From an uncultured Candidatus Saccharibacteria bacterium (GTDB taxonomy: Bacteria; Patescibacteriota; Minisyncoccia; Phycocordibacterales; UBA2100): a DNA stretch of 46,063 bases. This document shows, piece after piece, positions 1 to 46,063 of this stretch (its first letter is position 1; every line of letters begins with the position of its first letter). Location of the stretch: assembly GCA_964512835.1 (NCBI GenBank), contig CAZELA010000002.1, positions 171,037 through 217,099 of the forward strand, given 5' to 3'. The position numbers and the translations under genes were made by a program. The notes under the pieces are model-generated. The model was given only the letters and a program-made list of their open reading frames with translations. It was not told where the DNA came from and made no database searches.

Positions 1-29
1 CGCAGAAAATTAAGCAACACAGCCCCCGT

Positions 30-57
30 TTGGACCCTCCGTTCAAACAGGTATAAT
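30..57 (+). promoter_or_regulatory. sigma70-like promoter candidate upstream of ftsE
   Basis: TTGGAC (30-35), 16-nt spacer, TATAAT (52-57), read directly. Confidence 0.4.
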
Positions 58-129
58 GATTCGACGTTCGGCACGAGCCGGATCCGATAGTCAGGCTGTT
101 CCGGTCCCGCTGACGGACAATTTACGGGG

Positions 130-825
130 ATGCAAAACTTCATGATCTATTTCGACAAAGTGACCAAAATATATGCGACCGGCACGCCGCCTGCAGTTGC
201 AGACGTAACGCTCGGTATCGAACCGGGTGAGTTCGTTTCTATCGTGGGTCATTCAGGTGCCGGCAAGACCACGCTCCTCAAGATGCTGTTCGCCGAGGTC
301 TTTCCGACCGAAGGCTCCGTATATTTCGGTTCAAAGCCGATCACCGAGCTCTCCGATAAGGAGCTGCTTCGTATGCGACGCAACATCGGGACTATCTTTC
401 AGGATTTCCGCCTTCTGCCGACCAAAAATGTGTACGAAAACATCGCATTTGCCCTCGAGGTTGCCGGAAAAAGTGACGAAGACATCCAGGCGGATGTACC
501 GCACGTACTCGACCTTGTCGGCCTTGCCGACAAGATCTGGTCATTTCCGCACGAACTCTCCGGCGGAGAACAACAGCGCATCGCGATTGCGCGCGCGATC
601 GTGAACCAGCCTGATGTGCTCATTGCAGACGAACCGACGGGCAATCTTGATCCGATCAATGCGCACGATGTCGTCGAGATTCTCAAAAAGATCAACGACC
701 TCGGCACGACCGTGCTCCTGACCACACACAATAAATCGATCGTCGATTCAGTCGGCCGTCGTGTGGTCACCATGGACCAGGGTCGCGTGGTGCGCGATGA
801 TAAGCAGGGTAAATACGTCTTGTAA
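130..825 (+). CDS. ftsE: cell-division ABC ATPase FtsE
   Basis: Walker A GHSGAGKTT, ABC signature LSGGEQQR, Walker B LIADEPTGNLD; followed by ftsX. Alternative start ATG 142 (MIYFDKV). Confidence 0.93.
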   Translation: MQNFMIYFDKVTKIYATGTPPAVADVTLGIEPGEFVSIVGHSGAGKTTLLKMLFAEVFPTEGSVYFGSKPITELSDKELLRMRRNIGTIFQDFRLLPTKNVYENIAFALEVAGKSDEDIQADVPHVLDLVGLADKIWSFPHELSGGEQQRIAIARAIVNQPDVLIADEPTGNLDPINAHDVVEILKKINDLGTTVLLTTHNKSIVDSVGRRVVTMDQGRVVRDDKQGKYVL

Positions 826-843
826 CATACACTTACTTTCAAT

Positions 844-1773
844 ATGTCTCTGTGGCTCAGCATGAAGCGTGTAACGAGGTACGGCATAGCCGGCTTCGTT
901 CGTAACGGGTTCATTTCTCTCGCGGCGATTCTGATCATGACGATCACGCTGTTTGTTGTCGCAGGACTCATGATGTCGGCGGCGGCACTCGATGCAACAC
1001 TCGCACAGCTCACCAACAAGGTTGATGTGACGGTTTACTTCACACCGAACGCATCGCTCGAGCAGATCACCACGATCCAAAACTCTCTCAAGGCACTGCC
1101 GGAGGTCGCGTCGATCAAATATGTCTCCCGTGAAGACGCGCTCGCGGAGTTCAGGGAGCGACACAAGAATGATCAGCTTACACTGCAGGCGCTTGAAGAG
1201 CTCGGCGATAATCCCCTCGGGGCATCGCTCGAGATCCGCGCGAAAGAAACGTCGCAGTACGAGGCAATCTCGAAGTATCTTTCCGATCAGGCGGCAAACC
1301 AGACAGGCTCATCGGCATTCATCGACAAGATCAACTTCTTCCAGAACAAGGCGGCTATCGACCGTCTGACCAACATCATCCAGACGTCGCAGCGCCTCGG
1401 TATCGCAATAACCATCATTCTTGCGGTCTCATCGGTACTGATTGCGTTCAACACGATCCGTCTCGCTATCTATACGGCACGCGACGAGATCGGGGTTATG
1501 AACCTCGTGGGAGCGGGACATTGGTATGTGCGCGGTCCGTTTATGGTCGCCGGCATCCTCTACGGCATCGTATCCGCCATCATTGTGCTCATTGTGCTCT
1601 ACCCGGTCACGATTTGGCTGGGACCGGGGTCCGAAAAGTTTCTGGGCTCGTTCAACGTGTTTACGTACTACACCGATACCTTTGCGACACTGTTTTTGAC
1701 CCTCATGGGGGCGGGGATCGGTATCGGGGCATTGTCTTCGTACCTGGCAGTACGACGATACCTGAGAATGTAA
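844..1773 (+). CDS. ftsX: cell-division permease-like protein FtsX
   Basis: 309 aa with an N-terminal TM, a soluble loop and C-terminal TM segments; lies directly after ftsE. Confidence 0.88.
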   Translation: MSLWLSMKRVTRYGIAGFVRNGFISLAAILIMTITLFVVAGLMMSAAALDATLAQLTNKVDVTVYFTPNASLEQITTIQNSLKALPEVASIKYVSREDALAEFRERHKNDQLTLQALEELGDNPLGASLEIRAKETSQYEAISKYLSDQAANQTGSSAFIDKINFFQNKAAIDRLTNIIQTSQRLGIAITIILAVSSVLIAFNTIRLAIYTARDEIGVMNLVGAGHWYVRGPFMVAGILYGIVSAIIVLIVLYPVTIWLGPGSEKFLGSFNVFTYYTDTFATLFLTLMGAGIGIGALSSYLAVRRYLRM

Positions 1774-1832
1774 GCGCCCATCGGGCATTCCGCTTTCCCC
1801 ACGTGCGTATTTTTATGGGCTCCCGTAGCCTG

Positions 1833-1841
1833 TGCTAGACT
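1833..1841 (+). promoter_or_regulatory. extended -10 (TGcTAGACT) 7 nt before the pyrG ATG; leaderless candidate
   Basis: TGc 1833-1835, TAGACT 1836-1841, ATG 1849. Confidence 0.45.
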
Positions 1842-1848
1842 GCGGGAC

Positions 1849-3501
1849 ATGCAGCGTGCGCACGCAGGGCATAAGTATATTTTCGTTGTGGGTGGGGTGA
1901 TGTCCGGAGTCGGAAAGGGAATCACTACAGCCTCGATCGGTAAAATTCTTTCCGCCCGCGGACTCTCAGTCAATCTCGTAAAAATAGACCCGTATTTGAA
2001 CGTGGACGCGGGTACCATGAACCCGACTGAACACGGCGAAGTGTTCGTACTTGATTCCGGTCTCGAAACGGACCAGGACATGGGTAACTACGAGCGCTTC
2101 CTTGGCAGAGACCTCGGTCCCGAGGATTACATGACCTCCGGCATGATCTACAAAGACGTGATCGAGCGCGAACGAAACTTGGGCTACGGCGGCAAATGTG
2201 TCGAGGCGGTCCCGCATGTGCGAGACGAGATTATCGCCCGATTTGAAAAGGCTGCCGAACTCGCACAGTCCGACATCACGGTCGTTGAGATCGGCGGCAC
2301 GATCGGCGACTTTCAGAATGCGCTCTTTATCGATGCGGCGCGCGTTATGCACCTCCGCCACTACGGGGATGTGCTGTTTGCGATGGTGTCGTACATGCCG
2401 ATCCCGGGCACGATCGGAGAGATGAAGACCAAGCCGACTCAGAACGCCATCCGTCAATTGAACTCATACGGCGTACAGCCGGATATTCTGATCGCGCGCG
2501 CCAACGTGCCCATGGACCAGAAGCGCAAGGAAAAACTTTCGATCTCGTGCTCGGTTCCGGCTGCACACATTATTTCGGCACCGGATGTGGATTCAATCTA
2601 CGACGTGCCGCTTAATTTCGAGGCTGACGGTCTTTCGGATATTATTTTGCGCGAGCTGGATATAGCGCCGAAACAGGATTCGGATCTTTCCGAATGGAAG
2701 GACCTCGCGCAGCGCATGCACAACGGTTCGAAGCCGGTAAAGATCGGTATCGTCGGAAAATATTTTGATACGGGCGACTTTGTACTCTCCGACGCATACC
2801 TCTCGGTGATCGAAGCGATCAAGTACTCGGCCGCTCACTTGGGTGTAAAGGCGAAGATCGATTGGTTGAATGCAAAGACTTACCAAACCGATCCGTCTAA
2901 GGTTTCCGAGCTCGCGGAGTATGACGGCATCATCGTGCCGGGCGGATTCGGCGAAACGGGTATCGAGGGCAAGATCAACGCGATTAAATTCTGCCGCGAG
3001 AACAAGGTTCCGTACTTCGGGCTGTGCTACGGCATGCAGCTTATGACCGTCGAATACGCACGCAACGTGGTCGGGCTCAAAGACGCAAACACAACAGAGA
3101 TCAATCAGTCGACACCGCATCCGATTATCGCCATTCTTCCTGAACAGATCGAGAAGCTTGCACGCAAAGACTACGGCGGGTCGATGCGTCTTGGCGCCTA
3201 TGACTGCACCATCGAAAAGGGAACCATCGCAGCGGACTCATACGGCGCGCTTTCTATTTCCGAACGACACCGACATCGATACGAAGTGAATCCGGAGTAT
3301 GTCGACCGACTGACACAGGCGGGTCTCGTATTTTCCGGTCGATCACCGGACGGTCATCTGATGGAGATCGCCGAGCTACCGCGTGACGTGCATCCGTTTA
3401 TGCTCGGCACCCAGGCGCACCCTGAGCTCAAAGCGCGACCGCTCTCGCCGCACCCTTTGTTCACGTCGTTCCTCCAGGCTGCCATCGACGGTCAGAAATA
3501 G
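1849..3501 (+). CDS. pyrG: CTP synthase
   Basis: N-terminal KYIFVVGGVMSGVGKGI synthase motif; C-terminal glutamine amidotransferase with GLCYGMQ and HPE; 550 aa, a typical length. Confidence 0.96.
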   Translation: MQRAHAGHKYIFVVGGVMSGVGKGITTASIGKILSARGLSVNLVKIDPYLNVDAGTMNPTEHGEVFVLDSGLETDQDMGNYERFLGRDLGPEDYMTSGMIYKDVIERERNLGYGGKCVEAVPHVRDEIIARFEKAAELAQSDITVVEIGGTIGDFQNALFIDAARVMHLRHYGDVLFAMVSYMPIPGTIGEMKTKPTQNAIRQLNSYGVQPDILIARANVPMDQKRKEKLSISCSVPAAHIISAPDVDSIYDVPLNFEADGLSDIILRELDIAPKQDSDLSEWKDLAQRMHNGSKPVKIGIVGKYFDTGDFVLSDAYLSVIEAIKYSAAHLGVKAKIDWLNAKTYQTDPSKVSELAEYDGIIVPGGFGETGIEGKINAIKFCRENKVPYFGLCYGMQLMTVEYARNVVGLKDANTTEINQSTPHPIIAILPEQIEKLARKDYGGSMRLGAYDCTIEKGTIAADSYGALSISERHRHRYEVNPEYVDRLTQAGLVFSGRSPDGHLMEIAELPRDVHPFMLGTQAHPELKARPLSPHPLFTSFLQAAIDGQK

Positions 3502-3502
3502 C

Positions 3503-4225
3503 ATGTCGGGCCTCAGGCTCGTCTCGGTCAATATTGAGCGGTCACGGCATCTGGACCGCATCATTCCTTTTTTGGGAGTTACCAAGCCCGATGTTCTATG
3601 CGTGCAGGAGCTGGAAGAGGGCGACATCAAAGCAATCGAACAGTCGAGCGGATTGCGTGCTGTGTTCTGTCCGTTCGGAATACTCGGACCTCGGGGTGCG
3701 CACTCGCACGAGAATATGCCGACCGGGGTCGGTATATTTGCACGCACCCACATCGCATCTCGCGCCGTGTTCTATAAAGGAAGCGAGGAAGGTGCGCGGA
3801 CGCCCACGAAGCAGTCGTTCACCAATTGCGCGGTGCTCTCGCTTGATTGCGCGCATGAAGGCGATGTCTACCGGATTGCAACGACCCACTTTACGTGGGT
3901 GAACGGCGGAGGAGTCAGTGATGAGCAGCGCGAGGACCTTACGCGCATGTTTCCGGTCTTGGAATCACTGCAGGAGTTCGTGCTGACCGGGGACTTCAAT
4001 GCGCCGCGCGGTCGCGAAATATTTTCTGCCATAGCGGAGCGGTATCACGACAATATTCCGCGCGAATACACGACATCGATCGACGGGGCGCTTCATCGCG
4101 CAGGCCCGTTGCCGTATATGGTTGACGGTCTGTTCACGACCCCGCGCTACGAGGCTGCGAACGTGCGCCTCGAGGACGGCGTTTCCGATCACATGGCTGT
4201 TGTTGCACGTATCCGTAAGCAATAA
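3503..4225 (+). CDS. endonuclease/exonuclease/phosphatase (EEP) family protein
   Basis: DVLCVQELEE, LTGDFNAPRG, VSDHMAV motifs. ATG 3503 lies 1 nt after the pyrG stop; the longer ORF from 3383 overlaps pyrG. Confidence 0.8.
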   Translation: MSGLRLVSVNIERSRHLDRIIPFLGVTKPDVLCVQELEEGDIKAIEQSSGLRAVFCPFGILGPRGAHSHENMPTGVGIFARTHIASRAVFYKGSEEGARTPTKQSFTNCAVLSLDCAHEGDVYRIATTHFTWVNGGGVSDEQREDLTRMFPVLESLQEFVLTGDFNAPRGREIFSAIAERYHDNIPREYTTSIDGALHRAGPLPYMVDGLFTTPRYEAANVRLEDGVSDHMAVVARIRKQ

Positions 4226-4250
4226 AAGGTACTAAGGCTATACTTGCAAT

Positions 4251-5192
4251 ATGGAAGCGTTCCGCGAATTTTTCGCGTTTCTTGCCGCGGCACTGTCGGG
4301 CATGATCGCGCTCGCAAGCCAGGACATCAGTTTTATTGCACTGCCGCTCCCGCCGCGTGAGCCGGAAGCGCATGTGCTCTTTGTGGGTGACATGATGTTT
4401 GACCGCTCGATCCGCGAAGCCATGACGTCCTCGGGCGGTGATTTTGTATTTTCGTGTATCGATCAAAAACTCGCGGAGGCCGACTTTGTCGTCGGCAATC
4501 TGGAAGGGCCCATCACACCGAATCCTTCCAAGAGTGTCGGTTCGACCGTGGGGTCACCGGATAACTTCGTATTCACGTTTCCCGAATTCGTTGCGCCCCT
4601 GTTGTCGCGTCACAACGTGCGTGCTGTTTCGCTCGGGAATAATCATATCTACAACTTCGGCGAAGAGGGTGTACAGGATACGGTGCGCGCACTCGGGCAG
4701 GCACACGTCGGGTACTTCGGAGAACCGGGCGGACAATCGGTATCGAACATCGATCATGGAGCCGTCCGTTTGTCGTTTATCGGGTACAACGAATTTGACG
4801 GCGGGTGGTCTCCGGAGACGACCGTGCGCGCGATCAAGGACGCGCGGACTGCCGGACGCATTCCGGTGGTGTTTGCGCACTGGGGCGATGAATACAGTCC
4901 GGCGACCGATCGCCAGAAAAAACTTGCGCGACGATTCGTAGATGAGGGCGCAGAACTCGTCATCGGCGCCCACCCGCATGTGATACAGGAGTCGGAACTC
5001 TATGCGGGAAAACATATCTATTATTCGCTCGGAAACTTCATCTTTGATCAGTATTGGAACAACGATGTGCGCACGGGTCTCATGGTGACGGTCGCGTTTG
5101 ACCGCACGGGTGTGCAGGATGTACGCGAAGCGCGCGTGAGCCTCGGTCGCGACCGGCGCACCTGTCCCGAAGGAGAACCGACCGGTGTCTAA
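4251..5192 (+). CDS. CapA-family (poly-gamma-glutamate capsule synthesis-like) metallophosphatase
   Basis: FVGDMMFDR, GNLEGPIT, LGNNH, HWGDEY, GAHPHV, SLGNFIFDQ motifs; N-terminal TM; TATACT 6 nt before the ATG. Confidence 0.85.
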   Translation: MEAFREFFAFLAAALSGMIALASQDISFIALPLPPREPEAHVLFVGDMMFDRSIREAMTSSGGDFVFSCIDQKLAEADFVVGNLEGPITPNPSKSVGSTVGSPDNFVFTFPEFVAPLLSRHNVRAVSLGNNHIYNFGEEGVQDTVRALGQAHVGYFGEPGGQSVSNIDHGAVRLSFIGYNEFDGGWSPETTVRAIKDARTAGRIPVVFAHWGDEYSPATDRQKKLARRFVDEGAELVIGAHPHVIQESELYAGKHIYYSLGNFIFDQYWNNDVRTGLMVTVAFDRTGVQDVREARVSLGRDRRTCPEGEPTGV

Positions 5193-5246
5193 AGCGAGCA
5201 TGAAAGGCGGATTGTCTTTTCACGTCAGAGGGATATGATGGCCCGC

Positions 5247-5780
5247 ATGCAAAAAACCAACAGGATTATCGGCATCGTCGCCGTTATCGTACTTTTGATC
5301 GTAGGGGTATTTCTCGCGCTCTACTTCGGGCCGGCCGCGCGCGAATCACGCGGTAATGATCAGGCCGAAGCCGTGCTTATGGAGTTCGGCGCCACCCTGA
5401 AGAATGTGTCACTCCTTGCGGACGCTGCCGCGCTTGCACAGGCAATAGATCAGAACTATGCGCCCTACATCACGCCGGAATTGCTCGCGGATTGGAAGGC
5501 GAATCCTACACATGTACCGGGCCGACTCACGTCGAGTCCGTGGCCGGAGCGCCTCACGATCGGTACCATTACCGAACAGGGAAGCGGTCGTATCGTTACG
5601 GGCGAGGTGATCCTCGTTACAAACGGCGACACTGCAGGCGCAACCGCCGACACCGTCCCGTATGTTGCGCAACTTATTCCGACCGACGGCGGTTGGAAGA
5701 TCGCCGCCTATCAGGAGGAAAAAGTGCAGACGCTCAAGAACATCCCGACGACGGACGAAGATATCCCGGGTGCCCGCTAA
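5247..5780 (+). CDS. hypothetical membrane-anchored protein
   Basis: ORF 5235-5780. N-terminal TM IIGIVAVIVLLIVGVFLALYF. Start placed at ATG 5247, 7 nt after TATGAT (5234-5239). No recognised family. Confidence 0.6.
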   Translation: MQKTNRIIGIVAVIVLLIVGVFLALYFGPAARESRGNDQAEAVLMEFGATLKNVSLLADAAALAQAIDQNYAPYITPELLADWKANPTHVPGRLTSSPWPERLTIGTITEQGSGRIVTGEVILVTNGDTAGATADTVPYVAQLIPTDGGWKIAAYQEEKVQTLKNIPTTDEDIPGAR

Positions 5781-5820
5781 TGGATATATCGCTTTTTCAG
5801 AGAGCGCGTACTATTGAGGT

Positions 5821-6666
5821 ATGAATACGCTCACGCGGATAGAGCGGGGACTCGCGGTCGTATTTGCGGCACTTTCCGTTTCGGCGATTGTCCTGTTCGG
5901 CTTGTCGCTCGTGCCGAACGGTATACCGACAAAGGCGGTCGCGTCGGCGGCAGAATCGGTGGACGAATTGCCGCCCCCGCCGGCTCCCGAACTCAACACC
6001 TATATAGAGGTTATCGACGGATGTGGTCCGTACTTTCAGGGTGCGTGCGTGAACATTCGGTCCGGCCCCGGTGCAACCTATGCCGATGTCGGAAATTTGC
6101 GCACGGGCATGGTGCTGCGTGTCGGTGAGACGCGGGTCGTAGACGGCGAGACCTGGTATCGCGTTATTTTTGACGAATCGGTCCGGTATCCCGAACGCAT
6201 ATCCAAACAATGGTGGGTGGCGGGCGCCTTTGTTCGCGTGTTCAAACACGAAGGCCCGAATGTGCTGAAGGCGGGAGCAACGGCGACATCTTCTAAGCGA
6301 ATTGAAGTGGATCGCACATTGCAGATGTTGTACGCATATGACGGCGATACGCTGTTTATGAAGCAGCAGATATCGACAGGGCTCGATGACATGCCGACGC
6401 CGCGCGGGTATTTCAAAGTGTTTAGCATGACCCCGTCGCGCTACATGCAGGGACCGCTTCCGGGTATTTCTGAACAGTACTACGATCTGCCGGGGGTGCC
6501 GTGGGATATATATTTTACGCACGAGGGGGCAGCCATTCACGGCGCATACTGGCATGACAAGTTCGGAGAACAATGGTCGCACGGATGTGTGAATGTGCCG
6601 GTCGAAAAGGCTCGCGAGTTGTATGAATGGGCTGAGCTCGGAATGACCGTGTGGGTACACGATTAG
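5821..6666 (+). CDS. L,D-transpeptidase (YkuD domain) with SH3b-like domain
   Basis: C-terminal HGAYWHDKFGEQWSHGCVNV catalytic His/Cys motif; SH3-like CVNIRSGPGATYADVGNLRTGMVLRV; N-terminal TM. Confidence 0.85.
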   Translation: MNTLTRIERGLAVVFAALSVSAIVLFGLSLVPNGIPTKAVASAAESVDELPPPPAPELNTYIEVIDGCGPYFQGACVNIRSGPGATYADVGNLRTGMVLRVGETRVVDGETWYRVIFDESVRYPERISKQWWVAGAFVRVFKHEGPNVLKAGATATSSKRIEVDRTLQMLYAYDGDTLFMKQQISTGLDDMPTPRGYFKVFSMTPSRYMQGPLPGISEQYYDLPGVPWDIYFTHEGAAIHGAYWHDKFGEQWSHGCVNVPVEKARELYEWAELGMTVWVHD

Positions 6667-6737
6667 TTGTTCACGTCCATACGTTGTAGGGATGTGCATG
6701 CTGCCATAGCATGAGCATATAGTCGTTAACTGTTTGT

Positions 6738-7007
6738 ATGGAAATAAAAATTCAGATCGATAGAAAGACCGGACTCGTGCTTCTCGTTGCATTCGTGGCG
6801 GGAATGCTCGGCGGTCTTATTGCGTGCTGCCTTATGTTGCGCCATGCGGACATGCGCATGTTCCACGCCGGATTCGACGGGCGCGGCGTGCGCACGATGC
6901 GTGTCGAGTCCTACGGGACACCGGGGCAGAATGTGATCTATACATCGGATAGTTCTGTCCCTGCGGGTGGCTCTATCCAGGTCGCGGGCTCTCCGGACAC
7001 TCAATAA
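6738..7007 (+). CDS. small hypothetical membrane protein
   Basis: 89 aa with one TM (LVLLVAFVAGMLGGLIACCLML); followed by a strong terminator. Confidence 0.5.
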   Translation: MEIKIQIDRKTGLVLLVAFVAGMLGGLIACCLMLRHADMRMFHAGFDGRGVRTMRVESYGTPGQNVIYTSDSSVPAGGSIQVAGSPDTQ

Positions 7008-7030
7008 GTTGGCGCCACACCTTCACGGAC

Positions 7031-7060
7031 AAAGGCCGCAAAAAGCGGCCTTTGTTTTTT
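7031..7060 (+). terminator. rho-independent terminator
   Basis: Stem AAAGGCCGC / GCGGCCTTT, loop AAAAA, then a T-run. Confidence 0.8.
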
Positions 7061-7062
7061 AT

Positions 7063-7169
7063 GCTTTGGGACAAGGACCGTTCGCGCGGCAAGTTAGTAC
7101 TGGGGGACTTGGACTTCCTCACCCCAAAGCGTCGCCGTCGCGCTCATTCACGCTTTGGGACAAGGACCG
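7063..7169. repeat. 18-bp perfect direct repeat GCTTTGGGACAAGGACCG (7063-7080 and 7152-7169)
   Basis: Identical 18-mers 89 nt apart in non-coding spacer; flanks are partly similar (TCGCnC). Confidence 0.85.
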
Positions 7170-7303
7170 CTCGCTCAGCTCGCTTTTGGAAACCCACGGT
7201 TTCCAACGGCCGAGTACGGCCTGCCTTCCTCCACGGGAAACTACCGTTTCCCGACCCCTTCACGTCCAAGTCCCTTAGGACTCGTTCGCTTCGCTCACTC
7301 GTG

Positions 7304-7374
7304 CTGCGGGACTTGGACTCGAACCAAGATACACTGCTCCAGAGGCAGTAGTCCTACCATTAGACGATCCCGCA
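7304..7374 (-). tRNA. tRNA-Gln (anticodon CUG)
   Basis: Hand-folded cloverleaf: acceptor UGCGGGA/UCCCGCA (U1-A72), anticodon stem ACUGC/GCAGU with loop CUCUGGA, T-arm CUUGG-UUCGAGU-CCAAG, discriminator G; no encoded CCA. Confidence 0.9.
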
Positions 7375-7383
7375 ATGCGCGTA

Positions 7384-7412
7384 ACAATACTAAAAAAGGC
7401 GCGTAGATTCAA
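7384..7412 (-). promoter_or_regulatory. promoter candidate for tRNA-Gln (TTGAAT-17 nt-TATTGT)
   Basis: Minus-strand TTGAAT (7407-7412) and TATTGT (7384-7389); the -10 ends 9 nt before the mature 5' end. Confidence 0.45.
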
Positions 7413-7503
7413 TGCCTGAGCACGGGACGGCAAAAGCGCGGGTTCCGAAGCGATGTGCGCGGTTTCGCTTGCGAAATGCGCAAAATCTGCGAACGTTAGA
7501 GGC

Positions 7504-7854
7504 ATGACAGCATCGAACAGGGTAGTAATGATCATTCTGCTCATCGCCGTATTCGGAGCGGGCTATGGCACGGCGTCACTCCGCGCAGACGAGATGCCGG
7601 CGACAGCGACCATGGAACACACGATGGATTCCATGACTGCCTCGCTCGACGGAAAGACCGGCGATGATTTCGACAAAGCCTTTCTTTCCGAAATGATCAC
7701 GCATCACGAGGGCGCTGTTGAAATGGCCGAGGCCGCCAAGGACGATGCGAAGCACGACGAGATCAAACAAATGGCGAATGCCATCATAGAAGCACAGACA
7801 AAAGAGATCGCTCAGATGCATCGGTGGATGACCGAGTGGTACGGCACTCACTAA
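7504..7854 (+). CDS. DUF305 family protein (secreted, four-helix metal-binding type)
   Basis: DDFDKAFLSEMITHHEGAVEMA and IIEAQTKEIAQMHRW motifs; signal/TM from MTASNRVVMIILLIAVFGAG. Confidence 0.82.
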   Translation: MTASNRVVMIILLIAVFGAGYGTASLRADEMPATATMEHTMDSMTASLDGKTGDDFDKAFLSEMITHHEGAVEMAEAAKDDAKHDEIKQMANAIIEAQTKEIAQMHRWMTEWYGTH

Positions 7855-7864
7855 CGAAAGAGAA

Positions 7865-7888
7865 AGACCCGGGGCACACCCCGGGTCT
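7865..7888. terminator. hairpin terminator between convergent genes
   Basis: AGACCCGGGG-CACA-CCCCGGGTCT; U-rich tail on the minus-strand transcript. Confidence 0.7.
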
Positions 7889-7904
7889 CGTTGTCTGCGG
7901 TGCG

Positions 7905-8309
7905 TTACAGCACCTGGATCGTCGCGCGGCGTCCGTTACGCATGACCGCGTTGAACAGGAACTCAGCATTCGTCGGGTGCAATCGCACGCAGCCGTGCGA
8001 TGCGGGTCGCCCGAGTTTGCCGGTCTCGGTGGTCCCGTGAAATGCCACGTCCCCGTTGAAGAAGATTGAGTGCGGCATGGGCGCGTCGTCGTAGATGCTC
8101 GAGTAGTGGTCGGCGTCCATCGACTGCACGCCGAAGGTGCCCGGCGGCGTCCAGTGGGCCTTGAGCCCGGTCGACGTCTTCCACACGTGGACGGTGCCGT
8201 TGATGGTGGCCGTGACCCGCTGCGTCGTGCGGTCGACGACCACGTGCACGTCAGCCTGCGCGGCTGACACGAGGCCGAGAAAAAAGAACAGAGCAATAAC
8301 AAATCGCAT
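7905..8309 (-). CDS. L,D-transpeptidase (YkuD domain), secreted
   Basis: Signal peptide MRFVIALFFFLGLVSAAQA; catalytic HGTTE...SHGCVRL motif; SD AGGAAGGG 7 nt upstream; a sampled 60 nt is 67% GC. Confidence 0.85.
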   Translation of the reverse strand: MRFVIALFFFLGLVSAAQADVHVVVDRTTQRVTATINGTVHVWKTSTGLKAHWTPPGTFGVQSMDADHYSSIYDDAPMPHSIFFNGDVAFHGTTETGKLGRPASHGCVRLHPTNAEFLFNAVMRNGRRATIQVL

Positions 8310-8419
8310 TTCCTAACCCTTCCTATGATGCTGGCACGAACCTGTCGTGCCCTTATGAATTATCCCAGATGCGCGTACGTGTCAAACGACACGCATGTTC
8401 ATACTGTCTTGCGTCGCTC

Positions 8420-8428
8420 TGCTATACT
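8420..8428 (+). promoter_or_regulatory. extended -10 (TGcTATACT) 6 nt before ATG 8435; leaderless candidate
   Basis: Read directly. Confidence 0.45.
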
Positions 8429-8434
8429 TTTGCC

Positions 8435-8899
8435 ATGAAAAAAATTACGCAGTCGGTCATTATCAATGCTCCCCGCGAACACGTGTTTCGCGTCATGCTC
8501 GACGACGCTACGTATCGCGAATGGACGCTTCCGTTCAACCCGAAAGGCGGGTGGGCAGAAGGTGACTGGAGCGAAGGAAGTACCATGAAATTCCTCGGCC
8601 CTGATCCTGCGAGTGAGTCGGGAGAAATCGGCGGTATGTACGCGCGCGTTGCGAAAAATACACCGAATGAGTTCTTGTCTATCGAACATATCGGTATGAT
8701 CAACAGTGCCGGCGAGATCGACACCGAAAGCGAAATGGTAAAACAGTGGACGCCCGCCTTCGAGAATTACACATTCAAAGACGTTGATGGCGGCACGGAA
8801 GTGCGGGTTGATATGGATATCGCCGACCAATACGAATCAATGTTTGCGGAGATGTGGCCGCAGGCACTCGCAAAGCTGAAAGAGATCAGCGAGCGATAG
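8435..8899 (+). CDS. SRPBCC/AHSA1-like family protein
   Basis: N-terminus MKKITQSVIINAPREHVFRVMLDDATYREWT is typical of the Aha1/SRPBCC fold family; about 154 aa. Confidence 0.75.
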   Translation: MKKITQSVIINAPREHVFRVMLDDATYREWTLPFNPKGGWAEGDWSEGSTMKFLGPDPASESGEIGGMYARVAKNTPNEFLSIEHIGMINSAGEIDTESEMVKQWTPAFENYTFKDVDGGTEVRVDMDIADQYESMFAEMWPQALAKLKEISER

Positions 8900-8936
8900 G
8901 ATCCCGGGATCTTCCCGACTCCTCGCCTCCGATACC

Positions 8937-8964
8937 AAAAAACTCCCCGGTCGGGGAGTTTTTT
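8937..8964. terminator. bidirectional rho-independent terminator
   Basis: A6-CTCCCC-GGTC-GGGGAG-T6 between convergent genes. Confidence 0.8.
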
Positions 8965-8998
8965 GTTCATATCACTTCGTTCGATCCAAGAATGAAGC

Positions 8999-9613
8999 CT
9001 ATTGCGTGGTGTAATCGGTCGTCGAATAGACCGTGTCTCCGGAAACCGCGATACCGACGCCCGCGTATGTGAACGAGCCGAGTATATTCGCGCGATGGCC
9101 GGGTGAATTCATCCAGTCGTTCACGATCTTCCGAGCGGTATCCGCTGCAGAGAGTTTGTATCCCGACATCCAGTGAATGTTCTCACCGTAGCTCTTCCAT
9201 ACGTAGCCGCCGTTCGTGAGCCGACAACCGGGATTACAGCCGGATAGATTCGTGTGTTCGAAATAGTTCTTTGCGAGCATGTCGGCGCTGTGAGCGCGCG
9301 CGATAGTGGCGACACGGCTATCCGCAGTAAGGGGCGCGAGGCCGTTCTGTGCGCGTGCGGCATTCGTCTCTGTAAGCACGTATTGCTCGACCTGCGTCGC
9401 AAAGTCCGCGTTCTGTACCGGCACAGCCTGCACCGGTGCAGTCGTCACCGTTGTGGTAACGGGATTCGGTGCGGATTTCACGGGTGCAACCGTCGGCACG
9501 GCATAGGTGCGCGGCGCATGCTGTTCGGTACGCGCGGTACGCGCGCTCTGTGCCTGAGAGAGCATAAGCTGAGCCCGCTTGAGTTCAAGAATAAGATAGA
9601 TGAGCTGATCCAT
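8999..9613 (-). CDS. CAP/SCP (YkwD-like) domain protein
   Basis: NAARAQNGLAPL, AHSADMLAKNYFEH, WMNSPGHRANIL motifs. Confidence 0.85.
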   Translation of the reverse strand: MDQLIYLILELKRAQLMLSQAQSARTARTEQHAPRTYAVPTVAPVKSAPNPVTTTVTTAPVQAVPVQNADFATQVEQYVLTETNAARAQNGLAPLTADSRVATIARAHSADMLAKNYFEHTNLSGCNPGCRLTNGGYVWKSYGENIHWMSGYKLSAADTARKIVNDWMNSPGHRANILGSFTYAGVGIAVSGDTVYSTTDYTTQ

Positions 9614-9750
9614 AGTGTTGAAGTTACTGTAATGTCGACATAAGAACGGAGTCTATTTGATTACGCTACTAATCCTCCTTCGACTCTCACATGTAAGACG
9701 CATGAAGTGAACTTGTTTTACGATGAAGTTGATACTGTAGTACTGATTTC

Positions 9751-10821
9751 ATGAGTGCGTTCATGTATGCTCAGTGGACTGTCGCGGATATGCTCACTTT
9801 TTTCGCCGTTGTGTTCATGATGATACTGCTCGTTTTGTTCGAGCGATCGACTGCATCGCGTGCGATACGCAAAGATCCGAACGATCATTTCGACGGTCGG
9901 CGATTCTTTAATCCCGACATGCCGCCGCGACGAGACGAGGGCCCGGAAAACCGCTCGGTATGGGTGTGGCTCTTTACCCGTTCACGCGGTGTGTGGACTA
10001 CGACGACAGTCTCGCAGTCAAAACCGCCGGAGCGGGTACACGACGGCATACTCGTAACGTTCGTTAATCATGCAACTGTCTTGGTACAGGTCGGCGGCGT
10101 AAATATCATTACCGATCCCGTGTGGGCATACCGTGCGAGCCCGCTGCCGCTTCTGGGGCCGGCGCGGTACGCCGATCCCGGGATTCGCTTCGAGGACCTG
10201 CCGCCGATCGATATCGTGCTGCTCTCGCACAATCATTACGACCACATGGATCTCGCAACGCTCCGCCGCATACAGCATGCATGGAAACCGGCGCTATGTA
10301 CCGGGCTCGGCAATGCCGCATACCTCGCCCGGAAAGGGATTCCGGGTGCGCGCGACATGGATTGGAACGATACGGTGGATGTGCACGGCATCACAATCAC
10401 AGCGGTTCAGGCGCAGCACTTTTCGGCGCGCTCCGTGACTGATCGAAACTACACACTCTGGTGCGGATTCGTGCTTGAAACCAAGGCGGGACGGATCTAT
10501 TTTGCAGGGGATACGGGGCACGGTCCTTTTATTGAACGCATACGCGCCCGCTTCGGACGCTTCGACCTCGGCCTCATTCCGATCGGCGCATACAATCCGG
10601 CCTGGATGATGCGACCGGTACACACGGACCCGGACGAAGCGCTTGCCATGCACGATGCGCTCAATATAGAGACATCCGTCGGAATTCATCACGGCACGTT
10701 TCGGCTTACCGATGAACCGCAGCATGAGCCGCGAGAACGTATCGAGCGGGATAGGGGTAGTCGGGATTTTCGTGTGCTTTCAAACGGCGGCACTGTACTT
10801 ATAAAAGCGACCATATCCTAA
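9751..10821 (+). CDS. MBL-fold metallo-hydrolase (NAPE-PLD-like)
   Basis: HxHxDH motif as LLSHNHYDHMD, a downstream GDTGH, and an N-terminal TM. Confidence 0.82.
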   Translation: MSAFMYAQWTVADMLTFFAVVFMMILLVLFERSTASRAIRKDPNDHFDGRRFFNPDMPPRRDEGPENRSVWVWLFTRSRGVWTTTTVSQSKPPERVHDGILVTFVNHATVLVQVGGVNIITDPVWAYRASPLPLLGPARYADPGIRFEDLPPIDIVLLSHNHYDHMDLATLRRIQHAWKPALCTGLGNAAYLARKGIPGARDMDWNDTVDVHGITITAVQAQHFSARSVTDRNYTLWCGFVLETKAGRIYFAGDTGHGPFIERIRARFGRFDLGLIPIGAYNPAWMMRPVHTDPDEALAMHDALNIETSVGIHHGTFRLTDEPQHEPRERIERDRGSRDFRVLSNGGTVLIKATIS

Positions 10822-10852
10822 ATTCATAGTTTTCGTGGTAGGGTATTCGCTT

Positions 10853-12505
10853 ATGACTCGGGACAAGATCGCCATACTCGGCGGCATCATGCTCGGCATG
10901 TTGCTCGCAGCCCTCGATCAGACGATCGTCGCAACGGCGATGCCGCGCATCGTGCAGGAATTCAACGCGCTCTCGCACTTGTCGTGGGTGTTTACCGCGT
11001 ACATGCTCGCGTCTGCTATTACGGTGCCGATCTACGGCAAGCTCTCGGATATTTTCGGACGACGCGGACTCTATATATTGGGCATCATCATATTCCTGAT
11101 CGGCTCGATACTCTCCGGGGCGGCACAATCGATGCTGCAGCTCATTATCTTCCGTGGTGTACAGGGAATCGGCGGCGGCGCCATTATGGTGAATTCGTTC
11201 GCGGTCATTGCCGATGTGTTTCCGCCGCGCGAACGCGCGAAGTGGCAGGGGCTCTTGGGTGCAATGTTCGGTGTCGCGTCCGTAGCAGGGCCGCTTCTCG
11301 GAGGATTCATCACCGATAACTTCTCGTGGCGTTGGATCTTCTATATCAATATTCCGCTCGGACTCCTTGCGATTGCGGTTTTGTGGTACGGACTGCCGAA
11401 AATCATGCACGAAGTAAAAGACCGCACCATCGACTATTGGGGAGCAATCTGGATGACTTCGACCTTGTTTCCGCTCCTGCTTGCACTCGTATGGGGCGGC
11501 AGCGAATATGCGTGGAATTCCGCAGAGATCATTGCGCTCTTGGGATGGTCGCTCGGTTCACTCCTTATATTTATTTCGCAGGAGCTTCGTTCGTCGAACC
11601 CGATTCTTTCGATGTCGCTGTTTGCGAACAGTATCTTTACCGTATCGGTCATCACGGTGTTCATTACGGCGATGGGTATGTTCGGAGCCATTCTCTATAT
11701 TCCGATCTTTGCGCAGGGTGTGATAGGTACCAGCGGCACCGGTTCCGGTCTTGCGCTTACACCGCTCATGCTCGGCATTGTCTTTGCGTCGACCATTACC
11801 GGGCAGATGGTTTCGCGATCGGGTCGGTATAAATGGAATGCGGTTTTAGGCTGCACGCTTATTGTGATCGGCATGGTCTCGTTCGTAACGATCACCACCG
11901 AGACATCATCGCTCATGCTTGCGCTCCGCATGATCGTGCTCGGCGTCGGCCTGGGATGTACGTTCCCGGTATTCAACATTGCCGTGCAGAATGCGTTCGA
12001 GACGTATCGTGTGGGCGAGGTTACCGCGAGCGTGCAGCTGGCGCGTAATATCGGAGGCACAGTCGGCACCGCTATCTTGGGCGGTGTGATGAACGCGCAG
12101 CTCACCAAAAATCTGTCGTCGCTGTCGACCGATCCGTTCGTGCGGGCCATGCGAGAGGTCGCTCCGCAGAGTCCGATCGCAACCATCGATTCGAATTCCG
12201 TGCAGTCCGTCCTGAACCCTGATGTGCAGGCGACGATTCGTGCATCACTCGAACATGCGCCGGGCGCGCAGGCGCTCATGCCGATGTTCAATACGTTCGT
12301 CGAGACCATCAAGGTGGCGTTCACTAATTCCGTTGTGCATGTATTTGTTGTTGCCTCGGTCCTCATGGCGATCGGATGGATCGTTGTCTTGTTCCTGCGC
12401 GAGATCCCGCTGCGCTCACACGCAAAGGAAAGCCCGCTCGAGAAGGCGGGCAGGGAGCTGGAAGAGGAGTTCGGCAGCGACGCGCCGTCGAGCTTTGCTC
12501 ACTAG
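10853..12505 (+). CDS. MFS transporter, DHA2 (EmrB/QacA-like, 14-TMS) family
   Basis: ALDQTIVATAMPRI, LSDIFGRR, GGFITDNFSWRWIFYINIP motifs and many TM segments; the ORF opens with GTG at 10835, first ATG at 10853. Confidence 0.9.
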   Translation: MTRDKIAILGGIMLGMLLAALDQTIVATAMPRIVQEFNALSHLSWVFTAYMLASAITVPIYGKLSDIFGRRGLYILGIIIFLIGSILSGAAQSMLQLIIFRGVQGIGGGAIMVNSFAVIADVFPPRERAKWQGLLGAMFGVASVAGPLLGGFITDNFSWRWIFYINIPLGLLAIAVLWYGLPKIMHEVKDRTIDYWGAIWMTSTLFPLLLALVWGGSEYAWNSAEIIALLGWSLGSLLIFISQELRSSNPILSMSLFANSIFTVSVITVFITAMGMFGAILYIPIFAQGVIGTSGTGSGLALTPLMLGIVFASTITGQMVSRSGRYKWNAVLGCTLIVIGMVSFVTITTETSSLMLALRMIVLGVGLGCTFPVFNIAVQNAFETYRVGEVTASVQLARNIGGTVGTAILGGVMNAQLTKNLSSLSTDPFVRAMREVAPQSPIATIDSNSVQSVLNPDVQATIRASLEHAPGAQALMPMFNTFVETIKVAFTNSVVHVFVVASVLMAIGWIVVLFLREIPLRSHAKESPLEKAGRELEEEFGSDAPSSFAH

Positions 12506-12685
12506 CGCGGGTTCCCGGTCTGCTTCAATCCCTCGCGGCAAGGAGGGTCGTACGGTGAGTGCAATACGCCCGAAAAGGGCGAAAAAGCGGCACCCGGGGT
12601 GTCCTTGCATACGGCCCCGCTTTCAGGCATAGTGGCCGCATTAGCCCAGAAATTGGGGGATAGGTCAATATTTCATATACTCGTT

Positions 12686-14308
12686 ATGAATAAGGTATTT
12701 GCATCGATCGCTGTTCTCGCCGCACTGATGACGGCAGGAACCGCATCCGCGCAGTCGTATCCGTACACCTACGGAACCGGCTCGTATTATCAGCCGACAA
12801 CGGTGACGTTCCCGTCATTGAATTGCGTGGTTTTGACCCGCGATCTTTCGTACGGTTCGCGCGGTACCGATGTCCGCTCACTGCAGAGCTTCCTTGTCTC
12901 GCAGAACTATCCGGGCGGCGGATCATGGATGATCACCGGTTACTTCGGTCCGGCGACCCGCGCTGCCGTGCAGACATTCCAGTCATCGCACAATCTCTAT
13001 CCGAGCGGTGTGGTGGATGCAAACACACGCGGCGCGATTATGCAGACGTGCGGCTACTCAACGCCGACGTACCCCACGTACCCGACCTATCCGACATACC
13101 CCACGTACCCGTCGACACCGACATACTGCACGCTGCAATACCCGAACTACAATTGTCCGACGAACAACGTCTCGATCTCGTATCTTTCTCCGTCGCAGGG
13201 CGCAATCGGTACGCTTGTAACCGTGACCGGCACCGGCTTCAGCTACACGGGTAACTCGGTCCGATTCGGCAACGGCATCATCTCGAACGTCAGCTCGTAC
13301 AACGGTACGTCGCTTACGTTCACCGTTCCGTCGTATCTCTCCGGCTACGGCTCACAGGTCGTCACCAACGGTACGTACAATGTGAGCGTAACGAACGCGG
13401 CAGGTGTTCAGAGCAATGCACTCACGTTCACGGTGAACGGATACGGAACGCAGGCTCCGTCTGTCACGAGCCTCACGGGCCCGACGTCGCTCATGAACAA
13501 CACGAACGGCACGTGGACGCTCGTCATCAATAACCCGTCGGCAAATTATGTAACGACATCGGTGAACTGGGGTGACAGCGGCTACGGTTATGTGAACGCG
13601 GCTGCTCCGCAGACCACGTATCAGCAGGGACAGAGCACGCAGACGTTCACGCACGCGTACACCTACGCCGGTACCTACACGGTTACGTTCACGGTCTCCG
13701 GCCAGAACGGGCAGAGCAACACATCGAGCGCAACCGTAACGGTGAGCGCAAACGGCAGCGGTACGCAGACACTCACGGTGACTCCGCAGTACGGCAATGC
13801 ACCGTTGTATTCGACGTTCACGATGTACTTCCCGGGTTGCAACGGCGGTAACTACTACCTCTACTACGGCGACGGAACATCCGACTTCGTAGCGGTGCCG
13901 GCTGACCTGTGCAATTCCACCGCGACGCGCTACCACACGTATACGACCAACGGCTCGTTCACGGCGTCGCTGCGAAATTCCAATCAGTCCACTACGTACG
14001 CAACGACGATCGTTACGGTCGGTAACGGCGGATCATCGAACACGCTCACGGCAACGCCGTCGTACGGAACGAAGCCGCTCACGGTCATGTTCTCGGGCAA
14101 TCCGGGCGGAGTCGCATACTCGGGCGGTGTAGTGATCGTCTTCGGTGACGGTTCTGCCGGCACGTTCTGCACCCCGAACGAAAGCTGCAATCAGCGCACG
14201 ACCTCGCACATCTACACGAACGCGGGCACGTACTACGCGACCCTTCAGGGAAGCAACTACGGCTCGACTCAAAACTTGGGATCGGCAACGATCACAGTCA
14301 ATAACTAA
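12686..14308 (+). CDS. secreted PG-binding / IPT-TIG / PKD-repeat protein
   Basis: Signal peptide MNKVFASIAVLAALMTAGTASA; PG_binding_1-like SRGTDVRSLQSFL...GYFGPATRAAVQTFQ; repeated about 90-aa beta-rich modules. Confidence 0.8.
   Translation: MNKVFASIAVLAALMTAGTASAQSYPYTYGTGSYYQPTTVTFPSLNCVVLTRDLSYGSRGTDVRSLQSFLVSQNYPGGGSWMITGYFGPATRAAVQTFQSSHNLYPSGVVDANTRGAIMQTCGYSTPTYPTYPTYPTYPTYPSTPTYCTLQYPNYNCPTNNVSISYLSPSQGAIGTLVTVTGTGFSYTGNSVRFGNGIISNVSSYNGTSLTFTVPSYLSGYGSQVVTNGTYNVSVTNAAGVQSNALTFTVNGYGTQAPSVTSLTGPTSLMNNTNGTWTLVINNPSANYVTTSVNWGDSGYGYVNAAAPQTTYQQGQSTQTFTHAYTYAGTYTVTFTVSGQNGQSNTSSATVTVSANGSGTQTLTVTPQYGNAPLYSTFTMYFPGCNGGNYYLYYGDGTSDFVAVPADLCNSTATRYHTYTTNGSFTASLRNSNQSTTYATTIVTVGNGGSSNTLTATPSYGTKPLTVMFSGNPGGVAYSGGVVIVFGDGSAGTFCTPNESCNQRTTSHIYTNAGTYYATLQGSNYGSTQNLGSATITVNN
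13064..13126 (+). repeat. in-frame (Pro-Thr-Tyr)n 9-nt tandem repeat linker
   Basis: PTYPTYPTYPTYPTYPSTPTY, encoded by imperfect CCN-ACN-TAY units. Confidence 0.9.
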
Positions 14309-14330
14309 CCCACTCCGGTGGACCACACAC

Positions 14331-14356
14331 AAGGCGCGTCTCTGACGCGCCTTTTG
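14331..14356 (+). terminator. rho-independent terminator
   Basis: AAGGCGCGTC-TCT-GACGCGCCTT followed by TTGTG. Confidence 0.7.
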
Positions 14357-14359
14357 TGC

Positions 14360-15040
14360 ATGGCTCCACGGATGATGCATACTATTGCTATGAATATGCG
14401 CGCGGTATACCGGTCCGTCACGATCGCTGCACTGCTGCTCTTGCTGGTTGTGATGTTGGTGCCACTCGGCATGCGCACCGCCGTTCGCGCAGCCGTGTTT
14501 GATATTCCCGAGGACGTGCCGCAAACCCGTGCGGCACTCGTGCTCGGCGCGTCGGTCGTACGGGGAAAACCCTCGCCGGTGTTGGAAGAGCGGGCGCATA
14601 CGGCTGTCGCGCTGTACATGATGGGGAAAGTCTCGAAGATTCTTGTTACGGGAGATAACGGCGCACTCACGCACGACGAGGTTACGCCGGTACGCAAATA
14701 CCTGACCGATGCGGGCGTGCGGGACGAGGACATCTTTTTGGATCATGCCGGGTTCGACACCTACAGCAGCATGTATCGCGCACGCGATGTATTTCAGGCG
14801 GACTCGATCACGATCGTTACGCAGGACTTTCACATCCCGCGCGCGGTTTTCGTTGCGCGGCGCCTCGGCATACAGGCGTACGGTGTCGTGCCTGTGCGCG
14901 GGCAGGGAAATATATACGACTACATTCGGGAGATCCCGGCATCGGTAAAGGCGCTCTACGACCTGGCTACGCGGCGGGCACCCAAGTACTTAGGAGAGGC
15001 GATTCCGCTCTCCGGTGACGGCAAGACCACATGGTATTAG
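14360..15040 (+). CDS. SanA/YdcF (DUF218) family protein
   Basis: LVLGASV, ILVTGDNG, FLDHAGFDTYSSMYRA, IVTQDFHIPRAVF motifs. Start uncertain (ATGs 14360-14396): the ORF opens with GTG 14318, inside the upstream terminator. Confidence 0.8.
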   Translation: MAPRMMHTIAMNMRAVYRSVTIAALLLLLVVMLVPLGMRTAVRAAVFDIPEDVPQTRAALVLGASVVRGKPSPVLEERAHTAVALYMMGKVSKILVTGDNGALTHDEVTPVRKYLTDAGVRDEDIFLDHAGFDTYSSMYRARDVFQADSITIVTQDFHIPRAVFVARRLGIQAYGVVPVRGQGNIYDYIREIPASVKALYDLATRRAPKYLGEAIPLSGDGKTTWY

Positions 15041-15082
15041 CGGTGCACCGGACGGAAAAACGGTGTGGTACACTCGGCATCT

Positions 15083-15376
15083 ATGCAATTCAAGATCAAA
15101 CATAAAACATCAAAATTTCAGGCCATGCAGCGCATCAAGCAGATGCTGGTGGATCAGCGAAAGGCCATTGAGCAGAACGCAACCGATGTAAAAACCGAGT
15201 GGAAAGACAACGTGCTCGACTTTGCCTTCACCGCACAAGGCACCCACATTAAGGGGACGCTCACGGTGACCGATACCGAGTTCGACGTGTATGCAAAGCT
15301 CCCGTTGATGTACCGACTCTTCGAGGGTCAGATCGAAAAGATGATCAAGGGTGAGATGGAAAAAATAGGAATGTAG
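15083..15376 (+). CDS. putative polyhydroxyalkanoic-acid-system (PHA_gran_rgn-like) small protein
   Basis: About 97 aa; the pattern W.dn.l.F.....g..i.G...v.d......v.LP, ending in a helical tail, resembles that family; TGgTACACT lies 8 nt upstream. Confidence 0.5.
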   Translation: MQFKIKHKTSKFQAMQRIKQMLVDQRKAIEQNATDVKTEWKDNVLDFAFTAQGTHIKGTLTVTDTEFDVYAKLPLMYRLFEGQIEKMIKGEMEKIGM

Positions 15377-15377
15377 T

Positions 15378-16013
15378 ATGTCGCAAAAAACCGTACTCTT
15401 CGACTTTGACGGTGTGATTGCAGACTCGTTCGTCGCCGCGCAACAAACGGCGCAGGCGCTCTGCAAACACAACGACGACGAAGCGTATCGGAAGCACTTC
15501 GAGGGTAATGCGTGGGACTCGTTCATGTCGCACCAGAAAGACGACCACGACGGCTGTGATCACGGGATCGACTGGTGGGCGAAGTTCATGTCGTTGTTTT
15601 CCAACGAGAACGGATTGTTCGACGGTATGGAGGCAACGGTACGGCATCTTGCCGCAGAGCACCGGCTGGTGATCATCTCGTCGTCGGTCGACAAGGTGAT
15701 CACACCGTTTCTGAGCATGCACGGACTGCGCGATTGCTTTGCGGATGTGCTCGACGCGGATGTAAGTCGCAGCAAAAGCGAGAAGATCGCCATGGTGTTC
15801 GAAAAGTACCAAACGAAGGCCGATGAGTGCGTTATGATCACGGATTCCAAAGGCGACATCAACGAAGCGCGCGAACAGGGCGTGGATAGCGTCGCGGTCA
15901 CGTGGGGGTACAACAATTACGATGTATTGCTCTCGGGAAACCCGTGGCGCATCGTGCGTTTGCCCGATGAGATACCGAACGCTGTGACGGAATATTTCCG
16001 CGGTAAGCACTAA
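15378..16013 (+). CDS. HAD-superfamily hydrolase
   Basis: Motif I LFDFDGVIADS, motif II ISSS, C-terminal ITDSKGDINEA; start 1 nt after the upstream stop. Confidence 0.85.
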   Translation: MSQKTVLFDFDGVIADSFVAAQQTAQALCKHNDDEAYRKHFEGNAWDSFMSHQKDDHDGCDHGIDWWAKFMSLFSNENGLFDGMEATVRHLAAEHRLVIISSSVDKVITPFLSMHGLRDCFADVLDADVSRSKSEKIAMVFEKYQTKADECVMITDSKGDINEAREQGVDSVAVTWGYNNYDVLLSGNPWRIVRLPDEIPNAVTEYFRGKH

Positions 16014-16119
16014 CTTCATCAAAAACACAGCTACGAGCTGCTTCGATGCATGTACGCCCCGGCTGTCGCTCGAGGGCGATTATTTTATGCGGCGAAAGAA
16101 TTGGTATACTCAGTCGTCT

Positions 16120-17673
16120 ATGAAAGGTACTCGCATGCACTCAATAACCCCTATGAAAAAAATAGTAACCACGATCGCACTTCTTGCGGCATGTGCGCTG
16201 CCGGTCTCCGCATCTGCCGCATCGTGCCCGACCATCACCTCCGACCTGAAGTCCGGCTCAAAAGGTGCACAGGTGACCGCGCTGCAGGTGTTTCTTAAAT
16301 CGCAGGGGTACTTTAAGGCGACAAGTGTTCCGAATTACGGCGCAGCCACGCAGGCTGCCGTTAAGGCGTTTCAGAAGGCCAACAAAATTTCTCAGACGGG
16401 AACCGTCGGTCCGCTTACGCGAGCCAAGATCAAGTCGCTCTGTAGTGCCGCCTCGTCGTCATCCGGTAGCGTGTCATCGACCGTTGATCCGACGGGGATC
16501 ACACCTACAGATGCGCCGACCCAGTTCGAGGTTACGGGATGGATTCCGTATTGGCGGCAAGCAACGGGCACCGCAGATACACTCGCGAATCTGAATAAGC
16601 TCACCGAGGTGAATCCGTTTGTATACACCCTGAAATCCGACGGGACACTTATGGACAACGGTCCGCTCGACGGCGAACCGTGGGCGTCGTTTGACGCGAT
16701 TGCAAAAGCGCAGGGTGTCCGCGTGATTCCCACCATCATGACGAGCAATGCAGCGCTCGTGCATCAGCTACTCTCCAACGATGACTCACGACGCAAGCTC
16801 GAAGACGACATTGCCGCCATTGCAACGCAAAAAGGGTTTGACGGCGTCGACATCGACTTTGAAGGCAAGAGCTCGAACACCAAGGATTACTTCTCGACCT
16901 TTCTCAAGGGCCTGAAGCAGCGTCTCGGTTCGAAGTGGCTCATGTGCACCATCGAAACGCGTATCCCGAACGAAGACAAATACTACGGTACCGAAATTCC
17001 GGCGGACGCAGGCGTGTTTGCCAACGATCTCAAGGCGATCGGCACCTATTGTGACCGAGTACGTCTTATGACGTATGACCAACAGGGAATCGATCTCAAA
17101 CTCCAGGCAGATGCCGGTACGCGCCTCTATGCCGCCAACGGCGACCCTGCGTGGATCGAAAAGGTGGTGAACCTCATGTCGAAAGATATTCCGAAGTCCA
17201 AGATTCTGATCGGTGTACCGACCTACGGATACGAATATTCGGTCACGACCTACGAAGGCGGTCAGCATCTCTACGACATTCTCTGGACGTTCAACCCCGG
17301 CTACGCCGCGCCGCAAAAGGGCATCAGCCAGCAGTCGCTTGCCGAAAAGTACGGCATTACGCCGGAGCGGCAGTATTGGGGTGAGCTCGGGTTTACGTAT
17401 GTGCCGGTGAGCGACAACGCGACCAGCTCGCTCATCTCCGCAAACAGCGGCAGCGGTATTCCTGCGCTCGCAGCGTCTGCGGCAGCCGCTACGTACGCGA
17501 ATACCTACAAATCACACTTGTCGTATCGATACGTAGTGTGGCCGGACGAAGTATCGACACTCCAAAAAGTGGAACTTGCAAAGCGACTCGGCGTTCGCGG
17601 TATCTCGATATTCAAGCTCGACGGCGGACAGGATCCCGATATCTGGAATGTCCTCACGGGCATCAAAAAGTAG
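16120..17673 (+). CDS. GH18 glycoside hydrolase with N-terminal PG-binding domain
   Basis: GH18 catalytic FDGVDIDFEG; PG_binding_1-like GAQVTALQVFLKSQGYF...AVKAFQ; signal peptide MKKIVTTIALLAACALPVSASA. Alternative starts 16087 and 16153; TGgTATACT ends 9 nt before 16120. Confidence 0.85.
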   Translation: MKGTRMHSITPMKKIVTTIALLAACALPVSASAASCPTITSDLKSGSKGAQVTALQVFLKSQGYFKATSVPNYGAATQAAVKAFQKANKISQTGTVGPLTRAKIKSLCSAASSSSGSVSSTVDPTGITPTDAPTQFEVTGWIPYWRQATGTADTLANLNKLTEVNPFVYTLKSDGTLMDNGPLDGEPWASFDAIAKAQGVRVIPTIMTSNAALVHQLLSNDDSRRKLEDDIAAIATQKGFDGVDIDFEGKSSNTKDYFSTFLKGLKQRLGSKWLMCTIETRIPNEDKYYGTEIPADAGVFANDLKAIGTYCDRVRLMTYDQQGIDLKLQADAGTRLYAANGDPAWIEKVVNLMSKDIPKSKILIGVPTYGYEYSVTTYEGGQHLYDILWTFNPGYAAPQKGISQQSLAEKYGITPERQYWGELGFTYVPVSDNATSSLISANSGSGIPALAASAAAATYANTYKSHLSYRYVVWPDEVSTLQKVELAKRLGVRGISIFKLDGGQDPDIWNVLTGIKK

Positions 17674-17711
17674 GCCGGGACATATCCACAGGTTTCTGAA
17701 AGGGTGATACC

Positions 17712-18494
17712 ATGCCGCGTATGGACGAACACACACATTCGACTCCCGACCCGGTCACAACTGCGGCGGTGGTCGCCAAAAAAGATTATTCGGCATTGTA
17801 TATTCCCGGCGCGATTGTGATCGCGGGTGCAATTATCGGTCTGTCGCTTGTTGTTGCCCTCAAGGGTACCGGCGGCACAGCTGCCGCAAACGGCAAGCAG
17901 CCGACCGTAAAAGTTGATGTAAAAGACATTCCGGTGTCAGACACCGACCCGTACATCGGGGATAAGAATGCGCCGGTCACACTGATTGCATGGGAAGACT
18001 ACCAGTGCCCGTTCTGCAAAGCGGTTGAAGTCGGTCACGAACAGATCCCGACGAAGCCTGCGATGCCGGACATCATCAAAGAGTACGTAGATACCGGGAA
18101 AGTCCGCATCGTGTTCAAGGATTTCGCATTCTTGGGCGATGACTCGCGCATCGCGGCGATGTACGAACACGCAATCTGGAAACTCTACCCGAACCGCTTT
18201 TATGACTGGCGCATGGAAATGTTCAAGGCGCAGGACGAAGAAGGGGACGCAGGATTCGGCGACGAAGCAAGCATTCTTGCACTCATCAAGAAAATGGGCG
18301 GCATGGATGCGAACAAGTTGAAAGCCGATGTGACTGCGAATGTGACCGAATACGCGAAGCTCGCAGATGACGACAAGGCAGAGGCCGCGGCCATAGGCAT
18401 CGGCGGTACGCCGGGCTTTGTGACCGGGAAGACGTTGATACCGGGGGCGGTAGGAATTGAAGAGTTCCGCAAGGCCTTCGACGAACAGCTCTAG
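17712..18494 (+). CDS. DsbA-family thiol:disulfide oxidoreductase
   Basis: CPFC active site (DYQCPFCK), N-terminal TM, C-terminal GTPGFV; SD AAGGGTGA upstream. Confidence 0.85.
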   Translation: MPRMDEHTHSTPDPVTTAAVVAKKDYSALYIPGAIVIAGAIIGLSLVVALKGTGGTAAANGKQPTVKVDVKDIPVSDTDPYIGDKNAPVTLIAWEDYQCPFCKAVEVGHEQIPTKPAMPDIIKEYVDTGKVRIVFKDFAFLGDDSRIAAMYEHAIWKLYPNRFYDWRMEMFKAQDEEGDAGFGDEASILALIKKMGGMDANKLKADVTANVTEYAKLADDDKAEAAAIGIGGTPGFVTGKTLIPGAVGIEEFRKAFDEQL

Positions 18495-18618
18495 GCTCGC
18501 AGATAGACCCCACCTGCTTCGTTGCTTAGAAAAAGCCCGACCCTCACCGTACGTCTAGTACGGCTCAGGATCGGGCTTTTTTCGCGCCTCGCATTTGGGG
18601 CCTCCTGCGAGCCTAGAG
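18489..18618. repeat. perfect 14-bp inverted repeat (CTCTAGGCTCGCAG 18489-18502 / CTGCGAGCCTAGAG 18605-18618)
   Basis: Read directly; the left arm overlaps the dsbA-like stop codon and the arms enclose the terminator. Confidence 0.85.
18531..18582 (+). terminator. compound rho-independent terminator
   Basis: AAAAGCCCGA ... TCGGGCTTTTTT with an inner CCGTAC/GTACGG hairpin. Confidence 0.7.
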
Positions 18619-18661
18619 ATTGGGGCAGGGCCGGATATGGGGTGGCGCAGCGCACTTGCGT

Positions 18662-18670
18662 TGGTATGAT
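18662..18670 (+). promoter_or_regulatory. extended -10 (TGgTATGAT)
   Basis: Ends 9 nt before in-frame ATG 18680 and 66 nt before SD-led ATG 18737. Confidence 0.4.
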
Positions 18671-18736
18671 AATTGTGTTATGGTCTTGCCGGCACAAAGG
18701 GAAGTGCTGTTTGCAAACATCACTGGGAGCATAGAG

Positions 18737-19636
18737 ATGACGGAGAGTAATTTGGGTGGTCTCCATTCGCATGATCGCGACAACGGCGCCGGTCTTCCGG
18801 ATTCGTTCTCGAGCGGGCGTCGCGGGCCGGGTAACGGCACCGACGATATCCTCGGCCAGATCTTCGAGTCGATCCTGAAGGGGCCGCCGCGCCTTGGCCA
18901 TCCGGCCAATCCGCGCAGGTCGGGCCTGTACAGTCTGTCTGACGATCTCGACGATGTCTTCGGCGACCGCCCGTTCGGCAGCCGGTCCGGCAATCCGCTG
19001 GATCTGCTCGGCGAGATCTTCGGCGACGACGACCTCGACGAACTGTTCGGCAAGGGCCAGGTCACCGTGACGGCGATCGGACCCGATGGTGCGCATGTGC
19101 TGCACCGCGGCGAAGCCTCGATCAGCGACATCCGTCGCTTGCAGGCCGGCGAAGATTCGCTCGGCCTCCGGCAGATGCTGCAGAACATGATCGACAATCC
19201 GCCGAGCCGCAACCAGCGCAAGCTGTCGCTGTTGTCGATGCTCGACGAGGGCATGCCGCTCACGATGAAGCTCTACTCGTACGCCGGCCACGCCGGCGCC
19301 GAGGTCGCGCGGTTCCTCCGGGATCCCGATGCGAACAAGGACTTCGCGTTCGTGCAGCACCTCGCCGGCGTCCTCGCGAAGGCGAAGACCGACGACAAGG
19401 AGGCCTTCGCCAACATCAAGAAGCGTCTCAAGGAGTACTCGATCGACCTCGACGGCCTGATCGCCAAGATCCAGGCGTTCGTCGACAAGCCGTCGGTGAA
19501 CACGGCCAAGTCGGTCCAGATGCGTCTGGCCACGGCGGCGCCGGTCGCGCTCGCGCTGCTCGACGACGTCTCCGACGATCTGAAGGAGACGCGTCAGAGC
19601 TTCGAGGAGAAGCTGCGGCGCACTGCCAAGATCTGA
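18737..19636 (+). CDS. hypothetical acidic protein with D-(L/I)-LG-x-IF repeats
   Basis: Plus frame has protein-like composition, whereas the 395-aa minus ORF is an R/L/V/D/E-rich shadow. GGAG lies 7 nt before ATG 18737; alternative start 18680. Confidence 0.6.
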   Translation: MTESNLGGLHSHDRDNGAGLPDSFSSGRRGPGNGTDDILGQIFESILKGPPRLGHPANPRRSGLYSLSDDLDDVFGDRPFGSRSGNPLDLLGEIFGDDDLDELFGKGQVTVTAIGPDGAHVLHRGEASISDIRRLQAGEDSLGLRQMLQNMIDNPPSRNQRKLSLLSMLDEGMPLTMKLYSYAGHAGAEVARFLRDPDANKDFAFVQHLAGVLAKAKTDDKEAFANIKKRLKEYSIDLDGLIAKIQAFVDKPSVNTAKSVQMRLATAAPVALALLDDVSDDLKETRQSFEEKLRRTAKI

Positions 19637-19663
19637 TCTTTGCCGCCTTTCAGCGGTTACCAC

Positions 19664-19697
19664 ACGGCGCGGGGTCATACCCGCGCCGTTGTCTTTT
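19664..19697 (+). terminator. rho-independent terminator
   Basis: ACGGCGCGGG-GTCATA-CCCGCGCCGT then TGTCTTTT. Confidence 0.8.
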
Positions 19698-19700
19698 GCC

Positions 19701-19729
19701 TTGAAAGTATCCGATTTTCACTGTATATT
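19701..19729 (+). promoter_or_regulatory. sigma70-like promoter upstream of typA (TTGAAA-17 nt-TATATT)
   Basis: TTGAAA 19701-19706, TATATT 19724-19729. Confidence 0.5.
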
Positions 19730-19801
19730 GCTCCTAACGGGTTGCCCCAGTCGGGGCCTTTCTTTTGTAAGGGGAGCCGGTTTATATCAATCTTTTTCAT
19801 T

Positions 19802-21577
19802 ATGGAGATCAGGAATATCGCGATCATCGCACACGTCGACCACGGCAAGACCACGCTCACCGATGCGCTTTTGGCGCAGGCGGGTGTCGGTGGCGCATCG
19901 ATGGACTCAAACGCGCTTGAACAGGAGCGCGGCATCACTATTTATTCCAAGAATGCCGCTATTCAGTACAAGGGCACGAAGATCAACATCGTTGACACAC
20001 CCGGTCACGCCGACTTCGGTTCCGAAGTGGAACGCGTACTCCGCTCGATCGACTCTGTATTGCTCATCGTCGACGCCCAGGAAGGCCCGATGCCGCAGAC
20101 GCGATTCGTACTCAAAAAGTCGCTCGAGCTCGGTCTTAAGCCGATCGTTGTCATCAACAAGATCGACAAGCCGGCGGCAGATGTGGCGCGCAGCGCAGAT
20201 CAGGTGCTGGAATTGTTCCTTGAGCTCGGTGCCAACGACGAACAGTCGGATTTCCCGGTGGTATACGCTATCGGTAAGCAGGGTATCGCAAAGCTCAAGA
20301 TGGAAGACGAGTCGTCTGACCTTTCTCCGCTTCTCGACACGATTTTGAAACACGTAAAGCCGGTGGATCCGTCGCTCGCTGCAAAGCCCGCGCGACTCCA
20401 GCCGTTCAATCTCGGCTACGACAACTTCCTTGGCCGACTTGCGATCGCGCGTGTGTACGAGGGAACCCTCAAGACCGGCGACACGGTGTATGTAAAAAAG
20501 CCGACCGGCGAAACACGCCCGGGCAAGATCACGAAGATGCACACCTTCAACGGTTTGCAGAAAGTCGAAGCAACCGAAGTGGCTGCAGGCGACATCGTGC
20601 TCATCGCAGGGCTCTCCGACATTTTCATCGGTGAGACCATCACCAATGATCAGAATGTGGAACCGCTTCCGGCGATCGCGATTGATGAACCGACGATCAC
20701 ACTCAACTTCCTCGTGAACAACTCACCGTTTGCAGGACGCGAAGGTAAGTTTGTAACGACCCGCCAGATCCGCGACCGACTCGAGCGCGAGCTCGAGATC
20801 AACGTCGGTCTGCGCGTGGACTTCTCGGGCGGTGACACGTTCAAGGTCTCCGGCCGTGGTGAACTCCATATCTCAATCTTGCTCGAAAACATGCGACGCG
20901 AAGGCTACGAAATGCAGGTCTCGCAGCCGCAGGTCATCGTTCGCGAAGAGAACGGACAGAAACTCGAACCGTTCGAGGAAGTGGTGATCGACACGCCGTC
21001 TACCTACCAGGGCGCGATCATCGAACGCCTCGGTACGCGAAAGTTCGTCATGAAGGACCTCAAAGTACACGGCGACTCTGTGCGACTTATATTTGAGGGC
21101 CCGACCCGAGGTCTCTTGGGTTACAAGAACCAGTTCGTGCTCGACACGAAGGGCGAGGGCATTCTTTCGTCGCGCGTCGTCGGCTTCCAGCCGTACGCAG
21201 GCGAGATCGTAAAGCGCCAGGTGGGATCGATGATCTCGATGGCGAGCGGCAAGTCGCTCGGCTTCTCGCTCTGGAATCTGCAGGATCGCGGCGTACTCTA
21301 CATCGGTCCGGCAACGGAAGTGTACGAGGGTCAGGTGATCGGCAACACATCTAAGGGCGAAGAAATGATGGTGAATCCGACCAAGGGCAAGCAGCTCACC
21401 AACATGCGCTCCAAGTCTGCCGACGAAGCACTCAACCTTGTGCCGCCGTTCATTCTGTCGATCGAACGAGCGCTCGAAGTTATGGCAGAAGACGAGTATC
21501 TCGAAATCACCCCGACTTCGGTCCGTTTGCGAAAGCAGTTCCTCACGGAAAACGATCGCATTAAGTCGCGACGATAG
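19802..21577 (+). CDS. typA: translational GTPase TypA/BipA
   Basis: [15 protein letters not shown] (G1), DTPGHADF (G3), NKID (G4); about 591 aa with EF-G-like domains. Confidence 0.95.
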
Positions 21578-21601
21578 AACCGAACGATTCAACTCAAAAG
21601 C

Positions 21602-21633
21602 AAAAGGCTCCGAGATTCTCGGAGCCTTTTCTT
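21602..21633. terminator. bidirectional terminator between convergent genes
   Basis: AAAA-GGCTCCGAG-ATT-CTCGGAGCC-TTTTCTT. Confidence 0.8.
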
Positions 21634-21649
21634 GTTGTGCCGAAGGCGA

Positions 21650-22309
21650 TCAGAGCTTCGCAAGCTCGGGCAGGATCGCGATCTCGCGCCGGATGTTCGA
21701 TTTGGCGCGTTCGGTGTACAGGCCGCGGAAGTGTGGCGTGTAGTACAGCGACTCGCGATCGGCGAATCCGCCGAGGATCTCGCCGCGCTTTTGCACATAC
21801 ACGTCCTGCGGAACATGTGCGTATTCCTTGCGGATGCCGCGGGAATTCGCACACATCACGTTCCAGTCCGGCGTGCCGAGGCTCGCAAGGTCGATGTCGC
21901 ACATCAGTTGCTGATCGGGGTCGATCACGCCGCCGGCGTGGATCGTGGCCATGATGATGCCGGAGACGCGGGCAACGAAGTGCGGTGATTCACCGAACAA
22001 CAACATTTCGTTGGTCGCGAACCGCATGCTTTTTTCCTCGTTGTCGGCGCGTTTGGGATCGTAGATGACATCGTGCCACCAGATCGCCGCCTCGAGGGCG
22101 AACCGATGTCGCGAGAGACCCTGTACGGTGTCGAACACATCGAGGCAGAACTTGATGTGCTCGATGTTGTGATACCCGCGCTCGGGATCGCTGTAGAGCA
22201 GCCACAGCCGCTCGAACGCCGCATCGATGTCGGGTGTTCGCGGGGTGCCGCGGTCGTCCCACAGCTTCCGCCAACGTGCGAGCAGCTCGCTGCGCAGTGC
22301 CTTGGTCAT
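21650..22309 (-). CDS. HD-superfamily phosphohydrolase-like protein (COG4339-type)
   Basis: RGYHNIEHI and [11 protein letters not shown]...NEEKS motifs; SD GGAAGGA 8 nt before ATG at 22309. Confidence 0.72.
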
Positions 22310-22382
22310 GGTCGGTTTCCTTCCGTTCCTTCTTACATATCGCTGGCAGCACAATGCTGCGCGCGGGCGCAGATGTCAAATT

Positions 22383-22391
22383 TGGTATACT
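22383..22391 (+). promoter_or_regulatory. extended -10 (TGgTATACT) 6 nt before the msrB ATG; leaderless candidate
   Basis: Read directly. Confidence 0.5.
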
Positions 22392-22397
22392 ACCGTT

Positions 22398-22790
22398 ATG
22401 AACAAACCAATGCCCGAGAACGAGGAGCAGATCAAGGAGATGCTAACGCCCGAGGAGTACGCGATCTTGCGCGAAAAGGGAACGGAGGCACCGTTTAGCA
22501 GCGAATTCGTGCACGAAAAGGCAGACGGCACCTACGGGTGCAAAGTGTGCGGAAATCCCTTGTTTGATTCGAGTGCCAAATTTGACTCCGGCACGGGTTG
22601 GCCGAGCTTTGATAAACCGATCGAGGGCTCGGTAATCACGCACAATGACTCGTCGCACGGCATGAACCGCACCGAGATCACATGCGCAAAATGCGGCTCA
22701 CACCTCGGCCACGTGTTTGATGACGGTCCAACCGAGACAGGGCAGCGATACTGTATCAACGGACTCTGCCTCGACCTCGAAGAGAAATAA
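22398..22790 (+). CDS. msrB: peptide-methionine (R)-S-oxide reductase
   Basis: [53 protein letters not shown] motifs. Confidence 0.95.
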
Positions 22791-22802
22791 ATTTACCAAC
22801 AG

Positions 22803-22834
22803 AACGGCCGCTCATGGAGCGGCCGTTTGTATTT
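22803..22834. terminator. terminator hairpin between convergent genes
   Basis: AACGGCCGCTC-ATG-GAGCGGCCGTT then TGTATTT. Confidence 0.75.
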
Positions 22835-22848
22835 GGAGCAATCGGGTT

Positions 22849-23529
22849 TCAGAATCCGCCGGCGGTGCCGATGCAGTACGTGCTGCACGTGGCGTTACCC
22901 TTGGCAGCGGTTGAGCTGCGGTAGGTCTTTGCGGCGCACACCACAATGAATCCCGGCTTCTTGAACGAATTGAGTGCCGTGAACTTTGTGTCGTTTGTCA
23001 CGTCGCAGGCTTCGCCGTCGATGATCACGCGCTTCTTTGTGTTCCTCGATGACGGATTCGGATCTTCTTCAAACTTGGTGATCCTGCATTCGCCCGAGTG
23101 CACGCCGTTGCAGCATTTGCCCTTGCCGAACTTGGACTCGAGTTCCTCGATCACGCTGAATGCTTCGGGATCGTCGGGATCCTTGGCATGCAGATCGTCG
23201 TGTCCGTAGCCCCACCAGCTGAAACGCGTTTCCTTTTCGCGCGGGGGCTGCGGGATGACCTGCCCGTACATGTACGGCGTCGCGTCGGACCCGAACGGTG
23301 TGATCACCGGCTTTGGCGGGAACTGGCGGAAGTCCCACCCTCGCCAGAGGTTGTCGCCGAAGGGAACAAACGACTGCACGGGTACGGTGGGACGGGAGGC
23401 CGCAGCGACCTCGCTCATCAGTTTGTTGATCGCCGCCGCGCCTTCCGGCGTGACGGCGCAGATCTCCTGTCCGTAAACGGGAGACACGGCGCAGAGCATG
23501 ATCGCGATACACATCAGTCGCTTCAGCAT
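22849..23529 (-). CDS. secreted Cys-rich hypothetical protein
   Basis: Signal peptide MLKRLMCIAIMLCAVSPVYGQ; SD GGGGAG 6 nt upstream; no recognised family. Confidence 0.68.
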   Translation of the reverse strand: MLKRLMCIAIMLCAVSPVYGQEICAVTPEGAAAINKLMSEVAAASRPTVPVQSFVPFGDNLWRGWDFRQFPPKPVITPFGSDATPYMYGQVIPQPPREKETRFSWWGYGHDDLHAKDPDDPEAFSVIEELESKFGKGKCCNGVHSGECRITKFEEDPNPSSRNTKKRVIIDGEACDVTNDTKFTALNSFKKPGFIVVCAAKTYRSSTAAKGNATCSTYCIGTAGGF

Positions 23530-23658
23530 CGAACACTCCCCATTGGTTATCCGGCTTTTTGTACCCTATGCCCAACCGTTTGCGCAGTCAAATAGGGCGG
23601 GGCTGCGACGTTTGCCGATAGCTTGATGAGCTATTCATATATATGCATAATGCTGCCC

Positions 23659-26478
23659 ATGAAAGGCCCGCTCATCGCTATGAGCATCGCCGCAGCGCTC
23701 TGCGCTCCTTTGGTTGCGTCGGCGGCAGTGATTCTGGAGCAGCCCGACTTTTCACAGTTTGAGCAGATTGTGGGCGACACTCCGCAGTTTTTTAGCGGCG
23801 CATCGCAGCGAACGCCGTCGCTTGAGTCGCTGTTCACGGCGACGGGCACGGTCCGCCGTGCGACCGTGCGGTTCGACATGCTTGATTGGCCGACTGCGGA
23901 TCATCAGATGCAGGCGTATCTGTATGAATGTCCGCTCGCTCCGGACCCGAACCTTAGTCAGTGCCGACGAGTTGTGGCAAAAGACACGGCGCTCGGGTGG
24001 GAGGAAAGCGGCGTTATACACCCGGCTAACTGGGACCCGGAGGGCGGAGAATTTTCTATTGATTTTACGCACGCCACATCGTTTGGATTCCAGGGACCCG
24101 ATTACGAGGGCGGCGTGCCGCTCTATCCGAATCGGGGATACCGACTTGAAATCGTGTTTCAGCCGAACAGCTATACGTCCAAAATATTCGGCGCGTACAG
24201 CACGACGACCGGAGGCTTTAACCCGTTCTTCCGACTCGAAGGGGATGTGCCGACATCTACACCCGCAACCACAACCCCCGAATGCACCGTCGACTGCAAT
24301 TCAAATGTGATGTTCCTGCCGGGTATCGAAGGGAGTAAGTTGTTTGTTGCGGGCCTTCTCACTGAAAATTCGATCTGGTTACCCAATAGTTTTATAGGAT
24401 CTGATTTGCCAAATCTGGACCTCAATAACCCGGAAGCGGTGAATGTAGTATTCACAAAGCCGACTGAGATTATACGCACTGCATACCAGGTTTATGACGT
24501 TTACGCGGGTCTCGAAGGGAGAATGAACGATATTAAACAGCAGGGGAAAATTAATGACTGGGCTGCGGTCGCGTATGATTGGCGACTCGATCTGAATAAT
24601 CTTCTGGACTACGGGGCTCAAACGAGCGACGGCAATATTTACTACAGAGGCGCATTTTCAAGCACCTCTTCTCCATATATTGCCCAGGAACTGAGGGCGC
24701 TAGCTATAAGCTCTCGGACCAAAAGAGTAACGATCATTGCTCATTCGAATGGCGGGCTTTTAGCGAAGATGATTCTTTCACGCCCTGAACTTGCGCAATA
24801 TGTTGATCGAGTCATTTTTATAGACACACCGCACGATGGTACTCCGCAAGCAATCGGCGGTCTGCTCCACGGATTCAACATGGCGCTTCCAAAGGAATAT
24901 TTACCACTTTTTCTTTCCGATGCTGATGCGCGATACCTAGGGAAGACAACACCGATGTCCTACAATCTTTTGCCATCCTCGGCCTATTTTCAAAACTCGA
25001 ATCAGCCTGTTGTTTCATTTGACCCTGCGACCTTACCCGAATGGGTTCAAAAGTATGGTGCGACTATCTCAACTGAGGCGGGATTGCGTCAGTTCATGAC
25101 CGACGCAAGTCGCGAAACACCTGAATATTCCAACACAAGACTGCCCGCAATCACTCCGTCGTCTATGCATCAAAGCGCTGCAACTACGCACGCGCAGATC
25201 GACAACGTAAATATCCCGAATAACGTCGAGGTCATCTCGATCAGTGGGTGGGGTAAAAACACTCTGTCGAGTATTAAATATGAAAAGTTGCCCGCTATTA
25301 TCTGCGAAATAAGAGCCATCGACGGCAGTTGTGTTGCAGGCGCGATTCAGAATCAGATTACTTATGAGCCGCAACTGGTTCTCGATGGTGACGGAACAGT
25401 CGTCGCTACAAGTCAGCAATGGACGGGAGGTCCGAATACGCAGTACTGGATCAATTTGTATGACCTCAATGAAGCGGCTGGCTCAAATTACAGTCACGCG
25501 AATATCTTGGAAGTGCCTCAGGCACAAGATTTACTTAGCAGATTACTGACGGGCGCATCGACCAGTAGTTTGCCGGCGTATGTCAGTACCTCGAAACCGC
25601 AAATAGGCAATTCATTTGAGCGCTTACTTTTTATATTGCATTCACCGCTCACATTGGGGTTTTCGGATAATAATGGGCGTTTCTCGGGATCACGCCCCGC
25701 AGGCGTAGCTTTCGAGATTCCGGGTGTGGAATATAAGCGAGTTGGCGAGGTTCAATGGCTTTCGGTCCCGAAATCGATGGCCGGCAGGGTAGTTATGCAG
25801 GGAGTGGGTAGCGGGTCGTTCGCGCTCGATGTTATAGAGAAAACGGGAGATACTGTATTCGCGCGCACAACATTTGCTGCGATAGATTCAGCCACAACGA
25901 CGGTTGCGCAGTTCGGCGTAAAACCGACCGAACACCCGGCCGTACAGGGCACGCTGGTCGTTGATGTAAATGGTGATGGCAATCCGGAGAAAACTCTACG
26001 ATCTGTGAACGGGGCAATCGTTCTACCGGATTTTGACGCACCGGAAGTATCCATAACCATCAGTACTTCAACGAAAGATTTGGTTTTGCGCGGGCTTGAC
26101 TTGTCATCGACAACGGTTGCTAAAAGTGCGACGACTACGGTAATCACGGATTCGTCGGGTAATAAGACCACTGTGTTTTTTCAGAAGCAGTACAAGGGAA
26201 ATTTCTTGACCTATGCACGGATGACGGGAATTAATTACGGCACATCGACCGCCGCATTACCAACATCATTCTTGTACGTGTGGGACGGTAACGAGCCGAT
26301 AAGCCAGACCGTAGTCGTAGATAAGACATTTGTGGTGCAGGCGCTATACGATAAGAGAAACAAGAAAACGACCATTGTGGTCCTAAAAAGAGGTGTGCCA
26401 ATTCAAACCACGACGCTTACAGGGTTGCGGGTCATTAATCTTGAATCTAAAAAAGGTGCAGTTTATTACTCATGGTAA
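23659..26478 (+). CDS. large secreted alpha/beta-hydrolase (LCAT/PGAP1-like lipase/esterase domain) protein
   Basis: Signal peptide MKGPLIAMSIAAALCAPLVASA; FLPGIEGSKL and nucleophile elbow IIAHSNGG; long beta-rich C-terminus. The ORF opens earlier (23623) but a -10 abuts ATG 23659. Confidence 0.78.
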   Translation: MKGPLIAMSIAAALCAPLVASAAVILEQPDFSQFEQIVGDTPQFFSGASQRTPSLESLFTATGTVRRATVRFDMLDWPTADHQMQAYLYECPLAPDPNLSQCRRVVAKDTALGWEESGVIHPANWDPEGGEFSIDFTHATSFGFQGPDYEGGVPLYPNRGYRLEIVFQPNSYTSKIFGAYSTTTGGFNPFFRLEGDVPTSTPATTTPECTVDCNSNVMFLPGIEGSKLFVAGLLTENSIWLPNSFIGSDLPNLDLNNPEAVNVVFTKPTEIIRTAYQVYDVYAGLEGRMNDIKQQGKINDWAAVAYDWRLDLNNLLDYGAQTSDGNIYYRGAFSSTSSPYIAQELRALAISSRTKRVTIIAHSNGGLLAKMILSRPELAQYVDRVIFIDTPHDGTPQAIGGLLHGFNMALPKEYLPLFLSDADARYLGKTTPMSYNLLPSSAYFQNSNQPVVSFDPATLPEWVQKYGATISTEAGLRQFMTDASRETPEYSNTRLPAITPSSMHQSAATTHAQIDNVNIPNNVEVISISGWGKNTLSSIKYEKLPAIICEIRAIDGSCVAGAIQNQITYEPQLVLDGDGTVVATSQQWTGGPNTQYWINLYDLNEAAGSNYSHANILEVPQAQDLLSRLLTGASTSSLPAYVSTSKPQIGNSFERLLFILHSPLTLGFSDNNGRFSGSRPAGVAFEIPGVEYKRVGEVQWLSVPKSMAGRVVMQGVGSGSFALDVIEKTGDTVFARTTFAAIDSATTTVAQFGVKPTEHPAVQGTLVVDVNGDGNPEKTLRSVNGAIVLPDFDAPEVSITISTSTKDLVLRGLDLSSTTVAKSATTTVITDSSGNKTTVFFQKQYKGNFLTYARMTGINYGTSTAALPTSFLYVWDGNEPISQTVVVDKTFVVQALYDKRNKKTTIVVLKRGVPIQTTTLTGLRVINLESKKGAVYYSW

Positions 26479-26487
26479 TCTTAATGC

Positions 26488-26781
26488 ATGAACAGAATCG
26501 CTAACTTCAAAGTTGAGTTGTCGGTTGCATTGCTTACTCTTTTAGTGATGGTGACGTATCCAAGCGTTGTGTTGGGTAGAATCGTCGTTCCTGGTGAGTT
26601 TCTAATGACGTTTGGGCCAATTGCGATCATTAGCTTTTTGATATACATAGCCGCTCTGGTGGCTGGCTCAAAATTTGGTATTTCTTTCAAGACGCGTCAG
26701 TTTCTTTCTCTGGTAATAGGCTATTCATTTCTTGTGTATACGCTCGCAGTGCTATTTGTGAGTGGCGTGAATATTCAGTAA
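26488..26781 (+). CDS. small hypothetical membrane protein (3 TM)
   Basis: 97 aa with hydrophobic segments; no family recognised. Confidence 0.5.
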   Translation: MNRIANFKVELSVALLTLLVMVTYPSVVLGRIVVPGEFLMTFGPIAIISFLIYIAALVAGSKFGISFKTRQFLSLVIGYSFLVYTLAVLFVSGVNIQ

Positions 26782-26811
26782 TCAGAGGTCGCCCCCTGCC
26801 TGTTTTGTGTG

Positions 26812-26820
26812 TGGTACGCT
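26812..26820 (+). promoter_or_regulatory. extended -10 (TGgTACGCT) 6 nt before ATG 26827; leaderless candidate
   Basis: Read directly. Confidence 0.45.
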
Positions 26821-26826
26821 CGGGCA

Positions 26827-27288
26827 ATGAAGAAAACGCAGAAGGTGAACGGAAAAGAGTTTGATCCCGAATTCACGCCTGATCTCACACCCAAGGAAAT
26901 GCTGCATCTGGGCGTGTTCGGCGGGTCGTACTTCGAGGCTGACAAAAAAGAGTTTCCCGCCGATTGGTTCAAGGGCGCCAAGCTATCAGTGGACGGCACG
27001 TATCACAAAGAGCTCAACTTTTTCGGGGTAAAAGCTTCGCAATCGCTTGCCGAATGGCAGCGCAAAGGATGGATACATCCGGCCGATCCGCGCGGGTGGT
27101 TCCAATGGTATTGCCGCTACTACATGGGCAGACGAATGGAAGACGACGCGCGCCAGATCACGCGCTGGCGCAATATGACGCGTCACGTGTCGCAACTGAG
27201 GAACTCGTGCATGCCGGGGGACCTGACGTGTCAGCCGGTTCGCCGTCAGGCGCTGTTGCACTGGGCCTACGACAGTCGAAAACTGTAA
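26827..27288 (+). CDS. conserved-looking hypothetical protein (W/R-rich core)
   Basis: 153 aa; GWIHPADPRGWFQWYCRYYMGRR...QITRWRN segment; family not identified. Confidence 0.65.
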   Translation: MKKTQKVNGKEFDPEFTPDLTPKEMLHLGVFGGSYFEADKKEFPADWFKGAKLSVDGTYHKELNFFGVKASQSLAEWQRKGWIHPADPRGWFQWYCRYYMGRRMEDDARQITRWRNMTRHVSQLRNSCMPGDLTCQPVRRQALLHWAYDSRKL

Positions 27289-27363
27289 ATAATTTTGTAG
27301 CTTGCACCGGGCATACAGGATGGCTAGGATGCGGGTAGCACCTTCCAGTCAGGAGTTATTGCC

Positions 27364-27567
27364 ATGGGTGATCGTCGTGTGCGCCGCACTGTTTACACGG
27401 CACGGGGTCGGATGGAGCTTACCCGTGCCAGGTATACATTCAGCCGCGTGAGCATCATGCTCAACGAAAACGAGCCGCCCTACGAAGATCACCGACTCGA
27501 TTTTTATAACGCCGTGAACGCGCGCATTACCGCGCGTCGCGACCAGGAAGTTACGGTTGCACCGTAG
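27364..27567 (+). CDS. small hypothetical protein
   Basis: AGGAG 8 nt before the ATG; strong terminator directly downstream. Confidence 0.5.
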   Translation: MGDRRVRRTVYTARGRMELTRARYTFSRVSIMLNENEPPYEDHRLDFYNAVNARITARRDQEVTVAP

Positions 27568-27575
27568 AACAATGA

Positions 27576-27609
27576 TCGGCCTTCTGCATGCGCAGAAGGC
27601 CGATTTGCT
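27576..27609 (+). terminator. rho-independent terminator
   Basis: TCGGCCTTCTGC-ATGC-GCAGAAGGCCGA then TTTGCT. Confidence 0.8.
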
Positions 27610-27640
27610 ATGATGCGGGTACTAGCTAACGACACATATT

Positions 27641-27904
27641 ATGGACCTCAACAAAATACCGAAACAGTTCTGCGAAAACATCATGGTTGCGTTCTCGCAG
27701 GAATTCTTTGTGATGGGGATGCTTACGGGCGAAACGGGGGTAACCTATGCGCTCACGCCACAGCACATGAAGCGCCTCGCGCAGAACCTTGCGCACAACG
27801 TGGCTGATTACGAAAAGCAGTTCGGCCCGATACAGGCGGAATGGACACCGGGTATTCAGAGCCCCATCCAAACCAAGGACGTGCTCGGAAGCAACGATCA
27901 GTAA
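27641..27904 (+). CDS. DUF3467-like small protein
   Basis: 87 aa; the pattern (N..V.fs..EF..dfg......v..r..m.p.h.krL...L..n...YE..fG.I) resembles that family. Confidence 0.65.
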   Translation: MDLNKIPKQFCENIMVAFSQEFFVMGMLTGETGVTYALTPQHMKRLAQNLAHNVADYEKQFGPIQAEWTPGIQSPIQTKDVLGSNDQ

Positions 27905-27911
27905 CACGATC

Positions 27912-28535
27912 ATGCAGCAACGCTACATCGTGGTTGCGATCGCCGTTGTCATTATTGTGCTCGCTTTTTTCATGCTACGCGGTATGAACTCCAAAGGTGG
28001 TGTGCTCAACTATCCGTCGGCCGGAACCGACATCGTTGCATATGGCGATAGCTATATCGCGGGCTACGGCTCGACGCAGGGCAACGACTTTGTGTCGCTC
28101 TTGTCCAAAAAGATCGGGAGACCGATCGTAAATCTGGGGGTCAACGGTGATACCACGGCGCGCGGGCTGGATCGCATCGGTGCAATTGATAGCTACAAGC
28201 CCAAGGTTGTTCTGCTGTTACTCGGCGGCAACGACGTGTTGCAGCGCGTGCCGCACGAAACCACGTTTAAGAATTTGCGGACAATCATTACGGAATTCCA
28301 GGAGCGCGGGGCGATCGTGGTGGTGCTCAGCGTACGCAGCAATTTGGTAGGGGGCGCGTTTGGCGGGGAACTGGAGAATATCGTGGCGGATATGCATACG
28401 GCATACGTGCCCGATGTGCTCGACGGACATTTTGGCGACCGGCAGTACATGTCGGACGAAATCCATCCCAACGATGCGGGGTACAAAGTGATTGCAGAAA
28501 CTATTTATCCGGTGCTCGCACCGCTTTTAAAATAA
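27912..28535 (+). CDS. SGNH/GDSL hydrolase
   Basis: Block I IVAYGDSYIAGYGS, block III LLLLGGNDV, block V DEIHPNDAGY; N-terminal TM. Confidence 0.85.
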   Translation: MQQRYIVVAIAVVIIVLAFFMLRGMNSKGGVLNYPSAGTDIVAYGDSYIAGYGSTQGNDFVSLLSKKIGRPIVNLGVNGDTTARGLDRIGAIDSYKPKVVLLLLGGNDVLQRVPHETTFKNLRTIITEFQERGAIVVVLSVRSNLVGGAFGGELENIVADMHTAYVPDVLDGHFGDRQYMSDEIHPNDAGYKVIAETIYPVLAPLLK

Positions 28536-28560
28536 AAACCCGCGCACGTATGCGCGGGGC
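28534..28560 (-). terminator. rho-independent terminator for the minus-strand small ORF
   Basis: Minus strand CCCGCGCA-TACG-TGCGCGGG then TTTTTATTTT. Confidence 0.7.
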
Positions 28561-28566
28561 CGCAGA

Positions 28567-28731
28567 TCAGCGCAGCGGGTAAAACGGCTTGTCGTCGTCT
28601 GCGTCTTTTTCGCAGGGGATCTCGAAGCGTTTCTTGCGCACGCGGTTGATCGACTGCTCGATCTGCTCGCGCACCGGTACCGATTCTTCGTCTGCCCACG
28701 GGGGCGGGTAGTCGTCGTTCCAATCGTGCAT
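28567..28731 (-). CDS. unlisted 54-aa acidic ORF (MHDWNDDYPPPWADEESVPVREQIEQSINRVRKKRFEIPCEKDADDDKPFYPLR)
   Basis: Translated by hand; GGAGAG 5 nt before the ATG; a terminator begins 6 nt after the stop; below the 60-aa track cutoff. Confidence 0.5.
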   Translation of the reverse strand: MHDWNDDYPPPWADEESVPVREQIEQSINRVRKKRFEIPCEKDADDDKPFYPLR

Positions 28732-28805
28732 CGGATCTCTCCATCAAAGAGCGCGGCAGGGCGAACGCCGTGCCGTCTCGAAAAGGGGGTGACTTTCAAT
28801 CTGAA

Positions 28806-28832
28806 TTGAAAAAGCCCTCTCAACGAGAGGGC
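28806..28832 (-). terminator. orphan rho-independent terminator (minus strand)
   Basis: Minus strand GCCCTCTC-GTT-GAGAGGGC then TTTTT. Confidence 0.6.
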
Positions 28833-28963
28833 TGTGCTGAAACGCTGTAGAAATTGCGCGCTGTCAGATCAACCCTCCCGGCAAGAGTGGGTTGTATGAT
28901 GCTGATTCATTTGTATGACAGTGCGTGCCATGTATCGAACATAACAGATGGCCGCGGTTTTGC

Positions 28964-28998
28964 AAAAAATCACCCCCGCGCATGGTGTTGCGCGGGGG
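28964..28998 (-). terminator. rho-independent terminator overlapping the stop codon of the upstream gene
   Basis: Minus strand CCCCCGCGCA-ACACCA-TGCGCGGGGG-TGA-TTTTTT; the TGA stop sits between the stem and the U-tract. Confidence 0.7.
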
Positions 28999-29482
28999 AC
29001 GAATTGCAAACGAACTTTTCGAAGGTCGCAAACGGTGTGATGCCGCGACCGGCGGTAACCGTGAGCATCGGATGGCATCGCGAAATCACGCCGTCTTTGC
29101 CGTAGCGCTCGACGATGGTCTCGAGTGGTTCGCGAGCCCGGAGCTGCCCCTGGTCCCAGTCCTTGTAGACCAGCAGTCGCTCCGCGATGCGGGGCCATTC
29201 GGCTTGCACCGTGCGGTCGAACTTGACCGTGAGCTCGGTCGGGCAACGCGGGTTGCACGCCGCGAGCTCCTTGATCACATCGCGCAGCTTCGATGAGCGC
29301 CGGGTAAACTCGGCGGCGATCGACACGATCTTGCGGTCGTGGACCTTGAGCTTTGTTTCCTTGTCGAAGAGCCTGGCGGGCTCTGCGTGGGGGATGAAGG
29401 CGCGGGCGGCCATGGTGGCGGCCGTGCCGATGAATACGATCAAAAGCAGGGTCCGGCCAAGGCCGAAACGACGGTGCGACAT
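28970..29482 (-). CDS. hypothetical membrane-anchored/secreted protein
   Basis: N-terminal TM LLLIVFIGTAATMAARAF; SD AGGGAGAA upstream; no family recognised. Confidence 0.62.
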   Translation of the reverse strand: MSHRRFGLGRTLLLIVFIGTAATMAARAFIPHAEPARLFDKETKLKVHDRKIVSIAAEFTRRSSKLRDVIKELAACNPRCPTELTVKFDRTVQAEWPRIAERLLVYKDWDQGQLRAREPLETIVERYGKDGVISRCHPMLTVTAGRGITPFATFEKFVCNSSPAQHHARG

Positions 29483-29637
29483 GGGTGTTCTCCCTAGGAT
29501 GGCTGTGTAGCGGGCCTATTTGGTCGCCTTTGCGGCTGTTCTCTGTCGCGTATAAAAGGAAAAATTCGGTGCCTTGTCAACCTTTCACGCGGGGCGATAT
29601 GTGAGACTATTCCACCATAATCGCTTACCACACGGAT

Positions 29638-30525
29638 ATGGCTAAATACGTCGTCGGCATCATTTTTATCATCCTCGTAACCGGAGCAGGGTACTACTTC
29701 TTCCAGATGGGTGGCTCGGGCAAGGGCACACCGCTCAACACGGTGTCCTACGTGTGCTCGGAAGGCAAAACCATCCAGGCGTCGTACTACAAAGACTCTG
29801 TCGACGTCGTGCTCTCCGACGGCCGCAACTTCTCGCTGCCGCAGGCCATGAGCGCATCCGGTGCTCGCTACGCAAGCGCCGACGAATCGGTCGTGTTTTG
29901 GAACAAGGGCAACACTGCGTTCATCACCGAAGGCGGCAATCCCGAAAACATGACCTTTGCCAACTGCGGCGAGGGCGCACCGGTGGCAGCACAGCCTGCG
30001 GTGTTCACCAACGCATCGAGCACGTTTAGCGTGGCATACCCGGACGGTTGGACGCCGGACGGTTCGTACAAGTACACCGGCGTATCCGAGGCCAAGCCGA
30101 TCTTTGGCGTGAAGTTCCAGATCCCGGGCGACATGGCCACGGGCACGAACCTGTCGACCGACACGTACGTGGCTGTTGAGCAGCTCCCGCGCGCCACATC
30201 GTGCACCGGCGACATCTACATCAAGGACAACGTAAAGGCATCTGCAATTGATGCAAACGGCCACAGCTACTCGCTCGCATCCACGACGGGAGCAGGCGCA
30301 GGCAATCGCTACGAGGAATGGGTGTTCGCAATCCCGGGATCAAACCCGTGCACCGCAGTGCGCTACTGGATTCACTACGGCGTGTTCGAGAACTATCCGC
30401 AGGACGGCAGCGTAAAGGAATTCGATCGCGCAGCACTCACGGCCGCGTTCGACACAATCCGCGACTCTGTGCAGGTGCTCGGGACCGGCACAACCGCCCC
30501 GACGTCCACAACCACCACTCCGTAA
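29638..30525 (+). CDS. MliC-family (C-type lysozyme inhibitor) domain protein with an unknown C-terminal domain
   Basis: VSYVCSEGKTIQASYY...SASGARYAS...VFWNKGNTAFI...FANC matches the MliC pattern; N-terminal TM; about 180 extra C-terminal aa. Confidence 0.78.
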   Translation: MAKYVVGIIFIILVTGAGYYFFQMGGSGKGTPLNTVSYVCSEGKTIQASYYKDSVDVVLSDGRNFSLPQAMSASGARYASADESVVFWNKGNTAFITEGGNPENMTFANCGEGAPVAAQPAVFTNASSTFSVAYPDGWTPDGSYKYTGVSEAKPIFGVKFQIPGDMATGTNLSTDTYVAVEQLPRATSCTGDIYIKDNVKASAIDANGHSYSLASTTGAGAGNRYEEWVFAIPGSNPCTAVRYWIHYGVFENYPQDGSVKEFDRAALTAAFDTIRDSVQVLGTGTTAPTSTTTTP

Positions 30526-30533
30526 CTACCACT

Positions 30534-30558
30534 AAGCCGCCCGAAAGGGCGGCTTTTA
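30534..30558 (+). terminator. rho-independent terminator
   Basis: AAGCCGCCC-GAAA-GGGCGGCTT then TTAATT. Confidence 0.7.
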
Positions 30559-30565
30559 ATTCGTC

Positions 30566-31108
30566 ATGTTCAACAACGCCGCAATCCTGCACATGCTACT
30601 TTGGCCGGGAGTAATTCTCGTTGCGATTCTTGTGGTGGTAGGAGTAGCATCAATTTTTTTCAAAAAATCTGGCGAGGCAGAATCGGATGCGGACAGAGCA
30701 AAGCCAAGGTACAACTACACCGCCAAGAAGTTCTTCATGACTCGTGCGGAGCACGAGTTTTACGACGTCCTCGGACAGGCGGTTGGGCACGAGTTTCGAA
30801 TCTTCGCGCAAGTGCACATCTCGGAACTCGTAGACGGTAAAATCCCAGGCCAGAACTGGAAAGCCGCACGTGCCCATATCGATAGAAAATCAGTCGACTT
30901 CCTGCTCTGCGACAAAGACTACATTTCGCCAAGACTCGCTATTGAGGTTGATGACAAGACGCACGAACGACCAGATAGGGTAGATCGCGACACCGAAGTT
31001 GAGCGAATTCTGGCGCTGGCCGACCTTCCGCTCCTTCGCGTCCAAAACACGGGTGCTTTCGATCCCGAAACCATCGCCAAAATGGTCCACCAATCGCTCA
31101 AATCGTAA
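30566..31108 (+). CDS. membrane-anchored DUF2726 (PD-(D/E)XK nuclease-like) protein
   Basis: FFMTRAEHEFYDVL, RIFAQVHISELV, SVDFLLCDKD...LAIEVDDKTH motifs; N-terminal TM LLWPGVILVAILVVVGVASIFF. Confidence 0.78.
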   Translation: MFNNAAILHMLLWPGVILVAILVVVGVASIFFKKSGEAESDADRAKPRYNYTAKKFFMTRAEHEFYDVLGQAVGHEFRIFAQVHISELVDGKIPGQNWKAARAHIDRKSVDFLLCDKDYISPRLAIEVDDKTHERPDRVDRDTEVERILALADLPLLRVQNTGAFDPETIAKMVHQSLKS

Positions 31109-31177
31109 CGTTTCCGCAAAGTGAAGATTTGTGGGATGATCCTAGCTAATTGGATCGAAAAGATCCTGCTATTTTCA

Positions 31178-34100
31178 ATGAATTCAGAACGAATAATAAA
31201 CAATAGTCAGCAAAACAACCTGTACCAGGCTATTTCGAACGCGATCACTGATGAGACGACAGCCGTAGACATTGAGGTCGGATACTTCTATCTTTGTGGC
31301 TTCGAATTGCTAGCCGAAAAACTCAAAGATTTACCTGTGCGCATTCTTGTAGGCTCGTATATAGACCCGGATGCGATTCCCGATCTAATTATAGAGTCGA
31401 CAAAGAAGCCAACGGTCAACCTTGATCCATATCAACCGAGGAGCATCCCCAATTCAAAGTCGAAGCGCGTAGATGCCCTTGCTGAAGGAATAAAGAAACT
31501 TGCGAACCAGACAGCGATCTTTGATGCGCCCGAATCTCAAGGCGCCTACAAAATACTCGAACAGAAGTTGGAAAATGGGACGCTAGAGATAAAGATGACG
31601 GAGCAGCATGCCCATGGCAAGTACTACGTCATTCACAAAAGGCCGCATGGAGTAGTCTATATGGGTTCTAGCAATTTCACTTACAGTGGGCTTATTGGTC
31701 AGCAGGAAGTTAATGAGGTGTTTGACGGTGAGGACAAATATAAAGAATACGCCGCATATTTCCAGGAACGCTGGATTAATGGGGGCAATATTGCAGTGCA
31801 GGAGAAAGGTAACTCCGACATGTTTCTCAACAAGATTCGGAGCGAGTTATGGATGAATGTAGTTCCGCGCCCGTACGCAATGTATGTCCGACTATTGGAT
31901 CAAATATTCGGTACCGAAGAACAGAGTGAGATTATTTCGCCGAAGACAGCAACAAAGGGGCAGTACAGCGACTACTCCTATCAGCTCGATGCGATAAAGA
32001 TGGCGTTAGTGCGTTTGAAGAATTTCGATGGCGCTATTGTTGCAGACGTTGTGGGCTTGGGGAAAAGTGTAATAGCGAGCGCCGTTGCTGCAAATCTACC
32101 ACAACTCAAGCCCATTATAGTGTCGCCACCCCACCTAGTCCCTATGTGGGAGGACTACGCTGAAGAATTTAGACTAGCAGGCCACAAGGTCTTCAGCACG
32201 GGCTTAATTGAGGATGCCTATGAGAAGTATAAGAACTCTCGCGAACCATTACTCCTAATCTTGGACGAAGCACATCGCTATCGCAACGAGGAAACTCACG
32301 ACTATCAGATGCTTCACCAGCTGGCTCGTAGTCATCAGGGAAACAAAGTCATGGTTTTGTCGGCCACCCCATTCAACAATGATCCAAAAGATATTTTTGC
32401 ATTAATAAAGCTATTCCAAACTCCCGGTGCCGCGACGCTTCGCACGGTTGATAACCTCTCAGTTAAGTTTCTCGAGCTTGAGAAGCAATACAAGGGCTTG
32501 CGTCGCAGGTTATCGGACGGCGTAAAAGACACTGCTGAACAGCGACAATTGGATGAAGAAAGGGACTCAATAGCGTCTGAACTACGCAGGCTTATTGCAC
32601 CGCTCATTATTCGCAGATCCCGAATAGATCTGACGACCATAAAACGATATCGCGAAGATCTTGCGGCGCAGGGAGTGGAGTTTGCGAAGATGGCTGATCC
32701 CGTGCTCCGCGAATACGAACTGGGTGATCTTGCTGATATCTACCTCGACACCATTTCCAAAATTGAACCGAACTCAAAGATGCGCGAAGGACTGACGGGC
32801 GCTCGATACATGCCTACAACGTACGCTAATGATGTGGCCGGTTTTGTTGAAAAATATCCTGAACTAGAAGACATCCGTACAGCTCAGAAGAACGTCGCAT
32901 CATTCATGCGAAAGTTACTAGTCATGCGCTTCGAGAGTTCGCGTGCTGCATTCAAGAGTACTCTTGGTAATGTCATCGCATCCCACGAAAGGATATTGGA
33001 ATGGGCTGAGAAGAAGCAGAAGGTGCCGATCTCGAAGAAGGCATATATCCCTGCGCCGGACGAAACACCTGATGAAGCATCCGAAATCGCTGAGCAAGAG
33101 ACTTCGGTCGAAGAGGAAACGATACCCGCGGCACGTAAGATAGTATTTGTAGCGTTGGACGACTTGAAAGAGAGCTTCGTCAGTGATGTGAGGCACGATC
33201 GCGACACGCTCAAAAATCTATACGAGCAATGGTTTAGTTCGGAATCGGCTTATTCAAAGATGCCGGACCCGAAGCTGGAGCGTCTCTTGCAAGACCTCAG
33301 AGAACATCGAGAGAAAGATCCGGATCGAAAAATAGTTGTTTTCAGTATGTACGCAGATACCGTGAACTACGTCGGTGAAGCACTGCTTGACGCCGGCATC
33401 CCTACCTTCGTCTACACATCTGCAAACTCACGAGCGGATCGAGTGACTATTAGAAAGAATTTCGACGCAGGCCTCCCGGCAGATAAGCAGGCAGACGATT
33501 TCAAGGTCATTGTTGCTACTGACGCCTTGAGTGAGGGAATAAGCCTGCACCGGGCCGGACGGATCATCAACTACGACATTCCCTATAACCCTACTCGGGT
33601 AGTTCAGCGTGTCGGGCGCATCAATCGAATTAGTAAGAAAATGTTTGATGAGTTGTATATCGACAACTATTTCCCGACGGAAGTGGGCGAGGCAGAGGTT
33701 AATGTTCGCGGTATATCGACCCTGAAGATAAAAATCTTCAACGCAGTTGTCGGCAGTGATTCGCGTACCCTCACACCTGACGAGGATCCGGTATCGTTCT
33801 TCAAAGACGAGTTTGAGCGAGCAACATCGGAGGATATGAGTTGGGATGCGCCACATAGAGATGCTTACGACGTCGCAAAGCGCAACGATGATCTCATAGC
33901 TGAGGCAAGAAGATTGCCCATGCGCTCCCGATTAGTCCGTATTGATAAGGAAAAAAAGTGCACTGTAGGCGTGGGAATGAAAGGTGAAAATATTATCTGC
34001 GCTATTGAGGTGGATGGCGCGGCACGATTGGTCAATACCGAAGATGCATTAAGGTTGTTTTTGGCAATGCCGGAGGAGGCGGGAGAGGGCGCTGACATCC

Positions 34101-34459
34101 AATTCGATCAGGTATTTGAGCTCATCAAGGCTCGATTATTCGAAAGACCGCCTGTTGCACAAATGTCCGGCAACAGAACCGAGGTGGTACGCATTCTGAG
34201 AAGTGTCAAAGATGAAACGCAATTCGGTAATTACTGCGATGATCTCATACTGGTAGTGAGCGAACTCGACGACCTTTCAGATGGGCAGATGAAAGCAATC
34301 ATCAAGGAAGCAAAGGACACCAGTGTATCAGTTGATGACTTAGTAAAGAAGATTATCGAGATCGCGCCAGAGCGACAGGTTGCGGTAAGTATGGAGCGAC
34401 AAGGAAAGGAGCAGAAAGCATCTAACGTGCTGCTCTTCACACAAGAGCACCGCATATGA
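31178..34459 (+). CDS. HKD/PLD-family nuclease domain fused to SNF2-type SF2 helicase
   Basis: One HxK...GSxN motif (HGKYYVIH...GSSNFT, nt 31613-31675). Helicase motifs I VGLGKS (32054), II LDEAH (32264), III SATP, VI QRVGRINR. The ORF opens at GTG 31121, ATGs at 31136 and 31178; start uncertain. Confidence 0.88.
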   Translation: MNSERIINNSQQNNLYQAISNAITDETTAVDIEVGYFYLCGFELLAEKLKDLPVRILVGSYIDPDAIPDLIIESTKKPTVNLDPYQPRSIPNSKSKRVDALAEGIKKLANQTAIFDAPESQGAYKILEQKLENGTLEIKMTEQHAHGKYYVIHKRPHGVVYMGSSNFTYSGLIGQQEVNEVFDGEDKYKEYAAYFQERWINGGNIAVQEKGNSDMFLNKIRSELWMNVVPRPYAMYVRLLDQIFGTEEQSEIISPKTATKGQYSDYSYQLDAIKMALVRLKNFDGAIVADVVGLGKSVIASAVAANLPQLKPIIVSPPHLVPMWEDYAEEFRLAGHKVFSTGLIEDAYEKYKNSREPLLLILDEAHRYRNEETHDYQMLHQLARSHQGNKVMVLSATPFNNDPKDIFALIKLFQTPGAATLRTVDNLSVKFLELEKQYKGLRRRLSDGVKDTAEQRQLDEERDSIASELRRLIAPLIIRRSRIDLTTIKRYREDLAAQGVEFAKMADPVLREYELGDLADIYLDTISKIEPNSKMREGLTGARYMPTTYANDVAGFVEKYPELEDIRTAQKNVASFMRKLLVMRFESSRAAFKSTLGNVIASHERILEWAEKKQKVPISKKAYIPAPDETPDEASEIAEQETSVEEETIPAARKIVFVALDDLKESFVSDVRHDRDTLKNLYEQWFSSESAYSKMPDPKLERLLQDLREHREKDPDRKIVVFSMYADTVNYVGEALLDAGIPTFVYTSANSRADRVTIRKNFDAGLPADKQADDFKVIVATDALSEGISLHRAGRIINYDIPYNPTRVVQRVGRINRISKKMFDELYIDNYFPTEVGEAEVNVRGISTLKIKIFNAVVGSDSRTLTPDEDPVSFFKDEFERATSEDMSWDAPHRDAYDVAKRNDDLIAEARRLPMRSRLVRIDKEKKCTVGVGMKGENIICAIEVDGAARLVNTEDALRLFLAMPEEAGEGADIQFDQVFELIKARLFERPPVAQMSGNRTEVVRILRSVKDETQFGNYCDDLILVVSELDDLSDGQMKAIIKEAKDTSVSVDDLVKKIIEIAPERQVAVSMERQGKEQKASNVLLFTQEHRI

Positions 34460-37400
34460 ATCTACAAGCCAAGTACTCTGAAAGGGAATTTTCTGAATTC
34501 GTAAGCTCGCATCTACCCGATTTTCGACCGACCGATTCCCGAGTAGAAGTGAGAAGGGGTTTCAGCAGTGTCAAACAAATTGGAGAATCACTGAAGCTCG
34601 ATCTGGTCGTGTTTACAGTAACGCCGGACGCAACCATCCATGCTCGCATTGAGATATCGAAACAGTCATACGCTTTGCTAAAAAATCATCCAAGAGCTCA
34701 TGCACTAATTGCATACCACTCTCCAGAATCCGACGAATGGAGGCTTTCTCTCGTGACGACCCAAGTAAGTCGCGACAAGAACGGTGTAAAGGAGACGGTG
34801 TCCAATCCGCGACGGTTCTCATATGTCCTGGGCCCCAAAGCGAAAGTGAATACACCCACTAAGTATTTGATTGCGAAAGGAAAGATCGGAGATCTAAATG
34901 ACCTGAAAGAACGATTCTCTCTCGAGGTTGTTAATAAGGATTTTTATGCCGAAATTTCCAATTTGTTTACTAAGCTCACTGGCGGTACTCACACGATTGG
35001 TAGAGCCAAGAAGGAATACAAGGCGATGATTCAACTTCCGTCGGTGCCCGAGGGCGATCAAAGGAATCTAGAGTTTACCGTGAGGCTAATAGGGCGTGTC
35101 ATTTTCTGTTGGTTCCTTCGCGAGAAGAAGAGTGCCGCAGGGCTATCATTGATGCCGAGGGAACTACTATCGCAACAGGCCGTAAGTAATCAAAGTGATT
35201 ATTACCACTCGATTTTGGAGCCTATATTTTTTGAGGTTTTAAACAAGCACGGCAAGAGTAGACGGGAACAGTATGCAACCGGCCCTTTCGCAACCATCCC
35301 GTATTTGAATGGCGGTCTCTTTTCACCATCCTATGATGATTATTTTAGTTACAACACGGATAAGCAATCCATTTTTCATAACACGGTAATTATTCCAGAC
35401 GAGTGGCTCGTGGAATTCATTTCATTTTTGGAGACATACAATTTCACTATTGATGAGAACGTCAGTTTTGATGAGGAACTCTCCATTGATCCTGAAATGC
35501 TCGGCAGGATCTTTGAAAACCTCCTTGCAGAAATTAGCCCGGAAACCGGCGAATCAGCAAGAAAGCGTACGGGCAGTTACTACACACCCCGATCAATCGT
35601 GGACTACATGGTTGATGAAGCCCTGTTCTCTTATCTGAAATCGCAGACTGCTTTACCAGACGAAAAGCTGCGTGCCATTATCAGCTACGATCTCGATGAT
35701 GATACCGAACACCCCCTCTCGGCAGAAGAGTACAATAAGATTGTAAATTCGCTCAGCACTATCAAAATTCTTGACCCTGCATGTGGGTCCGGGGCGTTCC
35801 CGATTGGTGCGTTGCAAAAAATTGTATTCATTTTGCAGCAGGCCGATCCCGATGGTCGCCAGTGGTTTGAGAAACAAATAGCCAATACATCGCCTGAAAT
35901 CAAACGTGTTATCGAGCGAGAGTTTGCAAATAAGAACTTCAATTACATCAGAAAGCGCGGCGTTATACGAGAAAACATCTTTGGCGTGGATATCCAGCCA
36001 ATTGCCACAGAGATTTCAAGGCTTAGATGTTTCCTGACCCTCATCGTTGATGAGAGCATTCACGATGAGCTGGAGAACAGAGGTGTTGAACCTTTGCCTA
36101 ATCTAGATTTCAAATTCGTTACGGCAAACACGCTCGTTCAATTGCCCGGGAAAACGGAGCAATCACTATTCAAGGACCAAAAAAGAATTGATCAGCTCCG
36201 AGATCTCAGGAATCAGTTCTTCGGATCCACAAATTCGGAAAGACAACAGTTACAGTTAGATTTCAAAGAGATACAGAACCAAATGTTGAATCGAATGATT
36301 GAGCTCGGGGGTGCTGATGAGATCACAAGAACACTTTCGACATGGAATCCTTTTAGTCACAATGCCACTCCATGGTTCGACCCGGAGTGGATGTTCGGAG
36401 TCAGAGATTTCAATGTTGTGATAGGAAACCCACCTTATGTCTTTGCAAGAAATAGTAAATCGAAAGGGCTTAGTAAAGAACAGAAGGACTTCTACTATGA
36501 GAATTTCAAGCTTGCAAAATACCAAATAAATTTATATGCGCTCTTCCTGGAGAAGAGTACGACATTACTCGACGATAAAGGAGTACTCTCATTTATTGTG
36601 CCGAACAATTGGCTTACGATAAACACGAATAAGGATATGCGTGAATTTATCCTTGGCTTTTCCAATGTCGTCATAGTCAATTTTTATGCAAGGGTGTTTG
36701 TTTCCGCGAGCGTAGACAGTTCCGTAATCGTCTTTTCCAATGGGACCCATCATCATGAGGTCTCCTTATATGAATACGACGACGACCAGAAGCTGCAATT
36801 GATCAAGAAAACAGATACTTCGTATTTTCTCAAAAAAACAGACGCAATCATTAATATTAGCGCCCTCAAGAATACCGAAGTCGGTGAACTAGTTGAGAAG
36901 ATTGAGTCTCGTGCCATACCTTTAAACAAATTGGCTGACGTGAAAGCGGGATTGCAGGCATACGAGGTAGGTAAGGGAACGCCGGCAATAACGGAAACTA
37001 TGAAGGATGAGCGTGTCTATCACAGCGCTGAGAAAAAGGACGATTCTTATTACAAATATCTCGATGGACGCGACGTTCAGCGATATTCGTTTGGATGGAG
37101 CGGCGACTATTTGAAATATGGTAATAATCTGTCAGCTCCGCGGAATTTCCATCTTTTCTCGACGCCGCGGATATTGGTAAGACAAATTCCTTCGCAGCCA
37201 CCCTATTGCATACCGGCTTGTTATACAGAGGAAACAATTCTGAACGACAGAAACTCTATGAACGTGGTCAATATTAAAGACGATCCACTTTTTCTACTTG
37301 GAGTTTTGAATTCAAAGATTATTACTTTTTGGTTCATCCATAAATTCGGGAAGCTTCAGCGGGGGATATTCCCACAATTCAAAATCAATGAACTAGAGGG

Positions 37401-37611
37401 CTTTCCGATCCCTAATGTGAGCCCGGAGAAAAAGGCCGCGATTGCTAAACTGGCCGCAAGAATATTGTTTGAAAAAAAGAAGAATATTGACGCTGATACG
37501 ACTGAACTGGAAAGCTGCATAGACGACCTGGTGTTAGACGCATTTGATCTGACCGAAAAGGAGCGGGCGCTGATTAGAAGTGAGGCGCTACCTACTGCAG
37601 CCGCGGAATAG
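34456..37611 (+). CDS. PglX/Eco57I-like gamma-class N6-adenine DNA methyltransferase with TaqI-like C-terminal specificity domain
   Basis: Motif X GSYYTPR, motif I ILDPACGSGAF (35773), FGVDIQP, motif IV VIGNPPYV (36427). C-terminal VKAGLQAYE...LDGRDVQRY...LLGVLNSKI...INELEGFPIP. The ATG overlaps the helicase TGA (ATGA at 34456-34459). Confidence 0.9.
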   Translation: MNLQAKYSEREFSEFVSSHLPDFRPTDSRVEVRRGFSSVKQIGESLKLDLVVFTVTPDATIHARIEISKQSYALLKNHPRAHALIAYHSPESDEWRLSLVTTQVSRDKNGVKETVSNPRRFSYVLGPKAKVNTPTKYLIAKGKIGDLNDLKERFSLEVVNKDFYAEISNLFTKLTGGTHTIGRAKKEYKAMIQLPSVPEGDQRNLEFTVRLIGRVIFCWFLREKKSAAGLSLMPRELLSQQAVSNQSDYYHSILEPIFFEVLNKHGKSRREQYATGPFATIPYLNGGLFSPSYDDYFSYNTDKQSIFHNTVIIPDEWLVEFISFLETYNFTIDENVSFDEELSIDPEMLGRIFENLLAEISPETGESARKRTGSYYTPRSIVDYMVDEALFSYLKSQTALPDEKLRAIISYDLDDDTEHPLSAEEYNKIVNSLSTIKILDPACGSGAFPIGALQKIVFILQQADPDGRQWFEKQIANTSPEIKRVIEREFANKNFNYIRKRGVIRENIFGVDIQPIATEISRLRCFLTLIVDESIHDELENRGVEPLPNLDFKFVTANTLVQLPGKTEQSLFKDQKRIDQLRDLRNQFFGSTNSERQQLQLDFKEIQNQMLNRMIELGGADEITRTLSTWNPFSHNATPWFDPEWMFGVRDFNVVIGNPPYVFARNSKSKGLSKEQKDFYYENFKLAKYQINLYALFLEKSTTLLDDKGVLSFIVPNNWLTINTNKDMREFILGFSNVVIVNFYARVFVSASVDSSVIVFSNGTHHHEVSLYEYDDDQKLQLIKKTDTSYFLKKTDAIINISALKNTEVGELVEKIESRAIPLNKLADVKAGLQAYEVGKGTPAITETMKDERVYHSAEKKDDSYYKYLDGRDVQRYSFGWSGDYLKYGNNLSAPRNFHLFSTPRILVRQIPSQPPYCIPACYTEETILNDRNSMNVVNIKDDPLFLLGVLNSKIITFWFIHKFGKLQRGIFPQFKINELEGFPIPNVSPEKKAAIAKLAARILFEKKKNIDADTTELESCIDDLVLDAFDLTEKERALIRSEALPTAAAE

Positions 37612-37753
37612 CCACTGACTCGATGTGAGTGGGTCATTGGGGTTAGACACGTCAAAAACGGCAAAGTCGTGGTGAAATAAGAAATTCAGCCGTCCAGGGC
37701 GGTCGGCTGGGGAGGTGATTTTGTATATTCAGCGGGTATGAGAATATGCGCAG

Positions 37754-38125
37754 ATGAAGAAAAATGCTCCGAAGGACACGATGGGGAGGTTGCAGGATTC
37801 GGTGGTGAAATTCCGCGATGCGCGCGACTGGAAGCAGTTTCATAATCCGAAGGACACGAGCCTGTCGCTCGTCCTCGAGGCGGCGGAGCTGATGGAGCAT
37901 TTTCAGTGGAAGAATCCCGAGGAGATCGAGGCGTATTTAAAGACCAACAAGGACGACGTCGCCGAGGAACTGGCCGACGTGCTCTACTGGGTGCTCCTGA
38001 TCGGCCACGATCTGAATATCGACATCCCAAAGGCATTCAAAGCCAAGCTCAAGAAAAACGATGAAAAGTATCCTGTCGAGAAGTCCAAAGGACGACACAG
38101 CAAATATACCGAATACCAAAAGTAG
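37754..38125 (+). CDS. MazG-like nucleotide pyrophosphohydrolase (small all-alpha NTP-PPase)
   Basis: RDWKQFHNPKDTSLSLVLEAAELMEHFQW and EELADVLYWVLL motifs. Confidence 0.85.
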   Translation: MKKNAPKDTMGRLQDSVVKFRDARDWKQFHNPKDTSLSLVLEAAELMEHFQWKNPEEIEAYLKTNKDDVAEELADVLYWVLLIGHDLNIDIPKAFKAKLKKNDEKYPVEKSKGRHSKYTEYQK

Positions 38126-38128
38126 ATT

Positions 38129-38137
38129 TGCTACACT
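38129..38137 (+). promoter_or_regulatory. extended -10 (TGcTACACT) 6 nt before ATG 38144; leaderless candidate
   Basis: Read directly. Confidence 0.45.
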
Positions 38138-38143
38138 GCCGCG

Positions 38144-38650
38144 ATGACTGATGGCAATGTAGGGGAGTGGAAGGCGCCCAAGGGCACACGGATCGGGCAC
38201 ACGCATTTGACGGTGAGTGATCTGGATCGGTCGCTCGGGTTTTATCGCGACCTGCTCGGATTCCAGGTGATGCAGCGGTTCGGTGATTCTGCCGCGTTCA
38301 TCTCCGACGGCGAATACCATCACCACATCGGCCTCAACACCTGGGCAGGACAGGGTGCCACGCCCGCACCCAAAGGCCACACCGGTCTCTACCACCACGC
38401 CATCCTCTATCCCGACCGCAAATCCCTCGCCACCGTCCTCAAACGACTCGTCGATGCAAACTATCCGTTCACCGGGTTCTCGGATCATGGGGTGTCAGAA
38501 GCGATTTATCTCGACGATCCGGATGGTATCGGGGTCGAGCTCTACACTGATCGCCCGATGGAGCTGTGGGATCGAAATCCCGACGGCTCGCTCGCGATGA
38601 AGACCGATCCGCTCGATCTTGATTCGCTTTTGGCGGAGCTCAACGACTAA
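38144..38650 (+). CDS. VOC (glyoxalase/extradiol dioxygenase-like) family protein
   Basis: RIGHTHLTVSDLDRSLGFYRDLLGF, HHHIGLNTW, GVSEAIYLDDPDGIGVELY. Confidence 0.85.
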   Translation: MTDGNVGEWKAPKGTRIGHTHLTVSDLDRSLGFYRDLLGFQVMQRFGDSAAFISDGEYHHHIGLNTWAGQGATPAPKGHTGLYHHAILYPDRKSLATVLKRLVDANYPFTGFSDHGVSEAIYLDDPDGIGVELYTDRPMELWDRNPDGSLAMKTDPLDLDSLLAELND

Positions 38651-38692
38651 AAAAGGGTGCATTTTTACGGTGCATAACGCACTTGTAGGGGG

Positions 38693-39076
38693 ATGAAATT
38701 GGAGTTAAGGTACCGCGATATGTCACACGCAGTTGCGGAGCCGCCCCACAAATCCGGGGGTCATCACGGCCACACAGATCATCACCACAGCCATTCCGGC
38801 GGTCACCATGGCCGCGGTCAGCGCCACGCAATTTTCGACCATTTGCCGGTTCATCAGGTGCCGGAAGGCTTTACCGCCCCCGAGCCCATCGTCCACGACC
38901 CTCACGATGATCACCATCACCACCACGAGGATCATTCGGAACAGAATCAGCAGATCAAAGAGATCCTGGGGGATAGCCCGGATTTGATCGCGTACCGCAA
39001 ATTTGAGGCAGCGCTCGAGCGTACCGCCGCGCCCATTTGGGACCTGCTTGGTAAACTGGGCATACATGTCTACTAA
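38693..39076 (+). CDS. histidine-rich hypothetical protein
   Basis: His clusters HKSGGHHGHTDHHHSHSGGHHG and HDPHDDHHHHHEDH; start uncertain (38693 or 38720); overlaps the next gene by 11 nt. Confidence 0.5.
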   Translation: MKLELRYRDMSHAVAEPPHKSGGHHGHTDHHHSHSGGHHGRGQRHAIFDHLPVHQVPEGFTAPEPIVHDPHDDHHHHHEDHSEQNQQIKEILGDSPDLIAYRKFEAALERTAAPIWDLLGKLGIHVY

Positions 39077-39368
39077 AGGCGTCTACAAACTCTCGTCCAA
39101 GATCGTCGTGTTTCCCGGTATGGGGGCATGGCGATTTTTGCATGTGAACAAAAAAGTCTCCGACGAGATCAAGAAAAAATACGCACCCAAGGCGGTGGGA
39201 TTCGGTTCCATTCGCGTGCATGTGCAGGTGGGAAAAACGAAGTGGGACACATCAATATTTCCCGACAAAAAATCAGGCACGTATCTGTTGCCCACCAAAG
39301 CATCGGTCCGCAAAGCGGAGGGTATCGTGGACGACGAGCCTGTCTCGTTTACGATTGCGATCGCATAA
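39066..39368 (+). CDS. DUF1905 domain protein
   Basis: About 100 aa; GAWRFLHV...GSIRVHVQVGKTKWDTSIFP...GTYLLP.K..VRK pattern. Confidence 0.78.
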   Translation: MSTKGVYKLSSKIVVFPGMGAWRFLHVNKKVSDEIKKKYAPKAVGFGSIRVHVQVGKTKWDTSIFPDKKSGTYLLPTKASVRKAEGIVDDEPVSFTIAIA

Positions 39369-39374
39369 AAAGAT

Positions 39375-39408
39375 ACAGCCGCTCGGGGAAACCCGAGCGG
39401 CTGTTTTG
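39375..39408. terminator. terminator hairpin between convergent genes
   Basis: ACAGCCGCTCGGG-GAAA-CCCGAGCGGCTGT then TTTG. Confidence 0.8.
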
Positions 39409-39424
39409 TCGCAGAGAACTATGA

Positions 39425-40045
39425 TCAGGCTGCGCTGTCGCGTGCATCGAGTGTCTTGCGGCGCTTTTCGAGCTGACCGATGAGATACTCGCGGATCTGC
39501 GCCGGTGTCGCGGTGACTTTCATCGTAACCGCGATACGCGTGCTCGGGTCGCCCTGATACCGCGAGAAGAACGCCGCCTTGTGTCCGCTGTTGCGGAACA
39601 CACACAGCGGCACATCCGACTTGTCGCCGTTGGTCTTTCGGATCGTGGCGATCGCGTCGTGGTGCTCGCCGTCATCCATGCGAATGCCGACGACCCAGTC
39701 CGGATACTCGGCGCCGGGTTCGTGGACAGCGCGCTCAAAGTGGGCGCACACGCCTTCGGCGAATTGCGTCGCCGGCAGCGTCACGCCTTTCTGCTTGAGC
39801 ATGGCGCGGACGACTTCGCGACGGTCTTCAGACAGGCTGACCGAGCCGTCGTCTTTCACGCGGATCACCATCAGTACGTATTCCTGATGCGTTTGCATAC
39901 AGCCGTAGCAGATCTCGAAGATGCGGCTCTGATCCATCGGCAAATATTGCCGCGGCTTCGGAAACGCAAACGACGGGATGTCGCTGTACTGGCGCATGAA
40001 TGCACGGGCGGCGGCGGTCGCGTCTTTGGTCTTGAGCTGTGTCAT
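39425..40045 (-). CDS. hypothetical protein
   Basis: 206 aa. The ORF track starts at TTG 40048; ATG at 40045 has ACGGAG 8 nt upstream. No family recognised. Confidence 0.62.
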   Translation of the reverse strand: MTQLKTKDATAAARAFMRQYSDIPSFAFPKPRQYLPMDQSRIFEICYGCMQTHQEYVLMVIRVKDDGSVSLSEDRREVVRAMLKQKGVTLPATQFAEGVCAHFERAVHEPGAEYPDWVVGIRMDDGEHHDAIATIRKTNGDKSDVPLCVFRNSGHKAAFFSRYQGDPSTRIAVTMKVTATPAQIREYLIGQLEKRRKTLDARDSAA

Positions 40046-40160
40046 CAACAGTACTCCGTAGCGGGGTGGTTAGTCCCTGGGGTAGAACCATGCACGTTGT
40101 AGTCCAGACCATGTATACGCTCTATCGGCAAGTGCGTCAACAAAACGATATACTTTGTTC

Positions 40161-41225
40161 ATGAACGCGCGTGTGATCAGCTGTTCGATCATTGTTCTCA
40201 TTGCGCTTATTCCGCTATTCACGTTTGCGCAAAACGGCAGCGTGCCTGCCGACGGCACAGCACCCGCGGATCAATCGACCGGCACAGCGCCCGCTGATAC
40301 GGGTGCTACCGGTGGCTCTGCGCCTGCTGCATCTGCACCTGCGGCGAGCACAGAGCCCGCACAGGTGCCTTCTGCCGGTGCCGCTACTCCAAGTGCATCG
40401 TCGGGTGCAGCGCAAGCACCTGCGCCGCGAAGCACGGGTGCACCAATCCAGGCGCCGCCTCCTGCGGTTGCAAACACGAATCCTGTGCCGGAGCAGTCGG
40501 CTCCTGCCACGGCGAGCACCGCCACTCCACATACAATCGAGGGATATGGCGCGTATCTCTGGGCGATCGTCGCCGGACTTGTGCTCGCGATCATTCCGTT
40601 CGGGTTTTTGATCGCAGCATGGATGCGAAAAAAACAGCCCGCGCTCACCCCGGAGCAAGAAACACACAACCGATGTTTTGATATCGAGAACCTCATGAAA
40701 GACAAGCTTCGCGAACTGACCGACCTCAAAGCAATGGCAAAAGAAAAAACGGTCGAGATGGGCAAGGAGCTCATGCGCGATCTTGTGACCGGGACCAAAA
40801 CGGGGGATCTGCTCGTGCGTATCGAAAAGGCGGAAGAGCAGTACAAGAAACTCAAAAAGCTATTCGAGGAATGCCAGATCGATATCGACCGCTACGCGTA
40901 CAAGGGGGTGCTCATCGAGAACTCGCTCCTCAGCACCGATATTCTCAAGGAGGTCCGCGTGATCCGCACGCGCGAAGCGGGCGGCTGGACGCTCCACGAT
41001 ATCCGTCTGAGCAAACAGCAGATCGAGGCGATCCAACAGAATATCGTGGATACGAAATGGTTCTTTCATCTGTGGGAGCCGGGCAAAGACGACGTAAAGG
41101 TGGTGTTTAAAGACGCGCTGTTTGATATCAAGCATTCCGATCGCGCTACCTGGCAAGAGGCGATCAAGCACGGGCTCACGCGCGGCATTCCAAAAGAACA
41201 GCTTGTGTTCGATATCGTGCAGTAA
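40161..41225 (+). CDS. hypothetical membrane protein with an Ala/Pro-rich low-complexity ectodomain
   Basis: Signal/TM MNARVISCSIIVLIALIPLFTFAQ, a second TM LWAIVAGLVLAIIPFGFLIAAW and a coiled C-terminal domain. TATACT 6 nt before ATG 40161 (the track starts at TTG 40155). Confidence 0.68.
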   Translation: MNARVISCSIIVLIALIPLFTFAQNGSVPADGTAPADQSTGTAPADTGATGGSAPAASAPAASTEPAQVPSAGAATPSASSGAAQAPAPRSTGAPIQAPPPAVANTNPVPEQSAPATASTATPHTIEGYGAYLWAIVAGLVLAIIPFGFLIAAWMRKKQPALTPEQETHNRCFDIENLMKDKLRELTDLKAMAKEKTVEMGKELMRDLVTGTKTGDLLVRIEKAEEQYKKLKKLFEECQIDIDRYAYKGVLIENSLLSTDILKEVRVIRTREAGGWTLHDIRLSKQQIEAIQQNIVDTKWFFHLWEPGKDDVKVVFKDALFDIKHSDRATWQEAIKHGLTRGIPKEQLVFDIVQ

Positions 41226-41272
41226 TTCAGCCGCCTCCACGATCGTGGGGCGGCTGGTATGAAATACTCCCA

Positions 41273-41785
41273 TTACAGTGTCGCGATCATCTGCATCAGT
41301 TCGCTCATCGGGAGCGCCGGTGAGTAATTGAATGCAGCACGACTACGCTCTACCAGGTCCACGACTTCGCGTTCGCCGTTGGTCGGTTTGTTCTCGCCGA
41401 GCGCACGCAGACGGTTTTCGTCGTAGACGCGCGGACGCCGGTCGTGTGCATCGAGCAATAATCGAATTTGCTCGAACACATGGCCCTGCGTCATGTCGAT
41501 CCGCGCACCCAATACCGGTATCTGCATACCGCAGTGGGTTGTTACGTACGATGTTCGCGCATCCGCGCCGCACTTGAAGTTCACGGGAATCCGCCGAGGC
41601 GCCGTGGCATTCGAGCCGCGGTAGTGCACCACAAACCCGTCGATGCCGCGCACATCCATGATGGGTGTCGCCTGTTCCATGCGCACGTACCCGCGCGGGG
41701 CGCGTGTTCGTGCGGCAGGCAATTGATTGGCCAGATAAAAGAATTTCGATTCCGAAAGAAAGCCGCGCGCCCGTTGGGCGGACAT
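41273..41785 (-). CDS. hypothetical protein
   Basis: Start set at ATG 41785, with GAGGAGA 7 nt upstream. The longer ORF to 42109 would overlap the divergent small gene. Confidence 0.58.
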   Translation of the reverse strand: MSAQRARGFLSESKFFYLANQLPAARTRAPRGYVRMEQATPIMDVRGIDGFVVHYRGSNATAPRRIPVNFKCGADARTSYVTTHCGMQIPVLGARIDMTQGHVFEQIRLLLDAHDRRPRVYDENRLRALGENKPTNGEREVVDLVERSRAAFNYSPALPMSELMQMIATL

Positions 41786-41874
41786 CGTGGTGTCTCCTCG
41801 CATGACGAGCCTCCGATCTGTGCTCACGTATGGGACTTCATTCTGTGTACGCCTCATCAAAAGACGCGTCAAGC

Positions 41875-41883
41875 TGCTACACT
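41875..41883 (+). promoter_or_regulatory. extended -10 (TGcTACACT) 6 nt before ATG 41890; leaderless candidate
   Basis: Read directly. Confidence 0.45.
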
Positions 41884-41889
41884 GCGTAT

Positions 41890-42102
41890 ATGAAACGGAA
41901 CAAGGGCTACGTGGGTATGCTGCTGCTCCTTTTGATCGGCATCGGTATCGCGCTCTATTTTTATATGCAGGAGTCTCCGCTTGGTACGGGTGCAACCGAT
42001 CAGGGTGTAATGAACGCACTCGATGCCAAAAAGCGCGCCGAACAGGTAAAAGGTATGGCAGATCATCGCGAAGGCGAATACGAGGAGATAATGGGGCAGT
42101 AA
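41890..42102 (+). CDS. small hypothetical membrane protein
   Basis: 70 aa; MKRNKGYVGMLLLLLIGIGIALYFYM TM followed by a charged tail. Confidence 0.5.
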   Translation: MKRNKGYVGMLLLLLIGIGIALYFYMQESPLGTGATDQGVMNALDAKKRAEQVKGMADHREGEYEEIMGQ

Positions 42103-42146
42103 CAGGCATCCGGTTCCGCCCGGATGAAGTAAGGTAGAGTAAATCT

Positions 42147-43187
42147 ATGCGTCAGAGTGAGGTGAGGATGAAGCAGATAGCAGTGTTGTTCGCGGTATTG
42201 CTGGCGGTTCCGTTTGGGGCCGCGGCGCAGGAGAACGATGCCGATTGGTTTTCGTATTGGGGGCGTAATTCGCAATACGCATCCCAAATCCAAGCGCTCG
42301 GCGACACTGCGGTGCAGAGTATTCCCATCCCGGTCTTGTTAGGGGTAGAAGTCAATCAGCTCACACGCAATTTCGGTGATGCTCGCGGCGGCGGAACACG
42401 CACCCACGAAGGACTCGACATCATGGCACCAGGCGGCACACCTGTCGTTTCGCCGACCGATGCGGTTGTGCTCGCAACCGGCGACGGCCCGGACTCGGGA
42501 TTATTTGTGCGCACCGCAAATCCCGGCGGCGAACAATTTGTATATATGCATTTGCGCGAGATCGCGAAATCGATCCTGACCGGCGCCACGGTTCATCGCG
42601 GTGATGTACTTGGCTTTGTGGGGAACACGGGCAATGCCTCCGGCGGCGCACCACATTTGCACTTCGAGATCCGCAAGAACGGTGCGACCGACCCGTATCC
42701 GCGCCTGACACAATCATTTTCGCTCCAGGAGCGGATGCAGAGCGTGCAGCAGGCGCTCGAGCGTGTTGCAGATCCTGTCGCGCTTGCGGGCACACTCGCC
42801 GAGAACTTCCGCTCCACATTTACAGCCGCACAGTCTCAGGGGGTTTCGGTTGCACAGTCGATCATCAGCACGCTCGGAAGTGCACTTACTATCGGCGTGC
42901 ACAGTGCCTCCGCGCAAACGAGCGCCACCATGCCGAACACCACCAATGTGTTCACCCGCGATCTCGAAGTCGGCATGAAAGGCGAAGACGTGCGCACGCT
43001 GCAAAAATATCTCAACGCCAACGGCTACCTGCTTACAACGATCGGCGACGGTGCACCCGGCTACGAAACACTGATGTTCGGCAATCTCACCAAAAAGGCA
43101 CTCGCGACATTCCAGCGCGCAAAAGGTATTTCACCCGCAGCGGGGTACTTCGGGCCGAAAACCCGCGCATACATCTCGTCGCATTAA
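42147..43187 (+). CDS. M23 family metallopeptidase with C-terminal PG-binding domain
   Basis: HEGLDI (HxxxD), GNTGNASGGAPHLHFEI (HxH), C-terminal GEDVRTLQKYLNANGY...ALATFQ. TAGAGT 6 nt before ATG 42147; alternative SD-led ATG 42168. Confidence 0.9.
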   Translation: MRQSEVRMKQIAVLFAVLLAVPFGAAAQENDADWFSYWGRNSQYASQIQALGDTAVQSIPIPVLLGVEVNQLTRNFGDARGGGTRTHEGLDIMAPGGTPVVSPTDAVVLATGDGPDSGLFVRTANPGGEQFVYMHLREIAKSILTGATVHRGDVLGFVGNTGNASGGAPHLHFEIRKNGATDPYPRLTQSFSLQERMQSVQQALERVADPVALAGTLAENFRSTFTAAQSQGVSVAQSIISTLGSALTIGVHSASAQTSATMPNTTNVFTRDLEVGMKGEDVRTLQKYLNANGYLLTTIGDGAPGYETLMFGNLTKKALATFQRAKGISPAAGYFGPKTRAYISSH

Positions 43188-43221
43188 TGCATATTAGTGC
43201 GCGTTCGGTTACACTGGCGCG

Positions 43222-43941
43222 ATGTCGAATTTGCTCGGAGACGTGGGTGCCGATATCCGCCGTTCATCGATCATCTCGCACGCGGAGTTGTTGATGCGCG
43301 AGCAACAGGGTATTCAAAAGAACATGAATTTTCGGGATGACGGCATACGGCCGTCGGTGTTCCTTATTTCCGATCGCGGCGAAGAGTCGTTCTCGGATGA
43401 GTGGCACGAAGCCGAACAGGTCCTGATTTATGAGGGTCACGACAAAACCGCCGCCGGATCGAATAAAAAGGCGGTCGACCAGGAGCTCATGCACGAAAGC
43501 GGGCACTTGAGCGACAACGGCAAGTTCTACAAGGCCGCACAAAACTACAAAGACGGTGTCCGCTCGTTTCCGCTGCAAATTCAGGTGTACGAACGGCTGG
43601 ATGCGGGTGTGTGGTACGACAAGGGACTATTCAATCTCATTGACGCCATGCGGCACATGCACAATAAGCGCCGCACGTTCAAATTTGTACTCGCTCCGGC
43701 CGACGGCGCGATCCCGGCCGACGGCACCGACATCTATCGCACCGAGCGCGTTATTCCGACCAAGATCAAAGAGGCAGTGTGGCTGCGTGATCGCGGTCGC
43801 TGCGGCTATTGCGGCACCGAGAACGCACTCTGCTTTCATCTGATTCAAAGCCCGAAAGACGGCGGTTCGCTTGATGACGAATCCAACATTCAACTGCGGT
43901 GCTCTATGCATAGCCTCGGCAGACGCACCGGCTTTTTATAA
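43222..43941 (+). CDS. SRA/PUA-like reader domain fused to HNH endonuclease (type IV restriction-like)
   Basis: HNH: CGYCG (CxxC)...FHLI...GG...SNIQLRCSMH (CxxH). N-terminus: VLIYEGHD...VDQEL...FPLQIQVYE...VWYDKGLFNLI...TFKFVLAP resembles the YDG/SRA pattern. Confidence 0.7.
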   Translation: MSNLLGDVGADIRRSSIISHAELLMREQQGIQKNMNFRDDGIRPSVFLISDRGEESFSDEWHEAEQVLIYEGHDKTAAGSNKKAVDQELMHESGHLSDNGKFYKAAQNYKDGVRSFPLQIQVYERLDAGVWYDKGLFNLIDAMRHMHNKRRTFKFVLAPADGAIPADGTDIYRTERVIPTKIKEAVWLRDRGRCGYCGTENALCFHLIQSPKDGGSLDDESNIQLRCSMHSLGRRTGFL

Positions 43942-43958
43942 AAAGAATTACGTTTGCG

Positions 43959-43967
43959 TGGTAAAGT
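43959..43967 (+). promoter_or_regulatory. extended -10 (TGgTAAAGT) 6 nt before ATG 43974; leaderless candidate
   Basis: Read directly. Confidence 0.45.
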
Positions 43968-43973
43968 GACTGT

Positions 43974-44180
43974 ATGACAGTGACGCTGACGATGCCGGAT
44001 CTCTGGGAAGCCTGCCGGCGCGAAGCAGTAGATAAGATCGGGTCGTTCAATAATCGCGCGATGCAGCAGGCGATTGTGTGGTATCGCGAACGCGGCGGCG
44101 AGTACGTCCCCAAAACGCCCGCGCAGATTGCCGAAGAGCGCCCGAGCAATATCCGATCAAAGCGGCGCAAGGACGAGTAG
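43974..44180 (+). CDS. small hypothetical protein
   Basis: 68 aa with a basic C-terminus; -10 abuts the start; family not identified. Confidence 0.5.
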   Translation: MTVTLTMPDLWEACRREAVDKIGSFNNRAMQQAIVWYRERGGEYVPKTPAQIAEERPSNIRSKRRKDE

Positions 44181-44232
44181 CCGGGTGCGGATTCCGTACA
44201 GAGGCGCTATACTAACGGCACCAATTTCAGCT

Positions 44233-44559
44233 ATGGCCGACGAGGATCAGGATGTTGTATTTGTGCCCGAACCGGCGGCACCTTCGCCGGAACCTGCCGC
44301 CACTGAAGAGACGATCGAGCTTTCGCAGGATATCGAGCAGTTGCAGGAAATTAAGACCGACCTCCAGGACCTGAAGCATCTGACGGGTTCCAACAAAGCC
44401 TGGTTTTTGCGCGGCATATTGCAGGGGGCAGGGGCAATCATCGGCTCCATCGCCATGCTCATCCTCTTGGGATGGCTCCTGAGCATTCTGGGCGTTATTC
44501 CGGGGGCTTCCGAGCTCTCCGACTACATTCGCACCTACATGGACAAGGTGGGCAAGTAG
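44233..44559 (+). CDS. small membrane protein (DUF5665-like)
   Basis: Acidic N-terminus, then NKAWFLRGILQGAGAIIGSIAMLILLGWLLSILG TM hairpin. Confidence 0.55.
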   Translation: MADEDQDVVFVPEPAAPSPEPAATEETIELSQDIEQLQEIKTDLQDLKHLTGSNKAWFLRGILQGAGAIIGSIAMLILLGWLLSILGVIPGASELSDYIRTYMDKVGK

Positions 44560-44576
44560 CCTATACTCTTTTCAAT

Positions 44577-45308
44577 ATGCTTCGCGCAACGGCACTTCCG
44601 GCGATCGTCATGATATCGGTCCTGCTTTTGTGGATGTATTTTGGCGACTGGTCGTCCACACAGGCAACCAACACGAATACCGACGCATCAAACATGGCTG
44701 CCGCTGCCGCAAATCAGCTCTACAGCACGACAACGAGTTCCGGTTCGGACAGTTTCTCGCTCGAGGGAGGCGTATCCGGTGCGGTGCCGGTCACAGGAGG
44801 TACTAACAGCGTTACAAATAATGACAAAAAAGGTATGAAAGCTACGTTGCACACATCGATGGGCAATATCCAGATCGAATTTGATCAGGCTGCACCGAAC
44901 ACGGTGGAGAACTTTACCAAGCTTGCGAGCTCCGGCTTCTACAATGGCACGAAGTTCCATCGCGTGATCGCAGGATTCATGATCCAAGGCGGCGACCCGC
45001 TTACCAAAGACGACTCCAAGCAGTCCATGTGGGGCACCGGTGGCCCGGGCTACACATTTGCAGACGAGATTCACTCCGGTAACAGCAACAACGCCGGCAC
45101 GATCTCGATGGCAAACGCAGGACCGAACACCAACGGCAGTCAGTTCTTCATCAACGTCGCAGACAACAACTTCCTTGATACGAAACACACGGTGTTCGGT
45201 CACGTTGTTGCCGGAATGGACGTGGTTACCGCGATTGTTTCCGCAAAAACAGGCGCGCAGGATCGTCCGGTAGAGCCGATTGTGATCGAAAGCGTGACAC
45301 TCGAGTAA
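44577..45308 (+). CDS. peptidyl-prolyl cis-trans isomerase (cyclophilin type), membrane-anchored
   Basis: GFYNGTKFHRVIAGFMIQGGDP, ISMANAGPNTNGSQFFI, HTVFGHVV motifs; N-terminal TM. Confidence 0.92.
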   Translation: MLRATALPAIVMISVLLLWMYFGDWSSTQATNTNTDASNMAAAAANQLYSTTTSSGSDSFSLEGGVSGAVPVTGGTNSVTNNDKKGMKATLHTSMGNIQIEFDQAAPNTVENFTKLASSGFYNGTKFHRVIAGFMIQGGDPLTKDDSKQSMWGTGGPGYTFADEIHSGNSNNAGTISMANAGPNTNGSQFFINVADNNFLDTKHTVFGHVVAGMDVVTAIVSAKTGAQDRPVEPIVIESVTLE

Positions 45309-45325
45309 CGTGCATCGTTTGAAAC

Positions 45326-45357
45326 AAAAAACTCGCGCTCTGTGCGCGAGTTTTTTG
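45326..45357 (+). terminator. rho-independent terminator
   Basis: AAAAA-ACTCGCGC-TCTGT-GCGCGAGT-TTTTT. Confidence 0.8.
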
Positions 45358-45417
45358 TTAGCGATGCTGTGCGAGCGTTATTGCGAGCAGTCTTCATGCA
45401 TAAAATATAAAAATATC

Positions 45418-45426
45418 TGGTAGGAT
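45418..45426 (+). promoter_or_regulatory. extended -10 (TGgTAGGAT) 6 nt before ATG 45433; leaderless candidate
   Basis: Read directly; AT-rich tract upstream. Confidence 0.45.
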
Positions 45427-45432
45427 GCGCGC

Positions 45433-45978
45433 ATGAGCGAGGATCACAACATCGACTACACAGTAAAACGATCGCCGCGCGCCCGAACGATGCGTCTTGC
45501 GATCTACCCCGACGGTAATGTTGTCGTCACTGCGCCGAAATTCTTTGCGCTCCGTGCAATCGAAGACTTTGTTATGAAGCATTCGAGTTGGGTGCGAGCG
45601 CGTGTCGAAGAAACGCGCGGAAGAACGATCCTGCGCATCCGCCGCGCCGACATTCCCGGGCTCAAAAAGCAGGCAATGCAGCTTGCACAGGCGCGTGCCG
45701 AACATTTTGCCGCGTATTACGGCGTGACCTACAAAAAAATATCGGTCCGTGCGCAAAAAAGCCGCTGGGGCAGCTGCTCTGAGCATGGCAATTTGTCGTT
45801 CAACTACAAGATCGCAGTTCTAGACCCGCGATTGGCGGATTACATCGTGGCGCACGAGATCTGCCATATCCGACAGTTCGACCACTCGCACGCGTTTTGG
45901 GCGCTCGTGGCCGAGCAATTTCCCGACCATAAGGAGCTGCGCCTCAGACTGCGCAATACCGCCACGATATTCAGCTAA
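45433..45978 (+). CDS. M48/YgjP-like (DUF45) zinc metallopeptidase
   Basis: SRWGSCS and HEICHIRQFDHSHAFW (HExxH) motifs. Confidence 0.85.
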   Translation: MSEDHNIDYTVKRSPRARTMRLAIYPDGNVVVTAPKFFALRAIEDFVMKHSSWVRARVEETRGRTILRIRRADIPGLKKQAMQLAQARAEHFAAYYGVTYKKISVRAQKSRWGSCSEHGNLSFNYKIAVLDPRLADYIVAHEICHIRQFDHSHAFWALVAEQFPDHKELRLRLRNTATIFS

Positions 45979-45980
45979 CA

Positions 45981-46008
45981 AAAAAGCGCCGGGGCCCGGC
46001 GCTTTTTT
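45981..46008 (+). terminator. rho-independent terminator
   Basis: AAAAA-GCGCCGG-GGC-CCGGCGC-TTTTTT. Confidence 0.8.
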
Positions 46009-46063
46009 GTTTGGCGGCTCGCTAGCGTTTCCAGATTCTGACCGCCGTGATCCACACAAATTT

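Follow-up and report, generated by a model that had tools for sequence, protein, structure and literature searches.

The window analysed here, a 46,063-nt stretch of contig CAZELA010000002.1 from an uncultured Candidatus Saccharibacteria bacterium, contains two overlapping genes that probably encode a two-subunit ATP-dependent restriction-modification (R-M) system, consisting of a methyltransferase/recognition subunit (gene 2) and a motor-nuclease (gene 1). The pair most likely forms a compact defence module that is unnamed, and its role in restriction is predicted. A first-pass annotation, made from the letters of the window, had read the pair as a self-contained ATP-dependent R-M module of two genes that corresponds to no named system; as a prediction from sequence, this reading stands. 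The features of the module are listed in Table 1; the ORFs, the ATGA overlap and the motifs reported in the first-pass annotation were confirmed in the sequence, the translations and the alignment.

Table 1. Features of the two-gene module in window coordinates
Feature	Position (nt)	Strand	Details and basis
Gene 1, PLD (HKD) nuclease::Swi2/Snf2 ATPase	31178..34459	+	~1093 aa; ORF, Pfam and alignment
PLD-like nuclease domain, single HKD	31259..31774	+	aa 47-218 of the ORF; PLDc_2, RE_NgoFVII
HKD motif parts	31613-31621; 31664-31675	+	HxK (H165, K167); GSSN (G182-S-S-N185)
ATPase N-lobe motifs	32054..32275	+	Walker A GLGKS 32054-32068; DEAH box 32264-32275
Helicase C-terminal lobe	33284..33631	+	aa 722-837; Helicase_C 1.5e-16; QRVGRINR, aa 829-836, 33605-33628
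Gene 1 C-terminal region	33833..34456	+	aa ~905-1112; beta-sheet and helices; AF2 pLDDT ~75-87
ATGA stop/start overlap, gene 1/gene 2	34456..34459	+	read directly in the sequence
Gene 2, gamma-class N6-adenine DNA methyltransferase	34456..37611	+	1051 aa, ATG start
Family-specific N-terminal domain	34456..34860	+	aa 1-135; alpha-beta-beta-beta-alpha-beta topology; AF2 pLDDT 85
Helical connector	34867..35337	+	aa 138-294; homologue of the helical spacer in MmeI
Methyltransferase catalytic core motifs	35572..36438	+	GSYYTPR, aa 373-379, 35572-35592; AdoMet motif DPACGSGAF, aa 440-448, 35773-35799; catalytic NPPY, aa 658-661, 36427-36438; translation and homologue conservation
Variable target-recognition domain	36826..37575	+	aa ~790-1040; TaqI_C, aa 867-985, 37054-37410

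Gene 1 combines a single-HKD PLD nuclease with a RapA-like Swi2/Snf2 ATPase in one protein

The longest ORF of gene 1 (31121..34459, + strand) encodes 1112 aa from a GTG start, which had been taken as the start of the gene; because of the alignment with 14 homologues, the ATG at 31178 (M20 of the ORF) is most likely the correct start. As had been proposed, the N-terminal 200 aa match HKD/PLD models, i.e. PLDc_2 (2e-11, aa 47-218) and the N-terminal PLD domain of RE_NgoFVII (1.4e-5). H165, K167 and G182-S-S-N185 are invariant across 15 aligned gene 1 sequences; among 104 homologues, the H and K of the HKD motif are kept in 99 and N185 in all 104. This strong conservation argues for a working phosphodiesterase, which is a predicted activity.

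The motor part matches SNF2-rel_dom (5e-12) and Helicase_C as well as DEAD and ResIII. GLGKS and DEAH are invariant in the 15-sequence alignment and kept in 99/104 homologues, and the same is true for Q829, G832, R833 and R836 of the QRVGRINR motif in the C-terminal lobe. A structure model of the gene 1 protein (AF2; moderate confidence, pLDDT 69) gave RapA and other Swi2/Snf2 remodellers as the best Foldseek matches, with RapA aligned over >1000 columns; the 50 top-ranked fold matches did not include SauUSI. In the Pfam scan, gene 1 lacked a modified-base reader domain such as DUF3427, and no family covered the C-terminal region, which may serve in partner binding or regulation.

Gene 2 is an MmeI-type methyltransferase with a family-specific N-terminal domain

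The gamma-class N6-adenine methyltransferase encoded by gene 2 is of the MmeI type (Type IIG/IIL-like) and carries a TaqI-like recognition domain. It matches Eco57I (5e-32), TaqI_C (1e-19) and N6_Mtase (2e-14) in Pfam, its best PADLOC model is REase_MTase_IIG (1e-77), and PDB profile matches include CamA-like proteins, BseCI, BrxX/PglX, M.TaqI and MmeI. The core motifs are kept in ~99-103 of 104 homologues. In a profile search against the PDB, the helical connector aligned with residues 108-263 of MmeI (5hr4; E 1.7e-5); it also had weak Pfam matches to MmeI_hel and DUF7814. The protein had been described as PglX/Eco57I-like; its Eco57I relationship holds, but with this connector it is better described as MmeI-type than as PglX.

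The N-terminal domain occupies the position where MmeI has its nuclease and, in 348 representative clusters, is always found at residues 1-140 of proteins of ~1000-1250 aa. This domain had no PDB fold match at E<=1e-3, and gene 2 aa 1-266 had no PDB sequence match. In agreement with the first-pass annotation, in which no defensible nuclease motif had been found in the methyltransferase, a D...(D/E)xK triad was not conserved in the domain among 104 homologues: D49 is present in 65, E54 in 81 and K56 in 17, and position 54 of gene 2 in the window is T. R64, R96, S98 and S116-N-x-x-R120 are nearly invariant in the same set. We propose that aa 1-135 form a coupling domain; in most members, E54 may point to an unconventional catalytic or metal-binding role of the domain.

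These data bear on an alternative that we consider unlikely, in which gene 2 would encode a full conventional R-M enzyme of the Type IIG/IIL (MmeI-like) kind with a cryptic nuclease at its N-terminus, and the PLD-Snf2 protein would only accompany it, either as an auxiliary or back-up effector or as an independent Type IV enzyme similar to SauUSI. Consistent with this idea, the best PADLOC models are those of Type IIG enzymes, the connector is homologous to that of MmeI, the order of secondary structure elements in the N-terminal domain is compatible with a PD-(D/E)XK core, E54 is frequent among the homologues, and REBASE-based annotation is Type IIG or Type II R-M (PMC5608340, PMC9881135). However, the triad is not conserved, with K56 rare and E54 replaced by T in the window, the domain has no fold match to a solved nuclease at the threshold given above, and the lack of a modified-base reader in gene 1 argues against a SauUSI-like protein.

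The two genes are obligately linked and co-diverge

Linkage of the two genes is obligate and two-way. Among 80 species-representative genome loci, which span Saccharibacteria and other CPR, Gammaproteobacteria, Planctomycetota, Bacillota, Bacteroidota, Elusimicrobiota and Actinomycetota, the methyltransferase gene is directly downstream of the helicase gene on the same strand in 76, and the remaining four loci end at a contig edge. The reverse census started from the N-terminus of the methyltransferase and covered 80 metagenome loci; in 70 of them the helicase gene adjoins the methyltransferase gene (69 upstream on the same strand and one divergent), and the other ten have <=644 nt of upstream sequence. 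The pairing suggested by the window is therefore found in 76/76 genome and 70/70 metagenome loci in which it could be tested. No third conserved gene recurs across the 80 genome loci. The ATGA overlap, by which the two genes would be translationally coupled, recurs as the same 4-nt overlap in the closest relatives, and in 91/103 homologous pairs the genes overlap or are <=30 nt apart, as calculated from longest-ORF starts. With >574 matches among species-representative genomes, the module is widespread.

The proteins also co-diverge. Helicase identity correlates with that of the methyltransferase core (rho 0.70) and of its N-terminal domain (rho 0.77), and is almost uncoupled from divergence of the recognition domain (rho 0.24). 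Moreover, mean pairwise identity is 0.24 in the recognition domain versus 0.44 in the methyltransferase core, and DNA similarity to the closest loci ends at ~nt 36440. Cross-phylum two-way synteny, the 4-nt overlaps and the rho of 0.77 would be unexpected if gene 1 were a dispensable accessory to a Type IIG enzyme. As is generic for ATP-dependent R-M systems, a methyltransferase and a nuclease-ATPase are encoded together with a variable specificity domain.

The module is mobile and its loci behave like R-M loci

The pair sits on a 6.5-kb horizontally acquired island, and the low-GC island of the window comprises exactly these two genes. Next to the closest relatives lie serine recombinase or prophage genes, guest genes (RhuM, AlbA_2/HATPase_c_4 and DUF2442) are found inside Bacteroidota operons, and 4/103 loci contain spare inverted copies of the recognition domain. 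In total, guest genes, spare recognition domains, mobile flanks and the low-GC island correspond to the behaviour of R-M loci.

The ORF upstream of gene 1 (30566..31108) encodes a DUF2726 protein (Pfam, 2e-25) and had been regarded as a possible third gene; it was rejected, as the synteny censuses show that it is not part of the module. DUF499, DUF3780, DrmA/DrmB, PglZ and BrxC were neither detected in the window ORFs scanned (for DUF499, those within ~8 kb on either side) nor recurrent in related loci. A Parabacteroides locus has a TIR-domain neighbour in a defence-island context.

The mobile flanks would also fit a methylation-guided system that does not degrade foreign DNA, i.e. a BREX-like replication block, an epigenetic regulator or a mobile-element addiction/maintenance module, an explanation to which we give little credence. 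Recognition-domain cassettes that can invert, like those of phase-variable regulons (PMC9881135), are present in some loci, and the MANTIS protein MtsD, described below, is yet to cut DNA in vitro (bioRxiv 10.64898/2026.09.23.753747). However, the catalytic HKD residues are intact in 99/104 homologues; recognition-domain swapping, R-M-type guest genes and the defence-island context fit restriction; and an addiction effect is a common by-product of true R-M systems.

Relationship to known systems

The module had been called DISARM-like. Its inventory overlaps with that of class 1 DISARM in a PLD nuclease (DrmC), an SNF2 helicase (DrmD) and an N6-adenine methyltransferase (DrmMI), and DrmD models are the top named matches of gene 1; however, the DrmA/DrmB (DUF1998) core is missing, PLD is fused to the SNF2 protein, and the nearest characterised relatives are instead the HKD-Snf2 effectors of Type-2 BREX-related/Gao_RL/MANTIS systems (PMC12839542; bioRxiv 10.64898/2026.09.23.753747). 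Gene 1 scored 143 bits against the DrmD equivalog NF038317 (cut-off 610), covering only aa 576-856, and gene 2 scored 89 bits against the BREX PglX equivalog NF033452 (cut-off 500). An origin of the pair as a leftover or minimal piece of class 1 DISARM, BREX or a Type-2 BREX-related (Gao_RL/MANTIS) system is highly improbable and largely refuted by the census: although among named models gene 1 matches DrmD best (PADLOC 5e-32; NCBIfam 143 bits) and gene 2 matches PglX or DrmMI best, and Type-2 BREX-related systems are defined by HKD-Snf2 effectors (PMC12839542), the scores fall far short of the curated cut-offs for DrmD, PglX and phospholipD_antiphage (111 versus 1100 bits), DUF499, DUF3780, DrmA/DrmB, PglZ and BrxC are missing from the window, and the catalytic motifs are intact in 99/104 pairs, unlike in decay. 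In line with the self-contained module proposed in the first-pass annotation, neither DrmA/DrmB nor PglZ/BrxC nor another third gene is recurrent in the related loci, so the locus is not a decayed DISARM or BREX locus.

MANTIS (also Gao_RL or Type-2 BREX-related) consists of MtsA (DUF499 AAA+), MtsB (DUF3780), MtsC (N6-methyltransferase) and MtsD (HKD-Swi2/Snf2). By architecture, gene 1 is like MtsD, both having an N-terminal single-HKD PLD domain and an SF2/Snf2-type ATPase; gene 1 also has partial matches to the PADLOC models HmaA and 'HKD+Snf2' (8.6e-29 for the latter), and its RapA-like fold resembles BREX-related helicases as described. MtsD is a dimeric PLD-SF2 effector with one PLD site that acts downstream of the methyltransferase (bioRxiv 10.64898/2026.09.23.753747). 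By contrast, our module has two genes rather than four, with neither the DUF499 loader nor DUF3780 in the window and related loci, whereas a stand-alone DUF3780 (MtsB) is present in 98% of Type-2 BR loci (PMC12839542). Moreover, unlike the loader-dependent MtsC, the MmeI-type gene 2 protein brings its own recognition domain, in addition to an N-terminal domain specific to its family.

Type ISP enzymes (LlaGI, LlaBIII) hold a nuclease, an SF2 translocase, a gamma-class N6-adenine methyltransferase and a C-terminal recognition domain in one chain, and the module has the same functions in the same order (PMC3874165). Here they are split over two polypeptides with a 4-nt overlap, and the module is a functional analogue only: the nuclease is PLD/HKD rather than Mrr/PD-QxK, which implies a need for dimerisation, the motor is RapA-like Swi2/Snf2 rather than HsdR-like, and no sequence relationship was detectable between Type ISP enzymes and the motor-nuclease half encoded by gene 1. 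The module likely shares the Type ISP logic, in which case it would methylate one strand of an asymmetric site, translocate with the energy of ATP and cleave at a distance from the site.

Gene 2 has connector, gamma-class core and TaqI-like recognition domain in one chain, as in the MmeI family (Type IIG/IIL, including Cj0031-like enzymes), and databases label similar proteins Type IIG (PADLOC; PMC5608340; PMC9881135). It differs from MmeI in its obligate pairing with a predicted ATP-dependent motor-nuclease and in an N-terminal domain that has neither the D-ExK triad nor a match to a solved nuclease. PLD nucleases driven by an SF2 ATPase are also found in SauUSI (Type IV), CglI and NgoAVII. 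SauUSI is a dimeric PLD-helicase fusion with one PLD site that translocates on DNA (bioRxiv 10.64898/2026.09.23.753747), and in CglI a PLD R-subunit is coupled to a separate helicase-like H-subunit (PMC5861437). Unlike the pair described here, SauUSI has a modified-cytosine reader, lacks a methyltransferase and attacks modified DNA, while in CglI and NgoAVII the nuclease subunit carries the recognition domain and the methyltransferase is of the C5 type.

In Prevotella, a 'Type IIG' enzyme that has an SNF2 helicase encoded upstream generates m6A at GGYGAB if produced on its own in E. coli (PMC5608340). Together with this helicase, it probably has the architecture seen in the window, and Pin17FIII is a candidate member of the family. 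The architecture was already noticed in passing in Table 3 of PMC9881135 and probably in PMC5608340; it still corresponds to no named system, as the first-pass annotation found, but is less unprecedented than it appeared there. The two-gene module is still unnamed, with a predicted function.

Proposed mechanism

In our best reading, the pair would function as a Type ISP enzyme divided over two chains, or as a MANTIS (Gao_RL) system lacking the AAA+ loader. Subunit 2 would read a short, probably asymmetric, DNA sequence via its variable C-terminal domain and methylate adenine at this site (m6A), presumably leaving it hemimethylated and marking host DNA as self. Having no working nuclease of its own, as its sequence suggests, it would rely on subunit 1 for the cutting activity. 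Subunit 1 would need to act as a dimer, in which the single HKD motifs of both copies together make up one PLD active site. When bound at its site on foreign DNA that is unmethylated, the methyltransferase would recruit or license the motor-nuclease, probably through physical interaction with the family-specific N-terminal domain of the methyltransferase. The motor would then move along double-stranded DNA by ATP hydrolysis, and cleavage would occur distant from the site, probably favoured where complexes from inverted sites meet, a site-orientation rule modelled on Type ISP and Type III enzymes and the MANTIS model.

Whether the pair represents a distinct, widespread and unnamed type of ATP-dependent R-M system is, in our judgement, evenly balanced. 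In such a type, the ex-nuclease domain of an MmeI-derived subunit would serve as an adaptor, and the subunit would directly recruit and license a dimeric PLD-Swi2/Snf2 motor-nuclease, with no need for an AAA+ loader; as part of the same proposal, this two-protein type would be especially common in genome-reduced CPR/Patescibacteria. If this is true, the pair would be a minimal two-protein form of MANTIS, BREX-related and Type ISP logic.

Two overlapping genes encode a PLD-Swi2/Snf2 protein and an MmeI-type methyltransferase

The first-pass annotation had described an HKD/PLD nuclease fused to an SNF2 helicase (here, gene 1) followed by a PglX/Eco57I-like methyltransferase with a TaqI-like C terminus (gene 2). 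ORF calls and translations recovered both large ORFs (see table) and, at the coordinates given, every motif that had been listed, and in the window sequence the two genes are translationally coupled, with an ATGA overlap joining the gene 1 stop codon and the gene 2 start codon. Pfam searches agreed on both identities: gene 1 has significant matches to PLDc_2 (aa 47-218, 2e-11), the NgoFVII PLD domain, SNF2-rel_dom and Helicase_C, while gene 2 matches Eco57I (5e-32), N6_Mtase and TaqI_C (1e-19). In an alignment of gene 1 with 14 homologues, HxK, GSSN, GLGKS, DEAH and QRxGRINR are invariant, and the likely true start is the ATG at nt 31178. Moreover, 99 of 104 homologues retain the catalytic residues.

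The AF2 model of gene 1 is of moderate confidence (pLDDT 69); its best PDB fold match is E. coli RapA (2e-15, >1000 alignment columns), followed by Chd1, SWR1, ISWI, Rad54 and Hef. These matches identify the gene 1 product as a true RapA-like Swi2/Snf2 ATPase. ATPases of the Swi2/Snf2 type move along double-stranded DNA, and proteins with a single HKD motif, such as Nuc, BfiI and SauUSI, must dimerise to build one PLD active site. Dimerisation is likewise needed for the PLD active site of MtsD, the HKD-Swi2/Snf2 protein of the MANTIS system (bioRxiv 10.64898/2026.09.23.753747), and the RapA-like kind has been described for BrxHII and BREX-related helicases (PMC12839542).

The gene 2 family profile matches CamA-like enzymes, BseCI, BrxX/PglX and M.TaqI through the methyltransferase domain and the C-terminal, TaqI-like recognition domain. 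The profile of aa 1-340 matches MmeI only, at the helical spacer (residues 108-263, E 1.7e-5), and the gene 2 scaffold is therefore MmeI-type. MmeI-type enzymes have asymmetric recognition sites and methylate one strand (PMC3874165).

Features of the window and of related loci (L followed by a number) that were compared with it
Feature	Sequence	Position (nt)	Strand	Basis or setting
Gene 1 ORF	window	31121..34459	+	ORF call
Gene 2 ORF	window	34456..37611	+	ORF call
DUF2726 protein gene	window	30566-31108	+	Pfam (2e-25; weak REase_MTES_1575 match); directly upstream of module
Terminator-like hairpin	window	31152-31166		between DUF2726 gene and gene 1
Small MazG-like nucleotide pyrophosphohydrolase gene	window	37754-38125	+	PF12643, 7e-18; directly downstream of island
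951-aa protein gene	window	23623-26478	+	
Divergent helicase/methyltransferase arrangement	L134	871-3930	-	305-nt gap
Guest genes, Bacteroidota	L057, L058, L061, L064, L071, L073, L075, L077			between helicase and methyltransferase genes
Inverted recognition-domain copy	L028	7170-7619	-	downstream of gene
Inverted recognition-domain copy	L070	10872-11613	-	downstream of gene
Inverted recognition-domain copy	L076	10534-11429	-	downstream of gene
Inverted recognition-domain copy	L157	8391-9308	-	downstream of gene
Large serine recombinase gene	L163	14478-16058		beside pair
Large serine recombinase gene	L164	9472-11052		beside pair
Large serine recombinase gene	L165	201-1607		beside pair
Large serine recombinase gene	L016	1582-3261		beside pair
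Distant helicase relative	L162 (NC_014214.1)	99721-103098		Allomeiothermus silvanus plasmid pMESIL02

The N-terminal domain of gene 2 is specific to the family

The first 135 aa of gene 2 sit at the position of the MmeI endonuclease, and their model is confident (pLDDT 85), with a helix, three strands, a helix and three strands. Only this order of elements resembles a restriction-endonuclease core. The domain had no solved structure as a match at E<=1e-3 and no PDB sequence match, and a D...ExK triad is not conserved among 104 homologues: D49 is present in 65, E54 in 81 (T in the window) and K at position 56 in only 17. R64, R96, S98 and S116-N-x-x-R120 are nearly invariant. A nuclease in the gene 2 N terminus is thus backed by neither sequence, profile nor fold search, as the first-pass annotation had anticipated in finding no nuclease motif in the methyltransferase.

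When 1.84 billion representative proteins were searched exhaustively, the domain turned up in 348 clusters and, fragments aside, always at residues 1-140 of proteins of ~1000-1250 aa; on this distribution, we conclude that the domain is confined to the methyltransferase family of gene 2. The gene call stored for the window methyltransferase (P0121; 34456) has 952 aa, ~99 aa under the ORF length; since homologues align from gene 2 residue 1, this call appears to miss the domain.

The two genes are obligately linked across many phyla

Relatives of gene 1 were sought in one genome per species (GTDB), which gave at least 574 confirmed stretches; the best 80, with 37-83% identity, come from Saccharibacteria and other CPR bacteria, Gammaproteobacteria, Planctomycetota, Bacillota, Bacteroidota, Elusimicrobiota, Actinomycetota and others. 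The family comprises >3,000 clusters at 90% identity among 8,000 candidates scored. It is large, its members are distributed over many phyla, and they are often found in CPR bacteria.

In 76 of the 80 genome loci, a gene 2 homologue including the N terminus directly follows gene 1 on the same strand, and the remaining four are cut off by a contig edge, so that the adjacency expected of homologous loci holds. Linkage was also examined from the gene 2 side, with its first 340 aa used to pick 80 metagenome loci. The helicase gene adjoins gene 2 in 70 of these, immediately upstream in the same orientation in 69 cases and divergent in one; upstream DNA amounts to <=644 nt in the remaining 10. Linkage is therefore obligate in both directions. 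The closest relatives among the matches listed (77-82% identity) keep the 4-nt overlap; the sole divergent arrangement (L134) indicates that coupled translation is not strictly necessary.

Clustering of all ORFs of the 80 genome loci revealed no third recurrent gene, and DrmA/DrmB, PglZ, BrxC, DUF499 and DUF3780 were not among the recurrent genes. DrmA/DrmB and PglZ/BrxC, noted earlier as missing from the window, are thus also not a regular part of related loci. In Bacteroidota, guest genes sometimes lie between the two genes, i.e. a RhuM family protein, AlbA_2/Schlafen with HATPase_c_4 (with or without an HTH), or DUF2442. RhuM and AlbA_2-type genes occur as insertions in Type I restriction-modification operons, too. 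In the plasmid locus L162, the genes upstream of a more distant helicase relative (30% identity) encode a 787-aa DNA methyltransferase and a Dam-like methylase, and an MmeI-type methyltransferase is absent downstream; the locus may represent another system that uses the same effector.

The first-pass annotation had allowed for the upstream DUF2726 gene as an optional third component. The two-gene module stood and the third gene did not: DUF2726 lies near the pair in one of the 80 genome loci and one of the 80 metagenome loci and is therefore not a component; moreover, its GC is intermediate (0.52-0.53) and outside the low-GC island, and a terminator-like hairpin intervenes. The two occurrences, one in L098 and one immediately after the methyltransferase gene in L047, hint at a loose, non-obligate association.

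The recognition domain varies largely independently of the helicase

We compared 104 helicase-methyltransferase pairs; pairwise values are non-independent and the correlations are descriptive only. Helicase identity correlated with identity in the methyltransferase core (Spearman 0.70) and in the N-terminal domain of gene 2 (0.77), and only weakly with identity in the recognition domain (0.24). The two proteins have thus co-diverged, and the N-terminal domain is the part of gene 2 that does so most tightly with the helicase. Mean identity is 0.24 in the recognition domain vs 0.44 in the core, and in pairs with helicases >60% identical, cores are 64% and recognition domains 29% identical. The DNA similarity of the window to the closest loci ends at ~nt 36440, immediately ahead of the recognition domain. 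The specificity domain varies freely, a pattern that would be expected of a restriction-modification enzyme swapping specificity modules.

Downstream of the methyltransferase gene, 4 of 103 loci carry an additional, incomplete copy of the recognition domain in inverted orientation, with 35-42% identity to the resident domain; the window has none. These copies look like invertible specificity cassettes and agree with the programmed inversions reported for such methyltransferase genes (PMC9881135).

The pair forms a low-GC island and is horizontally mobile

GC is 0.40-0.50 at about 31.1-37.7 kb vs 0.55-0.63 outside, and the dip covers exactly gene 1 and gene 2. Ordinary chromosomal genes flank the island (PyrG, TypA, tRNA-Gln, MliC, GDSL lipase, glyoxalase) and mark the region as chromosomal, at 55-60% GC; the MazG-like gene next to the island has host-like GC. 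Look-ups of window proteins gave no exact match, and DNA-level comparison with E. coli genomes and plasmids gave none either. No convincing attachment sites or inversion repeats were found at the island borders, and a promoter scan gave fewer sites than expected by chance. In the closest relatives, the pairs adjoin large serine recombinase, HTH_17 protein or prophage genes; these neighbours indicate that the module rides integrative elements or prophages there, whereas the window holds the bare two genes. Large serine recombinases with Resolvase, Recombinase and Zn_ribbon_recom domains were seen in L163, L164 and L165, the last of which has terminase and ParB-methylase genes as well; large serine recombinases also lie beside the pair in 10 of the first 80 loci, e.g. 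L016. A phage collection contained only two matches, both distant (~25% identity).

A further stretch of low GC (0.46-0.50) in the window spans about 24-27 kb. The 951-aa protein encoded there matches only LCAT/PGAP1-like alpha/beta-hydrolase families (4e-9) and no defence model; its gene may be another horizontal acquisition.

The pair differs from named systems

MANTIS (Gao_RL, Type-2 BREX-related) is the nearest characterised system (PMC12839542; bioRxiv 10.64898/2026.09.23.753747), and in it a dimeric PLD-SF2 protein, MtsD, serves as the effector and acts downstream of a methyltransferase (bioRxiv 10.64898/2026.09.23.753747). However, MANTIS depends on an AAA+ loader (DUF499) and on a DUF3780 protein. 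Neither is present here, and the pair is therefore not a MANTIS member. Against named models, gene 1 gives only partial matches, with scores well short of the cut-offs (DrmD, 143 vs 610 bits; phospholipD_antiphage, 111 vs 1100), and the PADLOC 'HKD+Snf2' match is also partial (8.6e-29). The pair is not DISARM, as it lacks DrmA and DrmB and scores below the DrmD threshold; nor is it BREX, with PglZ and BrxC not recurrent in the 80 loci. With scores far under curated cut-offs and partner genes absent, we reject a remnant of any of the three systems.

In predicted function, the pair would equal a Type ISP enzyme split in two chains, with a different nuclease and motor. Gene 2 alone would be filed as Type IIG, yet the nuclease that this class calls for was not found in it. 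REBASE-based annotation labels such methyltransferases 'Type IIG' (PMC5608340, PMC9881135). This label wrongly implies a fixed-distance, ATP-independent cutter. PGAP uses 'SNF2-related protein' or 'helicase-related protein' together with 'N-6 DNA methylase', the first and last of these in a Parabacteroides example. The architecture has been noticed in passing twice (PMC9881135, Table 3; probably PMC5608340); the Prevotella case, Pin17FIII, is a candidate member, a 'Type IIG' enzyme with an SNF2 helicase upstream that, alone in E. coli, gives m6A at GGYGAB (PMC5608340). The published candidates lie at P. intermedia 17F chromosome II 22231-25584 (Pin17FIII) and at CP083813.1 5324991-5328359. In the full-text literature, including work on BREX-related systems, MANTIS, YprA, programmed inversion, Prevotella and CPR bacteria, we found no name for, or functional study of, the two-gene system; together with the sub-cut-off scores, this upholds the earlier view that no named system matches. 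We conclude that the module is widespread and unnamed, and that it is a predicted restriction-modification system with a mechanism that would not be categorically new.

Proposed mechanism and implications

Judged from sequence and synteny, the first-pass interpretation seems essentially right: the pair is real, both enzymes are intact, and the pair is likely, in our view, to constitute a two-gene ATP-dependent restriction-modification module. The methyltransferase subunit would read and mark the site. At an unmodified site, it would recruit or license the PLD-Snf2 dimer, probably via the aa 1-135 domain, followed by ATP-driven movement and cleavage away from the site. Inverted sites would probably be favoured for cleavage, a rule that would protect hemimethylated daughter chromosomes as in Type III, Type ISP and MANTIS systems; we hold the details of this orientation rule less firmly than the overall model.

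If confirmed, the two-protein system would join a Type IIG/IIL-style recognition and methylation subunit to a MANTIS- or SauUSI-style PLD motor-nuclease and fill a gap among methylation-based defences. Being much simpler than BREX, DISARM and MANTIS, the pair would offer a tractable way to study how a methyltransferase bound at its site licenses a translocating nuclease, which current BREX and MANTIS work leaves open, and what makes an additional AAA+ loader necessary in other systems; the MANTIS preprint settles neither point (bioRxiv 10.64898/2026.09.23.753747). Moreover, the module is common, mis-annotated and simple, and recognising it would sharpen the interpretation of methylomes and annotation. 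In practical terms, knowledge of the pair would aid the prediction of transformation barriers in Bacteroidota and other hosts.
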